A stretch of 64,000 bases of DNA from an uncultured Rivularia sp. (lineage in GTDB: Bacteria > Cyanobacteriota > Cyanobacteriia > Cyanobacteriales > Nostocaceae). Where the stretch lies: positions 2,528,001 through 2,592,000 of the forward strand of contig OY762007.1 of NCBI GenBank assembly GCA_963665115.1. Direction: 5' to 3'. Under the pieces are notes generated by a model. It was not told the DNA's origin. It did not search any database and saw only the letters and a program-made list of their open reading frames with translations. How positions within the stretch are numbered: position 1 is the stretch's first letter; each line of letters begins with the position of its first letter. Of the stretch, positions 1 to 64,000 are shown piece by piece. The position numbers and the translations under genes are program-made.

Positions 1-80
1 TTGCGTCTCTACTTGTCCTTTATATTCAACACCTGTCTTTGGACTGGTTTTATTTAATATTTTTGCAGATTGGAGTTTTT

Positions 81-1658
81 ATGTCAGACCCCAACGTTGG
101 TCGCTTACTCGGCAAGCGCTACCGGCTTCAGGAGATAATTGGTACTGGAGCTATGGGTCGAGTTTATCGTGCTAAGGATGTCCTGTTGGGAGGGGTGCCT
201 GTAGCGGTTAAGTTTCTCGCCCTCTCAGTTCAAAACAAAAAAATGCGATTAAGGGAACGTTTTGAGCGAGAAGCCAAAACTTGTGCTTTGTTAGGTCAAA
301 AAAGCATCCATATTGTCCGAGTTATGGACTATGGTGTGGACGAAAAGTCTACTCCGTTTTATGTAATGGAGTATCTTCAAGGTAAAAGCCTTAGTGAAAT
401 TATCCGCGATGAAAAATTTTCTTTACTTAGGTTCTTAAGTCTGGCACGTCAAATATGTTTGGGTTTGCAGTGCGCTCACGATGGCATTGTTGTTGATGGT
501 AAAGTTTGCCCAATCATTCATCGTGATATTAAGCCAAGCAATATGCTGACAATTTACGATGCTAGTTTTGGGGAATTAGTTAAAGTTCTCGATTTTGGTA
601 TTGCCAAATTACTACTATCGGATACTCAGCAAACTAATTATTATCTAGGTACTTTGGCTTACTCTTCTCCCGAACAGATGGAAGGTAAGGAGCTTGATAA
701 TCGCTCAGATATTTACAGCTTAGGCGTAATGATGTTCGAGATGTTGACGGGAAAGATGCCTCTAGTCCCGGAAAATCCCTCTTTTGGAGGATGGTATAAA
801 GTACACCATCACAAACCACCCCGCTCTTTTTCTGAGGCTAACCCCAGATTACAATTGCCTTTAGAAGTAGAAAATTTGGTGATTAAATGTCTGGCGAAGG
901 AAGCAAACGAGCGTCCTCAAAGTATTAATGAAATTCTCAAAGAATTGGCATCTATAGAGCAACGTTACGAAAATACTCAAGTTCGGACAAACACCGTTAC
1001 TAATGCTCAGTTGAATAGCAACGCTGCTGCTCAAGCTCCTACACTCAAAGCTGATTTTCCTCAACACGATAAGCTTGATGCAAATACTGACTCTTGCAAT
1101 GAAGAAATTTTAAAACAAGCTGTTTGGCCTCAAGATAAACCAATTGCTGATATTGTTTTTCCTCAAAATATTCAGCTAAATGGTAATTTTACACCTGCTT
1201 TATGGGTAATGTTACCGCAAATAGAAATTCAGAAGCGTTTGGTTTGTACTCGCTACAATCAATTCCTATTTATTACTGCACCCCATCCGATGCTGTTATG
1301 GATTACCGTGATTTACCATCGCAAGTTCGGTGCAAAATGGCTTCCTCACTATCTCGACTTGAAAACTAATGCGGGTAAAGATATTGCTACTCTCTTAGGA
1401 GATACAGGTTATTACCGTCTGGTATTTTTTGGAAGAGAAACTCCCTCAAAGTGCAGCCACATTCTACTTTCGAGTATCGCACCTGTTCAACGTCAGCGCC
1501 TACTCTCCTGGGTAAACATGAGCCACACGCTACCATCTTCTGCTAAACCCCAGTTTAGTAAAAACTTGCTCAAAGCCGAATATCATAAGATTAAACCGCA
1601 GATTTTAGCCAAATTACAGGGAATTAATACAGATTCTCCTTTCGACCTTTCTGCTTAA
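81..1658 (+). CDS. Hanks-type Ser/Thr protein kinase (SpkA-like) with cyanobacterial C-terminal domain
   Basis: Motifs GTGAMG, VAVK, HRDIKPSN, DFG and SPE. ATG at 81 follows GGAG; the ORF track starts at TTG 39. Confidence 0.9.
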   Translation: MSDPNVGRLLGKRYRLQEIIGTGAMGRVYRAKDVLLGGVPVAVKFLALSVQNKKMRLRERFEREAKTCALLGQKSIHIVRVMDYGVDEKSTPFYVMEYLQGKSLSEIIRDEKFSLLRFLSLARQICLGLQCAHDGIVVDGKVCPIIHRDIKPSNMLTIYDASFGELVKVLDFGIAKLLLSDTQQTNYYLGTLAYSSPEQMEGKELDNRSDIYSLGVMMFEMLTGKMPLVPENPSFGGWYKVHHHKPPRSFSEANPRLQLPLEVENLVIKCLAKEANERPQSINEILKELASIEQRYENTQVRTNTVTNAQLNSNAAAQAPTLKADFPQHDKLDANTDSCNEEILKQAVWPQDKPIADIVFPQNIQLNGNFTPALWVMLPQIEIQKRLVCTRYNQFLFITAPHPMLLWITVIYHRKFGAKWLPHYLDLKTNAGKDIATLLGDTGYYRLVFFGRETPSKCSHILLSSIAPVQRQRLLSWVNMSHTLPSSAKPQFSKNLLKAEYHKIKPQILAKLQGINTDSPFDLSA

Positions 1659-2085
1659 ACAAATACCACAGGATTTATATGCTTTCACTGTAATATTTAC
1701 TCAACTAATATTAATTTTTTTTAAGAAAATGCGTTGAAAGACCTGAAATACAGGTATAAGAATAATATATAATTTTTGATTGAAGGCTTACAGTGTTTGA
1801 ATCTGAGGGCTTGTAAGTTGTTTTATTGATTCGGAAGTAATTCTGATGAATTTAATCCGGCTTAATTAGAAATGGCTTAGCCTAAAGTATGCTTTACTTT
1901 TACAAGAGTCAGTAAGTAGGGGTATACACCCTAACTAATCTTGTTTAGAAGCAGGTCATAGTTTTGCTAAAAATACGTTCCGATCGAGGTTAAATAAATA
2001 GTTGACGCCCCAGCATCCCCAGCTTTTTTCCGTCTGCAAGGAACCTAGCAAGAGAAGGAGGTCGTCCACTTTGACGCTATATAGC

Positions 2086-2283
2086 CTATGCCCAAGTGGA
2101 ACCCGAATCCAAGCCCCACTGATGCTTGAGAAGTTCTTGGTAAGTAGCTTCTTTAACAACCATTTGCTCGTAAAGCTTGACCAAGAAGTCCTGAGCTTGT
2201 TCGTGGCTCATGCCTTGAACTTGGCTAGCAAAGGAGCGAATGCTAAATTGCTGCTCCAAAGAAAGTTCGATTGGTTGGCTCAT
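2086..2283 (-). CDS. nblA: Phycobilisome degradation protein NblA
   Basis: 65 aa with the NblA signature LSLEQQFSIRSF...QAQDFLVKLYEQM. Confidence 0.95.
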   Translation of the reverse strand: MSQPIELSLEQQFSIRSFASQVQGMSHEQAQDFLVKLYEQMVVKEATYQELLKHQWGLDSGSTWA

Positions 2284-2717
2284 TTTTCAAACTCCAATAA
2301 CTAAAGAATAAAATAACAGCGAATGAAACTGCATTAGTAACTACAGAGACAATACGATCTGAGTAAGCAGTGAATTTGCCTGGAAATTATTACCTCCTGT
2401 ATAAAGAAAGATAACAATTGTTTGACATATTGCCCACCGTCGGAATGTCTATTTTTGGCTTTTATCTGTCTTGCATCTCTTCCGAATGATATAAACCTCA
2501 AGTTTGAAGAGTCATATTTCGGTTCTTGCTTAAGTTGTTTGGGCTTATTTAAATAAATGTATCGTTGGAAACTGATGAACGAATCAGCTTTACCCACGAA
2601 TAGCTTGGTTTAAAGCAGATTATTAAGTAAGCTCAAGAAAGACGGGAGAGTAATTAAGGGTGAATTATATTCCCATAGCTTGTAAGCGGCAAGATGTCAA
2701 TTTAGCAAATATAAAAA

Positions 2718-2751
2718 TTTAACCTCCGAATATATTATTTCGGAGGTTAAA
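2718..2751. terminator. Inverted repeat, probable terminator downstream of pphA
   Basis: TTTAACCTCCGAA-N8-TTCGGAGGTTAAA, a perfect 13-bp stem. Confidence 0.55.
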
Positions 2752-2840
2752 GTATTTGTATCAAGTTGTAACTAGAAAAAATGCTCAGACTGAACAAATT
2801 GATGAGTATTTTTACTATTAACGGAAAAAAATGCTCTTTT

Positions 2841-2854
2841 GTATTACAAGTTAC
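2841..2854. promoter_or_regulatory. Possible NtcA box upstream of nblA
   Basis: tGTA-ttacaagt-TAC matches GTA-N8-TAC, and nblA is nitrogen-regulated. However, it lies about 560 bp from the nblA start, on the far side of the putative terminator, with no clean TAN3T box at 22 nt. Confidence 0.3.
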
Positions 2855-2915
2855 CGAAGAAAAATTTTCTCATACCTCTGCCCATCTATAGACAATCAAG
2901 ACTAATCGATAAAAT

Positions 2916-3644
2916 CTAATCTTCTAGTTCGACAATCACAACAGTAATATTATCGTGTCCGCCTTGATCTTTAGCTCCTTCTATTAGAGAAAGAGCAGTT
3001 TTTTCAAGTACAGTATTTTCTTGCATATAGTAAGCTATCTTTTCATCTGCAAGTTCCTCAGTCAAACCATCGCTGCATAATACAAGGCGATCGCCAGATT
3101 TAACATCAAGCGGTTGCACGTCAACTTCATTTAAGTCGTCACGTCCGAGACAGCGAGATAAAACATGGCGGAAAGGATGATTCCGCGCTTCTTCTATGTT
3201 GATATCGCCCATTTTTAAAGCGCGTGCAACCCAAGTATGATCTTCAGTGATTAATTCCAATAGAGAAGAACGCCAGCGATACAAGCGCGAATCACCAATG
3301 TGAGCAACGTAGGGAGACTCACCGGGGCGAAATACAACTGCGACTACAGTAGTTCCCATATCGGCTCGTTCCGAATTTTTCTGCTGATCTTGCAGAATAG
3401 CTTCGTTGGCTTGCCATAAAGCAGACTGTAACAATTCGTCCGAAGACTTAGAGGCATCCCAATTAGATAACAGGTACTTTTGAATTTCCAATGCAGCAAT
3501 TCGACTTGCCTCCTCACCTCCGGCGTGACCGCCCATGCCGTCGGCTACAATGAAAAATCGACCTTCCGGGTCAATATAGAAAGCATCCTGATTACTAGAA
3601 CGAATAAGTCCCGGATCGCTAAAACCCGTGAATTTAAGTTTCAT
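2916..3644 (-). CDS. pphA: PP2C/PPM-family protein phosphatase (PII phosphatase PphA-like)
   Basis: Motifs NQDA, VADGMGGH, MGTT, HIGDSR, LCSDGL and GGHDNIT. It lies downstream of an ABC1 kinase, as in the Synechocystis sll1769-1771 cluster. Confidence 0.85.
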   Translation of the reverse strand: MKLKFTGFSDPGLIRSSNQDAFYIDPEGRFFIVADGMGGHAGGEEASRIAALEIQKYLLSNWDASKSSDELLQSALWQANEAILQDQQKNSERADMGTTVVAVVFRPGESPYVAHIGDSRLYRWRSSLLELITEDHTWVARALKMGDINIEEARNHPFRHVLSRCLGRDDLNEVDVQPLDVKSGDRLVLCSDGLTEELADEKIAYYMQENTVLEKTALSLIEGAKDQGGHDNITVVIVELED

Positions 3645-3661
3645 ATAGTTTTATATTTAAA

Positions 3662-5347
3662 CTAATACATACGGTCGTAACGGTCGAGGCGCAAAAGCAA
3701 TCTAATTAACAGCCACGATACAGTTGCTGCAATTAAACCCGCAAAGACTGCGAACCATACATAATTCTGAACCAACAATATCGTAGCTGAAAGGGTAAAT
3801 CCACTGATAATCAGCGCATAAATTCCTCCTAGCTGGATATTTGTTTGTCTTCGCAGCAAACGCTCTGTTTCAATAGATCGGACGCGCACTCGCACATCTC
3901 CCCGCTCAAGTTTTTCTAATGTCTCTTCTAATCTACGTGGTAGACCAAATGCACTAGTACTTACTTGAACTGCTTGACGACTCAGTTCGTTAATTATACT
4001 GTTCCCCTCAGAACCATTCATATCACTCATAAGCTGCATTGCGTATGGTCTAGCGACTTCCATAAAGCTAAATTCTGGATCTAACCCTTTACCGACTCCC
4101 TCAAGAGTAGAAAAAGCTCTCATCACAAAAGTGAACGTAGCCGGAAATCTAAACGGCTGATCGTAAGCTATTTCGTACAAGTCTTCACTGATACTTGCTA
4201 CTGACTGTTTCTCGAAGGGCTTGTCCATAAAGTGATCCAGCATATACTGAACCGAACGCCGCACTGGTCCCATGTCATCGGTTTGTGCCAATGCTCCTAA
4301 ATTAACTAACGAATTAACAACTCGCTCGCCGTCTTTAGAAGCAACACCAAAAAGTGTATCCATTAATCCTTCGCGCACGTTGGACTGAATTTTGCCCATC
4401 ATGCCAAAGTCATAAAATATTAACGCACCATCAGGACTAACGGCAATGTTACCAGGATGGGGATCGGCATGGAAAAAGCCATTATTCAGCAATTGATGCA
4501 GGTAAGCTTCGGCTCCTTGACGGGCAAGAACCTTTCGATCCAAACCTGCTGCTTCCAAGGCTTCGTACTGACTAATTTTAATACCAGGTAAGTATTCTAA
4601 CGTCAAAACCCTGGGCGAAGCATAGCGCCAATAAACACGCGGAACTTTAACCCACTCTTGAGCGCGGAAGTTACGGCGGAAAGTATCGGCATTACGACCT
4701 TCGTTCAGATAATCAATTTCTTCCCAAAGAATGCGGCAACATTCCTCATAAATACCAACCCAATCTCGTCCTCTTCCCCATTTCGGATGATTTTGAAAGT
4801 ATTTTGTAATACCTTTAAGAATTTTTAAATCAATTTCAAAAAGTTGTTTTAATCCCGGACGCTGTATTTTAACAACAACCGATTCCCCAGAATGTAGCAC
4901 AGCTTTATGAACTTGTCCCAAACTCGCAGCAGCTAAAGGAATAGGTTCAAAACTTGCAAACAATTCGGGAATTTTCTTTCCGAGTTCGTATTCAATAATT
5001 TCTTCTACTTGCTCGTAACTAAAAGCTGGGACTTTATCTTGCAGTTTAGTTAATTCTTGTACATATTCGCTGGGAAATATATCGGCACGAGTAGAAAATA
5101 ACTGACCTACTTTAATAAAAGTAGGTCCTAAATCTAGCAGAGTGTTACGAATCCAAACTGCTTGCCATTTTCTTCTTGCAGCCTTTTTGGTGTCGCTGGC
5201 TCCCCCGCGATAGCTCCAGGACTTATTGTATAGCCAAAGTCTTAACATTAAAGTTAATACGAATGACCAAATATCAACAAAGCGTCGCCTGCTAGAATAA
5301 TTTTTGCGGTTCCAACGGTATGCGTTATCTGAATAACCCTTTTCCAT
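3662..5347 (-). CDS. ABC1/UbiB/AarF atypical kinase
   Basis: Motifs GPTFIKVGQ, AAASLGQVH, VKIQRP, FFHADPHPGN and DFGM, plus C-terminal TM helices. The alternative start is TTG 5374. Confidence 0.92.
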   Translation of the reverse strand: MEKGYSDNAYRWNRKNYSSRRRFVDIWSFVLTLMLRLWLYNKSWSYRGGASDTKKAARRKWQAVWIRNTLLDLGPTFIKVGQLFSTRADIFPSEYVQELTKLQDKVPAFSYEQVEEIIEYELGKKIPELFASFEPIPLAAASLGQVHKAVLHSGESVVVKIQRPGLKQLFEIDLKILKGITKYFQNHPKWGRGRDWVGIYEECCRILWEEIDYLNEGRNADTFRRNFRAQEWVKVPRVYWRYASPRVLTLEYLPGIKISQYEALEAAGLDRKVLARQGAEAYLHQLLNNGFFHADPHPGNIAVSPDGALIFYDFGMMGKIQSNVREGLMDTLFGVASKDGERVVNSLVNLGALAQTDDMGPVRRSVQYMLDHFMDKPFEKQSVASISEDLYEIAYDQPFRFPATFTFVMRAFSTLEGVGKGLDPEFSFMEVARPYAMQLMSDMNGSEGNSIINELSRQAVQVSTSAFGLPRRLEETLEKLERGDVRVRVRSIETERLLRRQTNIQLGGIYALIISGFTLSATILLVQNYVWFAVFAGLIAATVSWLLIRLLLRLDRYDRMY

Positions 5348-5478
5348 AGCTTTTGCAAAGCCGTTGATTTTCAACCGAGCATAAACTAAGAGATGTTATC
5401 TCCTAGCACTCGGAATTCTTACCAACGGAAATACCCCTTTATTTCCTTTTATTATCAATTTTCGATTTTTCTCTAGCT

Positions 5479-5817
5479 TTAGACGGAACCGCTACGATGA
5501 CGTTGCAATTCAGTACGTAATACAGCAATTTCTGCTCGTAGTTCATCAATCATTGCTTGCAGATCGAGAGGCTCAGAACTAGTTTGCCCAGTTCCTGGAG
5601 AAGTGGTATAGGTTCCACTCCCAGTACCAGCAGTTTCCTGCCCACGTTCGGCTCGTTCCATCACTTCAGTAGTAAACGAGCGCATATGCTCTTTTAGTTC
5701 GGCATCTAGTTTACCGAGTTCGCTCAAAGCATCTGTAAAAGCGCCTTCCATACGTTCATTAATGACTTCAGCAGCGGCTCTGCCTACGAAAAATGCTTGC
5801 ACAAGGGGGTTACTCAT
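5479..5817 (-). CDS. Conserved cyanobacterial coiled-coil protein (Sll1769-like)
   Basis: MSNPLVQAFFVGRA... N-terminus and DLQAMIDELRAEIA C-terminus; syntenic with the ABC1 kinase and pphA. Confidence 0.75.
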   Translation of the reverse strand: MSNPLVQAFFVGRAAAEVINERMEGAFTDALSELGKLDAELKEHMRSFTTEVMERAERGQETAGTGSGTYTTSPGTGQTSSEPLDLQAMIDELRAEIAVLRTELQRHRSGSV

Positions 5818-6338
5818 AATTAGTTTTTTTATGTTTATCCGCAAAAAAATTATAACTTGCCACTATGCTCAACGTGCTTATATAACGCCAGATTTGCTTG
5901 ATATTATTTTTGAGTTGTTTTAGAAGCAGAGCAATCAATATTACCGTAAATCTTTGCAATGTGCAGCTTTGAGTAGATTACAGCCTCACATTCACAGCTA
6001 ACCTATGATTTTGTATAAATGATTATCACCCACGATTTTGAAAATATATTCCTAAAAATATATTCTATTTTATGTCATCAAAATCACACAAATTAAGAAA
6101 TAATTAAGAAATTAGCTTTGTTAAAAAAGCGGGTTTCTAAGTACATCCATTTTTTACAGAACACATCGAATTTCGATGTTAAGCGTGGATTTTGCCTAAA
6201 GGTAAGTTTGCCGTGATTCGTGCAGCTAATTTTATAACCCGTTGTTAAGCCCGTATTAATAAATATTTAATACTTATATATCTTGAGCCAGAAACATACA
6301 AGAGAGTAATTACCTTAGCTAATGTTAAGTTAATTGAA

Positions 6339-6408
6339 CTTTAGCAACATAAATGTTGTTAAAGTAATGTATATTGAGTTAAGCAACACAAATGTTGCTT
6401 TAGTAATG
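6339..6408. promoter_or_regulatory. Tandem palindromic operator-like sites upstream of the LysR gene
   Basis: CTTTAGCAACATAAATGTTGTTAAAG and AAGCAACACAAATGTTGCTT, about 40 bp apart, each followed by AGTAATG. Confidence 0.5.
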
Positions 6409-6514
6409 AATTTTATATATATGGGAAATAAAAACTGTATCCAGTTCAAAGTTGCAAAACTTCGCTGTTGAATCGTTAAGTATCAATGTAACTAAGTCAA
6501 TAGTTAATAATTTT

Positions 6515-7546
6515 ATGAAAAGTTATGTAGGGGATGTTAGACAGAAAGACACTCTCTTAAAGTCCATTACTTTAGACCAATTACAGGTATTTGAAGCTGC
6601 TGCTAGACACTCTAGCTTTACTCGTGCAGCAGAAGAATTATTTGTAACTCAGCCCACCGTATCGATGCAGGTAAAGCATCTTACGCAAGCGGTAGGTGTA
6701 CCTCTATTTGAATACGTTGGGAAGCGTATTTATCTAACGGAAGCAGGAAGAGAAGTTTTAAGTACTTGCAAGGAAGTTTTTAAATGTCTCGACAGGCTTG
6801 AGACTACCATTGTCGATTTAAAAGGGATGAAGCAAGGGAGACTGCGATTAGCAGCAGTTACTACAACTAAATACTTTATTCCTAAATTACTCAAACCATT
6901 TTGTAAACTTTATCCTGGCGTTAGCGTTTCTTTAGAAATAACAAATCATAACGTTCTACTTTCACGGTTGAATGAGAATCTTGACGACCTTTATATTCTC
7001 AGCTGTCCGCCGGAAAGAGAAGATATGGAGACAAAGGCATTTTTGGATAACCCCTTAGTTTTAGTTGCCCCGTGCGATCATCCTCTTGCTCATAAGCGTA
7101 ATATTCCATTAGAATACTTAACCGACGAACCTTTTATCATGCGAGAGCAGGGTTCTGGAACTCGTAAAGTAGTACAGCAATTTTTTGCTCAGAATAAAAT
7201 ATCAGTACCGATAAATCTGGAACTTGGCAGCAATGAAGCTATCCAGCAAGCTGTAATTGATGGTTTAGGGCTTTCAGTCTTATCTCTTCATACCCTCAAT
7301 TCTATAGACACAATAAATAAACTCGCTATATTAGACGTTGAAGGTTTTCCCTTGTATCGCCAATGGCACGTAGTATATCCCAAGAAGAAGCAGCTTTCAA
7401 TTACTGCCAGCACTTTTTTAGAATATTTGCTACTACAAAGCCAGCAATTTTCAGTAGATCAAAAAAATCCTTTACAGCTAATTAAAGATTTGCAAGTCAT
7501 GTCCTCACTTAGCACGCATCAAATAAAAGCAAAAGTTACAAGTTAA
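6515..7546 (+). CDS. LysR-family regulator, CbbR/RbcR/CmpR subgroup
   Basis: HTH ITLDQLQVFEAAARHSSFTRAAEELFVTQPTVSMQ; also TTKYFIP, REQGSGTR and LGSNEAI. Confidence 0.9.
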   Translation: MKSYVGDVRQKDTLLKSITLDQLQVFEAAARHSSFTRAAEELFVTQPTVSMQVKHLTQAVGVPLFEYVGKRIYLTEAGREVLSTCKEVFKCLDRLETTIVDLKGMKQGRLRLAAVTTTKYFIPKLLKPFCKLYPGVSVSLEITNHNVLLSRLNENLDDLYILSCPPEREDMETKAFLDNPLVLVAPCDHPLAHKRNIPLEYLTDEPFIMREQGSGTRKVVQQFFAQNKISVPINLELGSNEAIQQAVIDGLGLSVLSLHTLNSIDTINKLAILDVEGFPLYRQWHVVYPKKKQLSITASTFLEYLLLQSQQFSVDQKNPLQLIKDLQVMSSLSTHQIKAKVTS

Positions 7547-7556
7547 GAGTTATTTA

Positions 7557-7686
7557 ATTTTAGATTTTAGATTTTGCGGAAAGTTGGGGGTGTTGGTTTC
7601 CGGAGCCACTGCGTTGCGCGGGTTCCCCGCGTTGTAGCAAGTGGCGTTCCCCCAAACTTTCCAAGACGGATTTTGGATTTTGGATT
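7557..7686. repeat. Nested small repeat elements within a heptamer run
   Basis: A GC-rich hairpin unit (GGAGCCAC...GTGGCGT, 7602-7647) sits inside a GGAAAGTT...AACTTTCC element, which sits inside an ATTTT(A/G)G run. A related outer element occurs near 41710-41758. Confidence 0.6.
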
Positions 7687-7776
7687 AAAAGTTAGGAGTT
7701 AGGAGTTAAGAGTTAGAAATTTACGAATAATTTAGTCTATTTTTTATACCCACTCTACCCCCCCTCTAACTAAATG

Positions 7777-8373
7777 CTAATCCAACTCTCGGCGACCTTC
7801 CAAAGCTCTTGCTAAGGTTACTTCATCAGCGTATTCTAAATCGCCACCTACGGGTAAACCAAAAGCGATTCGCGTTACCTTGGTGAATGGCTTGATTAAT
7901 TGACCGACATATAGTGTCGTCGTTTCACCTTCTATGCTGGGGCTAATTGCTAAAATAACTTCTTTTGGTTTGCGCTGACTTACTCGTCGTACTAAAGAAT
8001 GAATATTTAATTGCTCGGGGCCAATACCTTCTATGGGAGAAATTACCCCTCCTAGAACATGGTACTTGCCTTTATATTCTCTTGTTTTTTCCAAAGCAAT
8101 CACATCGCGAGAATCTGCTACTACACATATAGTTTCCTTGTCGCGCTTGGGATTGCGGCAAATTTCACAAACAGGTTCGGAAGATAAATGAAAGCATTCT
8201 CGACATAAACCGACCTTTTTTTTGGCATCAATTAAGGCTTGTGCCAAAGCTTCTATCTCCGCTTCAGGTCGTTTTAAAATGTGCAGCGCTAATCTTTGGG
8301 CGGTTTTCGGACCAACTCCCGGCAAGCGTTGCAACTGTTCGATTAATCGTGCTAGAGGACGTGCGTAAACCGT
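7777..8373 (-). CDS. recR: Recombination mediator RecR
   Basis: Hh[15 protein letters not shown]4 zinc finger (CRECF...CEIC), Toprim EGETT, and LEYADEVTL. The conserved N-terminus [11 protein letters not shown] lies upstream of TTG 8334, so the start is uncertain. Confidence 0.95.
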
Positions 8374-8525
8374 TTTCTTGTCTCCAGTATTTGCTTACCT
8401 ATATATAATGACATTCTTAGAGGATTTTGGATGAGTTTTTTCATAAAAGTATTTAGGAGAGCGTCTTCCGAGCGCGTTTTTTACCTAAGTTACCTCAGAT
8501 ATTTCAAGAAAGGACACAAAGACAA

Positions 8526-8656
8526 ATAAGTAGGTGAACAAAAATATTTACCGTCATTATTCGCTGCGCGAAGTAATCCCAACCCTTGCGATTGCTTCGT
8601 TTCACTCCGTTCAACTCGCAATGACAATGTGTAATTAATTTTGTTTAATTACTTAT
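8526..8656. mobile_element. Small IR-bounded element (MITE-like) with a GTCATT...CGCAATGAC core
   Basis: Imperfect terminal inverted repeats ATAAGTAGGTGAACAAAA / TTTTGTTTAATTACTTAT; the core is shared with 62166-62273. Confidence 0.55.
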
Positions 8657-8753
8657 ACTACTGACCGCGAGGTAAGTTTTAAAATCCAAGAACTTTAATA
8701 ATTATCAGTTCGGCGTTGCAAGGTGTATTTACAGTCCTTCAACTAATTATTTT

Positions 8754-8865
8754 AGGACTTACGCACGGATAACGTAACTATAGTCATTGCGACGTAAGGA
8801 AGCACTCACCTGGAGGATGTGGATCATCTCGAACTTTGAAAAATCGTGCTGAGTGCGTAAGTCCT
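8754..8865. mobile_element. MITE-like element with AGGACTTACGCA terminal inverted repeats
   Basis: AGGACTTACGCAC...GTGCGTAAGTCCT; a second copy of the termini is at 62166-62273. Confidence 0.7.
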
Positions 8866-9117
8866 GTATTTAACTAAGATTAATTACTAACAATTTTTTG
8901 ACTTTCCAAAAATTTATGAGTATGGTGTTTTCTCATAAATCATTTAGGATTGCTATATTCCACCATGTTAATTTTACTGGATAACACATTTGCAGTGGGA
9001 GCGAGACGCTCCCAATTTATAACGAGCGAGCAAGATGTATGTCTTTCAGACACGCTCCGCTAACGCACTACCTTTCTGGGGCAGAACAGTACTACCCCAC
9101 CATGTTAATTTTGCAGA

Positions 9118-9167
9118 GTTTGTAGTAAAGACTAAAGTCCTCTTGGGCTGAAGTCCTTACTACGAAC
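9118..9167. repeat. GTAG-type REP doublet related to the RAYT-flanking REPs
   Basis: GTTTGTAGTAAAGACTAAAGTCC...GGGCTGAAGTCCTTACTACGAAC. Confidence 0.75.
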
Positions 9168-9212
9168 CTTACCCTACTCCTTCAAATCGCTAACTTTGGA
9201 GTAGAAGAGCAA

Positions 9213-11237
9213 TTACTTGGAATTAGGATGCTCGTAAGCACCGATATCGGAAGCATCATCTGCTAACCGTTTTTTTCCATTCTTGTCCATAGCTGCATAG
9301 TCAGGGATTTTACCCGAACCTTTATTAATTGCAGGGGAATCGGAAGATAGGCTGTATTTATTGGCTTTTGAATCTAAGAAACCAGCCGATTTTACTTTAG
9401 CGTTGTTAGTTTGCTCAAAGTTCTTAAGTCCATTTCCAGTTTCATAGATTTCTTCAAACTTATCTGTAAACAGATTGTTATCCAACACAACATCATCTGC
9501 ATCTTTAATTAAACCATTACGGTACTTAGCATCAGCAAAGATATTGTTGCGTACTTTTACATTAGAGGTTTTATCACCTTTAGTGTAATCATCACCATCA
9601 ATTACAATCGATTGAACATTGTTTGCTACTGTATTATTGATTACTTCAACATCACTAACGTTACTAGTTACCATTATTCCTGCACCTCCATTTATACCCT
9701 GTTTCCCGTTCCCATATACAACGTTGTTGTAAACGCGGATATCTTTAACATCACCTTGCTCTGGAACTTCATCAGCAATTACAATTCCATCGGCAACGTT
9801 TTTATAGACAGCATTGTTGTAAATATCAACGTTGAAAGTATTAGCACGATTTCCTTCAACGTAGATAGCGGGACCACCGTTATAACCCCCAGGAGTTCCA
9901 GAGACTTGCGCGACACCAGTCACAGTATTACTGTGAATGGAACCGTTTCGAGAGCCTGTTTTAACATCGATGCCCTCGCGGGTTGCTTCTTTAACAATAT
10001 TGTTGGCAACCTCGAAACCATCAACACCCCAAATACTTAGTGCTTCTTGAGTACCTCTGGTATCTCCTCTACCAGTCCATCTCCAATTTGCTCGTTCAAC
10101 TTTGTTATCCAGCACTTTTATATCTTTACTGGTAACTTCAGCCTCTCCACCTTTGTAGTAACTTTCAGGTAAAACGATGATACCTGAAGCTCCTGTTTCA
10201 AAAGTGTGATTGTTCTGCACAATCATATTATTTGCATCTCTAAGTGAAATTCCAGCCCAGGATGTATTCTCAATTCGGAAGCCATCAATAATCCAGTGCC
10301 CCTGATTAGCAGACTGAATAACACCCTCTCTAAAACCACCTTTTTGGGGGTCGGGGTCGCGCAGAGTTACGTCACCATCAGCTTTTAAGGTAATATGACC
10401 GAGTTTTTCATTACCTGATTTATCTAAGGTAATCAATTCGGTATATGTCCCCGGTTGTACTAATATAGTATCTCCAGCTTTTACCGCAGAGTCTTCCTGT
10501 ACTGAGTAATTGACAGTTTTCCAAGGCTGTTTTTTTGTACCTGGATTATCGTCGCTACCGTTTGGTGAAACATAGTATGTTTTTCCTCCGGAGCTAGAGT
10601 CTTCAGAGGTATCATCGCTACTATCTGAGGAATTATCTGGAGTTTTGTTATCCGTTGGATTTTTCGATTTTGATTCGGAGTCTATTGAATTAAACTCTAT
10701 ATAATCAAAACGGGCAAGTTCGGCATTATCATACTTTCCTTCAATCTTGAATACATCTCCTGGTTGCAGTTTAATTTCCGAATGGGTAACACGAGACGTT
10801 AAAGCCTTGGCAACAGCACCACTTCCAGGTAAATCTTTATCGAATGAGAAGCTTTGAGTCTCACCTGCAACCGTAACTTTTGCAGAAGAAACACCGTCAT
10901 CTTCATCGTAAAAACCCACGTTTACCTCATAAGTACCAGCTTCGCCGTTAAAAACACCTGTTGCTGTTCCAGTATTGCGATCGCTACCTAAAAGAAAAAT
11001 ATGCTTACCACCTGAAGAAACATCATTTGACTCAATTTGATAGTTGCTTAGTTTCAAATCTTCCATTTCGTAGCGTAGAACATCTTCTTCTAAAGTCGGT
11101 AGCATGGAAGAATTAGAAGATGATAATGAACCCTCACTTACCAAGCCTTTTCCATCTAATGCAGAACTAGGCACTAATTCTTGGGGACTTGCAGTTAAAG
11201 CCGATTCATTATTAAGCGGTATGTCGAAATCATTCAT
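9213..11237 (-). CDS. Right-handed parallel beta-helix protein (DUF1565/Pel9-like) with one CBM-like domain
   Basis: Motifs YYVSPNGSDDNPGT...PWKT and PGTY, Asn-ladder repeats, C-terminal SPAINKG...DIGAYE, and a YEMEDL...FDYIEF domain. Confidence 0.8.
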   Translation of the reverse strand: MNDFDIPLNNESALTASPQELVPSSALDGKGLVSEGSLSSSNSSMLPTLEEDVLRYEMEDLKLSNYQIESNDVSSGGKHIFLLGSDRNTGTATGVFNGEAGTYEVNVGFYDEDDGVSSAKVTVAGETQSFSFDKDLPGSGAVAKALTSRVTHSEIKLQPGDVFKIEGKYDNAELARFDYIEFNSIDSESKSKNPTDNKTPDNSSDSSDDTSEDSSSGGKTYYVSPNGSDDNPGTKKQPWKTVNYSVQEDSAVKAGDTILVQPGTYTELITLDKSGNEKLGHITLKADGDVTLRDPDPQKGGFREGVIQSANQGHWIIDGFRIENTSWAGISLRDANNMIVQNNHTFETGASGIIVLPESYYKGGEAEVTSKDIKVLDNKVERANWRWTGRGDTRGTQEALSIWGVDGFEVANNIVKEATREGIDVKTGSRNGSIHSNTVTGVAQVSGTPGGYNGGPAIYVEGNRANTFNVDIYNNAVYKNVADGIVIADEVPEQGDVKDIRVYNNVVYGNGKQGINGGAGIMVTSNVSDVEVINNTVANNVQSIVIDGDDYTKGDKTSNVKVRNNIFADAKYRNGLIKDADDVVLDNNLFTDKFEEIYETGNGLKNFEQTNNAKVKSAGFLDSKANKYSLSSDSPAINKGSGKIPDYAAMDKNGKKRLADDASDIGAYEHPNSK

Positions 11238-11848
11238 GAGTAATTTGTCTCTTGTAAATGAGTTCGGCAAACGCACGCTGATTTCAAACTGACACTTTTA
11301 TTTTTAACAATAAAAATCGAGCTTTCAAGTTATATGAAATACCTCTGAATATAAAAAATATAGATAAATACTCATGAACAATTACTTATATAACAGTCCT
11401 TAATCCATCTATTCACCATTAATATTTTTTGAACGAATTATAAGTATAAACACTTATGTATATTGTTTTTTTTGATTATTATCTTTTAAAATTTATATCT
11501 GTTGTGATTTACGAATAAATAACTAATCATCTAAGTACTTAATTTTATTTAATACATATCAGCAGTAGTAATATCTCTAATAAAGAATCAATAGCATTGA
11601 TTGATTGAGATAGCAGTATATTGTTTGATAAGCTTTATTGACAAAGATTATAGGAATTACAGTCTTTTTGCGATCGCCAAATATCAAATAAAATGTTGAT
11701 GTAATAAAAAGCTCTAAAGTCTCAGGATCGATTGCAAAATAACACAGTCATAGATAGTTGCGAAAACTTATCTAATCGTGAAAAAGAAGGTGTCGGTGAT
11801 AAGAAATAATTTGATTTATTCTTTAACTGGCTAAAATTCTGGGTAAAA

Positions 11849-11992
11849 TCATATCTTGCACTATCGTCTTGAAATTGATTTAAAGGTGGGTGTGAGACGA
11901 GCTAGAAAACCCGGTTTATCCTAATATAAATACGATAAATCCGTTATGATACGAGTAATAAATCGGGTTCCTGACGGTGGTGCAAGATATGA
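11849..11992. mobile_element. MITE-like element with TCATATCTTGCAC terminal inverted repeats
   Basis: Perfect 13-bp IR TCATATCTTGCAC / GTGCAAGATATGA, with an internal AACCCGGTTT...AAATCGGGTT palindrome. Confidence 0.6.
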
Positions 11993-12131
11993 AATATAAG
12001 TAGAAAAGTTCTACATCCCGCAATTTATCACTTAATACGAGAGCGCGTATTCCTTCCTACTAATCTATCCTTATCTATGCGGTAAATCGCTAGATATAAA
12101 AACGTAAAATTTCACTTCTGAGAAAAATTAA

Positions 12132-15100
12132 TTAAACAAGATACTCATAAGCACCAATATCGGGTTCTCCAGTTCCATCTCCATTTCCATCCTCGTCTCG
12201 CTGTATTCCATCTTTGTCGATAGATGCATAATTGGGGATCAAAGCCGAACCTATATCAATAGCAGCAGAAGTTGAAGATAAATGATAATCATTTGCTTGT
12301 AAATCTACAAAACCAATTGATGCAACTTGAGTGTTGTTTGTTTGTGTAAGGTTATTTAATCCGGTTCCACCTTCGTAGAGTACGTTATAACCATTCGTAA
12401 ACAAGTTATTGTCTAAGACTAAATCATTTGCTTCTTTGATGAAACCATTTTGGAAGGTGGAATTAGCGAAAATATTGTTACGGACTAAAACATCAAACGT
12501 TTCGTAGCCACCATAAAAGGTACCGTCAATAAAGATAGATTGAACATTCCCAACGACAGTATTATTGATAATCTCAACATCACTAACGTTGCTAGTTACC
12601 ATTATTCCAGCACCACCGTTTACACCTACGAGTCCATTGCCATAAACAATGTTGTTATAAACTCTAATATCCTTAACATCCCCTTGTTGGGGTATTTCGT
12701 CAGCAATTACAATCCCATCTGCGGTATTGTTGTAGACAATATTGTTGTAAACATCAATGTTGAAAACGTTAGCCCGACTTCCTTCTACATAAATAGCTGG
12801 GCCACCGTTATAACCTGCATTAGTTCCAGAAATTTGTGCAACACCAGTCACGGTATTATTGTGAATGCTACCGTTACGAGAGCCAGTCTTAGCATCTATA
12901 CCCTCGCGGTTTCCTTCTTTCACAATATTGTTTGCAACTTCAAAACCATCTACACCCCAAATACTTAAAGCTTCTTGGGCTCCTGTGAGGGTCTCCTCTA
13001 CCAGTCCATCTCCAGTTTGCTCGTTCAATGGTGTTATTCAGTATCTTGATATCTTGACTGGTAACTTCAGCTTCTCCTCCTCCGAAAAATGTATCTGGCA
13101 TCACAATAATCCCAGAAGCACCTGTTTCAAAAGTATGATTATTTTGCACAATCATATTATTTGCATTTCGTAGCGAGATACCAGCCCAAGATGTGTTTTC
13201 AATTCGGAAGCCATCAATAATCCAGTAACCCCGATTAGCAGACTGAATTACACCCTCTCTAAAATTGCCAACAATAGGGTCTGGATCTTTGAGAATTACG
13301 CTACCATCAGCTTTCAAAGTAATATGACCTAGTTCTTCGTTACCCGATTTATCCAGGGTAATTAATTCTGTGTATGTTCCAGGTTGTACTAATACTGTAT
13401 CTCCTGCTTTAACGCTAGAAAATTTGCTCGCAGCATAGTTGATAGTTTTCCAAGGCTGGTCTGATGTACCTGGATTATTATCGTTACCATTGGGTGAAAC
13501 GTAGTATGTAGTAGGTGTATGAGAATCTATTCTAATAAATTCAATTTTGTCAACACGTGCCGGTTCCCCAGCATTTCCTTGGACTACAATCTCGAAAGAA
13601 TCACCTTGTTGTAACGAGATTTCTGAATGAGTTATCCGCTCGGTTAAACTTGCAGCAGTCGCACCAGCAGAACCTAAATCTTGGTTCCATGAAAAGGTTT
13701 GAGTATCACCCGCAACCGTAACGCTTGCAGAAGAAACTCCATCATTCTCATCGAAATAACTAACTTTTACTTGATAATTTCCAGCTTCACCATTGAAAAT
13801 ACCCGCAGCGGTTCCAGAGCTTGCACCGCTACCAACGAGAGAAACGTGTTTCTCACCAGAAGAAATAACATTGGATTCCTTTAGATAGTTAGTTAGAGTT
13901 AAGTTTTCTGCTTCGTAACTTACAACTGCTTCAGGTGCAGCTTCGACAAAATTAAATTTAATAAAGTCAAAACGTCCGGCTTCACCATTGTTAGATTGTG
14001 CTTCAATCTCGAAAGCATCACCTGGTTTTAGCAAGATTCTTTGATGGGTGATATGTTCGGCTGAAGTTATACCTGACGCACCACCATAACCTAAATCTTG
14101 GTCAAACGAAAAGTTTTTAATATTACCTGCAACTGTAATGCTCGCAGGCGATACTCCATCATTCTCGTCGTAATAACCTACCGTTACATCATAAATTCCT
14201 CTTATACCATTGAAATTACCCCGTGCGATTCCAGAGTTTGCACCGCTACCAACTAGAGAAACATGGTCGTTACCTGAAGAGAGAGCGTATGATTCAACCT
14301 GGAAATTAATCAACTCTAAGTCTTCTACTTCATAACCTATAATTGCTGGTGCATTTGCCACAACATTGAACTCAATAGAGTCAACACGTGCGGGTTCTCC
14401 ACCATTACCTTGGACTCCAATCTCGAAAGTATCACCGGATTCTAACAAAATTGCTGAATGGGTAATACGTTCGGTTAAAGTTGCAGTTGAAGCACCAGCA
14501 GAACCTAAATCCTTGTCCCATAAAAAGTTTTGAGTATTGCCAGCAACCGTTACGCTAGCAGAAGAGACTCCATCACTCTCGTCGTAATAATTGACTTTTA
14601 CTTCGTAAATTCCTTTTTCACCATCGAAAGTACCTGTTGCTGTTCCAGAGCTTGCGTTGCTACCAACTAGAGAAATATGTTTACCACCCGAAGAAAGGTT
14701 ATTAGATTCCTTTAGATAGTTGGTAAGGGTTAAATCTTCTGCTTCGTAAAACACATTTTGAGGTTCGGGTTCCTGAAGGATAAATTCAATCTTGTCAACA
14801 CGTGCGGGTTCCCCGTTGTTCGATTGTCCTTCAATCTTGAAAATATCACCCTGTTCCAACTGGATTGCTGAATGAGTTATCCGCTCGGTTAAAGCTCCAG
14901 ATACGGGACCTGCAAAACCTAAATCTTCGTCAGACAAAAAGCTTTGAGTATTACCTGCTACAGTTACGCTTAAAGGTGATACTCCATCATTTTCGTCGTA
15001 ATAAACTATATTTACTTCATAAATCCCTGCTTCGCCATTAAACACACCTTCCGCAATTCCACTGTTAGTACCTCCATTCGCAAAAATATGGGCACCACCT

Positions 15101-15186
15101 GAAGATATTGGATTTGCTTCAACTTGATAGTTGGTAAGAGTTAAATCTTCTGCTTCATAACTAAGTATTGTGTCGAAACCATTCAT
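12132..15186 (-). CDS. Paralogous beta-helix protein with four tandem CBM-like repeats; frameshift at about 12990
   Basis: Removing one base of GGG at 12989-12991 joins ORFs 12940..15186 and 12132..13028, giving GRGDLTGAQEALSIW versus paralog GRGDTRGTQEALSIW. Four YEAED...DKIEF repeats. Confidence 0.8.
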
Positions 15187-15766
15187 AAGTATTTCTCCAA
15201 AGAAATGAGTTCGGCAAATACACCCTTGTCACAATTAAGCACTGATATTTTTACTTATATTACTTCTATCTAACTGAATTTCAACCTTTTTTATACTTAC
15301 TTCATAGAGTAAATACTTACTTCACAATTCCGACAAATTATTAAGGTTTGTAACTTTTAGTACAACTTCCGATTCTACTTCCAAAAAGTTCATGGAAACT
15401 CGTGAAAAAATGCATTAAATATTTAGAGTAAATTTAAAGCTGACTTTTTAAGATTTTATTGATTGAAAATGACTACTAAACCAACACAAGATGGTGGAGT
15501 AAGGGTAGGGAGTAAAAAACGCTAGTTTTCCAACTTTCAAGTAAATTTGACGTATTTGCCGTTTTGTGTTGAGAATAATTACCCAAATCTTTATTGGGTA
15601 CTGTTATCAGCGACAACTTAAAGTTTTTGTATATATTCAACTAGATGTTGGTAAAATCAACGAGGCAAATTATCAAATCATCAGTTACAAGAGTAATGTT
15701 ACCTTTATTACTCAGGTAACTGAAGTTAATTTTATATTGTCTGGGTCTTCATTACTTGTTATTATT

Positions 15767-17777
15767 ATGCCTGTTAAATATTTTTTATTCTTGAAAGGTT
15801 ATAAATACTGTCAGTGGTTAAGTTTTGCCGTCTTATCCAGTTTTGCTTTAGTAAAACCCACGTATGCTAAAGAATTAAATAATACAGCTAAGTTTTCACA
15901 ATATAATAAAGAACCATTAACTATAGCTTCAAAGGGCATAAGGCTAAAGGATGCTATTCAAAAAAATAAATCGAAGCGTGTCAATTCGGTTTTGCCAATT
16001 TCAAATAGCTTAGATTCAAATTCAAATTCAAACTTAGCTTCCAACTTAACTTCAAAGCAAGCTGTAGATGCAGATATTTTGTGGAGATATCCAGAAGTTC
16101 TTTCTCAAGCACCACAGCGGGATCGAAATTCTCCTCAAGATACCACTAAACCTCCATCAGAGCGGCAGCTTCGGGAACCAAACATACCACCAACTTTACC
16201 ACCACCAGAAGACTTATTAGAACCAAACGGTACACCTGCGACACCAGAAATTAACCCATCTGGAGAACTTTCTCAAAAGATTACTATAGATAATTTTGTT
16301 ATTAAAGGTAGTACGGTTTTTAGTGACGAAGATTTTGATGAAATTACCAAACCTTATACCAATCGTGCAATAACATTCGCCGAACTTTTACAACTGCGAT
16401 CGCAACTGACAAAGCTGTATTTAGATAAAGGGTATATCACTAGTGGAGCTTTTATTCCAACTCAAAAGTTTCAAGACGGTACGGTTGAAATCGAGATAAT
16501 TGAAGGTGAATTAGAAGATATTAAAGTCAGTGGAAACAGCAGGTTAAATTCTGGATATATTCGTTCTCGGATTAGTAGGGGTGCAAGAAAACCTCTGAAT
16601 CGCGAAAAGCTGCTTGAATCATTACAGTTATTGCAGCTAAATCCTTTAATAGACAAGCTTTCAGCCGAACTTTCAGCCGGTACTCGTCCCCGGAGAAAGT
16701 CTATTAGAACTAGATATCAAAGAAAGCAAAACTTTTAACACCCAACTGAGTTTGGATAACGGGCGATCGCCAGCAGTAGGAAGTTTTCGCCGTCAAATTC
16801 AAGTAAGTGAAGCGAACTTATTCGGTTGGGGTGACAGTATCAGCGGTGGTTACAGTAATACCGACGGTAGCAACGCATTTGATTTCAACTACACTTTGCC
16901 AGTAAATCCCCGCAACGGGACTTTATCATTCAGCTACGGTACTTCCGATAGCGATGTAATTGAAAGTCCGTTCAACGTGCTTGATATTCAATCTAAGTCT
17001 AATTACTACGAACTATCACTACGTCAACCCATAGTAGAAACACCCAACAAAGAATTTGCTGTGGGGATAACAGCGAGTCGTCGAGAAAGTAAAGCAAGCT
17101 TGTTTAATGGTGAAATTCCCTTTCCTAATTCACCAGGTGCAGACGAAGACGGAAGAACCCGTATTAGTGCGGTACGTTTCTTTCAAGAATGGACAAATCG
17201 TAGCAGCAGCCAAGTTTTCGCCTTACGTTCTCAGTTCAGCGTTGGATTAGACGCTCTAGATTCCACAACTAACGATACATCTCCCGATAGTCGCTTTTAC
17301 GCTTGGAGAGGACAAGCACAGTGGGTACGCCTTTTAGCACCCGATACACTGTTTTTATTACGGGGCGACGTACAGTTCGCAGATAGACCTTTAGTTCCTT
17401 TAGAGCAAATTGGTATAGGCGGGCAAGAAAGTGTCAGAGGATACCGTCAAGATGCCTTACTTACAGATAACGCCGTTTTTGCATCAGCCGAAGTTAGATT
17501 TCCGGTTGCTCGTTTTCCCGGAGAAAACAACCTTTTGCAAGTTGCTCCCTTCATAGACTTTGGTACTGCTTGGAATCGAGGAGGTAGAGATGATTCCAAC
17601 GGCGGAGAAGGTGAAACCGAAACTCTATTATCTTTAGGACTGGGATTGCGTCTGCAACTACAAGAACGACTCACAGCCCGCTTTGACTGGGGAATTCCCT
17701 TAATTACAGTTGAAGGAGACAAAGACACCTTGCAAGAAAATGGTTTGTATTTTTCCGTAATTTATAATCCGTTTTGA
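15767..17777 (+). CDS. ShlB/FhaC/HecB (TpsB) outer-membrane secretion protein; frameshift at about 16690
   Basis: POTRA motif LYLDKGYITSGA, DNGRSPAVG, VRGY and C-terminal Phe. Deleting one C of CCCC at 16688-16691 joins the two ORFs (RPGESLLELDIKES...LDNG). Confidence 0.88.
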
Positions 17778-17885
17778 GAAGTTAATAGTTGGGGATTGGG
17801 GATTGGGGATTGGGGATGGGACATTACGGATTAGATACTATATAGAGGTAAGAATATTTAACCTTTAACCTTTAACCTTAATGAT

Positions 17886-18608
17886 ATGGACTTGAAATCG
17901 TTAGAAAATAAACTAAACACCAGTGTCGATCGTATAGGAATATGGTGGTTGATTGGGGCTGCTGTAGCTACGGTTGTACTGTGGCAAGTACCCTATGGAG
18001 ATTATATTTTATACCCATTTTCTATCTTAGCTACTTGGTTTCATGAAATGGGTCATGGTTTAGCAGCAATATTTTTAGGTGGAACCTTTCGGCAACTAGA
18101 AATCTTTCCTAATGGTTCTGGTGTAGCTACTCACAGCGGCAGATTATTTTTAGGCCCGATTGGGCGAGCCTTCGTAGCTGCTGCCGGATTGATGGGGCCG
18201 CCAATTGCCGGTGCTATCTTAATTTTGGCATCGCGCAGTTTCAAGACAGCCAGCATCAGTTTAAAAATATTAGGCGGATTTCTACTATTTTCAGTATTAA
18301 TATGGGTGCGATCGCTCTTTGGAATAGTAGCAATTCTACTCTTAGGTTTAATCATCCTTGGTATTGGCATCAAAGGCAATCGTTGGTTTCAAGGATTTAG
18401 CATTCAATTTCTGGGAGTTCAAGCTTGTATAAGTACTTACCATCAACTTGATTATTTGTTTACCCCTACCGCAGGTCCTTTGGGAGTTTCCGATACAGGA
18501 CAAATACAGCGACAATTGTTTTTACCTTATTGGTTTTGGGGTGGATTAATCGCAGTTGCCTCTCTCGTTATTCTCATACAAAGCTTGCGAATAGCTTATA
18601 AGCAGTGA
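17886..18608 (+). CDS. Peptidase M50B-like membrane metalloprotease
   Basis: HEMGH zinc motif, multiple TM segments and an SDT motif. Confidence 0.85.
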   Translation: MDLKSLENKLNTSVDRIGIWWLIGAAVATVVLWQVPYGDYILYPFSILATWFHEMGHGLAAIFLGGTFRQLEIFPNGSGVATHSGRLFLGPIGRAFVAAAGLMGPPIAGAILILASRSFKTASISLKILGGFLLFSVLIWVRSLFGIVAILLLGLIILGIGIKGNRWFQGFSIQFLGVQACISTYHQLDYLFTPTAGPLGVSDTGQIQRQLFLPYWFWGGLIAVASLVILIQSLRIAYKQ

Positions 18609-18659
18609 GCAATTATCAATTATTTATTGTTTATTGATAATTGTTCACTGATGACTGAC

Positions 18660-19226
18660 TCACCCAAACGGTTGTCCCCAAAGTTTCCAATTTTCTTTAT
18701 TGAAAGGGGACCTCCATTTCTGAATTAATTCTAGTTCTAACTTTTGCCTGGGACGAGCTGAATGGGGTGTATCCCACCAAAAAGCAATATTAACTGCTGT
18801 CTTTAAACCGTATTGGTAATGCAAGTCCTGATACTTTTCAATGTATCGCTTGCAATCATGTACTCCTTTCCACCTGTGATTAGATTTACAGGTTTCACCA
18901 ACATATAGAAGTAGATCGGCAGCCATATCTATCACAAAGTAAAGACAAGCTTGACCGGGACTATCTGCTGGTATTCTATAAAATGACAGCGAACAAGGTT
19001 TTAGTTCAAACGGGTCTATTATATCTGAGTCAACGTGTGCTGAAGACACCTCAAATAAAGCACCTTGCAGCACTGGTTCTTTTGTTCTCACTTGTTGTTG
19101 ATGGGCGGATATTTGCTTTTTCCACTTTTTTAAAGCTTTCACATCCATTAACAACACGGGAGTTCTGCTAACTGTTGTAGTTGGCATCTCCGACGGTGAG
19201 AACAAATCAAGCTGATTCGTTTTCAC
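18660..19226 (-). CDS. GIY-YIG nuclease family protein (cyanobacterial type)
   Basis: CLYF...LLYVGET, RWKGVHDCK, LELELI and PFN. Confidence 0.75.
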   Translation of the reverse strand: MKTNQLDLFSPSEMPTTTVSRTPVLLMDVKALKKWKKQISAHQQQVRTKEPVLQGALFEVSSAHVDSDIIDPFELKPCSLSFYRIPADSPGQACLYFVIDMAADLLLYVGETCKSNHRWKGVHDCKRYIEKYQDLHYQYGLKTAVNIAFWWDTPHSARPRQKLELELIQKWRSPFNKENWKLWGQPFG

Positions 19227-19333
19227 GCTTCATTTCCACAGAACGCAACTTGCGAATCCTATCATTAATTTGTGATTAATCAGACATAAAAATAAGTTTT
19301 AATTTTTACTTTGTCAGAGGATATTGATTTGAG

Positions 19334-19526
19334 GTTCGTAGTCAGGAATTTAGTCCTCGTATCAAAGCGCTGAAGCGCTTACTACGAACTTAAAAGAATT
19401 AGTTTGTAGTAAGGACTTTAGTCCTCGTATCAAAGCGAAGACAGCGCTTACTACGAACCTAAAATAACTGGTTTGTAGTAAGGACTTTAGTCCTTGTATC
19501 AAAGCGCTGAAGCACTTACTACGAAC
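19334..19526. repeat. Three tandem REP doublets (GTAG-type) downstream of the RAYT gene
   Basis: About 69-bp units of GTT(C/T)GTAGT.AGGACTTTAGTCCT-CGTATCA-AAGCGCTGAAGCGCTTACTACGAAC. Confidence 0.9.
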
Positions 19527-20123
19527 CTAGAAATTATCCCAATCAACACCAAAATCTTTTACTGGATAATTAACCCAACAATCGCGCAACCATTGTCTTT
19601 CATGATTTTCTAAATACCAGCCTACGCTACATTCAGACCATTCATAAGGAGATTTTACCCAACCATGTTTTACTGAATTGTAATGAATATAATTCAAAGT
19701 TGTATAGTAATGTCTTGCAGAACGGATTGCTCTATCTGAATAAGAGTACCAAACTTTACGATTCCTAACTTTATCTTCTTTGTTCCACTGATAAGAAGTA
19801 GAGCCATGAACTAAACGAAAGATATTACTTAATGAATTAAAATCAGTAACATAAGCTAAAAGGTGGTAATGATTTGGTAGAATTGTCCAAGCGCATATTT
19901 CCAAACCATTTACAATAAATTGTTCAAATATTTTATCTAATAATTGCTGGCGACGGAATTGTAATTTCATGTGATGTTGATGCTCCTAGCAAGCTGCTGT
20001 TAATAAATAGAAATTTTTCTCTCGTATTAAATGAGGTGGAGAATGAGGAGGAAAACCTAAAAATAAGCGTTGCTGTACCAACTCTTTTCGTTGTACTAAT
20101 GTTAAATGGCGATATTCGTACAT
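19527..20123 (-). pseudogene. REP-associated tyrosine transposase (RAYT/TnpA-REP, Y1 HUH) with an in-frame TAG
   Basis: ATG at 20123 gives MYEYRHL...FYLLTAAC*EH (TAG at 19986-19988), in frame with the ORF containing LPNHYHL (HUH), DRAIR, YIHYN.VKHG and YEWS. REPs flank it on both sides. Confidence 0.88.
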
Positions 20124-20228
20124 AGTTTATTAAGTTATTTTCTTATGGCTAAATAATTTAACACTAATCTAATTGACTTATAGGAATTTTGTCAGTAGTT
20201 TGGCTAAATAATGTTGTTTATGTGAAGA

Positions 20229-20353
20229 GTTCGTAGTCAGGACTTTAGTCCTCGTATCAAAGCGCTGAAGCGCTTACTAAGAACCTAAAAGAACTGGTTT
20301 GTAGTCAGGACTTTAGTCCTCGTATCAAAGCGAAGACAGCGCCTAATACAAAC
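20229..20353. repeat. Two tandem REP doublets upstream of the RAYT gene
   Basis: Same unit as 19334-19526. Confidence 0.9.
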
Positions 20354-20362
20354 ATATATTCA

Positions 20363-21118
20363 TCAGCGAATATCCTTATAAAACCGTTTGAGATAGTTAG
20401 TATCAACACCTATCCCCCAAAGGAACCCGATATATAAATAGATTGCATTTGCTTTCCAAGCACCCCAACGTGCAACGCGACGATCTGAACTTTGCACTAC
20501 ACGGTTTACCAAACGTATACTTCCCTTCTGTACAATTTTTCGACATAAATCCCCATCTTCCATGATGGGTAACGCTTCATCAAAACCACCGCAATCCCAA
20601 AAATCATTGCGACGACAAAACATTACTTGATCCCCAAACAATAAACGCAAACCTTTGAAAAACAAATGAGGTTTAAATAGCAACGGCGCATAATAGGTTT
20701 TAAGATAATTATGTAGCGAAGTACCCCAGCGAGTAGTTTGCTCACCAGTCATTAAAGAAATAAAACCACCACAAGCAACCGTTGGATCGGCTAAAGTTTT
20801 ATCAATTAAAGTAATTAGATCGTCGGGTACGGTGGTATCTGCATGGAGGAAGCATAAAATATCTCCGGTTGCTTTTTCTGCTCCATAGTTCATTTGTACC
20901 GAACGTCCCCGATGGTGAGATTCAAGAAGTTGCGTTTTTACCCTTGAAGAAAAAGATTTGAAAGCAGATTCTGCAATTATCGCAGTTTCATCTTCGCTAC
21001 CACCGTCAACCACAATAATTTCTTTGGGTAGTGGTGAGAGTAGAGCGAGTTGACGCAAAGTTCTACCCAAGCTGGTTTCTTCATTAAAAGCCGGAATAAT
21101 TATCGAAACTGAGGCCAT
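20363..21118 (-). CDS. GT2 glycosyltransferase (TIGR04283-like, radical SAM/arsenosugar-associated type)
   Basis: Motifs SIIIPAFNEE, VDGGS, FLHADT, FGDQ, MED and SDRR. Confidence 0.85.
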   Translation of the reverse strand: MASVSIIIPAFNEETSLGRTLRQLALLSPLPKEIIVVDGGSEDETAIIAESAFKSFSSRVKTQLLESHHRGRSVQMNYGAEKATGDILCFLHADTTVPDDLITLIDKTLADPTVACGGFISLMTGEQTTRWGTSLHNYLKTYYAPLLFKPHLFFKGLRLLFGDQVMFCRRNDFWDCGGFDEALPIMEDGDLCRKIVQKGSIRLVNRVVQSSDRRVARWGAWKANAIYLYIGFLWGIGVDTNYLKRFYKDIR

Positions 21119-21192
21119 TAATTATCAGTTATCACTTATCAGTTATCAAATAAATTAAATTACTTAATTCTCAATGCCCAATGCCCAATGCC

Positions 21193-21639
21193 CTATTCGC
21201 TTACACGATATTTTGATTTGAGCAGTTTTCCCCAAATAGAATTGTAGGGATGGACGGTTTCGACTTGATGCTTGTTTGTAAAAATTGGTTTTTCTTTATT
21301 AGCCCATTGAAAAATACCACCACTCAAATTAAATACATTTTGATATCCTGCTGAAGACAGTTGTTGAGCTACCTTAGCGCTACGATAGCCAACCGAACAA
21401 TAAACCACGATAGGGGTATTTAAAGGAACTTCCGAAATTGCCGCGATAGCTTGGTTAGTCGGTTCAATCCATTGTGCCAATTTAATATGACTGACTGCGT
21501 ATTCTTCTTGGGAACGTGCATCTAAAATTAGGGGAGTTGATGAAGCTTTTCGATCTAGCCATCGTATAAACTGAGAAATTTTTACCGACTTCACATTAGG
21601 AAAATTAAGCTTGATAAGTAGTTCGAGCAACCAGAACAT
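21193..21639 (-). CDS. Rhodanese-like domain protein
   Basis: LDARSQEEYAVSHI, active-site VYCSVGYRS, and NLSGGIFQW. Confidence 0.88.
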   Translation of the reverse strand: MFWLLELLIKLNFPNVKSVKISQFIRWLDRKASSTPLILDARSQEEYAVSHIKLAQWIEPTNQAIAAISEVPLNTPIVVYCSVGYRSAKVAQQLSSAGYQNVFNLSGGIFQWANKEKPIFTNKHQVETVHPYNSIWGKLLKSKYRVSE

Positions 21640-22273
21640 GATTCCGTACCTCCAAAACAACTATAGCAACGGATATATCGGTTGGGACATCATATTTTGC
21701 TTACAGGGAAAGGAAGAAAAGATGAAGTTTAAGTATTTTCACCTTTGTTTAAATAAAAAATATGTATATTTTACAATGACTTTATTAATCTAATTAAATT
21801 TGAGTGCATAATGCTTAATACATCTATGTTATTTAAAACAGGGCGATCTACCGTAATTTACGATGTTAATACGCAGTATTAGCTATCTATAAAGGACTCT
21901 GACTGCGTTATTCGTACATAAGCCCTATTGCACGAAAAGTTAATTGTGTAATTCAAAACAAATTTGGTGCTTTATTAATCAATTAATTAAGCAGTTCTTA
22001 ATTAAACCGATTACTAAATTTTTGAATCTCGAAAACCAGTGAATCGCTATTTTTATAGCAATGGTTATATCGAGACGGGACATCTTTAAATTACTTCAGA
22101 GAGAATTGTTGGAGCAGAAAACTGTTTTAACTTAACTGTTGTGGCTACTGCTACGAAAAGCGATCGAAGAGATACCGTCAAAAAGCTCAAGCTTAGTAAC
22201 GCCGGATAATTGCAAACTCTTTAATGATTAATTGTTAACTTATCATTCATAACCCTTTTAAGGAATCATACAT

Positions 22274-22903
22274 ATGTCCGTTGCAACTATTCTCAAAAGA
22301 CTTTCTATTGCTACTGCTGGAGCAGCTACTATTGTTTTAACAACAGCTTACTCTGCATCAGCCGCTTCAATCTCGTTTGATTTTAGCGGTAATGGTGGAA
22401 AAGAAAATTCATTTAACCTGACAAAAGACGGGCTAACTGTAACTGCAACCGGAGAACTTGTTGATGGTACTGCTCGCGATGTTCTCCAAGACGGAGATGG
22501 CTTTGGAATCTTTGCTGGGGGGACAGAAAATAAACAAATTGATGGTGTAAATGCTAATAAAAGAGAGACTCTCAATCTAAATTTTGATAAGTTAGTAACT
22601 CTACTTTCTGCTACTTTTACTAAAGTCGATAGTGGCGATAACTTTAAACTATTAGTCGATGGAAATCAATTTATTTCCTCCACTCCGATTCCCGGTAGTG
22701 GAACTTTTGACTTTACTTCATTGAAGGCGACGGGTACAGACTTGGGTTTCAGTATCAATGATAGTGATGACGATTACTTTTTGAAAAGTGTAACAGTTAA
22801 AGAAGTCCCCGAGCCTACAACTATTTTAGGTTCATTACTAGTCAGTGGATTCGGCGCGATGTTTTATAAAAAGCGTAAAAATCAGTCCGATAATATCGCT
22901 TAA
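22274..22903 (+). CDS. PEP-CTERM sorting-domain protein
   Basis: Signal peptide ending SASAA; C-terminal VPEP, TM helix and KKRK. Confidence 0.9.
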   Translation: MSVATILKRLSIATAGAATIVLTTAYSASAASISFDFSGNGGKENSFNLTKDGLTVTATGELVDGTARDVLQDGDGFGIFAGGTENKQIDGVNANKRETLNLNFDKLVTLLSATFTKVDSGDNFKLLVDGNQFISSTPIPGSGTFDFTSLKATGTDLGFSINDSDDDYFLKSVTVKEVPEPTTILGSLLVSGFGAMFYKKRKNQSDNIA

Positions 22904-22945
22904 ATAAGCACGAATATAGCTGTTTGCTATAAGTAGATTATTTTT

Positions 22946-22977
22946 AACCTGGTTTTTTGAAGAAGCCGGGTTTTTCT
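22946..22977 (+). terminator. Probable intrinsic terminator
   Basis: AACCTGGTTTTT-TGA-AGAAGCCGGGTT hairpin followed by a T tract, 40 bp after the stop. Confidence 0.5.
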
Positions 22978-23223
22978 TATAAGTATTTAATCCATAGAGC
23001 AGGCAGAAATATCTTTTCTAACAAGAAAATATTACTTGTATAATCAATGAATTTTTTACAAACTCTTCATATGATAATGTAAATTTTTGGGAGAGAATCA
23101 TTAATGCTGATGTATTAAAATAAACAAGTATTTTTGATAGTTAGAAAAAACAGGCTGTCAAAAATCTCATATTTCAGGGCTTTACCACAACTGCGTCGTA
23201 AAAAATAGATAGCGCAATTTGCA

Positions 23224-24078
23224 ATGAATATAACTGAAATAGCCTTGCCGAAACTACTCAAAGATATTCGTTATTGGCTCTTAGGGATTGCTGCGGGTTT
23301 AGAAGCAATTTGTTTAACTCTCATCTGGAAGGCTGATGATACCGGACATTTGGGAATGAGTCTGCTGTTTTTGTTTGCTGTTGGAAGCTTAACTTGGGAA
23401 AAACGTAATACTTTAAAGTTTGAAAGTGAAGTTATGCCCAGTATTGTGGGTATTGGGTTGATTAGTTGGGTTTTGTGGCAAAGTGCGAACCTGGCTGATG
23501 GTAATACAATGCGGCTTTTATCTTTTACTTCTGCTTTGGGGCTTGCTTTACTGGCTTCTGGTTTTAAAGGATTGAAGCAGTATTGCCAAGAACTTACTAT
23601 CCTGTTTTTCTTAGGTGTACCTAGCGTAATTTCCAGCTTTTTATTTGATATTTCTCCCTTAACCGCTCAGTTTTCAGCATTCCTTTTGCACTATTTTGGT
23701 TTTGATGTTGCAACTCAAGGAGTTTTTATTAATCTACCTAATGGTGGTGTAGAGGTAACACATGAATGCTCCGGTATTGACACTATTATTTATATTCTCA
23801 GTGTTTCCGTACTTGCTTTAGTCATGTTTCCTGTAAATCGCAGCAAACAATTTTTTGTCCCGATTGTGGCAATAGTTATCGGATTTGTCATCAATGGGAT
23901 TCGTGTAGCAATGCTGGCAATATTTGCTGCATCAGACAAAGCTGCTTTTGAGAGTTGGCATGGTGGGCAGGCATCGTATTTATACGGGATGATTGGTATT
24001 TTTATCTTTGGATGTTTTTACTGGTTGCTATTACAGCAGCAAGAAAAAAGTCAAAGTAGTGTGAATTCCCAAAGTTAA
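23224..24078 (+). CDS. crtA: Cyanoexosortase A
   Basis: Multi-TM protein with the exosortase catalytic triad (ECSG, NGIRV, WHGG); adjacent to a PEP-CTERM gene. Confidence 0.85.
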   Translation: MNITEIALPKLLKDIRYWLLGIAAGLEAICLTLIWKADDTGHLGMSLLFLFAVGSLTWEKRNTLKFESEVMPSIVGIGLISWVLWQSANLADGNTMRLLSFTSALGLALLASGFKGLKQYCQELTILFFLGVPSVISSFLFDISPLTAQFSAFLLHYFGFDVATQGVFINLPNGGVEVTHECSGIDTIIYILSVSVLALVMFPVNRSKQFFVPIVAIVIGFVINGIRVAMLAIFAASDKAAFESWHGGQASYLYGMIGIFIFGCFYWLLLQQQEKSQSSVNSQS

Positions 24079-24248
24079 TGAATACTTGGAAGCAAATTCG
24101 TATCCCTTTACTAGCGTTTATCTTTACTGCTGTTGTCTTGGTTTTGGTAAGAGTGATTTTGGTAACTGCATTTACGACTAAGCAGAAAGATGGTAGTAAA
24201 TTACCTCACTTACCTTTTGAAACGGCAGCATTTGTAGAAGATAATTAG
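24078..24248 (+). CDS. 56-aa single-TM ORF resembling the N-terminus of the cyanoexosortase A-associated protein (truncated)
   Basis: TAATG overlap with the crtA stop; MNTWKQIRIPLLAFIFTAVVLVLVRVILV...VEDN*. Below the ORF-track length cutoff. Confidence 0.6.
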   Translation: MNTWKQIRIPLLAFIFTAVVLVLVRVILVTAFTTKQKDGSKLPHLPFETAAFVEDN

Positions 24249-24417
24249 TTGTATTTCTCTATAATGTTGCCGCTATCTCTTGCATATATATTTCATTCAA
24301 ATTACAACTACCTTCTGATAAAAACTAGCTAATTTACTTCTAGTTTTTATATTTAATTTGCTTACTTCCACATCTTAGATAAACCTAATAATTCACTTAA
24401 ATTTTTACATTTAACTC

Positions 24418-25188
24418 ATGTCTAAAACAGAAAGCGATCGCTTAAACAAATCGTTACTTGCTCAAATTGGAAATTTAAATCAAACTACTAACGAATTTTC
24501 AAGGTTTATCTTTGGAATGGTAGATTCTCTCCCAGTTATACGCTGGATAGGTTATGGACTTTTGCTACTAGCGCTATTTGATGTTATCGAAATGTTTATT
24601 CCAGCCAGATTTATGAATCCTAACTGGGAATTTCAAACTTTTGGTGCATTAGTAGAAAGAGTTGCAGTACCTTTAATTGGGTTTGCATTTGTATTTTTAG
24701 CGGGACTAAACGAACGGAGCTATAAAGAAGGAATTATCCTCAAAATTCTATCTTGGTTAACTTTATTACTAGGAATTATATATTTTCTCACTGTACCTTT
24801 AGGAATTATTAATACAGTTAGAATTCATAAACAAAATAATAATCAAATCACCGTTAGATTAAAGCAACAACAATCCGTAATTGAACAAGTTAAAAAAAAT
24901 CTGGATGGCCCTGTAACAGAAGCTCAAATGCAGCAGCTTTTAGCACGTTTGAACGGTGGAAACGCTCCTGAAATTAAAAGTCCGGAAGAATTGCAACAAG
25001 CAAAACAACAGCTTTCTACATTTATTAATAAAGGTGAAGGCGAATTAGAAACACAGGTACAAGCTGCACGTTCAAATCAAAGCCTTAATTTACTCAAAAA
25101 ATCTGTCAAATGGAATTTAGGAGCGCTGGTAGGTGGTGCTTTATTTATCACAATCTGGCGCAGTACTGCTTGGGCTAGACGCGGTTAG
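24418..25188 (+). CDS. HpsJ-family membrane protein (cyanoexosortase A-associated)
   Basis: FMNPNWEFQTFGALVERVAVPLIG motif, coiled coil, and SVKWNLGAL. Confidence 0.8.
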   Translation: MSKTESDRLNKSLLAQIGNLNQTTNEFSRFIFGMVDSLPVIRWIGYGLLLLALFDVIEMFIPARFMNPNWEFQTFGALVERVAVPLIGFAFVFLAGLNERSYKEGIILKILSWLTLLLGIIYFLTVPLGIINTVRIHKQNNNQITVRLKQQQSVIEQVKKNLDGPVTEAQMQQLLARLNGGNAPEIKSPEELQQAKQQLSTFINKGEGELETQVQAARSNQSLNLLKKSVKWNLGALVGGALFITIWRSTAWARRG

Positions 25189-25349
25189 GAGATGGGAGCG
25201 AGGGGGAGACAAGGGGACAAGGAGAAATATAAACTCCTTACTCCTAACCTTTAACCTTTGTCGTGCCTTCCACACTCGCACGATTTGACACAATGTATTT
25301 AAAATATGAAGGAAGGTTAAGACGTTTTCACAATTAAGAGTTATAAACG

Positions 25350-26003
25350 ATGGGATTATTCGGACTTGGTAAAAAGCAGACTGTACCTACTCCTGAAGAA
25401 GCTTTACCGGGAAGGGCTTCCTCGATGCCAGTACCTGAGAAACATCATGTTAACGGCAATCCCCTCAAGCCTCCTTTTCCCGAAGGTATGGAAAAAGTTG
25501 TATTTGGGATGGGATGTTTTTGGGGTGCGGAACGTAAGTTCTGGCAGTTGGATGGAGTTTATACTACTGCTGTAGGTTATGCTGCTGGCTCAACTCCTAA
25601 TCCTACATATAAAGAAGTATGTAGTGGAATGACTGGTCATAATGAAGTTGTGCTAGTTGTGTACGATCCGAAAAAAGTGGGTTACGAACAGCTTTTAAAA
25701 ACTTTTTGGGAAAGCCATAATCCTACCCAAGGAATGCGTCAAGGTAATGACAGTGGTACGCAATATCGTTCGGGAATTTACACTTATTCTCAAGAACAGA
25801 AAAAGCTCGCAGAAGCATCTAAAGATTCTTATCAACAAGCTTTGAAAGAAGCTGGTTATGGGGATATTACTACAGAAATTCTTGATGCTCCTGAATTTTA
25901 TTATGCTGAAGATTACCATCAGCAGTACCTCGCTAAAAATCCCAATGGTTATTGTGGATTAGGTGGTACTAATGTTTCTTGCCCGGTTGGTGTAATGAAT
26001 TAA
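25350..26003 (+). CDS. msrA: Peptide-methionine (S)-S-oxide reductase
   Basis: GCFWG, TQYRS and [12 protein letters not shown]. Confidence 0.97.
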
Positions 26004-26005
26004 AG

Positions 26006-26070
26006 GTTTGTAGTTGCGCTTTAGCGCCTCCGCATTCGGAAGTATGATGCGCTAAAGCGCTACTACGAAC
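26006..26070. repeat. GTAG-type REP doublet between convergent msrA and rfbB
   Basis: GTTTGTAGTTGCGCTTTAGCGC...GCGCTAAAGCGCTACTACGAAC. Confidence 0.75.
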
Positions 26071-26116
26071 TAATCACTGTAAACTTTGCGATAATAATCT
26101 TGATATTCTTGAGATA

Positions 26117-26228
26117 TAGCGTTTCTCAATCTGGTGAAGTACAGCTTTCTTTATCTCCCCTCTCCTTAATAAGGAGAGGGGTTGGGGGTGAGGTTTTAAG
26201 ATGTACCTCGATAGACCGGGAAGCGCTA
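26117..26228. mobile_element. 112-bp MITE with TA target duplication, inserted in the rfbB 3' end
   Basis: TA|TAGCGTTTCTC...GGGAAGCGCTA|TA. Removing it restores the frame ...KPLL-SQEYQDYYRKVYSD*. Confidence 0.8.
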
Positions 26229-27248
26229 TAATAAAGGTTTCCACCATTCGCTGTTGTTGAGATACCAATGTACTGTTAAACGTAAACCTTCTTCAACCGT
26301 TACAGAAGGAGTCCAGCCTAAATGAGTTTTAATTTTAGCTGCATCAATTGCATATCTGCGGTCGTGTCCGGCTCTATCTTTGACGAAGGTAATTAATTTT
26401 TCTGAAGGTTTTACTGGTAAGTCATCTGCAAATTTATCCATTAATTGACATAACATATGCACGAGGTTGATATTTTCAACTTCGTTATTACCACCAATAT
26501 TGTACATTTCTCCCGGTATTCCATTATTAATTACTATATCTAAAGCATTACAATGGTCGCCGACATAAAGCCAGTCTCGCACGTTTTTACCATCGCCGTA
26601 AACTGGTAATTGTTTACCCAATAAAACGTTAATACACATCAAGGGAATCAATTTTTCTGGAAACTGATATGGTCCGTAATTATTGGAACAGTTGGTAATT
26701 ATTGTTGGTAGTTGGTAAGTATGATAATAAGCTCGAACTAAATGGTCGCTACCTGCTTTTGATGCTGAATATGGGCTGTTAGGAGCATAAGCTGTAGTTT
26801 CAGTGAAAGGTGGGTCTTTTGGAGTTAAACTACCATAAACTTCGTCGGTAGAAACGTGCAAAAAACGATAATTTTCTGGTTGATTTTTGGCTAACCAATA
26901 TTGACGAAAAGCTTCTAGAAGCGTGTAGGTTCCAACAACGTTGGTTTGTACGAAAGCACCGGGGCCGATAATTGACCTATCGACGTGAGACTCCGCAGCA
27001 AAATGGGCAATGATATCTATTTTTTCTGATTCTAGAAGTTGTTTAATTAAAGAAGCATCGCAAATATCTCCTTTGATAAATCGAAAATTATCTTTTGCTT
27101 CTAAGGAAGATAAATTAGCGCGATTCCCCGCATAAGTAAGCGCATCTAATACTACTACTCTATCATTTGGGTAATTTTTACACCAATGATGGACAAAGTT
27201 AGAACCAATAAATCCCGCACCACCCGTTACTAACAAGCTACGACTCAT
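26226..27248 (-). CDS. rfbB: dTDP-glucose 4,6-dehydratase, C-terminus shortened by a MITE
   Basis: GGAGFIG, HFAAESHVDRS, STDEVYG, YSASK and DRAGHDRRY. Confidence 0.97.
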   Translation of the reverse strand: MSRSLLVTGGAGFIGSNFVHHWCKNYPNDRVVVLDALTYAGNRANLSSLEAKDNFRFIKGDICDASLIKQLLESEKIDIIAHFAAESHVDRSIIGPGAFVQTNVVGTYTLLEAFRQYWLAKNQPENYRFLHVSTDEVYGSLTPKDPPFTETTAYAPNSPYSASKAGSDHLVRAYYHTYQLPTIITNCSNNYGPYQFPEKLIPLMCINVLLGKQLPVYGDGKNVRDWLYVGDHCNALDIVINNGIPGEMYNIGGNNEVENINLVHMLCQLMDKFADDLPVKPSEKLITFVKDRAGHDRRYAIDAAKIKTHLGWTPSVTVEEGLRLTVHWYLNNSEWWKPLL

Positions 27249-27383
27249 TAAACTTGCTCCTATGAGAGTTTGTTTTAGGTTATATTACCTGATTAAATTC
27301 TTAATCCTAATCTAAATGCAGGCAGACGTAGCACTGCTACGTCTCTACATTATTGATATGTTGCCTATTAAAATAAAAGAGTA

Positions 27384-28376
27384 TTACTGCAATTTCTTTT
27401 TTATCTTATTGAATATTCTTTGTGTAGATAATTTTGCTAGACGCATTGTTGTTAAAGGTTTAATATTTGAGGGATGACTTTGTTTATGGTCGAAGAAGTC
27501 GTTTAATTCATTCAAAATAACCTGGAAACGTGGAATAATATTTTCGCGGCGGTACTCTTGAAAAAAAGTTTTAGGTAAAGTTAGAGGCGACCAATTTTGC
27601 AGCACTTTAAGAATACGTTGCAGATCGTATTCTTTGGAATAAGCCGCTATTTTGTGACAATTAAATCCGGGATCTAAATAATCTGAAAGTCCACCATTAA
27701 CGCTGGAAAAAATTTGACAGCCGCAAGCCGAAGCTTCCATCGGTTGCAAACCAAAGCCTTCTGTTACTTGCTGCTGTGCCCAGTATTCGGCGGAATCATA
27801 AATATAAATCTTAGCTCGATTGAATAGTTCTGCAATATCTTCAATATAATAATCAACTAACTCTAATTTACACTTTTGTTGCAATGCTGGAACTAAATCT
27901 TGTATGAGATATTCAGAAGATTTTCGTGCTAAAACTAAAACATCAATATCTCGTTCCAGATTTCGATGATTAAATTCATCGCTAATTTGATTGGGTAAAT
28001 AATAAATTAAAGAATGAGGTGATAATTGCCCCCAATATCCTAAAGTATTGCGACTGACGGTAATAATTGGAATACTGGCTGGAAGTTTAAAGCCATAACC
28101 AGCACTATGAGCATGATAAACAACATGATAAGACTTGAGCCGAGGAGCTAGTTTTGCTACATCGAATCCCCAGCAAATTACAAATATGACATCATTTAAA
28201 TTTTGCTGCTGCAATACATCATCTAAAAAAAGCTTGTCTTTTTCCCTTTGACGGTAAGTCACCACCTCAGCATCACATATTTGTTTAGCAAGATTTAAAG
28301 CTTTTAGTTCTGCCCACAAACCACCACAAGCAAATTTACCATCTGTCCCAGGAAGTAAAAAATAAAGTTTTCTCAT
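27384..28376 (-). CDS. Glycosyltransferase (GT-B/GT4-like)
   Basis: EX7E-type motif EGFGLQPMEA. Confidence 0.75.
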   Translation of the reverse strand: MRKLYFLLPGTDGKFACGGLWAELKALNLAKQICDAEVVTYRQREKDKLFLDDVLQQQNLNDVIFVICWGFDVAKLAPRLKSYHVVYHAHSAGYGFKLPASIPIITVSRNTLGYWGQLSPHSLIYYLPNQISDEFNHRNLERDIDVLVLARKSSEYLIQDLVPALQQKCKLELVDYYIEDIAELFNRAKIYIYDSAEYWAQQQVTEGFGLQPMEASACGCQIFSSVNGGLSDYLDPGFNCHKIAAYSKEYDLQRILKVLQNWSPLTLPKTFFQEYRRENIIPRFQVILNELNDFFDHKQSHPSNIKPLTTMRLAKLSTQRIFNKIKKKLQ

Positions 28377-28746
28377 AACTGAAGCTTCTCACACGATTTT
28401 AGATTTTAACAACGGATGCGTTTAGTTTGTAGATTCACGAACCCCAAAACGGGCGCATCGACGAATTTTGGATTTTCATAGGCAGTAGGCAGTGGGCAGT
28501 AGGCAGTAGTGACTCACCCTTAAAAGAGTGAGATTGAAAAATTGACGTTTTATACCTCGCTGCAAGCAGCCTCTGTATAATTATTTATTTTTACTGAGCT
28601 TTAAACTCAGAACTAAAGTTTAAATTGATACTTCTTACCCACTGCCGACTGCCGATTGCCGACTGCCTTTTTTGTAAATCAGAATTTTGCAAGATATTCA
28701 GCACACAGTTGGATAAATAATTGAGTAATTAAGAATTAAGAGTATT

Positions 28747-29163
28747 TTAACCTTTAACCTTTAACCTTATGAATCGTAAATATAGCCATCCGAAAAAACT
28801 ACCAACGAAATAGACGGGAAAATCTGCCCAAATAAAGGTATTTCCTAAAACAAGTCTTCCAGGTAAAGTTTTACGGGCTGCTTCTAAAAATGGCGGTTTC
28901 CATAGCTGTAAAAATTCTATCGCACAGGTTGCAATACAAACTGCGATCGCGATACGTAATGGGGAAACTTTAGGTAAAAGGAAAGCAAATAACAATACCC
29001 AAAATATCTCATAGGCAACGCTTCCTAAAGCATCATGCAGCCATGCTGGGTTTAATCCTTGAGAAAACCTGACTACATAACCTAAAGGCACGATAATTAT
29101 CATACTCGCTAGCAGCGCTATGCGATATTTAAAAAAAGGTATATTCATTTTGCATATAGACAA
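28747..29163 (-). CDS. DUF2809-like membrane protein
   Basis: Four TM segments and the motif IEFLQLW...R...GRLVLGNTF. Confidence 0.75.
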   Translation of the reverse strand: MSICKMNIPFFKYRIALLASMIIIVPLGYVVRFSQGLNPAWLHDALGSVAYEIFWVLLFAFLLPKVSPLRIAIAVCIATCAIEFLQLWKPPFLEAARKTLPGRLVLGNTFIWADFPVYFVGSFFGWLYLRFIRLKVKG

Positions 29164-29341
29164 TGAAAATGAGTCTATTTTAAAGCATTAAAAAACTAAA
29201 AAGCAGAGAACACAAATCAATTCTCTGCTTTCATATTTGAATTTTAATTAATTTATGCTTTTGAAAACGAGAAGTTAATACAGAATACTTATATCAATCC
29301 TGGATCAATTCTCATTCTCAATGGAGGTACTTACAAAAATA

Positions 29342-29914
29342 TTAGCTGGTTAAACCGCTAAATGCACCTTTAGCAGCAGCAATTCCATCTTCAACAGCAG
29401 CCCAGATTCCTGTATCGGGTTCTTTACCAACTAATTGGCGAGTTCCCAAAGCGTAAATGATTGCTTTTAACTGCTCTTGGTGAGCGCGATTTTGGAAATT
29501 AACTTTGTTGATAGGATCGATTGCTTCTTCCCAATCTTCTCCAGCAGTTTGAGCGCACTTGTGTACGAGCAAACCAGTCATTACTAACTGATGCTTCATT
29601 CCTTCGTGCTGCAAAGCTTTTTCATAAAGGTCTAATTCGCTACCACCCATCATTTTGTCAACGGTTTGAGCGAAATTCTTAACTTTCTCTTGAGGTTCGG
29701 ATGCAGTACCAAATTTGCTAATTGCTGCTTCGATAGTTCCCAAGCTTTCTTGATCGTCCTTATGCATATCTTGTATGCGCTTGGTAATCTCTCCATCGCT
29801 GATAGCCGAGATTAATTTCTGTTCGCTAGCAACCATCTGACTTTGCAGCACTTTCATGTCTGCTAATTTCATAGCGATCGCCTTGCGTTGAGTATCTGTT
29901 ATTGTCGTTGCCAT
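29342..29914 (-). CDS. Ferritin-like four-helix cyanobacterial protein ('DNA nickase'/hemerythrin-protein N-domain family)
   Basis: KLADMK, HEGMKH, VHKCAQ and NRAHQEQLK motifs. Confidence 0.6.
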   Translation of the reverse strand: MATTITDTQRKAIAMKLADMKVLQSQMVASEQKLISAISDGEITKRIQDMHKDDQESLGTIEAAISKFGTASEPQEKVKNFAQTVDKMMGGSELDLYEKALQHEGMKHQLVMTGLLVHKCAQTAGEDWEEAIDPINKVNFQNRAHQEQLKAIIYALGTRQLVGKEPDTGIWAAVEDGIAAAKGAFSGLTS

Positions 29915-30160
29915 AACGAAAGTTATCTCCGAATCAAATACATTCCTAGTTTCACGCTCTTATGAATCAGCTTCATCTTTCGCACGACTTAGAACCCATT
30001 TAAAAAATGGTTATTTATTTGTAGCCATGAATACCACTTTGGGGGGATGAGGAGATGGGGAGATGGGGGGGGACAAGGAGAGAGTTATGAGTTAAGAGTT
30101 ATGAGTTAAAAATTAAGCATTGATCACTACTTTCTACTCGCTACTCACTACTCACTACTC

Positions 30161-30832
30161 CTAACTGTTCCCTGTTCCCTGTTTCCAATTAAGTTTCACA
30201 AAATAAGCTTTACGTCCCATTGCATCGTGCTTGAGGGTGATATTTTCAACTGTGAGGTTAAAAGGAATTGCTGTGGTAATGTGACGCTGAAAGAAAGTGC
30301 CTACATCGGGAGCCAGTTCGGTTGCGGTTGTTGTGGCTAGGCTTAAACCGATTAGTTGTTCTATGGGTCCTCGGGGTAATAATAAATGCAGTCCTACAGC
30401 TAATCCGGCTGTCAATAACATGGCGACTGATGCATTTGTACCGCAGCGAGGATGTACGGCTAAATTCCACTCTCCATTAGTGAGGCGTTGCAGAGCGAGG
30501 TTTACAGCGCGTCGCAAGTTGCTGATATTGGCTTCACCATAAAGATAAAATCCTTCTTCTGTAGATAAACCACTGTAAAGCTGATTATCTATCTCAACAT
30601 TCTCACGTTCACTTAATTCTTGAGTTGTAGAGCTATAGGATTTGCTCAAAATCCATACTGTAGCGTGTTCTAAAGCGTGAACCTGACGGAGCATTAAAAT
30701 TTCTTTCAGCCCAGGAACAAAAGATAACCGTTCGAGTAAATCGGCATCTTGATTGGGAGAGGGTGATATCAAATCCAAATTCAAAAAGTCAAAGGAATTG
30801 TCACTACCGTATTTTAAAGTTGAGGTATCCAT
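30161..30832 (-). CDS. DUF6391-like protein
   Basis: RQVHALEHAT and LAVHPRCGTN motifs. Confidence 0.65.
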   Translation of the reverse strand: MDTSTLKYGSDNSFDFLNLDLISPSPNQDADLLERLSFVPGLKEILMLRQVHALEHATVWILSKSYSSTTQELSERENVEIDNQLYSGLSTEEGFYLYGEANISNLRRAVNLALQRLTNGEWNLAVHPRCGTNASVAMLLTAGLAVGLHLLLPRGPIEQLIGLSLATTTATELAPDVGTFFQRHITTAIPFNLTVENITLKHDAMGRKAYFVKLNWKQGTGNS

Positions 30833-31196
30833 TCTTCATCGCTCCCCCACCTGGGTAGGTAAGATATAAACACTTTTAATGTAACCTTTTGAAAAAGGAA
30901 TTATTGCTAATTTTTGTTGATTATTAAGACTATATAAAATTAATCCAAGGAGAGGCAACGGTGAACGAGGAATACAGGAATATTCCAACCATTGAAGCTA
31001 TGGCTAAATTACGGCTAAATTAAAAATTTTGAAACTTATAATTAGAAATAAACAATAATTCTTTTTATTCAGCTTAATTTGCTTTTATATTTTGGTTCTA
31101 ACTTTCCAGATAACTATAAAAACAGAATTTATATTATTTATTGGTATTCTCCTATGCACTACAATTTTTAGGTAAGCGTTCCTTTCTTAAACTAAT

Positions 31197-31243
31197 TTTT
31201 TGAATTTTGAATTTTGAATTTTGAATTTTGAATTTTGAATTTT
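31197..31243. repeat. STRR-type heptamer tandem repeat (TTTTGAA)n
   Basis: About six perfect copies. Related heptamer runs occur near 17789, 28480, 30085-30160, 56421-56490 and 57115-57180. Confidence 0.85.
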
Positions 31244-31259
31244 TAAAGGTAGAAATTGA

Positions 31260-31397
31260 CCCGTCCGTTGCTAGTCGGACGGGAATTGATTGCTGCTAGC
31301 ACTAAGCGCGTAGATCAATACCCTGCGATTGCGCGTCTTAGAGATGAGTTAAGCACCGAAAAGTGAAGCGTGAGGAGACTGGCTAGCAGCAATCAAT
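31260..31397 (-). ncRNA. Candidate structured RNA downstream of pedR (unidentified family)
   Basis: A perfect 16-bp IR (31285-31300 / 31382-31397) encloses internal hairpins and adjoins an 8-bp GC hairpin (31260-31283). GC-rich within an AT-rich spacer. Strand is inferred. Confidence 0.45.
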
Positions 31398-31432
31398 CAA
31401 AATGAACAAAAAATAACCGTCATTATCGCCGT

Positions 31433-31696
31433 TTAATCCTGCGGTTGAGGAAGAGGACAGCAGTTAACATCGTTTAGACAAACTTTACCCCAGTGCAAAG
31501 CCCAACGGACAAGAGCAACTCGGTTTTCGGTTTGTGTTTTGGTAAGAATATTGCTGATATGGTTATCAACAGTACGCTTACTTATTTCCAGTTTCACTGC
31601 AATTTGTTGGTTAGTTAAGCCAGTGGCCACTAAGTCGATTATTTGCAGTTCTCTGTCTGACAGACTAACAGGGGTCTGAGACTCGCCACCAGCCAT
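31433..31696 (-). CDS. pedR: Small LuxR-type redox-responsive regulator PedR
   Basis: LSDRELQIIDLV...GLTNQQIA...ISKRTVDNH HTH and C-terminal GKVCLNDVNCC cysteines. Confidence 0.85.
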   Translation of the reverse strand: MAGGESQTPVSLSDRELQIIDLVATGLTNQQIAVKLEISKRTVDNHISNILTKTQTENRVALVRWALHWGKVCLNDVNCCPLPQPQD

Positions 31697-32049
31697 TATA
31701 ATTTCCATCCTCCCAATTAGTGGTAAATGTACTCAATCGCTCTTTCCTATTGTAGAAGATTCTTTTACTGGTAGGCGTTTCAACTGTTTAGTGCAATACG
31801 ATTGTCTATAATTTCTTTATTTTTGCAGTAGGGAGCTATACAGTATTTTATATTAGTATTTATTTTAACTTTATATCGGAAAAAAAATTAGAGTTATTAC
31901 TGTTGGGAAACTTGGAATGCAAGAGTTAATGAAGACAATTATTAAAGAATATTGCTGTTTATTTGTATGAAGCATTGCTTTAGCAGTGCTAAATATTAGT
32001 GTAGGTTTTATACAGAATTTCTCTTTATAAATCAAAAAGTGGTTAGGAA

Positions 32050-33021
32050 ATGAGCAATCCCCGTGTTTTATGTTTGGGTGAAATACTATATGACGTGCTT
32101 GCCGATCAATTAGGGCGATCGCTCTCAGAAGTTGAATCCTGGACTTCTTATCCAGGAGGGGCACCAGCGAATGTTGCTTGTGCCCTACTAAAACTGGGAA
32201 CGTCATCAGGATTTATTGGCGCAGTGGGTGAAGATGAACCCGGAAAGGATCTAGTAAAGCTTTTAGAAGAAATTGGTGTAGATACAACTGGGGTGCAGCG
32301 TCATCCCTCTTCACCTACCCGACAAGTATTAGTGACGCGAAAACAAAATGGCGATCGCGTGTTTTCTGGATTTAAGGATTATGACACCGCAGAATTTGCC
32401 GATACTCGTCTCAAAGCTGCCGAATTGCCAGAAAATTTATTTGCAGCAGCCGAAATTTTAGTCATCGGAACATTAGAATTAGCCTATCCCGAAACTGGTG
32501 CAGCAGTTCACCGTGCGCTACAGTTAGCTTCTCAACACAATGTGAAGATTTTGCTTGATGTCAACTGGCGCGATGTATTTTGGAAAAATCCCGATGCTGC
32601 TCCCGAAAAAATTCGCGAATTAATTAAAAAAGTAGATTTCCTCAAGCTTGCTAAGGAAGAAGCCGACTTATTATTTGATACTCACGATGCCGGGGCAATT
32701 ACTTATCGCCTCAACACTGTAGAAGGGGTATTAGTCACCGACGGAGATAAAGGTTGTGCTTATTGTCTCGGTGAGAATGAAGATAAATTTCCGGCTTTTT
32801 CCGTTCCTGTTGTTGACACAACTGGTGCGGGGGATAGTTTTGTCGCTGGCTTTGTTCACCAACTGTTGCAGACGGGAGTACAAAATTTAAAGGATGCGGA
32901 AGTCGTGAAAAAAATCATCGCTTATGCCAGTGCTGCGGGAGCTTTGACTACATTAAAACCCGGTGCTATTGCTTCTCAACCTACAGCAGAGGAAGTAGAA
33001 AAGTTTTTGAAGGAGCATTGA
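32050..33021 (+). CDS. PfkB-family carbohydrate kinase (fructokinase-like)
   Basis: GGAPANVA, DVNWR and DTTGAGDSF. Confidence 0.92.
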   Translation: MSNPRVLCLGEILYDVLADQLGRSLSEVESWTSYPGGAPANVACALLKLGTSSGFIGAVGEDEPGKDLVKLLEEIGVDTTGVQRHPSSPTRQVLVTRKQNGDRVFSGFKDYDTAEFADTRLKAAELPENLFAAAEILVIGTLELAYPETGAAVHRALQLASQHNVKILLDVNWRDVFWKNPDAAPEKIRELIKKVDFLKLAKEEADLLFDTHDAGAITYRLNTVEGVLVTDGDKGCAYCLGENEDKFPAFSVPVVDTTGAGDSFVAGFVHQLLQTGVQNLKDAEVVKKIIAYASAAGALTTLKPGAIASQPTAEEVEKFLKEH

Positions 33022-33230
33022 ATATATCGTTTAAGTAGCAGGTAGGTTGGGTTAGACACGATTTACAGTTTGAAAGGCAATAGTAAATTTTTGATTATCG
33101 TGTCGTAACCCAACATCAATATTTTAGGTAAGTTCAAATATTGCACAATTTTTTATCGACAATCTTCTGATGAAAAGCTTGTCTGGCAGTTTCAACCGCC
33201 ATTAACTTAGTGTTTACCAAGAATTTCCCA

Positions 33231-33710
33231 TCACAATTTTTCTACAATATTCCGCACAATATCTTCAAGCGACTCTGATATCTCTACTGTAATAGCGTCT
33301 GATGGTTCTTCAAGGATATCAAATTGACTTTTAAGAAGTTTTTCGCTCATAAAGTGATTTAATCGTTCTTTTAAGCGTTTATGAATCAATTCAAATGAAC
33401 CTTTGAGATAAACCAGCTTTACAGATTCACTATCTATTAAAAGCATCTGACGATAACTTTCTTTCAAAGCCGAACAAGTTATAACTATATTTGTATTTTC
33501 TGACAAACGCTGTTTGATAACATCTTGGATTTTTTGCAGCCACGGTACTCTATCTGTATCACTTAATGCAATACCGTTTTGCATTTTGTCAATATTCTCT
33601 TGTGGATGGAAATCGTCAGCATCGGCAAATTTATATCCTAACGATTCTGCCAGTTTTTCACCAACGGTAGTTTTACCCGAACCCGAAACGCCCATTACAA
33701 GAATAATCAT
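33231..33710 (-). CDS. gntK: Gluconokinase (GntK/IdnK family)
   Basis: GVSGSGKT, DADDFH, CSALK and HFM...LLKSQF.ILEEP. Confidence 0.9.
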   Translation of the reverse strand: MIILVMGVSGSGKTTVGEKLAESLGYKFADADDFHPQENIDKMQNGIALSDTDRVPWLQKIQDVIKQRLSENTNIVITCSALKESYRQMLLIDSESVKLVYLKGSFELIHKRLKERLNHFMSEKLLKSQFDILEEPSDAITVEISESLEDIVRNIVEKL

Positions 33711-33922
33711 CTACAAATTTAAAGCTAAAATTACTGTTTTTTTAGAAAAATAATGTATAAATTTGATACTAATTTTCAAAAAATGTATCATTCATATACC
33801 AAAAACTTTTGCTCAATTCCTTCTTAATTTATAATATTTAAGCTAAAATTCGATGCATAAGTCTAAATAGTTTAACCCTATTTAATTACAAATCATATTT
33901 ATAGCTAAATAATAATTAAGAA

Positions 33923-35395
33923 ATGAGCGCTGAAATTAATCCAGGAACTCTAATCAATAATCGCTATATAATTCAGAAAACTCTGGGAAGGGGCGGGTTT
34001 GGAAGAACTTATTTAGCTTTAGATAATCAGCGTTTTAACGAACCCTGCGTTCTTAAGGAGTTCTTACCCGATACTCAAAACGAGGGCGTTATTGAAAAAT
34101 CAAAAGAATTATTTGAACGGGAAGCAAAAGTTCTATATCAAATTAAACATCAACAAATTCCTGAGTTTTTGGCTTTGTTGACTCACGATAGACAACTGTT
34201 TATCGTTCAGGAGTATATTAACGGCAAAACTTATTTACAAATATTAGACGAACGTCTTACTAAGACTCGGAAGCCATTTTCGGAAGCGGAAGTTAGAACA
34301 TGGCTTTTAGATATGCTACCAGTTTTAGAATATATTCACAGTTGTAATATTATTCACCGCGATATTTCATTAGAAAATGTCATGCTTGCCAATAATCAAT
34401 CGAAACCAATATTGATTGATTTTGGAGTTGTTAAAGAGAAGTTTACCCAAATATTTTCAAGTCATTCGTCCCAATCCTTTAGACAAGCTTCGGTAGTAGG
34501 AAAAATTGGTTATTCACCACCAGAACAATTGCGTTTGGGACATTGTTATCCTTCCAGCGATATGTACGCACTTGCTGTTAGTGCGCTGATTCTTTTGACT
34601 GGTAAAATGCCGCATTTATTAATAGATGACTCTTTAAACTGGAACTGGCAATCTCATGTAAATCTTAGTAACTCTTTAGCTGGCATTCTTAATAAAATGT
34701 TGGCAGCAGTACCCAGCGAACGTTATCAATCGGCAAAGGAAGTAATAGCAGGGCTAACAAATAATCAAAGTTATAATACCAATTTGAACCAGACGGTTAC
34801 TAATAATAACTTGAAGCCAAAAATGTCATTAGGTGGCATTATTTCAAGTATATTACCGAGAAGAACCCAACAGAACGAGCAACAGAATGCGAATAATGAG
34901 AATCATTTTGAACAACTTGGACAAACACCAGTTTCTCAAAATCCCCAATTTGTAGATTATTGTCGTTCCCAGCTTACTAGTTTTGTAGGACCTTTAGCTA
35001 GTATTGTGATGGAGCAAACTTTGTCAGAAAACCCCGATATGGTGTCCAAAGATTTTGTAGAAGTTTTAGCTCAAAAAATTCCAGACGCACAAAGAGCAGA
35101 AAGTTTTAGAAGTCAGATCAAACTTCTTAAAGAATATAAAACAGAACAACCTCGCAAGCTAAATCAATCGGTTTCAAGTTTAACAACCACTCCTGCAATT
35201 AGTCACCCAGACTTTCTAGATTATTGCCGTAGAGAATTTAGCAGTTTTGTGGGACCTTTTGCTAGTGTAGTTATTAAAGATACTTTAGAGGAAAATCCAG
35301 ATTTAACTCCGAAGCAACTTGTAGAAAGATTGATGACTGGAATTCCTAATCGCAAAAGAGCAAAGGAATTTGAACAACGGATTCTTAAAGATTGA
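33923..35395 (+). CDS. Ser/Thr protein kinase with two C-terminal helical repeats
   Basis: GRGGFG, HRDIS and DFG; two copies of DYCR...SFVGP.AS...ENPD...IP...RA..F. Confidence 0.88.
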   Translation: MSAEINPGTLINNRYIIQKTLGRGGFGRTYLALDNQRFNEPCVLKEFLPDTQNEGVIEKSKELFEREAKVLYQIKHQQIPEFLALLTHDRQLFIVQEYINGKTYLQILDERLTKTRKPFSEAEVRTWLLDMLPVLEYIHSCNIIHRDISLENVMLANNQSKPILIDFGVVKEKFTQIFSSHSSQSFRQASVVGKIGYSPPEQLRLGHCYPSSDMYALAVSALILLTGKMPHLLIDDSLNWNWQSHVNLSNSLAGILNKMLAAVPSERYQSAKEVIAGLTNNQSYNTNLNQTVTNNNLKPKMSLGGIISSILPRRTQQNEQQNANNENHFEQLGQTPVSQNPQFVDYCRSQLTSFVGPLASIVMEQTLSENPDMVSKDFVEVLAQKIPDAQRAESFRSQIKLLKEYKTEQPRKLNQSVSSLTTTPAISHPDFLDYCRREFSSFVGPFASVVIKDTLEENPDLTPKQLVERLMTGIPNRKRAKEFEQRILKD

Positions 35396-35552
35396 GAATG
35401 GGTAATTGGTAATAGGTAGTTGGTAATAGTATTTGCAAAAATTGTTACAATTTTGATTTGTATAACCCTTGATTTTTATCAGTCAAATTACTATTTTTTT
35501 GCTTGTAGAGTAAAATTTATTACTTTTTTTCAAGAAAAGAAAAATTAAATTA

Positions 35553-36716
35553 TTAAGGTGTATTGTTTGCAATCTTGTATATACAAACAACTTTCTCTCG
35601 CCATGTAGACTCTTTCACAAATTCCATCCCAATTTTTTCTAAAACTTTTATTGAAGTTTGATTTTCTGGTTCGACAATTCCTAAAATATAATCAAAATTA
35701 AACTTACCAAAACCATATTTCAAACAAGCCTTCGCTGCTTCGGTTGCTAAACCCTGTCCCCAAAATTCCGAATCAATTCTATAACCCAATTCGTTTTCAA
35801 GTTTACCTTCTATTTCTTCAACCGCAATTCCACAATAGCCGATTAAACGTCCGCTTTCGCGATAAATTACAGCCCATTTTCCATAACCTTGTTTTTGATA
35901 AGAATCAAGAAAACTTTGAACTTTTACGGCTGTTTGTTTATAGGATAATATACCACTGGGTGAAAATTGCATTACTTCAGGTTTCGCAAGAATTTGCGCT
36001 AATGCTTCAATATCTGAAACTTGAAACTCGCGAATAATTAAACGTTCGGTTTGAGTAATAATTTTTTCTTCAATATCATTTTTAGTTGTAGCTAAACTAG
36101 ATATTCTCAAAACCTTTGCTAACCACTTAGTTTTAGAATTTAACCACAGAGTAAAAACAAGAAATAAATGTATTGCAAGAGTTATTTGAGCATAGGGTTT
36201 TACCGAAAAATCGTATATTCTTACCCAATCTCCGCGAAAAGCAGTGAATGAAAGCAGCGGATAAGCTACCAGCGAGAAAACAAGTTGAGCTTGAGCAAAA
36301 GTGTAAAATAAATGTTTTAAAACTGCTTTTTTAACCAAAGGTACCGCTAGAATCGCTAAAAAACCTAAAGTAATCGAAACTAAATTACCGCTAAACGCAA
36401 TCCACCAAGATTCTACAGGAAGAAAATTTCCCACAGCGATAACATAACCCCAAGCAACTCGCCATTGAAATTCTCTAACTTCACCACCTACCTGTAAAGT
36501 AGCTAAAGCGTGTCCAACTTCGTGAAAAAACACTCCTAACGGAATTAAAATAAAAACTGCAACTCTTTCTAACAAAAATCTATCTTTGGCAGTTACTTTG
36601 TCATCCCAAAATGAACGCCAATTGTTGAATAAACGAAAAATGGTGTCAATGCTGAGAATAGCGTAAATAATCGCCATGAAATCGAATGATGAGTCATTGA
36701 ACATAAATAACCTCAA
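35553..36716 (-). CDS. Fusion of an M50-like membrane metallopeptidase and a RimJ/RimL-type GNAT
   Basis: N-terminal HEVGH with TM helices and GDW; C-terminal TERLIIR...ELGY...WGQGLATEA...NQTSIKVLEKIG. Confidence 0.75.
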   Translation of the reverse strand: MRLFMFNDSSFDFMAIIYAILSIDTIFRLFNNWRSFWDDKVTAKDRFLLERVAVFILIPLGVFFHEVGHALATLQVGGEVREFQWRVAWGYVIAVGNFLPVESWWIAFSGNLVSITLGFLAILAVPLVKKAVLKHLFYTFAQAQLVFSLVAYPLLSFTAFRGDWVRIYDFSVKPYAQITLAIHLFLVFTLWLNSKTKWLAKVLRISSLATTKNDIEEKIITQTERLIIREFQVSDIEALAQILAKPEVMQFSPSGILSYKQTAVKVQSFLDSYQKQGYGKWAVIYRESGRLIGYCGIAVEEIEGKLENELGYRIDSEFWGQGLATEAAKACLKYGFGKFNFDYILGIVEPENQTSIKVLEKIGMEFVKESTWREKVVCIYKIANNTP

Positions 36717-36717
36717 A

Positions 36718-37101
36718 TCAAATTAGTTTGATTGGGTAAGCACGAATTGCTTTATCCGCTGTTGCAATTGATAAATTATGTTGTAAAGCTTGACAAATCA
36801 ACATTCTATCAAAAGGATCGCGATGTAAAGACGGTAGTTTTGTAAGTTGAACTACACTGCTTTCATCTAGATTCAGATTAATAATTTGATGGCGATCGCG
36901 CTGTCTGGGAAGATAAATATCGGGAGGTTCTGGTAATGGTAATTTACCCAATTTATATTTAACAATACATTCCCAAATTGAAATAATACTTAAATAGACT
37001 TCATTGTCATAATCACAAATAGCATTTCTAACCTCTGTTGATAATCTGTTATCACCATTGACAAACCATAAAAAAATGTGTGTATCTAGAAGAATTTTCA
37101 T
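36718..37101 (-). CDS. vapC: VapC PIN-domain toxin
   Basis: LLDTHIFLW, SIWE, HRDPFDRMLICQA and TAD; 4-bp overlap with the antitoxin. Confidence 0.92.
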   Translation of the reverse strand: MKILLDTHIFLWFVNGDNRLSTEVRNAICDYDNEVYLSIISIWECIVKYKLGKLPLPEPPDIYLPRQRDRHQIINLNLDESSVVQLTKLPSLHRDPFDRMLICQALQHNLSIATADKAIRAYPIKLI

Positions 37102-37337
37102 TTGCCCTCAAATGCATCCAAAATATCATCTGGTAAAGGATCATCAAAATCATCGGGTACTGTAAATTCTCCTTTACACAAAGCAAATGGTCTTCGTGGC
37201 TTTTTATTATTTATAATTGGCTTAAGTTCGGCAATAGGCTTGTCTTCTTGCATAATAATAAAGCTTTCACCTGCTTCAACTTGATTTAGGTACTTTGAAG
37301 GATTTTCTTGAATTTCTTGGATTGTGATTTGTTGCAT
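37098..37337 (-). CDS. Phd/YefM-family antitoxin
   Basis: 79 aa with VEAGESFII...PIAEL and PDDFDDPLP; directly upstream of vapC. Confidence 0.88.
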   Translation of the reverse strand: MQQITIQEIQENPSKYLNQVEAGESFIIMQEDKPIAELKPIINNKKPRRPFALCKGEFTVPDDFDDPLPDDILDAFEGK

Positions 37338-37429
37338 TTAATTACTTTGGGATAATCTTATCAGGAAAGGAAATACTCAATTTGATTGTAAATCATTAGT
37401 TAAGTTAACTGAATAATAACTAATATCAC

Positions 37430-38059
37430 TTAATACAAACCAAATCGCTCATCTTGTTCAATTAAAGCCTGTATTTCTTCGACGCTTTCTTTAAGATTTG
37501 CTGCATCTACCATTGTTTGCGCTAACGATGGTAAATCATCGATAGATTGCCAATTGTCGCTTTGCCATATTTTAGAGCGCAACATACATTTAGCACAGTG
37601 AAAAAACGCTTTTTTAATATTAACTACAAGCGCAAAATCTGGAATTTTATTATTAATAGCCATACTTTCCCGCAAAGGTGCATCTCTGACAATAATTGCA
37701 CTTCCACTCATTCGCAAAGTTTCACCTTTACCCGGTACGAGAAAGAATAAACCAACTTTGGGATTTTCTAGTATATTTTGAAAAGTATCTGCTCGACGAT
37801 TTCCTAGTCTATCAGGAATAGCTAAGGTATTATCATCAAGTATTTGCACAAATCCGGGTGGATCTCCTTTCGGTGATATATCCATGTTTCCATTAGCATC
37901 TGATGAAGCGATAAATACTAAAGGTGATTTTGCAATAAAAGCGCGACAGTGTTTATCTAATTTTGGGATTACGATATCGGTGACTCGATGGCTGGGATAT
38001 CCCATTACTTCCCGCAGTTGTTCAACGGTGGTGATGATTTCGGAAAATTGAGTTTTCAT
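37430..38059 (-). CDS. Pyridoxamine 5'-phosphate oxidase-like FMN-binding protein (MSMEG_1061 type)
   Basis: DISPKGDPPGFV, PDRLGNRRAD and FHCAKC..RS..W. Confidence 0.85.
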   Translation of the reverse strand: MKTQFSEIITTVEQLREVMGYPSHRVTDIVIPKLDKHCRAFIAKSPLVFIASSDANGNMDISPKGDPPGFVQILDDNTLAIPDRLGNRRADTFQNILENPKVGLFFLVPGKGETLRMSGSAIIVRDAPLRESMAINNKIPDFALVVNIKKAFFHCAKCMLRSKIWQSDNWQSIDDLPSLAQTMVDAANLKESVEEIQALIEQDERFGLY

Positions 38060-38292
38060 GGGTGTTTTCAACTTATTTTAAATTAAGATAGTTTATGAGG
38101 AAATAATAAATAGTCTTTTCTTATTCATCAATATTCTTTAGTAATGGGATAAATTCGATCGGCTATTCCCTATTTAAATAATGTCGGATTAGTTACAAAT
38201 TAACCTCAATCATTAAGAAAAATTAAAAAACCGTTTTTTTCAATCGACTGTTGAAGTTTTACTTAGAATATTACATGGGAGGTAAGTTATAT

Positions 38293-40188
38293 ATGACGGA
38301 TTTATCACAAAATAATCAAAATAATCTGCTTCTACTCGATAAATTAAAAAGCGCCAAACAAGAATATAACTATAGCTATAGTCGTATTCCACCGATTGCG
38401 ATGGTGGATGAACTTCCCGGTAAAGAGAATTTTTCTACTGGCTGGCTGCGTTTGTTGGCTAAGGAGTTAAAAGTTGTTTTTATCAATACTTTGATTGCAA
38501 ACCGGGGAAATCGTGGTTCTGAAAATGTTCGCGATGATGTCAGACTTTTTCTCCTCGAAGTGTTGGCTGAAGGAGCATTACCTTTTAATTTGGGTGTTAC
38601 TGCTAGAGTTTTACAAATTATTCCTAACTTATTACTTACAGGATTATCAAAAGATTATAGCGAAATCGACGAGTTGTTCTTTTCCATACTCAAGGAAAGC
38701 GGACTTTCAATTTTTCAAGATTCCTTGAATCGAGTTAAGAGCCTTCTGTATAAAGATCAAACTACCGGGCATGCAAGCAGTCTGAATGATTATCATAAGC
38801 TGTTTCCAGAAATGGGAGTACCGGAAATAGCTAAGAATTTCTCCGATGATGAACAATTTGCTTATATGCGAGTTGCTGGATACAATCCCGTAACGATCGA
38901 GCAAGTAAATAAATTGGGAGACAGATTTGGGGTTACGGAAGCTCAATTTCAAGAAGTAATGGGAAATGACGATTCTTTAGCCGCAGCAGGAGAAGAAGGA
39001 AGGCTTTACCTGGCTGATTATGGAATTTTAGAAGGTGCTGTGAATGGCACTTTCCCCAAACAACAAAAATATATTTATGCTCCCTTAGCGTTATTTGCTG
39101 TTCCTAAAAATTCCGATGAATCCCCTTTGATGCGTCCAATTGCGATTCAATGCGGTCAAAATCCGCAAGATAATCCTGTTTTCACGCCAAAATCTGATAA
39201 ATATACTTGGTTATTTGCAAAAACCATCGTGCAAATTGCAGATGCTAACTATCACGAGGCTGTAACCCATTTAGGGCGTACTCATTTATTTGTAGGGGCC
39301 CCCTTTGCGATCGCAACTCATCGTCAATTACCAGAAAATCATCCGGTTAATATTCTGTTGCTTCCCCATTTTGAAGGTACTTTAGCAATAAACCATGCAG
39401 CCCAAAGAAGTTTAATTGCTCCTGGTGGGGGTGTGGATAGATTACTTGCATCGACTATTGACAATTCCCGTGTTTTGGCAGCAGTTGGTTTGCAAAGCTA
39501 TGGTTTCAATGAAGCGATGTTGCCCAAGCAATTGGAAAAACGCGGAGTCGATGATATTGAAAAGCTACCTGTTTATCCATACCGCGATGATGCGCTGTTG
39601 ATTTGGAATGCGATTCATGTATGGGTTACAGACTACTTAAAAATTTATTATAAAAGCGATGCCAGCGTTCAAAACGACGCTCATCTTCAGAATTGGGCTA
39701 TTGAAGCAGCAGCTTATGAAGGTGGAAGAGTTCCAGATTTTGGTCAAGAAAATGGGCGCATTCAAACTTTAGATTACCTAATTGATGCTGTAACGCTGAT
39801 TATTTTCACTGCTAGCGCTCAACACGCTGCGGTTAACTTTCCGCAGGGAGACATGATGAACTATGCACCAGCAGTTCCCTTAGCTGGTTATCAACCTGCT
39901 TCAATTCTTGAAGGTAAAGTTAGCGAGGAAGACTACTTAAATTTACTTCCACCTTTAGAGCAAGCCCAGCAACAATTAAATCTAGTCTATATACTTGGAT
40001 CTATTTACTACAAAACTTTAGGTGATTACCCAGATAATTACTTCAAAGATGCCTTAGTCAAAACAGCTTTAAAAGCATTCCAAACAAATTTACTGGAAAT
40101 AGAAGATACTATTCATAAACGCAATAAAAATCGACCGAATTACGAATATTTGCTTCCTTCAAAAATTCCTCAAAGCATCAATATTTAG
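38293..40188 (+). CDS. Lipoxygenase
   Basis: Iron-ligand motifs HEAVTHLGRTH and QHAAVN, C-terminal SINI; also WLFAK and YPYRDD. Confidence 0.95.
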   Translation: MTDLSQNNQNNLLLLDKLKSAKQEYNYSYSRIPPIAMVDELPGKENFSTGWLRLLAKELKVVFINTLIANRGNRGSENVRDDVRLFLLEVLAEGALPFNLGVTARVLQIIPNLLLTGLSKDYSEIDELFFSILKESGLSIFQDSLNRVKSLLYKDQTTGHASSLNDYHKLFPEMGVPEIAKNFSDDEQFAYMRVAGYNPVTIEQVNKLGDRFGVTEAQFQEVMGNDDSLAAAGEEGRLYLADYGILEGAVNGTFPKQQKYIYAPLALFAVPKNSDESPLMRPIAIQCGQNPQDNPVFTPKSDKYTWLFAKTIVQIADANYHEAVTHLGRTHLFVGAPFAIATHRQLPENHPVNILLLPHFEGTLAINHAAQRSLIAPGGGVDRLLASTIDNSRVLAAVGLQSYGFNEAMLPKQLEKRGVDDIEKLPVYPYRDDALLIWNAIHVWVTDYLKIYYKSDASVQNDAHLQNWAIEAAAYEGGRVPDFGQENGRIQTLDYLIDAVTLIIFTASAQHAAVNFPQGDMMNYAPAVPLAGYQPASILEGKVSEEDYLNLLPPLEQAQQQLNLVYILGSIYYKTLGDYPDNYFKDALVKTALKAFQTNLLEIEDTIHKRNKNRPNYEYLLPSKIPQSINI

Positions 40189-40254
40189 CAAAAATAGGTA
40201 ATAGCATTAAGAATCTTTAAAACAGTAAATAAAAGTAAATAATAAAGGAAAATT

Positions 40255-41601
40255 ATGGCAATTAGAGAAGAAGTTATCAAATCTCAAAAACGTCAAATTG
40301 AGCTTTCACGTACTTTAGCTAAAGTCGGCTATGACAGTACAATTGGTCAAATACTACGTTTACGATTGTATTATCAAGACGGCTTATTATTGCTGCGGAA
40401 ATTTAAGAGTTTTCTTTATACAGCTAAAGAAGTGTTTGGAGACAAATTTTTCGGAGGAGACCAAGCAATTATACATACCTCTCATGCTGAAGTAAAGAAA
40501 CTAATGCAAGTCGAACCTCAAGTGCGGGGAAACGATTTGGGTATCATTAGAATGTTAGCTCCGAGCTATTTGCTTAACAACCCGTTGAGTTTGGGAATGA
40601 ACGGTACTCAACATACAGGTGCCCGTGCTTTATTTTTACAAGCTTTACCAGAACCCTCGCAAAACATAGAAACTTTAAGCAATTTAGTTAATCAATGTTT
40701 ATCAGAAGCAGCCCAAAAAGGCGAATTACATATTGGTAAAGACTTACCAAGAATGATGCTGAAAATTTTGCATCAACTTGTTTTCCAAATTTCATTATCT
40801 GAAGAAGAAATCACTGCATCAACTGGTTACAATAAAAAGCTGTTTCTGGCATCTCTACCAAATTTTTTGAATAAATATACGCTGGGATTACTAACAGCAC
40901 CAAGCGTTAAACATCGCCAGCAATTAACGCAGAAATACAAAGAATCCCCACTATGGTCATCTTATCTAGAAACGGGTGCCAAATATAACTTGAATCCACA
41001 TCAAATTGCTAATATTCTTTTTGATATGATTCATATTGCCGGAACTCTTGGTACTAGTGCGCTTTTGGGTTCTACCATTGGGGTTTTATGTTTAGATGAA
41101 GCTTTGAGAAATCAAGTAAGTTCAGAAATTAATACAGTTTGGAATGAGCAAGAAACTCTGAATGCAGATGCTTTAAATAATTCGGTATTAATTAACAAGG
41201 TAATTCTAGAAACCGCCCGTCTTTACCCAGCAGTAAGATTTGTTAGCCAGCTAGCCAAGGAACCAGGAGAAATAGAAATAGGTGAAGCAAAATGCCCATT
41301 CCAAAAAGGTACTCGCTTACTTGGTTCTATCTTTACTGCTAATAGAGATGCTGCAAGATACAATAATCCAGATAGTTTCGATATTGAACGCGATTTTTCA
41401 GATATTTTATCTTGGAACGGTCACGGACACGAACGCGCTTGTCCTGGAAGAGATTTATCCGTCGGCTTAATCAATATCTTCTGTTTATACTTGTTCAAAC
41501 ATTACAAATGGGATTCAATTACAGAAGTTAAATGGGAATTTGAAAAAGTGACTGCTGTGACACCAAATGAATTAGTGTTACAGGGTTTTGCGCGACGTTA
41601 A
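40255..41601 (+). CDS. Atypical cytochrome P450
   Basis: ExxR (ETAR), ANRD, heme loop SWNGHGHERACPG. The I-helix AGTLGTS lacks the usual E/D-T pair. Confidence 0.88.
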   Translation: MAIREEVIKSQKRQIELSRTLAKVGYDSTIGQILRLRLYYQDGLLLLRKFKSFLYTAKEVFGDKFFGGDQAIIHTSHAEVKKLMQVEPQVRGNDLGIIRMLAPSYLLNNPLSLGMNGTQHTGARALFLQALPEPSQNIETLSNLVNQCLSEAAQKGELHIGKDLPRMMLKILHQLVFQISLSEEEITASTGYNKKLFLASLPNFLNKYTLGLLTAPSVKHRQQLTQKYKESPLWSSYLETGAKYNLNPHQIANILFDMIHIAGTLGTSALLGSTIGVLCLDEALRNQVSSEINTVWNEQETLNADALNNSVLINKVILETARLYPAVRFVSQLAKEPGEIEIGEAKCPFQKGTRLLGSIFTANRDAARYNNPDSFDIERDFSDILSWNGHGHERACPGRDLSVGLINIFCLYLFKHYKWDSITEVKWEFEKVTAVTPNELVLQGFARR

Positions 41602-41769
41602 TAAGAACTTAGGCATTAAGGATTGAGCATAGAGATAAGAATCAAAAAATACTCGCTCAAAAATAATTGGTTGTTGCTTTTTTATTCTGATCTAATCCAA
41701 AATCGTAAATCTGTCTTGGAAAGTTTGATGGGAAGAACATTTCTCTATCAACTTTCCACAAAATAAAAA

Positions 41770-42342
41770 ATGAAATTTATTATGACTATAAAAATTGAAG
41801 AAAAACAATTAGATAATATTGCAAGCTGGATGAAACCAGTTAAAGAAACTGACTTACCAAGCATCCTTAAAGGTGTGTTTTTTATGGATGGCAATCCGCT
41901 GCCGGATGATTGTATCACCATGTATAACTTAGAGTGGGATGCCCAAAATAATACTTTGTTTCTACCAGTATTTGGACAGGTGCAGTGGACTTTCCATAAC
42001 TCTATTCAAGGAAGGTTACTACTTATTTTTGCTTGGTTGTTTCAGTTTACTTACAAAATTCAGTTTGAAGACGAAACTCTACAAAAATCGCAAATCATAC
42101 CCTTATCATTAGGGATACCAATTCCTAGATGGATAATAAATCCGACAATGTGCCAAGTTGAAAACTCTGACAATGGAGATACTTGGAAACGCGAAAACCT
42201 TTGGTTAGGTGTAATTCCACAAATTGGCAATTATACACTTCGTAGAATTGTCGATAAAGATGGTAATTACACTTCCGATTTTGACGATATGCTTAGCAAA
42301 GTTCAAAATGAATGTTTGGTAATTGCCAGAAGCTCGGTTTAA
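41770..42342 (+). CDS. Uncharacterised protein, third gene of the LOX-P450 locus
   Basis: 190-aa ORF co-oriented with the LOX and P450 genes; contains GVFFMDGNPLPDD, WKR and YTLRRIVD. I do not recognise the family. Confidence 0.7.
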   Translation: MKFIMTIKIEEKQLDNIASWMKPVKETDLPSILKGVFFMDGNPLPDDCITMYNLEWDAQNNTLFLPVFGQVQWTFHNSIQGRLLLIFAWLFQFTYKIQFEDETLQKSQIIPLSLGIPIPRWIINPTMCQVENSDNGDTWKRENLWLGVIPQIGNYTLRRIVDKDGNYTSDFDDMLSKVQNECLVIARSSV

Positions 42343-42349
42343 GATAATG

Positions 42350-42949
42350 TTAATGTTGAGTACGAATACTCCGAATATACCCAATCGCTACAATCAAAGC
42401 ATCCAACATAATTTCATAACTTTCATCAGTTGAACGTTCAAAAGTCATCATTCCGGCTTGCTCGACGCTAATAAATCCGTAAATAGCAGCGTTAACCATT
42501 CGCATCGCATCAATTAGTTGATTTTCTGTTAAATCGTAACCCTGTATTCCCTGTTGAAATAAACCCAAGGCTTCTTTTATAACCGCACCCGCATCTTTAT
42601 CTGTAGGATGTAATTGATACTGCATCATAACTTTGTAACGTGCTGGATACAACTTGGCAAAGTTGCGGTTAGCCATCCCCCCGGCTTTGAATAACTGATG
42701 TAATTCGTTTATTTCTTGGGTTTTTTCGCGACAATAATCTAAAAATTGCCGCCAAATTGTTAAAACTACTGCTTTTCTCAACTCCGCGTTTCCATTGAGA
42801 TGTTTATAAATCGCTGGTGGTTTTATACCTAACTCTCGCGCTACCCGATTCACTCCTAGAGCAGATTCTCCCTCTTTATCCAAACAGGCGATCGCAGCTT
42901 CAATTACATCTTGAGGAGTTAGTGAATTTTCTTTTGTCGGACGACCCAT
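42350..42949 (-). CDS. TetR/AcrR-family regulator (WHG-type C-domain)
   Basis: MGRP...VARELGIKPPAIYKH HTH; IYGFISVE. Confidence 0.9.
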   Translation of the reverse strand: MGRPTKENSLTPQDVIEAAIACLDKEGESALGVNRVARELGIKPPAIYKHLNGNAELRKAVVLTIWRQFLDYCREKTQEINELHQLFKAGGMANRNFAKLYPARYKVMMQYQLHPTDKDAGAVIKEALGLFQQGIQGYDLTENQLIDAMRMVNAAIYGFISVEQAGMMTFERSTDESYEIMLDALIVAIGYIRSIRTQH

Positions 42950-42963
42950 ATGTTATCTTATTG

Positions 42964-42986
42964 TTTAGTTAACACAATTAACTAAA
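42964..42986. promoter_or_regulatory. Probable TetR operator between divergent tetR and amidase
   Basis: Perfect palindrome TTTAGTTAA-CACAA-TTAACTAAA in a 106-bp divergent spacer. Confidence 0.55.
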
Positions 42987-43055
42987 AGTGAATATAATTA
43001 ACTTTGTTAAGCATATCAAATTATAGGAGAGGGTTAAAACCCTTACTACAAGCTT

Positions 43056-44523
43056 ATGAATGATTTAGTATTCAAACCCGCACATCAACTTGCTCGAATG
43101 ATAAAGGAGCATCAGGTTTCTGCGGTTGAGGTATTGGAAGCACATTTAAATCAAATTTCTCTGCATAATTCTAAGCTGAATGCAATTTGCACTTTTAATA
43201 AAAACGCTCTTGAAACTGCGAAACAAGCCGACGAAGCTTTAGCAAATGGTGAGAATTGGGGAATGCTTCACGGCGTGCCGATAACAATTAAAGATACTTT
43301 TGAAACTGCTGGGCTGCTTACTACTGCGGGTTACGCGCCATTAAAAGACTATATTCCTACAGAAGATGCAACTGCTGTGGCACGTCTTCGCAAAGCTGGA
43401 GCAATTATTATCGGCAAAACTACTCCGTCTCAACTAGCTGGTGATTATCAGGGAATTAATGATATATTTCCTCGTGTAAATAATCCTTGGAATCTGGAAT
43501 ACACGCCAGGTGGTAGTACTAGCGGGGGAGCAGCAGCGGTTTCGGCAGGGTTTTCATCTTTAGAATTAGCTTCTGATATTGGTGGTTTCGATTCGTCATC
43601 CGGCTCACTTTTGCAGATTATATGGACTCAAGCCGACAGATAGAAGAGTTCCGACTACCGGGCATATTGGCGATACTACGAATATGGATTCTCGCTGTAT
43701 TCGGCAAATGCTTACTGTCGGTGGATTGGCGCGTTCTATTGAAGATTTGAGCTTGTGTATAAAAATAATCGCTGGTGCAGATAATCGTCAACCTAATATT
43801 CCTCCCGTACCTTTGGATGAAGTTGAGGAGAAAAGTTTAGAGAATCTAAAAATTGCTTGGATTGATGAATTACCTTTATATCCTGTTGCTAAAGAAATTA
43901 AATCTGCAATGCAAGCGGTGAGAAAAAAGCTTGCGGATGCTCGGATTAATGTTGAAAGTTGGATACCAAAATACGATTTTGCTGCTGCATGGGAGGTTTT
44001 TTATGCTGTGGGTACCTATAACCTGATGTATACTCAACCCACGGATTTGAAAAACCTTAGTTTTATGTGGAAGGAAGCGACACAAGGAGATAAATCATTA
44101 CGGAAATTAAGTAAAATCCCTAATGTAGTACTACCAATATTTATAAAAAAATCCTTGAAAGGTTATTTTGCAGCTTTAACACAAAGAGATAATTTGATTG
44201 CTCAAATGGATCGAGAATTAGAGCAGTGGGATGTATGGTTGTGCCCTGTTGCGATGACAGCTGCATTTACTCATAGAGATAAAGGTGCAGCAGTTGAAAT
44301 TGATGGTAGAAAAGTTCCTTATCAGATGGCGAATGGTGCTTATGTAGTTCCTTTTAATCTTACCGGACATCCGGTTGTAGTGATTCCGATTGGTTTTACG
44401 AAGGATGGATTACCGATTGGGATGCAAATTGTTGGTAAAAGATGGAAGGAGATGGAATTATTGAGTATTGCTGGGAAGTTGGATGAAATTATCGGGGGTT
44501 TTAAACATCCGTCTCTATATTAA
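43056..44523 (+). CDS. Amidase-signature family enzyme; frameshift at about 43587
   Basis: HGVPITIKD and PGGSTSGG. Removing one T of TTT at 43586-43588 restores DIGGSIRHPAHF. Confidence 0.88.
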
Positions 44524-44656
44524 TATCAAATACAACAGTCACTAAATAATCTCTCTGTTCTATTCCTCTGCGTCTCTGCGGTTTTTTTCTCAGTAATCTT
44601 CTTTCTTCTTGGAAGTAATAAGAGAGGGCTGAAGCCCTTACTACGAGCCTTTAATT

Positions 44657-46147
44657 ATGAATGATTTAGTATTTACACCCGCACATCAACTTGCTCGAAT
44701 GATAAAGGAACGATCTGTTTCTGCGGTTGAGGTATTGGAAGCACATTTAAATCAAATTTCTCAACATAACTCTAAATTAAATGCAATTTGTACTTTAAAT
44801 CAAAACGCTCTTGAAACTGCAAAACAAGCCGATGAAGCGTTAGCCTCATGTGAAAATTGGGGATTGCTTCACGGAGTACCGATAACAATTAAAGATATTT
44901 TTGAAACTGAAGAAGTACGTACAACGGCAGGATATAAACCGCTCAAAGATTACATTCCGACTCGTGATGCTACGGTAGTGGCACGTTTGCGTGGTGCGGG
45001 AGCAATTATTTTAGGTAAAAGCAATACTGCCGAACTTGCGGGGGAATATCAAAGCGTTAACGATCTTTTTCCTCCGGTTAATAATCCTTGGAATCTAGAT
45101 TGTACTGCTGGCGGTAGTTCTGGGGGAAGTGCGGCGACTGTTGCGGCTGGTTTTTCGCCGTTAGATATAGGAAATGATGTTTCTGGTTCGATTCGTCAAC
45201 CCGCCCATTTTTGTGGTGTTTATGGACTAAAAACAACCGATAGAAGAGTATCTTCAGCCGGACAAATACCGGAAGTTCCGGGACAGCCAAAGTGCATTCG
45301 TCAAATGCAAACGATCGGTCCTTTGGCGCGTTGTATTGAAGATTTACGGTTATCTTTTACACTAATTGCGGGTGCGGATATTCGACAGCCAGATATTGCG
45401 CCGGTTCCCTTTGATACGATATCTGGTAAATCTTTGCAAGATTTGCGGGTGGCTTGGATGGATGGTTGGGATAAGCTCCCCGTTGCTGCGGAAATTAAGT
45501 CTGCAATGCAAGCTGTAGCAAAGGATTTAACTGAAGCTGGTGTAAAGGTGGAAAGTTGGATTCCTCAAATTGATATAGAAGAGATTTTACAGTTGTGCGA
45601 TCGCCTAATTGCCTATAATTTCGTTTATTCCCAACCCGTTGACTTTGCAACTGCTAAAAAAAGGATTCCCATGATATTTCGGGAGATGACGCAGGGGGAT
45701 AAGGAGTTACGAAAAATCAGCAATATGGGAGATTATTTACCTGAGTTGTTAAATCCGACTTTGAAAGGATATTTTACAGCTTTGACGAGAAGGGATAAGT
45801 TCATTTCCCAAATGGATAAAGCAATGGATAATTGGGATGTATGGTTATGTCCGGTTGCAATGACTTGTGCGTTTACGCATCGTCCTATGGGTACATTTAT
45901 AGATGTAGATGGTAGAAAAGTACCTTATTTATTAGTAAATGGTGCTTATACTTCATTGTTTAATCTTACAGGAAATCCGGTTGTGGTGATTCCTATTGGT
46001 TTTACGAAGGATGGATTACCGATTGGAATGCAAATTGTTGGTAAGCGATGGAAGGAAATGGAATTGTTGAGTATTGCCCAGAAGTTGGATGAAATTGTTG
46101 GGGGTTTTCGGAATCCAGATCGTTTCTTGTTACAAAGCACAGTTTAG
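44657..46147 (+). CDS. Amidase-signature family enzyme
   Basis: HGVPITIKD, GGSSGGS, DVSGSIRQPAHFCG and GLPIGMQIVG. Confidence 0.93.
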   Translation: MNDLVFTPAHQLARMIKERSVSAVEVLEAHLNQISQHNSKLNAICTLNQNALETAKQADEALASCENWGLLHGVPITIKDIFETEEVRTTAGYKPLKDYIPTRDATVVARLRGAGAIILGKSNTAELAGEYQSVNDLFPPVNNPWNLDCTAGGSSGGSAATVAAGFSPLDIGNDVSGSIRQPAHFCGVYGLKTTDRRVSSAGQIPEVPGQPKCIRQMQTIGPLARCIEDLRLSFTLIAGADIRQPDIAPVPFDTISGKSLQDLRVAWMDGWDKLPVAAEIKSAMQAVAKDLTEAGVKVESWIPQIDIEEILQLCDRLIAYNFVYSQPVDFATAKKRIPMIFREMTQGDKELRKISNMGDYLPELLNPTLKGYFTALTRRDKFISQMDKAMDNWDVWLCPVAMTCAFTHRPMGTFIDVDGRKVPYLLVNGAYTSLFNLTGNPVVVIPIGFTKDGLPIGMQIVGKRWKEMELLSIAQKLDEIVGGFRNPDRFLLQSTV

Positions 46148-46301
46148 AAATTACTTATCTCTCTTTATTTCTTTCCTCTGCGCTCTGTGCGTCTCTGCGG
46201 TTTTATAATTATTTAAAAGATTATTCTTTTTAACGCAGAGGGGCGCGGAGGGAAGCGCAAAGGAGCGAGTTTTTTAAGTAATTAGATAAAATTCGTAGTT
46301 A

Positions 46302-47024
46302 TTATAAAAGCGGTAATTCAATTTCCCATGATTTTAAATCGGCTTTACGCTGTTGATAATCTGGCATGATATTACCGAGAGTTTGCCAAAAGTCTTTACT
46401 GTGATTGTGGTGCAATAGGTGAGTAAGTTCGTGAGCTACTACGTATTCTAAAACTGACAAAGGTGCATCAGCTAAACGCCAATTTATATGAATGCTTCCT
46501 TTTGACGAACAAGTTCCCCAAGCACGTTTTTGTTGAGATAGTTTGATAGATTTGGGTTGAACATTGAGTTTTTTGGTGTAAATTTGAGCAAGTTGTTGAA
46601 TATAAAAATAAACTTTTTCGCGCTTCCAATCAATTAATGCTTGTTTTATCGCCGCTTCTTGTTCGTCTTGGCTTAAGTGTTGCGGTATTTGGATATCAAA
46701 GCTGTTTTCATAATTAATAATCACTTTTTTGACATCAATTAATTCTATATTTAATAGAAAATAACTACCCCGATACATAATTTTGGCACCATTTATATAG
46801 CGTTGGGGTAGTTTTGGAGGATATTTGAGAATTGTTTCCGTAACAGTTTTGAATAACCAGCTTTTTTTGCTATCGATAAAATTAGTAATTAATTCTTCAG
46901 GGGTATTAACTGGTGCTACCACTTCTACCCCTTTAGAACTAACAATAATCCGCTGTCGTTTACTGCGTTTGCTGTAACGGATAGTATAAGCAATGCTGGT
47001 TTCACCGATTTGTAAAACGGGCAT
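46302..47024 (-). CDS. YgjP/DUF45 family metal-dependent hydrolase
   Basis: WGTCS, INWRL and YVVAHELTHLLHHNHSKDFW. Confidence 0.88.
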   Translation of the reverse strand: MPVLQIGETSIAYTIRYSKRSKRQRIIVSSKGVEVVAPVNTPEELITNFIDSKKSWLFKTVTETILKYPPKLPQRYINGAKIMYRGSYFLLNIELIDVKKVIINYENSFDIQIPQHLSQDEQEAAIKQALIDWKREKVYFYIQQLAQIYTKKLNVQPKSIKLSQQKRAWGTCSSKGSIHINWRLADAPLSVLEYVVAHELTHLLHHNHSKDFWQTLGNIMPDYQQRKADLKSWEIELPLL

Positions 47025-47044
47025 GAATTAGTTTTTTATTGTTT

Positions 47045-47947
47045 TTATTGTTGGCGAAACCTGTTTAATAATTCTTCGCGAGATAGCTGTAGTAATAAAG
47101 GAGTAAATTCTTGGGGTGAGAGTATTGAAATTGGTTCGATAATTGCGTTTAATTCTGCATCATCAGAACCAAAGCGAACTTGCACTAAGTTCTCAATCAC
47201 TGTTTTAACTCCTTGCTGAACCCCTTCTTGCTTTGCATCTTCTAACTGTTGTAAGTAAATTGGTGATAATGCCATGACTAATTCCCTATCTTCCTCATCT
47301 ATATTTTGATTTTGATTTTGAGTAATTTCCAATATGCTTCTTAAACTTAATACTGCATCAATTGCTTTGGCTCGTAATGGGTTTTCTGGAGGTAGTGTTT
47401 CTAGTTCCTTAATAGCTTGTTTTTGGACGTTTCCTTTTCCTAAAAGTCGCAACCACAATGTTTCTGGGATGCGAGGTAGTTGATGGATAACGACAATTGC
47501 AGTTTTGGCAGATTCACCTAAAAAATATACTCCTTTACCCCAATTTTCTTCGTCTGAAATAGCGTTGAAACCATTCAAGATAGCAATAGAAGCAGTAGGT
47601 GTTAAGATCCATACTTTGGGAAGCTCGTCTTCTACTGTTGGAATTTCATTTCTTTTATCTTCGCGTTCTATTTCGGATATTAAATAGAACACTTTCTTCA
47701 TACAGCTACGGATTTCCGAGATTTTAACTGCATTCCTATAAGGTTCAAATAATGCTATTCTATCGGCAAGTCTCCCTAATAATCCTAATTCTATTTTATC
47801 TATAATGGGCTGGGATGAGGGAACGAAATAAACGTCAATTTCTGTAATTTCGGCGGGTACTTTGCGGCTAGTTTCGACTTCTCCTAAAGGTTGTAATAAT
47901 TCTTTAAGATAATCCTTGGCAAATTGATCGTAGGGAAACCGAGTCAT
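47045..47947 (-). CDS. Multicopy cyanobacterial Rpn-like (PD-(D/E)XK) hypothetical protein
   Basis: DQFAKDYL, EIDVYF, LFEPYRN, ETLWLRLLG and a C-terminal LLQLSREELL repeat. Confidence 0.65.
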   Translation of the reverse strand: MTRFPYDQFAKDYLKELLQPLGEVETSRKVPAEITEIDVYFVPSSQPIIDKIELGLLGRLADRIALFEPYRNAVKISEIRSCMKKVFYLISEIEREDKRNEIPTVEDELPKVWILTPTASIAILNGFNAISDEENWGKGVYFLGESAKTAIVVIHQLPRIPETLWLRLLGKGNVQKQAIKELETLPPENPLRAKAIDAVLSLRSILEITQNQNQNIDEEDRELVMALSPIYLQQLEDAKQEGVQQGVKTVIENLVQVRFGSDDAELNAIIEPISILSPQEFTPLLLQLSREELLNRFRQQ

Positions 47948-48003
47948 GAAGGTTTTTTATTTTTTTTATTTTGCTGCATAATAATTTTATAATTAATAGG
48001 TAA

Positions 48004-49023
48004 TTAAATATTCAAACCGCGAGAAGTTGTTAGATAAACGGCAAAAGTTCCTAGCCAGTGACTACCTGCGTAATGTTCGCAGACTGCATTTTCTAACCCA
48101 ATTTGACGATGAATTTTTGCGGTATTTTGTAATGTATTTATTCGTTTATCATCATCAGGTAAACCAGAAATTATTCCTTCTAACATCCAAGCTCTACTTA
48201 AATTTAACCCATAGAAATGAGCTTGCATATAGTCTTGTGTATCTTTAATTTCAGCGGGTTTTAACCAATCTGTAGAATTATCAATTGGTATATCTGGAAG
48301 AAATTGATTTAACCATTCAGCAAAATGATGTCGAGCTAAAATTCTTCTTACCAAATCAGCTTCTGCTAAACAAGGTGAAACAAAATCATATCCTAGCGGT
48401 TCAAATCTTAAAGAATAGTTTTTATCATTCAAATAAAACTGTTCCACTTTTTGCTCAATTAAATTAATAAAAACAGTGTTTTCTACAGTCTTTGCCCAGT
48501 CTAATATCAAACTTAATCCAAAAGCAGTTTGATTGTGCATCCCACCGCGATCGCAAATTGTCAGTTTTTCTAACCACCGCTGTAAATTCTCTTTAATCTG
48601 ACTTTCCAAAGGTTGTAATATAATCTGCCATTTTTTGGCACCAACATCATCCCATTCGTGAAGCTCGGCAGCAAGCTGTAATAACCAAGCCACACCATAA
48701 GGAATTTCAAACCGGGGATGACGTTGAAAATAAGCCACTTCTCCCTCAATATTTTTAGGAGTTAAACTTTTTTCCAAGGCTTGCTTTGCCGATAAACTAA
48801 AAGATGCTTTAGGAAAACAACGAGCCAAACGTGCAAGCAACCAATGCCCGTGTACCGCTGAATGCCAATCCAAACAGCCATAAAAAGCAGGTGTTAATTC
48901 TCGCGGTGGTTTGACATCTTCATCGCTATTCAGCCAGTAGATATTACTGTGGGGATATTCGCAATCGACGCAGTTTAACACTAATTCTACTAATTTTGTT
49001 GCAGTGGTTTCGTTGATTTGCAT
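48004..49023 (-). CDS. DUF2891-like protein
   Basis: PAFYGCLDWHSAVHGHW, PYGVAW, GLNLSRAW and Y.GSHWLGTFAVY. The ORF-track 5' extension runs through a repeat element. Confidence 0.8.
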   Translation of the reverse strand: MQINETTATKLVELVLNCVDCEYPHSNIYWLNSDEDVKPPRELTPAFYGCLDWHSAVHGHWLLARLARCFPKASFSLSAKQALEKSLTPKNIEGEVAYFQRHPRFEIPYGVAWLLQLAAELHEWDDVGAKKWQIILQPLESQIKENLQRWLEKLTICDRGGMHNQTAFGLSLILDWAKTVENTVFINLIEQKVEQFYLNDKNYSLRFEPLGYDFVSPCLAEADLVRRILARHHFAEWLNQFLPDIPIDNSTDWLKPAEIKDTQDYMQAHFYGLNLSRAWMLEGIISGLPDDDKRINTLQNTAKIHRQIGLENAVCEHYAGSHWLGTFAVYLTTSRGLNI

Positions 49024-49084
49024 ATTATTAATAATTTTATTTATTACTATTTTAATAAAGTGGTGGATTTTATAGAATTTATTT

Positions 49085-49268
49085 GTAGGCTGTGTGACTA
49101 GTACCGCTGCGCGGAAGTAAAAAGTAAAAAGTAAGAAGTAAAAAGTATTATATGATAAGGCTTTCAAACTTTTTAAATGGGTGCTTTATTTATGCCGTAC
49201 TGTACTAGTGTGTGAAGCTTCGAGAGATTTGGCGGGGTAAATAATAGTTCTCTTTGCGTGACGCACCA
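49085..49268. repeat. CTAG-flanked insert with AAGTAAA heptamers, nested in a GTAG-type repeat
   Basis: CTAGTAC...GTACTAG (49098-49208) interrupts GTAGGCTGTGTGAC...GTGACGCACC. Confidence 0.5.
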
Positions 49269-49507
49269 TCTGTTAAGTTAATGTCCAGGTTCTATTTTCT
49301 GCTTCTGGGTATAGGATCAAGAATTATAGAATTTCTCCAAGGGGAACTTCAGCCATGCATCGGATAAATGTAGTTTTAAATTGTCTATAATTAAGTTCCC
49401 AGATTTAGTTTCTGGGAAGAATGCTAATAACTGATAACTGTTCATTGACTATTGCTAACTGAAAATTACCTATTTACCTAAATTAAACAGAAATATTGCT
49501 GACACGG

Positions 49508-50092
49508 TTAGTTAAAAACCAGTATCCAGCCCAAACAGTCCCACAGCAAGTAGCCCACAATCAAAGCGAGAATATTAATTCCTAAAAATCCGATAAAAGA
49601 TTGTACGAGTAATGAATTGAATAAACCTATTATCGTGGAACCTATTCCAATTAGCCATGCCATACCAACAACAACACTGAGCATCGCTAACAACCGAGGT
49701 ATTACTCTAGTTTGCAATCCCAACAAACCATTTAAAATTAACCATAATCCAATACATCCGATAGTACACAGTACAAATCCACTTATATAAGGAGAAAAAT
49801 TCGCCGGGTTGAGCAAGCCTAAGATATACCCTATCAAAATGGAAGCAGCACCAATTATCCCAATGACTCGAATTGCATGACTCCAATAGGGAAAGCGCCG
49901 GTGATGCAGTTGGTGAAAGGCTAGCACCATAGGTAATAAAGGCAAAGTTGGCGAGCAAAGAATGAGGAATTCGCCGAAATCTTCATTGAAGTTACTAATA
50001 AATAAACCAGCTACGAACAATCCCAAACTGAAAAAGGCTCCTAAACCTGCAATTCTGAATAGTACAGGACTAACAGTTATTCTGTGAGACAT
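49508..50092 (-). CDS. Hypothetical multi-pass membrane protein
   Basis: About six hydrophobic segments; the 3' end may be frameshifted at CCC 49540-49542. Confidence 0.65.
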   Translation of the reverse strand: MSHRITVSPVLFRIAGLGAFFSLGLFVAGLFISNFNEDFGEFLILCSPTLPLLPMVLAFHQLHHRRFPYWSHAIRVIGIIGAASILIGYILGLLNPANFSPYISGFVLCTIGCIGLWLILNGLLGLQTRVIPRLLAMLSVVVGMAWLIGIGSTIIGLFNSLLVQSFIGFLGINILALIVGYLLWDCLGWILVFN

Positions 50093-50244
50093 GATTCACA
50101 CCTCGTAAACTTATATTGACAACATATATACAGCGCTAAATCATGACATTATTTAGAATTTCTGATACTTCACTAAATCTTTACGTAAGCGAGGATGAGT
50201 ATTTCCCCGCTAAACGAAAATATAACTTTTATCTACAAAAAACC

Positions 50245-50904
50245 TTAATCTATATATTCCACTACATCTTCTTTCTCGAAACGAACTTTAGCCATATTTG
50301 CATACTTGTCAGTAGAAAAACGATACCCAGCAGCACAAACTACTACTGTACGATATCCTTTATCTTTTAAGCCCAAAACTTCATCGTATTTAGCAGGAAC
50401 CAAACCTTCCATCGGACAAGTATCGATTTCTAACATTGCCGCAGTAAACATAAAAAACCCTAAAGCAATGTAAACTTGTTTAGCAGACCATGCATCTTTA
50501 TCAAAAACGTCAGAAGGTCTTTTTAGAAAACCTTTTACCATATTAGCAAGACCTTCTAGCTTCTCTACCGGAACATTTCTGACTTCCGACATCCGCTGAA
50601 GATAAGTATCAACATCCTCGCTATTAACATCTTCTTTAATAGTAAAAACTACTAAATGAGAAGCATCTACAACTTGTTTTTGTCCCCAGGAATGTTCTAC
50701 AAGTTGCTGACGAATTTCGGGATTGCGTACCACAAAGAATTTCCAAGGTTGTAGCCCAAAGGATGAAGGTGCAAGTAGCAAACTTTGTTCCAACACTTTC
50801 CAAACGTCTTCTGGAATTTTTTTGCTAGAGTCAAATTCTTTGGTTGCATAACGCCAATGTAGTTGCTGGAGAACTTCTTGAGGTGAAAATGTAGTTGCGT
50901 TCAT
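50245..50904 (-). CDS. Nitroreductase family NAD(P)H-dependent oxidoreductase (NfsB-like)
   Basis: WRYATKEFD, APSSFGLQPW, DTCPMEG and AGYR. Confidence 0.92.
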   Translation of the reverse strand: MNATTFSPQEVLQQLHWRYATKEFDSSKKIPEDVWKVLEQSLLLAPSSFGLQPWKFFVVRNPEIRQQLVEHSWGQKQVVDASHLVVFTIKEDVNSEDVDTYLQRMSEVRNVPVEKLEGLANMVKGFLKRPSDVFDKDAWSAKQVYIALGFFMFTAAMLEIDTCPMEGLVPAKYDEVLGLKDKGYRTVVVCAAGYRFSTDKYANMAKVRFEKEDVVEYID

Positions 50905-51116
50905 GTAAGAGTTATAAAAAACAGCCAGTTCAAAGATAAACGCAATTATAGATAAACGCTAGTTGGCGTTACGCCGAAGGCGTTTAGCTCCGCTAATCGC
51001 TCGTATTCTAAAATACATACTTATGGAAAATATGCAAGTGGCAATAGGCGTATTATCTTAGTTTACGCGCAGTAATCGCTGCATGATTCGGCGGTAGATT
51101 AAACTCACCATAGCGC

Positions 51117-52106
51117 TCATACATAAGCGATTATATCTTTTAACTTCGCTAAATAAGACGGTATATATTCTAGTGCTGTTTGCATAAAAGCAGATTCTTG
51201 CTCAGATTTACCCGCAAGAAAAAGCGCAATACAAATATATCTGGCTGCCATAAATAATGAAATTTGATTTTCTATTTCAACTGAAAATTTTCTAATAGTT
51301 CTATATCCTTGGAATAAATTTTGTTTAATTTGAGAATATTCCGTTATTCCCCAATAATTCGCTAAAATTACCGCCAAATCGTAAATATAATATCCATAAC
51401 TAGAATCATCGAAATCAATGGGAACTAAAGTATTTTTATGACAAATAACATTCTTTAAATGCAAATCACCGTGAATGATGCCGAAAACATTGGTTTCTTT
51501 TCCAGCTACAGCTTCAAAATCACTTAAGCGTTGATAAACTAATTCAAATAAATTAACTGTTTCTCGATCAAAATATCTGTAACCCAAAGTCGCATATCCA
51601 AAAGCTCCATTTTTCCCAATCAAACCATCAGCATCAAACATTGGACGATGAAAATCAATAGGCTTTTGCCAATCCGCTAATTTATTATGGATATGAGCAA
51701 GTAATTTACCAAGTTTCTCAAATAAGCTTAAATCCTTGACTTGATGTCCGATAACTGGCGAATCAATCCATGAAAGTATTGAAACAGCTTTAGAAATTCC
51801 TGAAGCTTTACCGATAGAAACAAAATTATTGAAATTATTGTAAATCGGTTTTTGATATCGATAATTATTACAACTACTTAGATATTCGATAATTTTCGCT
51901 TCCGATTCTATATCTTGAACCGTATTCTGCAATCCACAATATACCCGGAGTAAAAAGTTACCTTGCTCGCTGGATAATTTAAAAGTTGTATTTTCTAAGT
52001 GTTTGATAAATTCCAGTTTTACTGAATTGAAACTATATTGTTCGATGGCATTCCGTGCGATTTCGGTATTGATAATAATTTGTTCTGTTGATGAATCTTT
52101 TTTCAT
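51117..52106 (-). CDS. APH/type II homoserine kinase-like phosphotransferase
   Basis: ENTTF, IHGDLHLKN and IDFDD...YIYDLA. Confidence 0.85.
   Translation of the reverse strand: MKKDSSTEQIIINTEIARNAIEQYSFNSVKLEFIKHLENTTFKLSSEQGNFLLRVYCGLQNTVQDIESEAKIIEYLSSCNNYRYQKPIYNNFNNFVSIGKASGISKAVSILSWIDSPVIGHQVKDLSLFEKLGKLLAHIHNKLADWQKPIDFHRPMFDADGLIGKNGAFGYATLGYRYFDRETVNLFELVYQRLSDFEAVAGKETNVFGIIHGDLHLKNVICHKNTLVPIDFDDSSYGYYIYDLAVILANYWGITEYSQIKQNLFQGYRTIRKFSVEIENQISLFMAARYICIALFLAGKSEQESAFMQTALEYIPSYLAKLKDIIAYV
52017..52106. repeat. 90-bp direct repeat, copy 1 (first 30 codons of the phosphotransferase)
   Basis: Identical to 54356-54445 apart from one mismatch. Confidence 0.95.
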
Positions 52107-52979
52107 TGTAGCTTTATTAAAAAATCTGCCAGAAAAGTTTTATTTTGGAATGTTGCACGAACAGTATCACCATTATTGTAGTCAATAATAATTTCAAATC
52201 TTTTAAATTCACCAACCGGATTGTCGATATCAACTGATTTTAATCCTGCAAGCGCATCATTAATATTATTAAACTCATAGTTTTGGGCAAATAATGGTGC
52301 TATAATAACTTTTACTATAAATCGTTCAAGGACTGCTTGAAGTTTTTCCATAAAGTTATCTATTTCCTTTTGAGCAATTAACATTATTGCTTGTCGAAGT
52401 ATTTCTTTATCATTACTAGTTAGATTTGTCAGCTTTTGCGAAGCTTTAGAATAGTTTTCGTCAGCAGTATCTTCGTCAAATGCAATATCAAAATCAATAC
52501 TACTAAACGCCTCTACTACATCTTGATATGGTATATAGATAAGCGTAAATCCATTATTTCTTAATTGCTCTAAAGCTGGTTTAGTAAAATCTCCAGCTAA
52601 AACCGCACCGTAGAATGGTGCTGACAAATGGTGAAGTTCAATAATAGGTAAAATAGCACCTTGAATTTCCTGTACTTTATTCTTTGAATGCTTAGTATAT
52701 CTACGCCATGCAGACTCTATAAATGCAATTGGTGTACCAAGTTTGCTATCTGTACCATTCACTTCAATTACAAAATCTAGATCGTGTTTATTTCCGTACT
52801 TATCTATCCAAGTTACTTTTTTGCCACTTCTTGCTGCACGAAAACGTTGCGAATCAAGATAATAGTTTTGAGCTTGAGTAAATTCTAGTAGTCGAGGCTT
52901 AAGAATATCATCAAGGGACAATCTCTTCTGAAAGTTTACCTAAATCTTGCCCAAATTTATGGGATGGTGAACGCGCCAT
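52103..52979 (-). CDS. Putative type II restriction endonuclease; frameshift at about 52916
   Basis: ATG 52979 gives MARSPSHKFGQDLGKLSEEIV, joining LDDILKP after removing one base of GGG at 52915-52917. PD-(D/E)XK-like HDLDFVIE...FIESAWRRYTKHSKNK; directly downstream of the MTase. Confidence 0.7.
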
Positions 52980-52995
52980 AGTTTTATGATTATTT

Positions 52996-54285
52996 TTATC
53001 TTATCCAAAGTCTTCCTTCCTGTAATGGAATATTATGCTTTCTATTTTTCCATTTGATATTGCGTTTCCTAATCTGCTCGAAACTCCAGGAATTAAAACC
53101 TGCTGATAATGCTAATTCACCAAGCCATTTTTGAACGGGAACATATATTCCGTAAGGTGCTGAATCTCCTACTACAAAACATATATTACAGTTATTTGTT
53201 GTTACTCTACGTAATGCATGAAAAACCTTAGCCATATCAATAAAGTAAGCAGCTATCATTGTATGATAAGCTTTATTTCCTCCTTTAGTCTTTCTAATTT
53301 CTTTTAATTGTCTACAGACAGGAGTTAATTCATCGATAATGACTTTAATTATAGGTTCTTCTATCAAAATATCTAAGTCAAACTTTTCTTTAGAAGCGTG
53401 TTGAGAATTTGAACAAATCAGATATTTTCGTACAGCTTCATGTAAATCTCCCCAAGAATTTACTTCACCCCAAAAAGTCATTTCAAGTCGCGTCGCATCA
53501 GCGTAATCATAGTTATTTGCGTAAGGTGGAGAAGTAATAATTAGATCGATAGATTTATCAGGAATATTTTTTAATAATCTAGCATCATCTTGGATAAGAT
53601 TAGCTTGAGATTTTGTTAGACTTTGCATATACTGCATATCTGATTGTATTAATGCAGCTTGATTATCTAAAGCGATAAATGGCTCGCAAGTTTTAGCTTT
53701 GCGTTTATTAGGAAGAACATATTGCCATTGTGCTGTACCTACATAGCTGGATAATCTCAAAATTCCACAGATAGTTAAAAAGGTAAGAGATTGGATATCT
53801 TCTGATAAATTGGGTGCTATTTCATCATAAGCTTGTCTAATTTTAAATAAACTTTTTAACGTATCTTCTGTATAACATTTTGTTAGTAAAGTTGGAATAT
53901 TTTCTGGAAATTTCACTTTAAGATTATTTGCACGATTCTTAATATTATCGATCGCTGCTACAAATTGATCCAAATTAGCAATCCATGCCAGTTTTCCTTT
54001 TGCAATTCTATACACAAACGGATGTGCTTCAATTCCATATGAATTTATAGCTAATTTATCGGCAACAATACAAACAGTACCAGAGCCAAGAAATGGATCG
54101 AGAATGTTTTTAGGCTGTAACTCTTTGATAACTTCTTCCGTCCAATTTGCTGAAAATCCCGCAGAATAACGAAACCAGCGATGGACAGGTAGCTTCATAT
54201 TATCACTAAAAGTTCCAGTTTTTTCTGCAATCAAAGTAGATTGAGGTGAGTAATCAAAAAGCGAAAGTTGTAGGGGCTGAGTCAT
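52996..54285 (-). CDS. Amino-DNA methyltransferase (probably N4-cytosine, alpha order)
   Basis: Motif I LDPFLGSGT at the N-terminus, motif IV ITSPPY downstream; also HRWFRYSAGFS and VVGDS. Confidence 0.9.
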   Translation of the reverse strand: MTQPLQLSLFDYSPQSTLIAEKTGTFSDNMKLPVHRWFRYSAGFSANWTEEVIKELQPKNILDPFLGSGTVCIVADKLAINSYGIEAHPFVYRIAKGKLAWIANLDQFVAAIDNIKNRANNLKVKFPENIPTLLTKCYTEDTLKSLFKIRQAYDEIAPNLSEDIQSLTFLTICGILRLSSYVGTAQWQYVLPNKRKAKTCEPFIALDNQAALIQSDMQYMQSLTKSQANLIQDDARLLKNIPDKSIDLIITSPPYANNYDYADATRLEMTFWGEVNSWGDLHEAVRKYLICSNSQHASKEKFDLDILIEEPIIKVIIDELTPVCRQLKEIRKTKGGNKAYHTMIAAYFIDMAKVFHALRRVTTNNCNICFVVGDSAPYGIYVPVQKWLGELALSAGFNSWSFEQIRKRNIKWKNRKHNIPLQEGRLWIR

Positions 54286-54352
54286 TTTAGTATTTTACTT
54301 ATATATTGCATAATTTTTCTTTCACTCTATTTCTGTTGCTAAAAACTTTGTA

Positions 54353-54445
54353 CTATTTTACTGAATTGAAACTATATTGTTCGATGGCATTCCGTGCGAT
54401 TTCGGTATTGATAATAATTTGTTCTGTTGATAAATCTTTTTTCAT
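54353..54445 (-). pseudogene. 90-bp direct repeat copy 2: truncated 5' end of the phosphotransferase
   Basis: Encodes MKKDLSTEQIIINTEIARNAIEQYSFNSVK followed immediately by TAG. Confidence 0.85.
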
Positions 54446-54686
54446 ATGCTGTGAAAAATTAATTTTAATACCATAAATGGTCAATATTTTGCTCTAACTA
54501 TAGTCTTGTATTCATATTTTTGCTGGTTTGATTTATCTATATTAATCTAAACTTATTCGTAGAGTATTTAAATATAAGATTTGCTAATATTTAGCTTTAC
54601 AAATTGACATTTTACGAATTGAACATTTCAGGTCATGATAATAGGTAATAACACCACCGCACATAATATATTTTTGGATTAAACTA

Positions 54687-56420
54687 ATGGTTCAACTCAC
54701 ACAGTCAACTCAAGCTACAACTAACCCCGGACGTTTAACAGTTGAAACTGTAGAAATTGCTCCTGAAACTACTGCTATTCGCTGTCTTGATTGGGACAGA
54801 GACCGTTTTGATATCGAGTTTGGTTTGCAGAATGGAACAACTTATAATTCTTTCTTAATTCAAGGAGAAAAAATTGCTTTAGTTGATACTTCTCACCGCA
54901 AGTTTGAGGAGTTATATATGGACATAATTACAGGTTTAATTGACGTAAGTAAGATAGACTATTTGATTATTAGCCACACCGAACCAGACCATAGTGGCTT
55001 GGTTAAAAATATTTTAGAATTAGCTCCTGGTATTACAGTTGTTGGTGCTAAAGTAGCGATTCAATTCTTAGAAAATATGGTTCACCAGCCTTTTGAATCA
55101 ATGGTGGTGAAAAGCGGACAGAAGCTAGATTTGGGCAACGGACACGAGTTAGAATTTGTTTCTGCTCCGAACTTACATTGGCCCGATACAATCTTCACTT
55201 ACGACCATAAAACAAATACTCTTTATACCTGTGATGTATTTGGAATGCATTACTGCGATGACCGCACTTACGATGAAAATTTCACCTCAATAGAAGATGA
55301 TTTCAAATATTACTATGACTGTCTGATGGGGCCAAATGCCCGTTCTGTATTATCAGCTTTAAAGCGGATTAATAAATTAGAAATTGGAAAGGTTGCAACG
55401 GGACACGGACCTTTATTACAGCACCATATTTCGGAATGGATTGGACGCTATCAAGATTGGAGTTCGGAACAAGCTAAAAAAGAAAAATTAGTAGCTTTAT
55501 TTTACGTTGAAGATTACGGCTATAGCGAAGAATTAGTTAGAGCCGTAGCATATGGAAGCAATAGAACAGATGTAGCGGTAGAATTAGTAGATCTCAACGA
55601 TACCGAGCTAACTGAAGTCCGAGAAATAGTTTCCCAAGCTGCTGGTTTAGTAATTGGAATGCCTCCACAATCTAATAATGTTGCTCAAGCTGCTTTAAAT
55701 ACTATCTTGGCAGCCGTTCACAATAAGCAAGCAATTGGCTTATTAGAGTCGGGAGGAGGAGAAGACGAACCGATTTATCCCTTACGCAATAAGTTTCAAG
55801 ATTTGGGATTAACCGAAGCCTTTTCTCCAATATTAGTTAAGGAAACTCCCAGCAAAGCTATAGAACAACTTTGCGATGAAGCAGGAACCGATTTAGGACA
55901 ATGGTTGAATCGCGATCGCACCATAAAACAAATCAAAGCCATTGATAACGAGTTAGAAAAATCTTTGGGAAGGATTAGCACCGGGCTTTATATTATCACC
56001 GCCAAAAAAGGAGAAGTTGAAAGCGCAATGCTGGCTTCCTGGGTGACACAAGCAAGCGTTAATCCATTAGGAGTTGCGATCGCAGTTGCCAAAGACAGAG
56101 CAATCGAATCCTTAATGCACGTCGGCGATCGCTTTGTTTTAAACGTTTTAGAGGAAGGCAAATATCAAGGATTAATGAAACATTTCCTCAAGCGTTTTGC
56201 TCCCGGTGCAGATAGATTTGCAGGAGTTAAAACATATCCTGCTGCCACCAACGAATCTCCGATTTTAGCCGAAGCTCTCGCTTACATGGAATGTGAAATT
56301 ACAACCCGTATGGATTGCGGAGATCACTGGGTAATTTACAGCACAGTCCACACCGGAAGAGTTGCCCAAGTAAACGCCTTAACCGCCGTGCATCACCGCA
56401 AAATGGGCAATCATTATTAA
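54687..56420 (+). CDS. flv4: Flavodiiron protein Flv4
   Basis: Canonical HTEPDH diiron motif, LHWPD, flavodoxin and flavin-reductase domains; first gene of a flv-PsiE-flv triad. Confidence 0.85.
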   Translation: MVQLTQSTQATTNPGRLTVETVEIAPETTAIRCLDWDRDRFDIEFGLQNGTTYNSFLIQGEKIALVDTSHRKFEELYMDIITGLIDVSKIDYLIISHTEPDHSGLVKNILELAPGITVVGAKVAIQFLENMVHQPFESMVVKSGQKLDLGNGHELEFVSAPNLHWPDTIFTYDHKTNTLYTCDVFGMHYCDDRTYDENFTSIEDDFKYYYDCLMGPNARSVLSALKRINKLEIGKVATGHGPLLQHHISEWIGRYQDWSSEQAKKEKLVALFYVEDYGYSEELVRAVAYGSNRTDVAVELVDLNDTELTEVREIVSQAAGLVIGMPPQSNNVAQAALNTILAAVHNKQAIGLLESGGGEDEPIYPLRNKFQDLGLTEAFSPILVKETPSKAIEQLCDEAGTDLGQWLNRDRTIKQIKAIDNELEKSLGRISTGLYIITAKKGEVESAMLASWVTQASVNPLGVAIAVAKDRAIESLMHVGDRFVLNVLEEGKYQGLMKHFLKRFAPGADRFAGVKTYPAATNESPILAEALAYMECEITTRMDCGDHWVIYSTVHTGRVAQVNALTAVHHRKMGNHY

Positions 56421-56609
56421 ACAGTGAACAGTTAACAGTTAACAGTGAACAGTGAACAGTTAACAGTGAACAGTTAGGAGTTAGGAGTTAGGAGTAGTTA
56501 TTTCTCCTTGTCTCCCCCTCTCCCCCTCTACCCCCTCTACCCCCTCTTCCCCCTCTTCCCAATCTCCCCATCTTCCCCCTATGCATAAATCTGCGAAACT
56601 ATACCAACC

Positions 56610-57092
56610 ATGTATATGATCAATCGAGAGCGCGTTGTCAAAAGTTTAGAATTTATCCAAGACGCAATTGTAATTTGCCTGTGTATAGGTTTATTTAGCT
56701 TCATGGTGCTTGAAGTGAGAGATATGTTTCTCTCTTTGCTTCCACCTTTAGAGTCTCAAGCTGTTACTGCCGATATTCTGTTTTTGCTGATTTTAGTTGA
56801 GTTATTTAGGCTACTGATAATTTATTTGCAGGAACATCGAGTATCAATTGGGGTAGCTGTTGAAGTTTCTATAGTTTCCGCATTGCGAGAAATTATCGTT
56901 CAGGGTGTACTAGAACTAAGTTGGACTCAAGTTTTAGCAACTTGTGGCTTTTTATTAGTTCTAGGAATACTATTAGTTCTCCGAGTTTGGCTACCCCCTA
57001 CCTTTGATGGTATCGATCCCGAACAAGCAATAACTGAACGCTATAAGAATCGACAAGTTAAATCGGAATTAGTAGAAACTAATGGGCGGTAG
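56610..57092 (+). CDS. Sll0218-like PsiE-family membrane protein
   Basis: Four TM segments with LILVELFRLL and VSALREII; located between the two flv genes. Confidence 0.85.
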   Translation: MYMINRERVVKSLEFIQDAIVICLCIGLFSFMVLEVRDMFLSLLPPLESQAVTADILFLLILVELFRLLIIYLQEHRVSIGVAVEVSIVSALREIIVQGVLELSWTQVLATCGFLLVLGILLVLRVWLPPTFDGIDPEQAITERYKNRQVKSELVETNGR

Positions 57093-57290
57093 GAGTGAGG
57101 AATTAGGGGTAACTAAGGTTAAAGGTTAGGAGTTAGGAGTTAGGAGTTAGGAGTAGTAAGTAGCAAGTAGTAAGTAGTGAGTTAAGAATATATTTCTCCT
57201 TGTCTCCTTGTCTCCCCATCCCCTCTTCCCCCTCTTCCCCCTCTCCCCCCTCTCCAATTACTAAATACCAAATTTAATCCAAAATTGATT

Positions 57291-59025
57291 ATGTCAACTA
57301 CCACAACCACAAACCGTAAAAGAGATGTCCAAGTTGCTGAAATTGGACAAAATACGATGATTTTGCGATCGCGAACTTGGGATCGATTGAAGTTTGAGGT
57401 TGAATATTCCCGTCAAAAGGGAACTACAGCCAATTCTTATCTGATCCAAGCTGATAAAAAAGCTTTAATCGATCCTCCTGGTGAATCTTTTACGGAAATT
57501 TATCTCCAGCAATTAAAGCAGCATCTAGATTTAACTACTTTAGATTACATTATTCTCGGTCATGTTAATCCTAACCGTAGAGCGACTTTGGAAGCATTGC
57601 TACCTCAAGCACCGAACGCTACTTTAATTTGTTCTCGCCCTGCTGCCAATGCCCTCAAAGCGGCTTTTCCTGAGTGGGAATCGCGGATTCAAACCGTGCG
57701 CTCGGAGGATACTTTAGATTTAGGAGGAGGACACAATTTAACATTTGTTACCATACCTACTCCCCGTTGGGCTGATGGGCTTTGTACTTATGACTCTGCG
57801 ACAAATATTCTTTATACAGATAAATTATTTGGCGCTCATATCTGCGAAGATACTTTATCTGATAAAAACTGGAAAAGTTTAGATGCGGAACGTCGTTACT
57901 ATTTTGAATGTCTCCACGCACCCCAAGCCAAACAAGTTGAAGCTATTTTAGAAAAGATTGCGGTTTTCCCTGCAAAAACCTACGCTCCCGGTCATGGTCC
58001 AATTGTTAGTCATAGCCTCAGTAGATTTACTTACGATTACCAGCAATGGTGCCAGAATCAAAAATCTCAAGAATTGAGTGTTGCTTTACTTTATGCTTCC
58101 GCTTACGGAAATACAGCGATTTTAGCCGGGGCGATCGCCAATGGTTTAATAGAGAATGGAGTTAATGTAGAATCGATCAACTGTGAATCGGCAGATACTG
58201 AGGAGATTACCCGGATTGTAGAAGCTTGCGATGGCTTGATTATTGGTTTCACCTACATTAGGTGGGCATGCACCGACTCAAATTCAAACCGCTTTAGGAA
58301 TAATTCTGTCAAAAGCTGCGAAAACTAAATTAGCGGGAGTATTTGGTTCCTATGGTTGGAGTGGGGAAGCAGTTGATTTAATAGAAAACAAATTTAAAGA
58401 TGCCAATTATCGTTTAGGATTTGAATCAATTCGAGTTCGTTTCACTCCTACAGATGAAATTCTGCAACAATGTCAAGAAGCTGGCGCATTATTTGCCGAA
58501 AACTTGAAAAAAGACAAGAAACTGCGTAGCTCCCGTCAAGTTGTCACAGAAACCCATATAGATCGTACCGAGCAAGCAGTAGGGCGGATTATAGGTTCGT
58601 TATCTGTAGTAACGAGTCGCGACGGAGACACTCACAAAGGTGTTTTAACTTCTTGGGTATCTCAAGCCAGCTTTAATCCACCGGGAATAATGATTGCCAT
58701 TGCTGACGAACAAAATGCAGATTTGATATCTAATCTTGACGATAAATTTGTACTAAATATCCTTAAAGAAGGTAGAAATGTCCGCCGATATTTTTCTCGT
58801 CAAAGTACGTTAGGGGATAATCCATTCGTCAATCTTTCCACCAAAACCGCTGACAATGGTTGTCTTGTTCTCACCGAAGCATTATCTTACTTAGAATGCA
58901 CCGTACAAAATAGAATTAAATCTGGTGAAAGATGGTTAATTTATGCCGTAATAGATAACGGTGAAGTCTTAGAAGATGAAGGTTTAACTGCCGTCGAGCA
59001 TCGGAAATCGGGGAGTTATTATTAA
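57291..59025 (+). CDS. flv2: Flavodiiron protein Flv2; frameshift at about 58248
   Basis: Non-canonical HVNPNR site and YASAYGNT. Removing one T of TTT at 58247-58249 restores IIGSPTLGGH. Confidence 0.85.
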
Positions 59026-59074
59026 TTATGTAGAGACGTAGCACTGCTACGTCTTCCGACGTTTGAATTGCTTT

Positions 59075-59330
59075 TCACTTGATAATCCATTTTCGCCAAT
59101 CAACATTACTATCTTCACATGGTTGATATAATTCCGGCTTCCCAGATGCAAGCACTTCGGCGATCGTTTGCATCGATTTAGCTTTACTTGGTATAGAAAA
59201 TTCAGAATTTGGGTTATAGACATCGGGATGATGCCAATTATTTAGTTGAATAATTTGAGCTAATTCAGCCGCATTTAAGCTATACCAACCAACCACTTGT
59301 TCTGTCGTCAAAGCCCAATCTTGATCGTTT
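59075..59330 (-). pseudogene. Internally deleted, 5'-truncated copy of the 62350-63015 gene
   Basis: DWALT.EQVV.WYSLN is fused directly to QIIQLNNWHHPDVYNPNSEFS...VDWRKWIIK. Confidence 0.85.
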
Positions 59331-59341
59331 TACTGAGGAAA

Positions 59342-59416
59342 GTAGTTGATAACGGTAAACTTTTTGAAAACGAAGGTTCAACTGCTGTAGAACATCGTAA
59401 ATCTGGCAGCGATTAA
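59342..59416 (+). pseudogene. Orphan 3' end of an flv2-like gene
   Basis: VVDNGKLFENEGSTAVEHRKSGSD* versus flv2 VIDNGEVLEDEGLTAVEHRKSGSYY*. Confidence 0.8.
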
Positions 59417-59472
59417 GCTGTTGCGTATTCAATTTGTATATGAGAAGCGGGCAAGATGCCCGCACTACAAAA

Positions 59473-59553
59473 GATGGAAAAATTGAACTTGTTGCTCTTG
59501 AAAATAAGCCTTTGAGAAATAAACAAGTTGCTGATTGTAGTGGCTGATATACG
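59473..59553 (+). pseudogene. Orphan 3' end of a filamentous-haemagglutinin-family gene
   Basis: DGKIELVALENKPLRNKQVADCSG* followed by TATACG, versus SGEIELVAKENAPLVNKLVADCSG* followed by TATACG at 62060-62140. Confidence 0.8.
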
Positions 59554-59638
59554 TAAAAATACTGTTTTTTTATGTAATATAAATCTTTGACAAAAATTTG
59601 GGAATTATAGATCCAGGTAGAATGAAATATTGTAAATC

Positions 59639-62134
59639 ATGGCAAAAATTGATTTAGTCTCTGGATTGCTCGGTTTTTTAATCACCTTTGCAGCTTTACC
59701 TGCGACTGCTCAGGTAACATCTGATGGAACGACCAATACAAATATCAACAATAGCAATAGTAACTTTACGATTCTCAACGGCATTCAAAAAGGGAATAAT
59801 TTATTTCATAGCTTCAAAGAATTTTCTATTCCAACAGGTGGTTCGGCAACTTTTAATAATTCTACCGACGTAGTAAATATTATTAACCGAGTCACGGGTG
59901 GAAATATTTCTAATATTGATGGACTAATTAAAGCTAACGGTAGTGCAAATTTATTTTTAATTAATCCTGCGGGAATTGTATTTGGGGAAAATGCAAGGTT
60001 GGATATTGGTGGTTCGTTTTTGGGGACAACTGCTCAGAGTATTTTATTTGAAAATGGATTTGAATTTAGTGCTGTAAATGCACAAACTGAGCCATTGTTA
60101 ACTATAACTATTCCTTTAGGACTACAAATAGGTAGCAATCCAGGAGACATTACTGTTCAAGGAAATGGACATCAGTTAAGCACTGTAAATAGTCTTTCAG
60201 CTTTAGAAACTCGGAATACCAGTTCTGGTTTAAGAGTTAATTCCGGTAATACCCTGGCTTTAGTCGGAGGAAACTTGGTTTTGAACGGTGGTATTGTTAG
60301 CGCTGATGGTGGCAATATTGCACTAGGAGCTGTAGCAAATAGAAATGGTAATCCAGTTCAAGTTAAATTAAATAATGTGGATACATCTTGGACTCTAGAT
60401 TATTTACAAGTAGAGGAATTTAAAGATATTAACCTTACAAAACGTGCCTTAGTAGATGCAAGTGGTGTAAGTAAGGGTTCAATTCACATTCAAGGAGAAA
60501 CTGTTTCTCTCAAACAAGCTTCCCTTATTGCTTTAGAAAATAGAGGAGAGCAAACAGGGGGAGACATTCAAATACAGGCTACCAAATTACTGGAATTCGC
60601 AGATTCTCCTGTTGCAAATGCTTTAGACGGTTTGATGAACGGCGTATTTAATGATACTGCAAGCAATGCTACAGGGGGAGATATCATCATCTCGACAAGC
60701 GAAATATTAATGCAAAATGGAGGTGGTTTAATAGCCAACCGCACATTCACAGAAGGTGCTGGAGGTAGCATTAATGTAGATAGTAAAGACATCACTATAC
60801 TTGGTTCAAGTAGTATGTATGGCGGTACAATCATTACGCGAACATTAGGAGCTGGTAATTCAGGAAATGTTTCCATAAATACGGAACGATTAAAAATACT
60901 TAATCAAGGAAGTATTGCTTCTAGTTCCAGGTCTCCAGGTTCAGCAGGCAACCTTACTATTAATGCTGAAGAAAAAATAGAATTTACTGCTCCCCAATCC
61001 GCTGGTAGGAGTAGTTCAGGTATTAGCTTTTCAGCATTGAGCGAATCAGGTAATGCTGGGAATATAGTTGTTAATACAGGTAAATTAGTTCTACGCGATG
61101 GTATGTTAATTAGTTCTTCTACCTTTGGTAAGGGTAATTCAGGTTCAATTGTCATTAACGCTTCGGAATCTTTTGAAATAGGGGGAACGCGAACCATTAA
61201 TAATCGAGATGGGACTACTACTACCGAAGGTAGTATTGTTCGTTCTGCTGCTATTTTGCTCAATCCATTCGCAAGACGGTTGTATAATTTACCGGATGTA
61301 TTAGGGGGAGATGGAGGCAATATTACAATAAATACACCCCGTCTGAATTTAGAAGACTTGGGTTTAATTACGGTACGCAATGATGGTACTGGGGATGCTG
61401 GCAACATAATTATTAATGCTGAGTCGATTTTTCTCAACAAACAAGGGGAAATTACTGCAAATACATCATCAGGAGAAGGTGGAAATATTAACTTGAATTT
61501 AAAATCAGACTTGATACTGCGAAATAACAGCTTAATTAGTACGGAAGCATTAAGTACGGGTGATGGGGGTAATATCACGATTAATTCTCCTGCAATAGTC
61601 GGAGTAGAAAATAGCGATATTGTTGCCAATGCTTTTGAAGGAAATGGCGGTAAGATTGACATTACAACTCAAGGTATTTTCGGTTTAGAATTTCGCAACG
61701 AACTAACCGATGAAAGCGATATTACTGCGAGTTCTCAATTTGGTATTAACGGTACAGTAGAAATAAATAATTTGAGTATTGATCCCAGTTCTGGTTTAGT
61801 AGAATTACCCGCAAAACTAGCAGATTCATCACAAAAAATCGCTAGTGGATGTTCTAGTAATACCAATAGTACTTTTGTTGCCACCGGAAGGGGTGGAGTA
61901 CCGCAAAACCCCAAGGAACAGATTGATATAAATCCTGCTTGGTCGGATATTCGTGACTTATCAGCATATCGTCAAAAAAGAAATAATAGTAGTGTTAAAA
62001 ATACACAAATATCAAATCAACCAGCTATTGTAGAAGCTACTGGTTTTGTCCGTAATGCTTCAGGAGAAATTGAACTAGTTGCTAAGGAAAATGCACCTTT
62101 AGTAAATAAACTAGTTGCTGATTGTAGTGGCTGA
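59639..62134 (+). CDS. Filamentous haemagglutinin N-terminal domain (TpsA-like) exoprotein
   Basis: Signal peptide, NLFHSF, RVTGG, NLFLINPAG, G-x-G-G-N-I-x-I repeats and C-terminal TGRGGVP.NP. Confidence 0.92.
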   Translation: MAKIDLVSGLLGFLITFAALPATAQVTSDGTTNTNINNSNSNFTILNGIQKGNNLFHSFKEFSIPTGGSATFNNSTDVVNIINRVTGGNISNIDGLIKANGSANLFLINPAGIVFGENARLDIGGSFLGTTAQSILFENGFEFSAVNAQTEPLLTITIPLGLQIGSNPGDITVQGNGHQLSTVNSLSALETRNTSSGLRVNSGNTLALVGGNLVLNGGIVSADGGNIALGAVANRNGNPVQVKLNNVDTSWTLDYLQVEEFKDINLTKRALVDASGVSKGSIHIQGETVSLKQASLIALENRGEQTGGDIQIQATKLLEFADSPVANALDGLMNGVFNDTASNATGGDIIISTSEILMQNGGGLIANRTFTEGAGGSINVDSKDITILGSSSMYGGTIITRTLGAGNSGNVSINTERLKILNQGSIASSSRSPGSAGNLTINAEEKIEFTAPQSAGRSSSGISFSALSESGNAGNIVVNTGKLVLRDGMLISSSTFGKGNSGSIVINASESFEIGGTRTINNRDGTTTTEGSIVRSAAILLNPFARRLYNLPDVLGGDGGNITINTPRLNLEDLGLITVRNDGTGDAGNIIINAESIFLNKQGEITANTSSGEGGNINLNLKSDLILRNNSLISTEALSTGDGGNITINSPAIVGVENSDIVANAFEGNGGKIDITTQGIFGLEFRNELTDESDITASSQFGINGTVEINNLSIDPSSGLVELPAKLADSSQKIASGCSSNTNSTFVATGRGGVPQNPKEQIDINPAWSDIRDLSAYRQKRNNSSVKNTQISNQPAIVEATGFVRNASGEIELVAKENAPLVNKLVADCSG

Positions 62135-62165
62135 TATACGTTCAGGTAGTATTTTTAATATACAT

Positions 62166-62273
62166 AGGACTTACGCAAAAGGAACGAAATTACGTCATTA
62201 TTAGCTGCGCGAAGTAATCTCTCCAGAAGCTGAGAGTTCTGGTCGCAATGACAATTTCAGATGCGTAAGTCCT
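62166..62273. mobile_element. MITE-like element with AGGACTTACGCA terminal inverted repeats
   Basis: Same termini as 8754-8865; core similar to 8552-8627. Confidence 0.7.
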
Positions 62274-62349
62274 GATACAGGTTAAAAAGGTGATAAATTG
62301 AGAAAGTATGAATCCAGAAAATACAGACAAATTAATATCTCAATAATTT

Positions 62350-63015
62350 TCACTTGATAATCCATTTTCGCCAATCAACATTACTATCTTCACATGGTTG
62401 ATATAATTCCGGTTTACCAGATGCAAGCACCTCAGCAATCGCTTGCATAGATTTAATTCGACTCGGCAGAGAAAATTCCGAATTAGGGTTATAAACGTCG
62501 GGATGATGCCAATTATCAAGTTGAATAATTTGACCTAATACAGCCGGTACTATTTCTCTTAATTCTGTTTCAGGTGCTAAAATTTTCTCCCGATATCTAT
62601 CCGTAAGATAAACCATCAAGTCAAAATCAATATAATCCGACAGATGAGGATTTCTGTCAATTTCACTTGAATTAATCATAAATTGTTCTTCCCGAATCGT
62701 TACTGATATAGATTCGGGAATTTCATCATCTTCTTCTAATTCATTCAATGGATATTTAACCGGATAATAAGTAACAAAAGGTTCGTTTATCAAAATACGG
62801 CTTCCAAATGCAGAAATCATCAGCACTGGTTCAACGCCATTTAAACTATACCAACTAACAACTTGTTCTATAGTCAAAGCCCAATCTTCATCGTTTCTGA
62901 ATCCGGTTAGACGAGCAGTGACCATATCGTAATTCATATTATCAAAACCAGGAAAATCCAATTTCCCTGCTGCTTTGTCCAGACAGTTGAGAATATTATC
63001 TGTAGTAATTGTCAT
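62350..63015 (-). CDS. Acidic hypothetical protein (DUF7003-like)
   Basis: FPGFDN, ARLTGFR...WALTIE, LDNWHHPD and NVDWRKW. Confidence 0.65.
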   Translation of the reverse strand: MTITTDNILNCLDKAAGKLDFPGFDNMNYDMVTARLTGFRNDEDWALTIEQVVSWYSLNGVEPVLMISAFGSRILINEPFVTYYPVKYPLNELEEDDEIPESISVTIREEQFMINSSEIDRNPHLSDYIDFDLMVYLTDRYREKILAPETELREIVPAVLGQIIQLDNWHHPDVYNPNSEFSLPSRIKSMQAIAEVLASGKPELYQPCEDSNVDWRKWIIK

Positions 63016-63130
63016 ATGATATCAAATAACTTTTCTTAAGATAGCACTTAGCACCAATAACTACATTAATCTTTCGTGAAGAGTGTTATTCAAAAAGGGA
63101 AATCATAATTTGCTCAGACAATTTATTACT

Positions 63131-63880
63131 ATGATTAATCCCAGTGAAGTCTACGATTTAATGTTGGATTATGCTACTGAAAAGACTCAAATAAAAGAAA
63201 TTATCATCGGTTTAACTTGGACTTTATGTTTAGCCGAAGGTGCTGGTTTATGCATGAGTCCGGGAATGCTGACTCGCACTTTACCTTTTTCAGGAAATTT
63301 AGTAAATAAACCAATTTCCGATTTAGCTCCTTGGTTGCGTTCGTGGAATCCCTATCAAGCAACTATAGGTATGGCTGCGATTAATTCTATAATAAATTCT
63401 TCTTCAAAATTACCTGATACTGGTACGCTTTTATCTCCAGATAGTTCGGCAAATTTAGCAGTATTCGAGCATTTTTTACCTCAAATTCGCAACAAAAACG
63501 TTTGCATAATTGGACGCTATCCGGGATTAAATAAGTATTCCGAAGAAATGCAAATGAAAGTAATAGAATTGAATCCGGGGCCAGAAGATTTCCCCGCACC
63601 AGCTTCAGAATATTTGCTCCCAGAAGCCGAATGGGTATTTTTAACTGCAACTTCTATTGCTAATAAAACATTTCCTCGCTTAGTTCAATTAGCAAAAAAT
63701 TCTAAATTAGTTTTAATGGGACCAACTCTTCCTTGGTTGCCAGAATTAAAACAATTAGGAATCGATTATTTAGCAGGAGTTAAAGTTACTAATTTACCAG
63801 CTTTAAGAGAAACGGTTGCAGAAGGAGGTGGTGTGAGAATCTTTGAAACTGGTATTCAATATAGTGTAGTTGAGTTGTGA
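63131..63880 (+). CDS. DUF364/DUF4213 Rossmann-like (putative heavy-metal chelation) protein
   Basis: IGLTWT, IGMAAINS, IIGRYPG, TATSIANKT and MGPT. Confidence 0.8.
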   Translation: MINPSEVYDLMLDYATEKTQIKEIIIGLTWTLCLAEGAGLCMSPGMLTRTLPFSGNLVNKPISDLAPWLRSWNPYQATIGMAAINSIINSSSKLPDTGTLLSPDSSANLAVFEHFLPQIRNKNVCIIGRYPGLNKYSEEMQMKVIELNPGPEDFPAPASEYLLPEAEWVFLTATSIANKTFPRLVQLAKNSKLVLMGPTLPWLPELKQLGIDYLAGVKVTNLPALRETVAEGGGVRIFETGIQYSVVEL

Positions 63881-64000
63881 ATGAGAATTAGGAGTGAGTT
63901 ATTATATTTCTAAATTAATATTTTGCACCTACACCCTATAAGGGTGAGGCTACACAAACAAAGCCTGCCTACGCAGGCTAATAATCCGAGAAATTAATAC

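Follow-up and report, generated by a model that had tools for sequence, protein, structure and literature searches.

The window analysed here, a stretch of 64,000 nucleotides, comes from an uncultured Rivularia sp. (assembly GCA_963665115.1, contig OY762007.1, positions 2,528,001 to 2,592,000 of the forward strand), whose genome we call the source genome (G000). Within it, a DNA methyltransferase (MTase) gene (52996..54285, minus strand) and a Type II restriction endonuclease (REase) gene (52103..52979, minus strand) are bracketed by two 90-bp direct repeats spaced 2339 bp apart, as a sequence-only reading of this DNA had proposed. The repeats correspond to the first 30 codons of an APH-family phosphotransferase gene (51117..52106, minus strand; 329 aa, 31% GC, Pfam PF01636), and a single mismatch, T/C at repeat position 14, separates them. 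The upstream copy, R1 (54356..54445, minus strand), runs directly into a TAG (54353-54355), making a 30-codon upstream ORF, and the downstream copy, R2 (52017..52106, minus strand), forms the start of the intact phosphotransferase, its ATG overlapping the TGA that ends the REase (ATGA). Between R1 and the MTase start lies a 70-bp spacer (54286..54355, minus strand), here termed Type A. Beyond R1 is an intergenic region (54446..54686) that adjoins the single repeat in empty alleles and is shared with a divergent flavodiiron protein gene, flv (54687..56420, plus strand); it presumably contains the promoter. Both flv and, on the opposite side, a nitroreductase gene (50245..50904, minus strand) form conserved arms. 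The layout makes it plausible that the cassette captured the host promoter, as had been suggested; a promoter scan performed at chance level (20 vs 19.4). A blastn search with 50900-54700 as query found no third repeat copy in the 8.69-Mb genome. Paired repeats of this general kind (two copies, at least 60 bp, separated by 0.5-10 kb) are frequent in the genome, with 117 found.

The MTase is intact (429 aa; PADLOC MTase_II PDLC03306, E=1e-128; PF01555), with an N-terminal FxGxG and a central TSPPY motif, and is of the N4/N6 type, predicted to be an m4C enzyme; its dN/dS is 0.16-0.22, and a sequence search of the PDB gave weak matches only. The REase (PADLOC REase_II, E=4e-57) is a homologue of R.PamI, which has NcoI specificity (hhalign gives 99.9% against the pAMI7 protein, with 261 columns aligned at 30% identity). 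It belongs to the PD-(D/E)XK class, and D66, D68, E88 and K101 were invariant in 73/73 homologues, in an alignment that omitted L070 for its internal stops. The structure predicted from the intact G013 protein (pLDDT 90) matched BstEII (Z 9.2, rmsd 3.2, 136 aligned), SgrAI (Z 8.0) and BsoBI (Z 7.4), and together with the conserved catalytic residues this model points to a restriction-endonuclease fold for the family. The MTase adjoins an REase homologue in 80 of 81 other loci, and we classify the cassette as a Type II restriction-modification (RM) system from its separate, adjacent and apparently co-travelling MTase and REase genes.

In the assembly the REase carries a +1 frameshift, which the sequence-only reading had overlooked. 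One extra base in the GGG run at 52915-52917 ends the frame opened by the ATG at 52979 after 22 codons, and the 272-aa ORF that begins at a TTG lacks seven invariant N-terminal positions. The extra base is present in sequencing run X1 and absent from runs X2 and X3, where the frame is open, as it is in four relatives. Among full copies of the cassette in the genus, the MTase is intact in 6/6, and the REase is broken in the source genome and in G003. We considered additional REase substitutions as marks of earlier damage and set this idea aside: L17S was found in 0/73 homologues, but S at position 43 was found in 5/73. The source strain likely has an active MTase and a dead REase.

Homology to the pAMI7 REase, described as NcoI-specific in the accessible text of PMC3925955, predicts CCATGG as the specificity of the system. 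The homology to PamI, from Paracoccus aminophilus plasmid pAMI7, includes the D-x-D...E-S-x-W-R-R-x-x-x-H-S-K stretch, but the 30% identity noted above is low, and the PamI partner, annotated as 'DNA cytosine methyltransferase', is from a different family than the SPPY-type MTase of the cassette. CCATGG itself was observed 16 times against 769 expected (O/E 0.02), ranking ninth among avoided palindromes, at least 15/64 six-base palindromes being avoided about as strongly (O/E <=0.05). It is absent from the window and from 26/27 fetched loci, although a homing-type element would be expected to have its enzyme's site in the empty allele; this absence is to be read against a specificity that is itself predicted. 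The NcoI enzymes, an m4C MTase of ~422 aa and an REase of ~288 aa, correspond in length to the PADLOC profiles matched here. A literature search on CCATGG and m4C in cyanobacteria, with most subscription journals outside its coverage, showed nothing on the present system among the papers listed. A probable CCATGG barrier would be useful to know of when transforming these cyanobacteria.

The absence of an integrase or transposase was borne out, with none among 17 proteins encoded between 43.6 and 63.9 kb (Pfam; three without a match). Given this absence from the scanned ORFs, and since none of the 25 longest matches listed was a terminal inverted repeat, we rejected a site-specific integrative element or transposon. 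Two possible signs of recent foreign origin were also discarded. The cassette does lack a full HIP1 site, as had been noted, but the observation is uninformative, since a sequence of 2429 bp should contain 0.73 sites on average and chance alone gives none with P(0)=0.48; and the AT-richness of the cassette (33% GC) is shared by its target gene. Nor is a long duplication a general trait of the family: of the 81 other loci, 62 had sufficient flanking sequence, and a tight flanking repeat was found in three of these, namely a 35-bp repeat (97%) starting from the REase stop in L057, a possibly dispersed 66-bp repeat (83%) in L069, and an IS-sized repeat of 1336 bp in L088. At a distance of 5 kb, a gene unrelated to RM has a comparable duplication of 200 bp, which argues for a general recombination route rather than a restriction-driven one.

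We surveyed the site in 27 genomes of the genus. An empty allele with one repeat copy, expected if the cassette had been inserted with a target duplication, was found in 14/27 genomes, as a second allele in G018 (which has contigs of both filled and empty alleles), and in run X4. Cassette sequence was present in 8/27 genomes, always at this site. The view that the cassette was inserted with a long duplication of its target, and without a mobility gene, is supported. G018 and G002 share the cassette, site and junction with the source genome, as well as the Type A spacer (94% and 90%, respectively). G005, G013, G021 and G004 carry another spacer, which has only its last ~16 nt in common with Type A. 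In the source genome, G018, G005 and G003, the end of the upstream copy lies close to position 90. Since the spacer comes in two types and the downstream junction in two forms, two separate entries of the cassette are conceivable. Two filled alleles, those of G013 and G021, hold the RM genes without the duplication, literally the arrangement that the earlier reading had named as speaking against it; since G005 has the same spacer and retains the copy, they look like secondary deletions. The claim that the host gene stays intact holds for the source genome, but in only 3/7 filled alleles with a visible downstream side, the phosphotransferase often being truncated or deleted in relatives. Decay of the cassette is represented by a ~607-bp REase deletion in G003 and a remnant in G004.

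Gene trees pointed to movement between species. With rpoB alone as the species tree, the source genome is the sister of G016 (100/99), whereas in the flv, MTase and REase trees it groups with G018; on the opposite side, its nitroreductase gene groups with G007 and G003. AU tests rejected G000+G016 for flv (p=2e-37) and G000+G013+G003 for the MTase (p=2e-85). Between the source genome and G018, dS was 0.17-0.20 for the RM genes and 0.51 for rpoB; between G013 and G021, it was 0.155 for the MTase and again 0.51 for rpoB. (G002, G004 and G028 were left out of some trees or dS tables for length, and G005 out of the MTase dS table for a 3-nt indel.) Identity to G018 in 500-bp windows is 90-98% within an approximate ~7-kb tract that includes the cassette (52000..59300, left edge at about R2) and 82-91% outside it. 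The six G018 windows in the tract are at 91.8-94.7% against a background median of 86.6%, with 13/178 aligned windows at >=92%, and the 400-kb G018 control contained one further run of 92-96% windows, so tracts of this kind also occur apart from the RM genes. The source genome thus likely received its cassette inside this G018-related recombination tract, and the conflicting trees, the gap in dS and the local tract together indicate horizontal acquisition at the same site, at the between-species level, apparently by homologous recombination.

We consider it probable that a Type II RM cassette of predicted CCATGG specificity arrived here, likely by a single ancient entry, after which it likely moved between species and was lost again by ordinary homologous recombination. 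Entry would have brought the long duplication, and expression would, to judge from the layout, have been driven from the region upstream of the host gene. Spread would have followed by allelic replacement through the conserved flanks, as the tree conflict indicates.

The repeats themselves seem to have been rewritten since. R1 and R2 could be compared in four genomes only: they differ at 1/90 positions in the source genome and 0/60 in G005, against a between-genome mean of 23%, and at 8/46 in G003 and 10/90 in G018 (0 in the first 41 nt), so that they are not homogeneous everywhere. If 6.5% divergence is expected, the matches in the source genome and G005 each have only p~0.017. The G003 R1 is 1/46 from the empty copy of G007, and its R2 is 8/90 from the R2 of G013. 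The copies were likely homogenised after insertion, whether they recombined with one another or with the lone copy in an empty allele; the pattern is visible in the alignments, and the route is our reading of it. Were the repeats rewritten in this way, their identity would date the last exchange and not the insertion.

X4 bears on loss. This 98.5%-identical strain has an empty site, yet its flv allele is that of the source genome, with 30 differences over 1947 bp. Its promoter patch diverges more than its flanks, with nine substitutions in 54539-54634; polarised with G018, four of these sites agree with the source genome, two with X4 and three with neither. Two 151-bp REase fragments occur in X4 at 4x, a very shallow depth. 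The suggestion that the cassette could be excised through the repeats is plausible given this empty site, and precise loss by this route is what we infer for X4. Alternatively the cassette would decay, the REase first, as in the frameshift of the source strain, the G003 deletion and the G004 remnant; deletion of the upstream copy, as in G013 and G021, would lock it in place.

The same data admit recurrent re-insertion, in which an old cassette re-enters empty alleles and each entry copies 90 bp of the recipient to both sides, guided by homology, for instance through two chromosome copies; the copy in the source strain would then be young and the cassette lineage old. It is favoured by the source genome's R2, which equals the X4 single copy except at one site, by the identical G005 copies, which are 3/60 from the G001 empty copy and 10/60 from the rpoB sister G021, by the G018 R1, identical over 54 nt to the empty allele of the same assembly, and by the divergent X4 promoter patch. 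However, X4 has a G018-like flv allele, which most simply arrived with the cassette, the copies are unlike in G003 and G018, the assembly graph in part imposes the identity seen in G018, and plain gene conversion yields the same pattern. We regard re-insertion as unlikely. A bolder proposal, which we put forward tentatively as possible though improbable, is that the cassette is a recombinase-free, site-faithful element in a genus-old cycle of filling and emptying, with empty alleles as templates that rewrite both 90-bp repeats. If so, it would keep its capacity for excision and for re-insertion across species boundaries, and the identity of the repeats could not be used to date 'long target duplications', some of which would be regenerated at each transfer instead of arising a single time.

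Returning to a single old entry followed by interspecies exchange, its age is given by divergence among alleles: dS of the MTase and REase is 0.13-0.50 (dN/dS 0.12-0.24), as deep as rpoB (dS up to 0.57). Purely vertical descent from the ancestor of the genus, with numerous independent losses, intrachromosomal gene conversion and no interspecies transfer, would fit the RM identity of the source genome to G005 and G021 (87-89%), which equals their flank identity, and the filled alleles in both main rpoB clades. It conflicts with the AU tests, the dS gaps and the local G018-like tract, and we think it quite improbable. The sequence-only reading had instead called the insertion recent, a one-off de novo event, confined to the source strain or its species, in which 90 bp were duplicated. 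The 89/90 identity of the copies and the empty site of the 98.5%-identical strain agree with this; but with the cassette at the same site in 8/27 genomes and dS up to 0.50, near-identity of the copies does not date the insertion. The family lies beside this phosphotransferase gene in 0/81 other loci, which makes independent arrival at the same base unlikely, and the junctions common to G018 and G002 largely refute recency already. Its probability is very small.

That the repeat is an assembly artefact has next to no probability: although the whole stretch is not covered by any one record and X1 is possibly the source data, three runs show a double-depth repeat node with both junction contigs, and the independent genomes G005 and G003 carry both copies. 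In the assembled reads a 76-bp repeat node had depths of 466x, 169x and 481x in X1, X2 and X3, about twice the flanks (226-232x, 73-80x and 287-332x); the three runs are from one study, X1 possibly being the data behind the window. Amplification through the repeats, also proposed earlier, was not seen, the X1 cassette being at 231x. Cassette-to-flank depth was ~1.0 in X1, 0.97 in X2 and 0.8 in X3, in contigs that are blind to rare excision.

The class to which this locus belongs is already known, and the locus is a well-documented further example. As in the RM insertions with long target duplication of Furuta, so far as the available text describes them, the source-genome cassette has R and M genes, lies under 20 kb, is flanked by a non-dispersed duplication of more than 30 bp, has an empty allele in relatives and lacks a mobility gene. 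In that text, repeats often cover a translation start or stop, and a cyanobacterial case from Microcystis and a gene fusion made by insertion are listed. Furuta compared genomes in pairs; the present survey traces one site through a genus, bringing in its age, the exchange of alleles among species, the rewriting of the repeats and several routes of decay. In Helicobacter pylori, a repeat-flanked Type II RM system (HpyII/HpyAII; Aras et al. 2001) is described as being deleted and re-acquired (PMC5909468, in part). The accessible portion of PMC10423294 describes six such systems with direct repeats (65-395 bp). Strains without the system have one copy, some filled alleles lack the repeats, and gain is proposed to occur by homologous recombination. 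Those systems lie within one species and differ in RM family and host, and repeat identity within strains exceeds that between strains there by at most ~5 points, against 99-100% vs 77% in two genomes here. Retention of an MTase while its REase decays is paralleled by HpyAXII (PMC2588503), a paper whose available sections make no mention of repeats. A literature search combining RM systems, direct repeats, gene conversion, homologous recombination and cyanobacteria found no paper, with most subscription journals outside coverage. The locus warns that near-identical flanking repeats do not imply recent insertion, and it adds a time-resolved series within one genus, made up of empty and filled alleles, locked ones that have lost the upstream copy, and others that are REase-dead or reduced to remnants, to which sibling strains one base apart in the REase also contribute.

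The restriction-modification (RM) cassette, an MTase gene and a REase gene on the minus strand, lies between two direct repeats at 52017-52106 and 54356-54445 (spacing 2339 bp, one mismatch). Each repeat runs, on the minus strand, from the phosphotransferase ATG through the first 30 codons. R1, the upstream copy, leads directly into TAG, and R2, the downstream one, forms the start of the 329-aa phosphotransferase and overlaps the REase stop; no third copy was found in the host genome (G000). In assembled reads from three runs of one study, a 76-bp repeat node had about twice the depth of its flanks, bearing out this anatomy as the sequence-only reading had given it. Cassette depth in one of these runs, X1, equalled flank depth (231 vs 226-232). 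The G000 genome is rich in HIP1, and among named homologues the closest come from cyanobacteria; the lack of HIP1 in the cassette is at chance level (P=0.48).

We found that the feature is real and belongs to an already known class, as first proposed. Furuta et al. (PMC2853133) describe RM insertions with repeats across start or stop codons, plus a Microcystis case, and the G000 cassette has every feature by which they define them. In two reports on H. pylori, repeat-flanked systems delete and are re-acquired (PMC5909468; PMC10423294). Repeats of this size that occur twice are frequent in G000: the whole genome has 117 direct pairs of at least 60 bp, separated by 0.5-10 kb, and 100 of the pairs measure 60-200 bp. 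Some of the 117 may be inserts with long duplications, and others tandem paralogues.

Among 27 genomes of the genus (a survey that leaves out G042), cassette sequence is present in eight (G000, G002, G003, G005, G013, G018, G021 and, as a remnant, G004), each time at the same site. The site is empty, with a single copy, in 14 of the 27, and the phosphotransferase is absent or a remnant in the stretch fetched from four (G010, G015, G022 and G023). The G018 assembly holds contigs of both filled and empty alleles. Synonymous divergence between cassette alleles reaches a dS of 0.50, against 0.57 for rpoB in the same genomes, which indicates that the insertion is old and not, as the sequence-only reading had it, recent. 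R1 is missing in G013 and G021; G005 has their spacer and retains R1, so these losses are likely later deletions. The MTase is open in all six full copies, and among relatives the REase is open in four, has lost ~607 bp in G003 and is gone in G004. The phosphotransferase is full-length in 3/7 filled and 6/13 translated empty alleles, and part of the truncations may be assembly errors. In G003 (L024:2701-2776) the MTase reading frame gains 25 codons through in-frame fusion with a shortened upstream copy. In G005 (L021:4591-4734) the ORF opened by the upstream copy ends overlapping the MTase start, a possible translational coupling, and the remnant on the downstream side continues in frame into the next ORF.

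The rpoB tree, our single-gene species tree, groups G000 with G016, G007, G003 and G001, whereas trees of the MTase, the REase and flv (the flavodiiron gene on the promoter side) group it with G018; on the flv and MTase alignments, AU tests rejected the groupings given by rpoB. Cassette dS is 0.17-0.20 between G000 and G018 and, for the MTase, 0.155 between G013 and G021, vs 0.51 for rpoB in each pair. Between about R2 and 59.3 kb, identity to G018 is 90-98%, compared with 82-91% outside this stretch; in a 400-kb control against G018, 178 of 400 windows aligned (median 86.6%), and the 13 at ≥92% include one other run of five. Sequencing run X4 (98.5-99% identical across most of the region) yielded a single 4947-bp contig (104x) that contains the empty site. 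X4 has the same flv allele as G000 (30 differences in 1947 bp), so the G018-like tract predates the G000/X4 split, and a loss is the simplest account of the empty site in X4; the X4 promoter patch is not polarised.

Within genomes, R1 and R2 differ at 1/90 positions in G000, 0/60 in G005, 10/90 in G018 (none over the first 41 nt) and 8/46 in G003; between genomes, repeats diverge by a mean of 23%. R1 of G003 is 1/46 from the empty copy of G007, and its R2 is closest to that of G013. The G005 pair is 3/60 from the G001 empty copy vs 10/60 from its sister G021. Recombination thus appears to rewrite the repeats, whose identity would reflect the last exchange; the route may be conversion of one copy by the other, patches taken from empty alleles, or a new duplication when the cassette re-enters. 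The anatomy, the occurrence of both empty and filled alleles, the age, the conflict between trees and the frameshift (below) are observed; beyond these, we propose a single ancient entry, after which the cassette would be expressed from the host upstream region, spread between alleles through homologous recombination, have its repeats homogenised, and be lost via the repeats or via decay.

Among PADLOC profiles, a Type II MTase matches the 429-aa MTase (E=1e-128), which presumably has methylase activity; its motif order, FxGxG then TSPPY, points by the usual motif rules to an alpha-order m4C enzyme. The REase matches PADLOC REase_II profiles, and its homologues adjoin an MTase in 80/81 loci and the phosphotransferase in none of the 81. 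A 73-sequence REase profile matched the REase of plasmid pAMI7 (99.9%, 30% identity, 261 columns), whose RM system is described in PMC3925955 as NcoI-specific. The predicted structure of an intact orthologue (pLDDT 90) best matched BstEII (Z 9.2), with several further restriction enzymes at Z 6-8. CCATGG is 50-fold rarer than expected, and CCATGG specificity is only a prediction because many palindromes are equally under-represented. Its absence from the window and from 26/27 fetched loci lends no support to cutting at the target. At least 15 of the 64 six-base palindromes in the G000 genome have O/E ≤0.05, an extreme avoidance. By dN/dS (0.12-0.24), purifying selection has acted on both genes.

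Starting at 52979, the REase loses its frame after codon 22 because of an additional base at 52915-52917, present in the assembly and in X1; the sequence-only reading overlooked this break. Because X2 and X3 lack this base and are otherwise identical, the frameshift is a real and very recent strain-level mutation. Elsewhere, MTase and REase form a single 731-aa ORF in an Aulosira assembly (L046:3684-5879), which may be a natural fusion or an error. Unrelated loci in several other cyanobacterial genera (L046-L049, L063, L065) have a conserved sequence, located ~55 nt ahead of the MTase, that may be a promoter belonging to the system itself; it is not evident in the window's spacer. A Nostoc locus with the same RM family (L057) has flanking 35-bp, 97% repeats (3427-3461 and 5876-5910) that begin at the stop of the REase, and is a candidate for a second insertion with a long duplication.

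Five kb from the cassette, the 3' end of a DUF7003 gene is present twice, as 200-bp direct copies (89%; 59072-59271 and 62347-62546) on either side of a TPS-domain gene (59639-62134). All five relatives examined (G003, G007, G013, G016 and G018) have a single copy and no TPS insert, so the long-duplication route would not be RM-specific. The left copy is 91.5% identical to G018 and the gene right of the insert 84% (vs 91% to G007), so the imported tract may end at this duplication. At the insert edge, 74 bp from the flavodiiron gene's 3' end recur at 77% identity (58948-59021 and 59342-59415). The second flavodiiron gene is split, likely by a frameshift, into overlapping ORFs at 57285-58328 and 58243-59025. 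Tandem amidase paralogues at 43023-46108 are 71% identical over 1.5 kb, with an 86-bp exact-seeded shared stretch.
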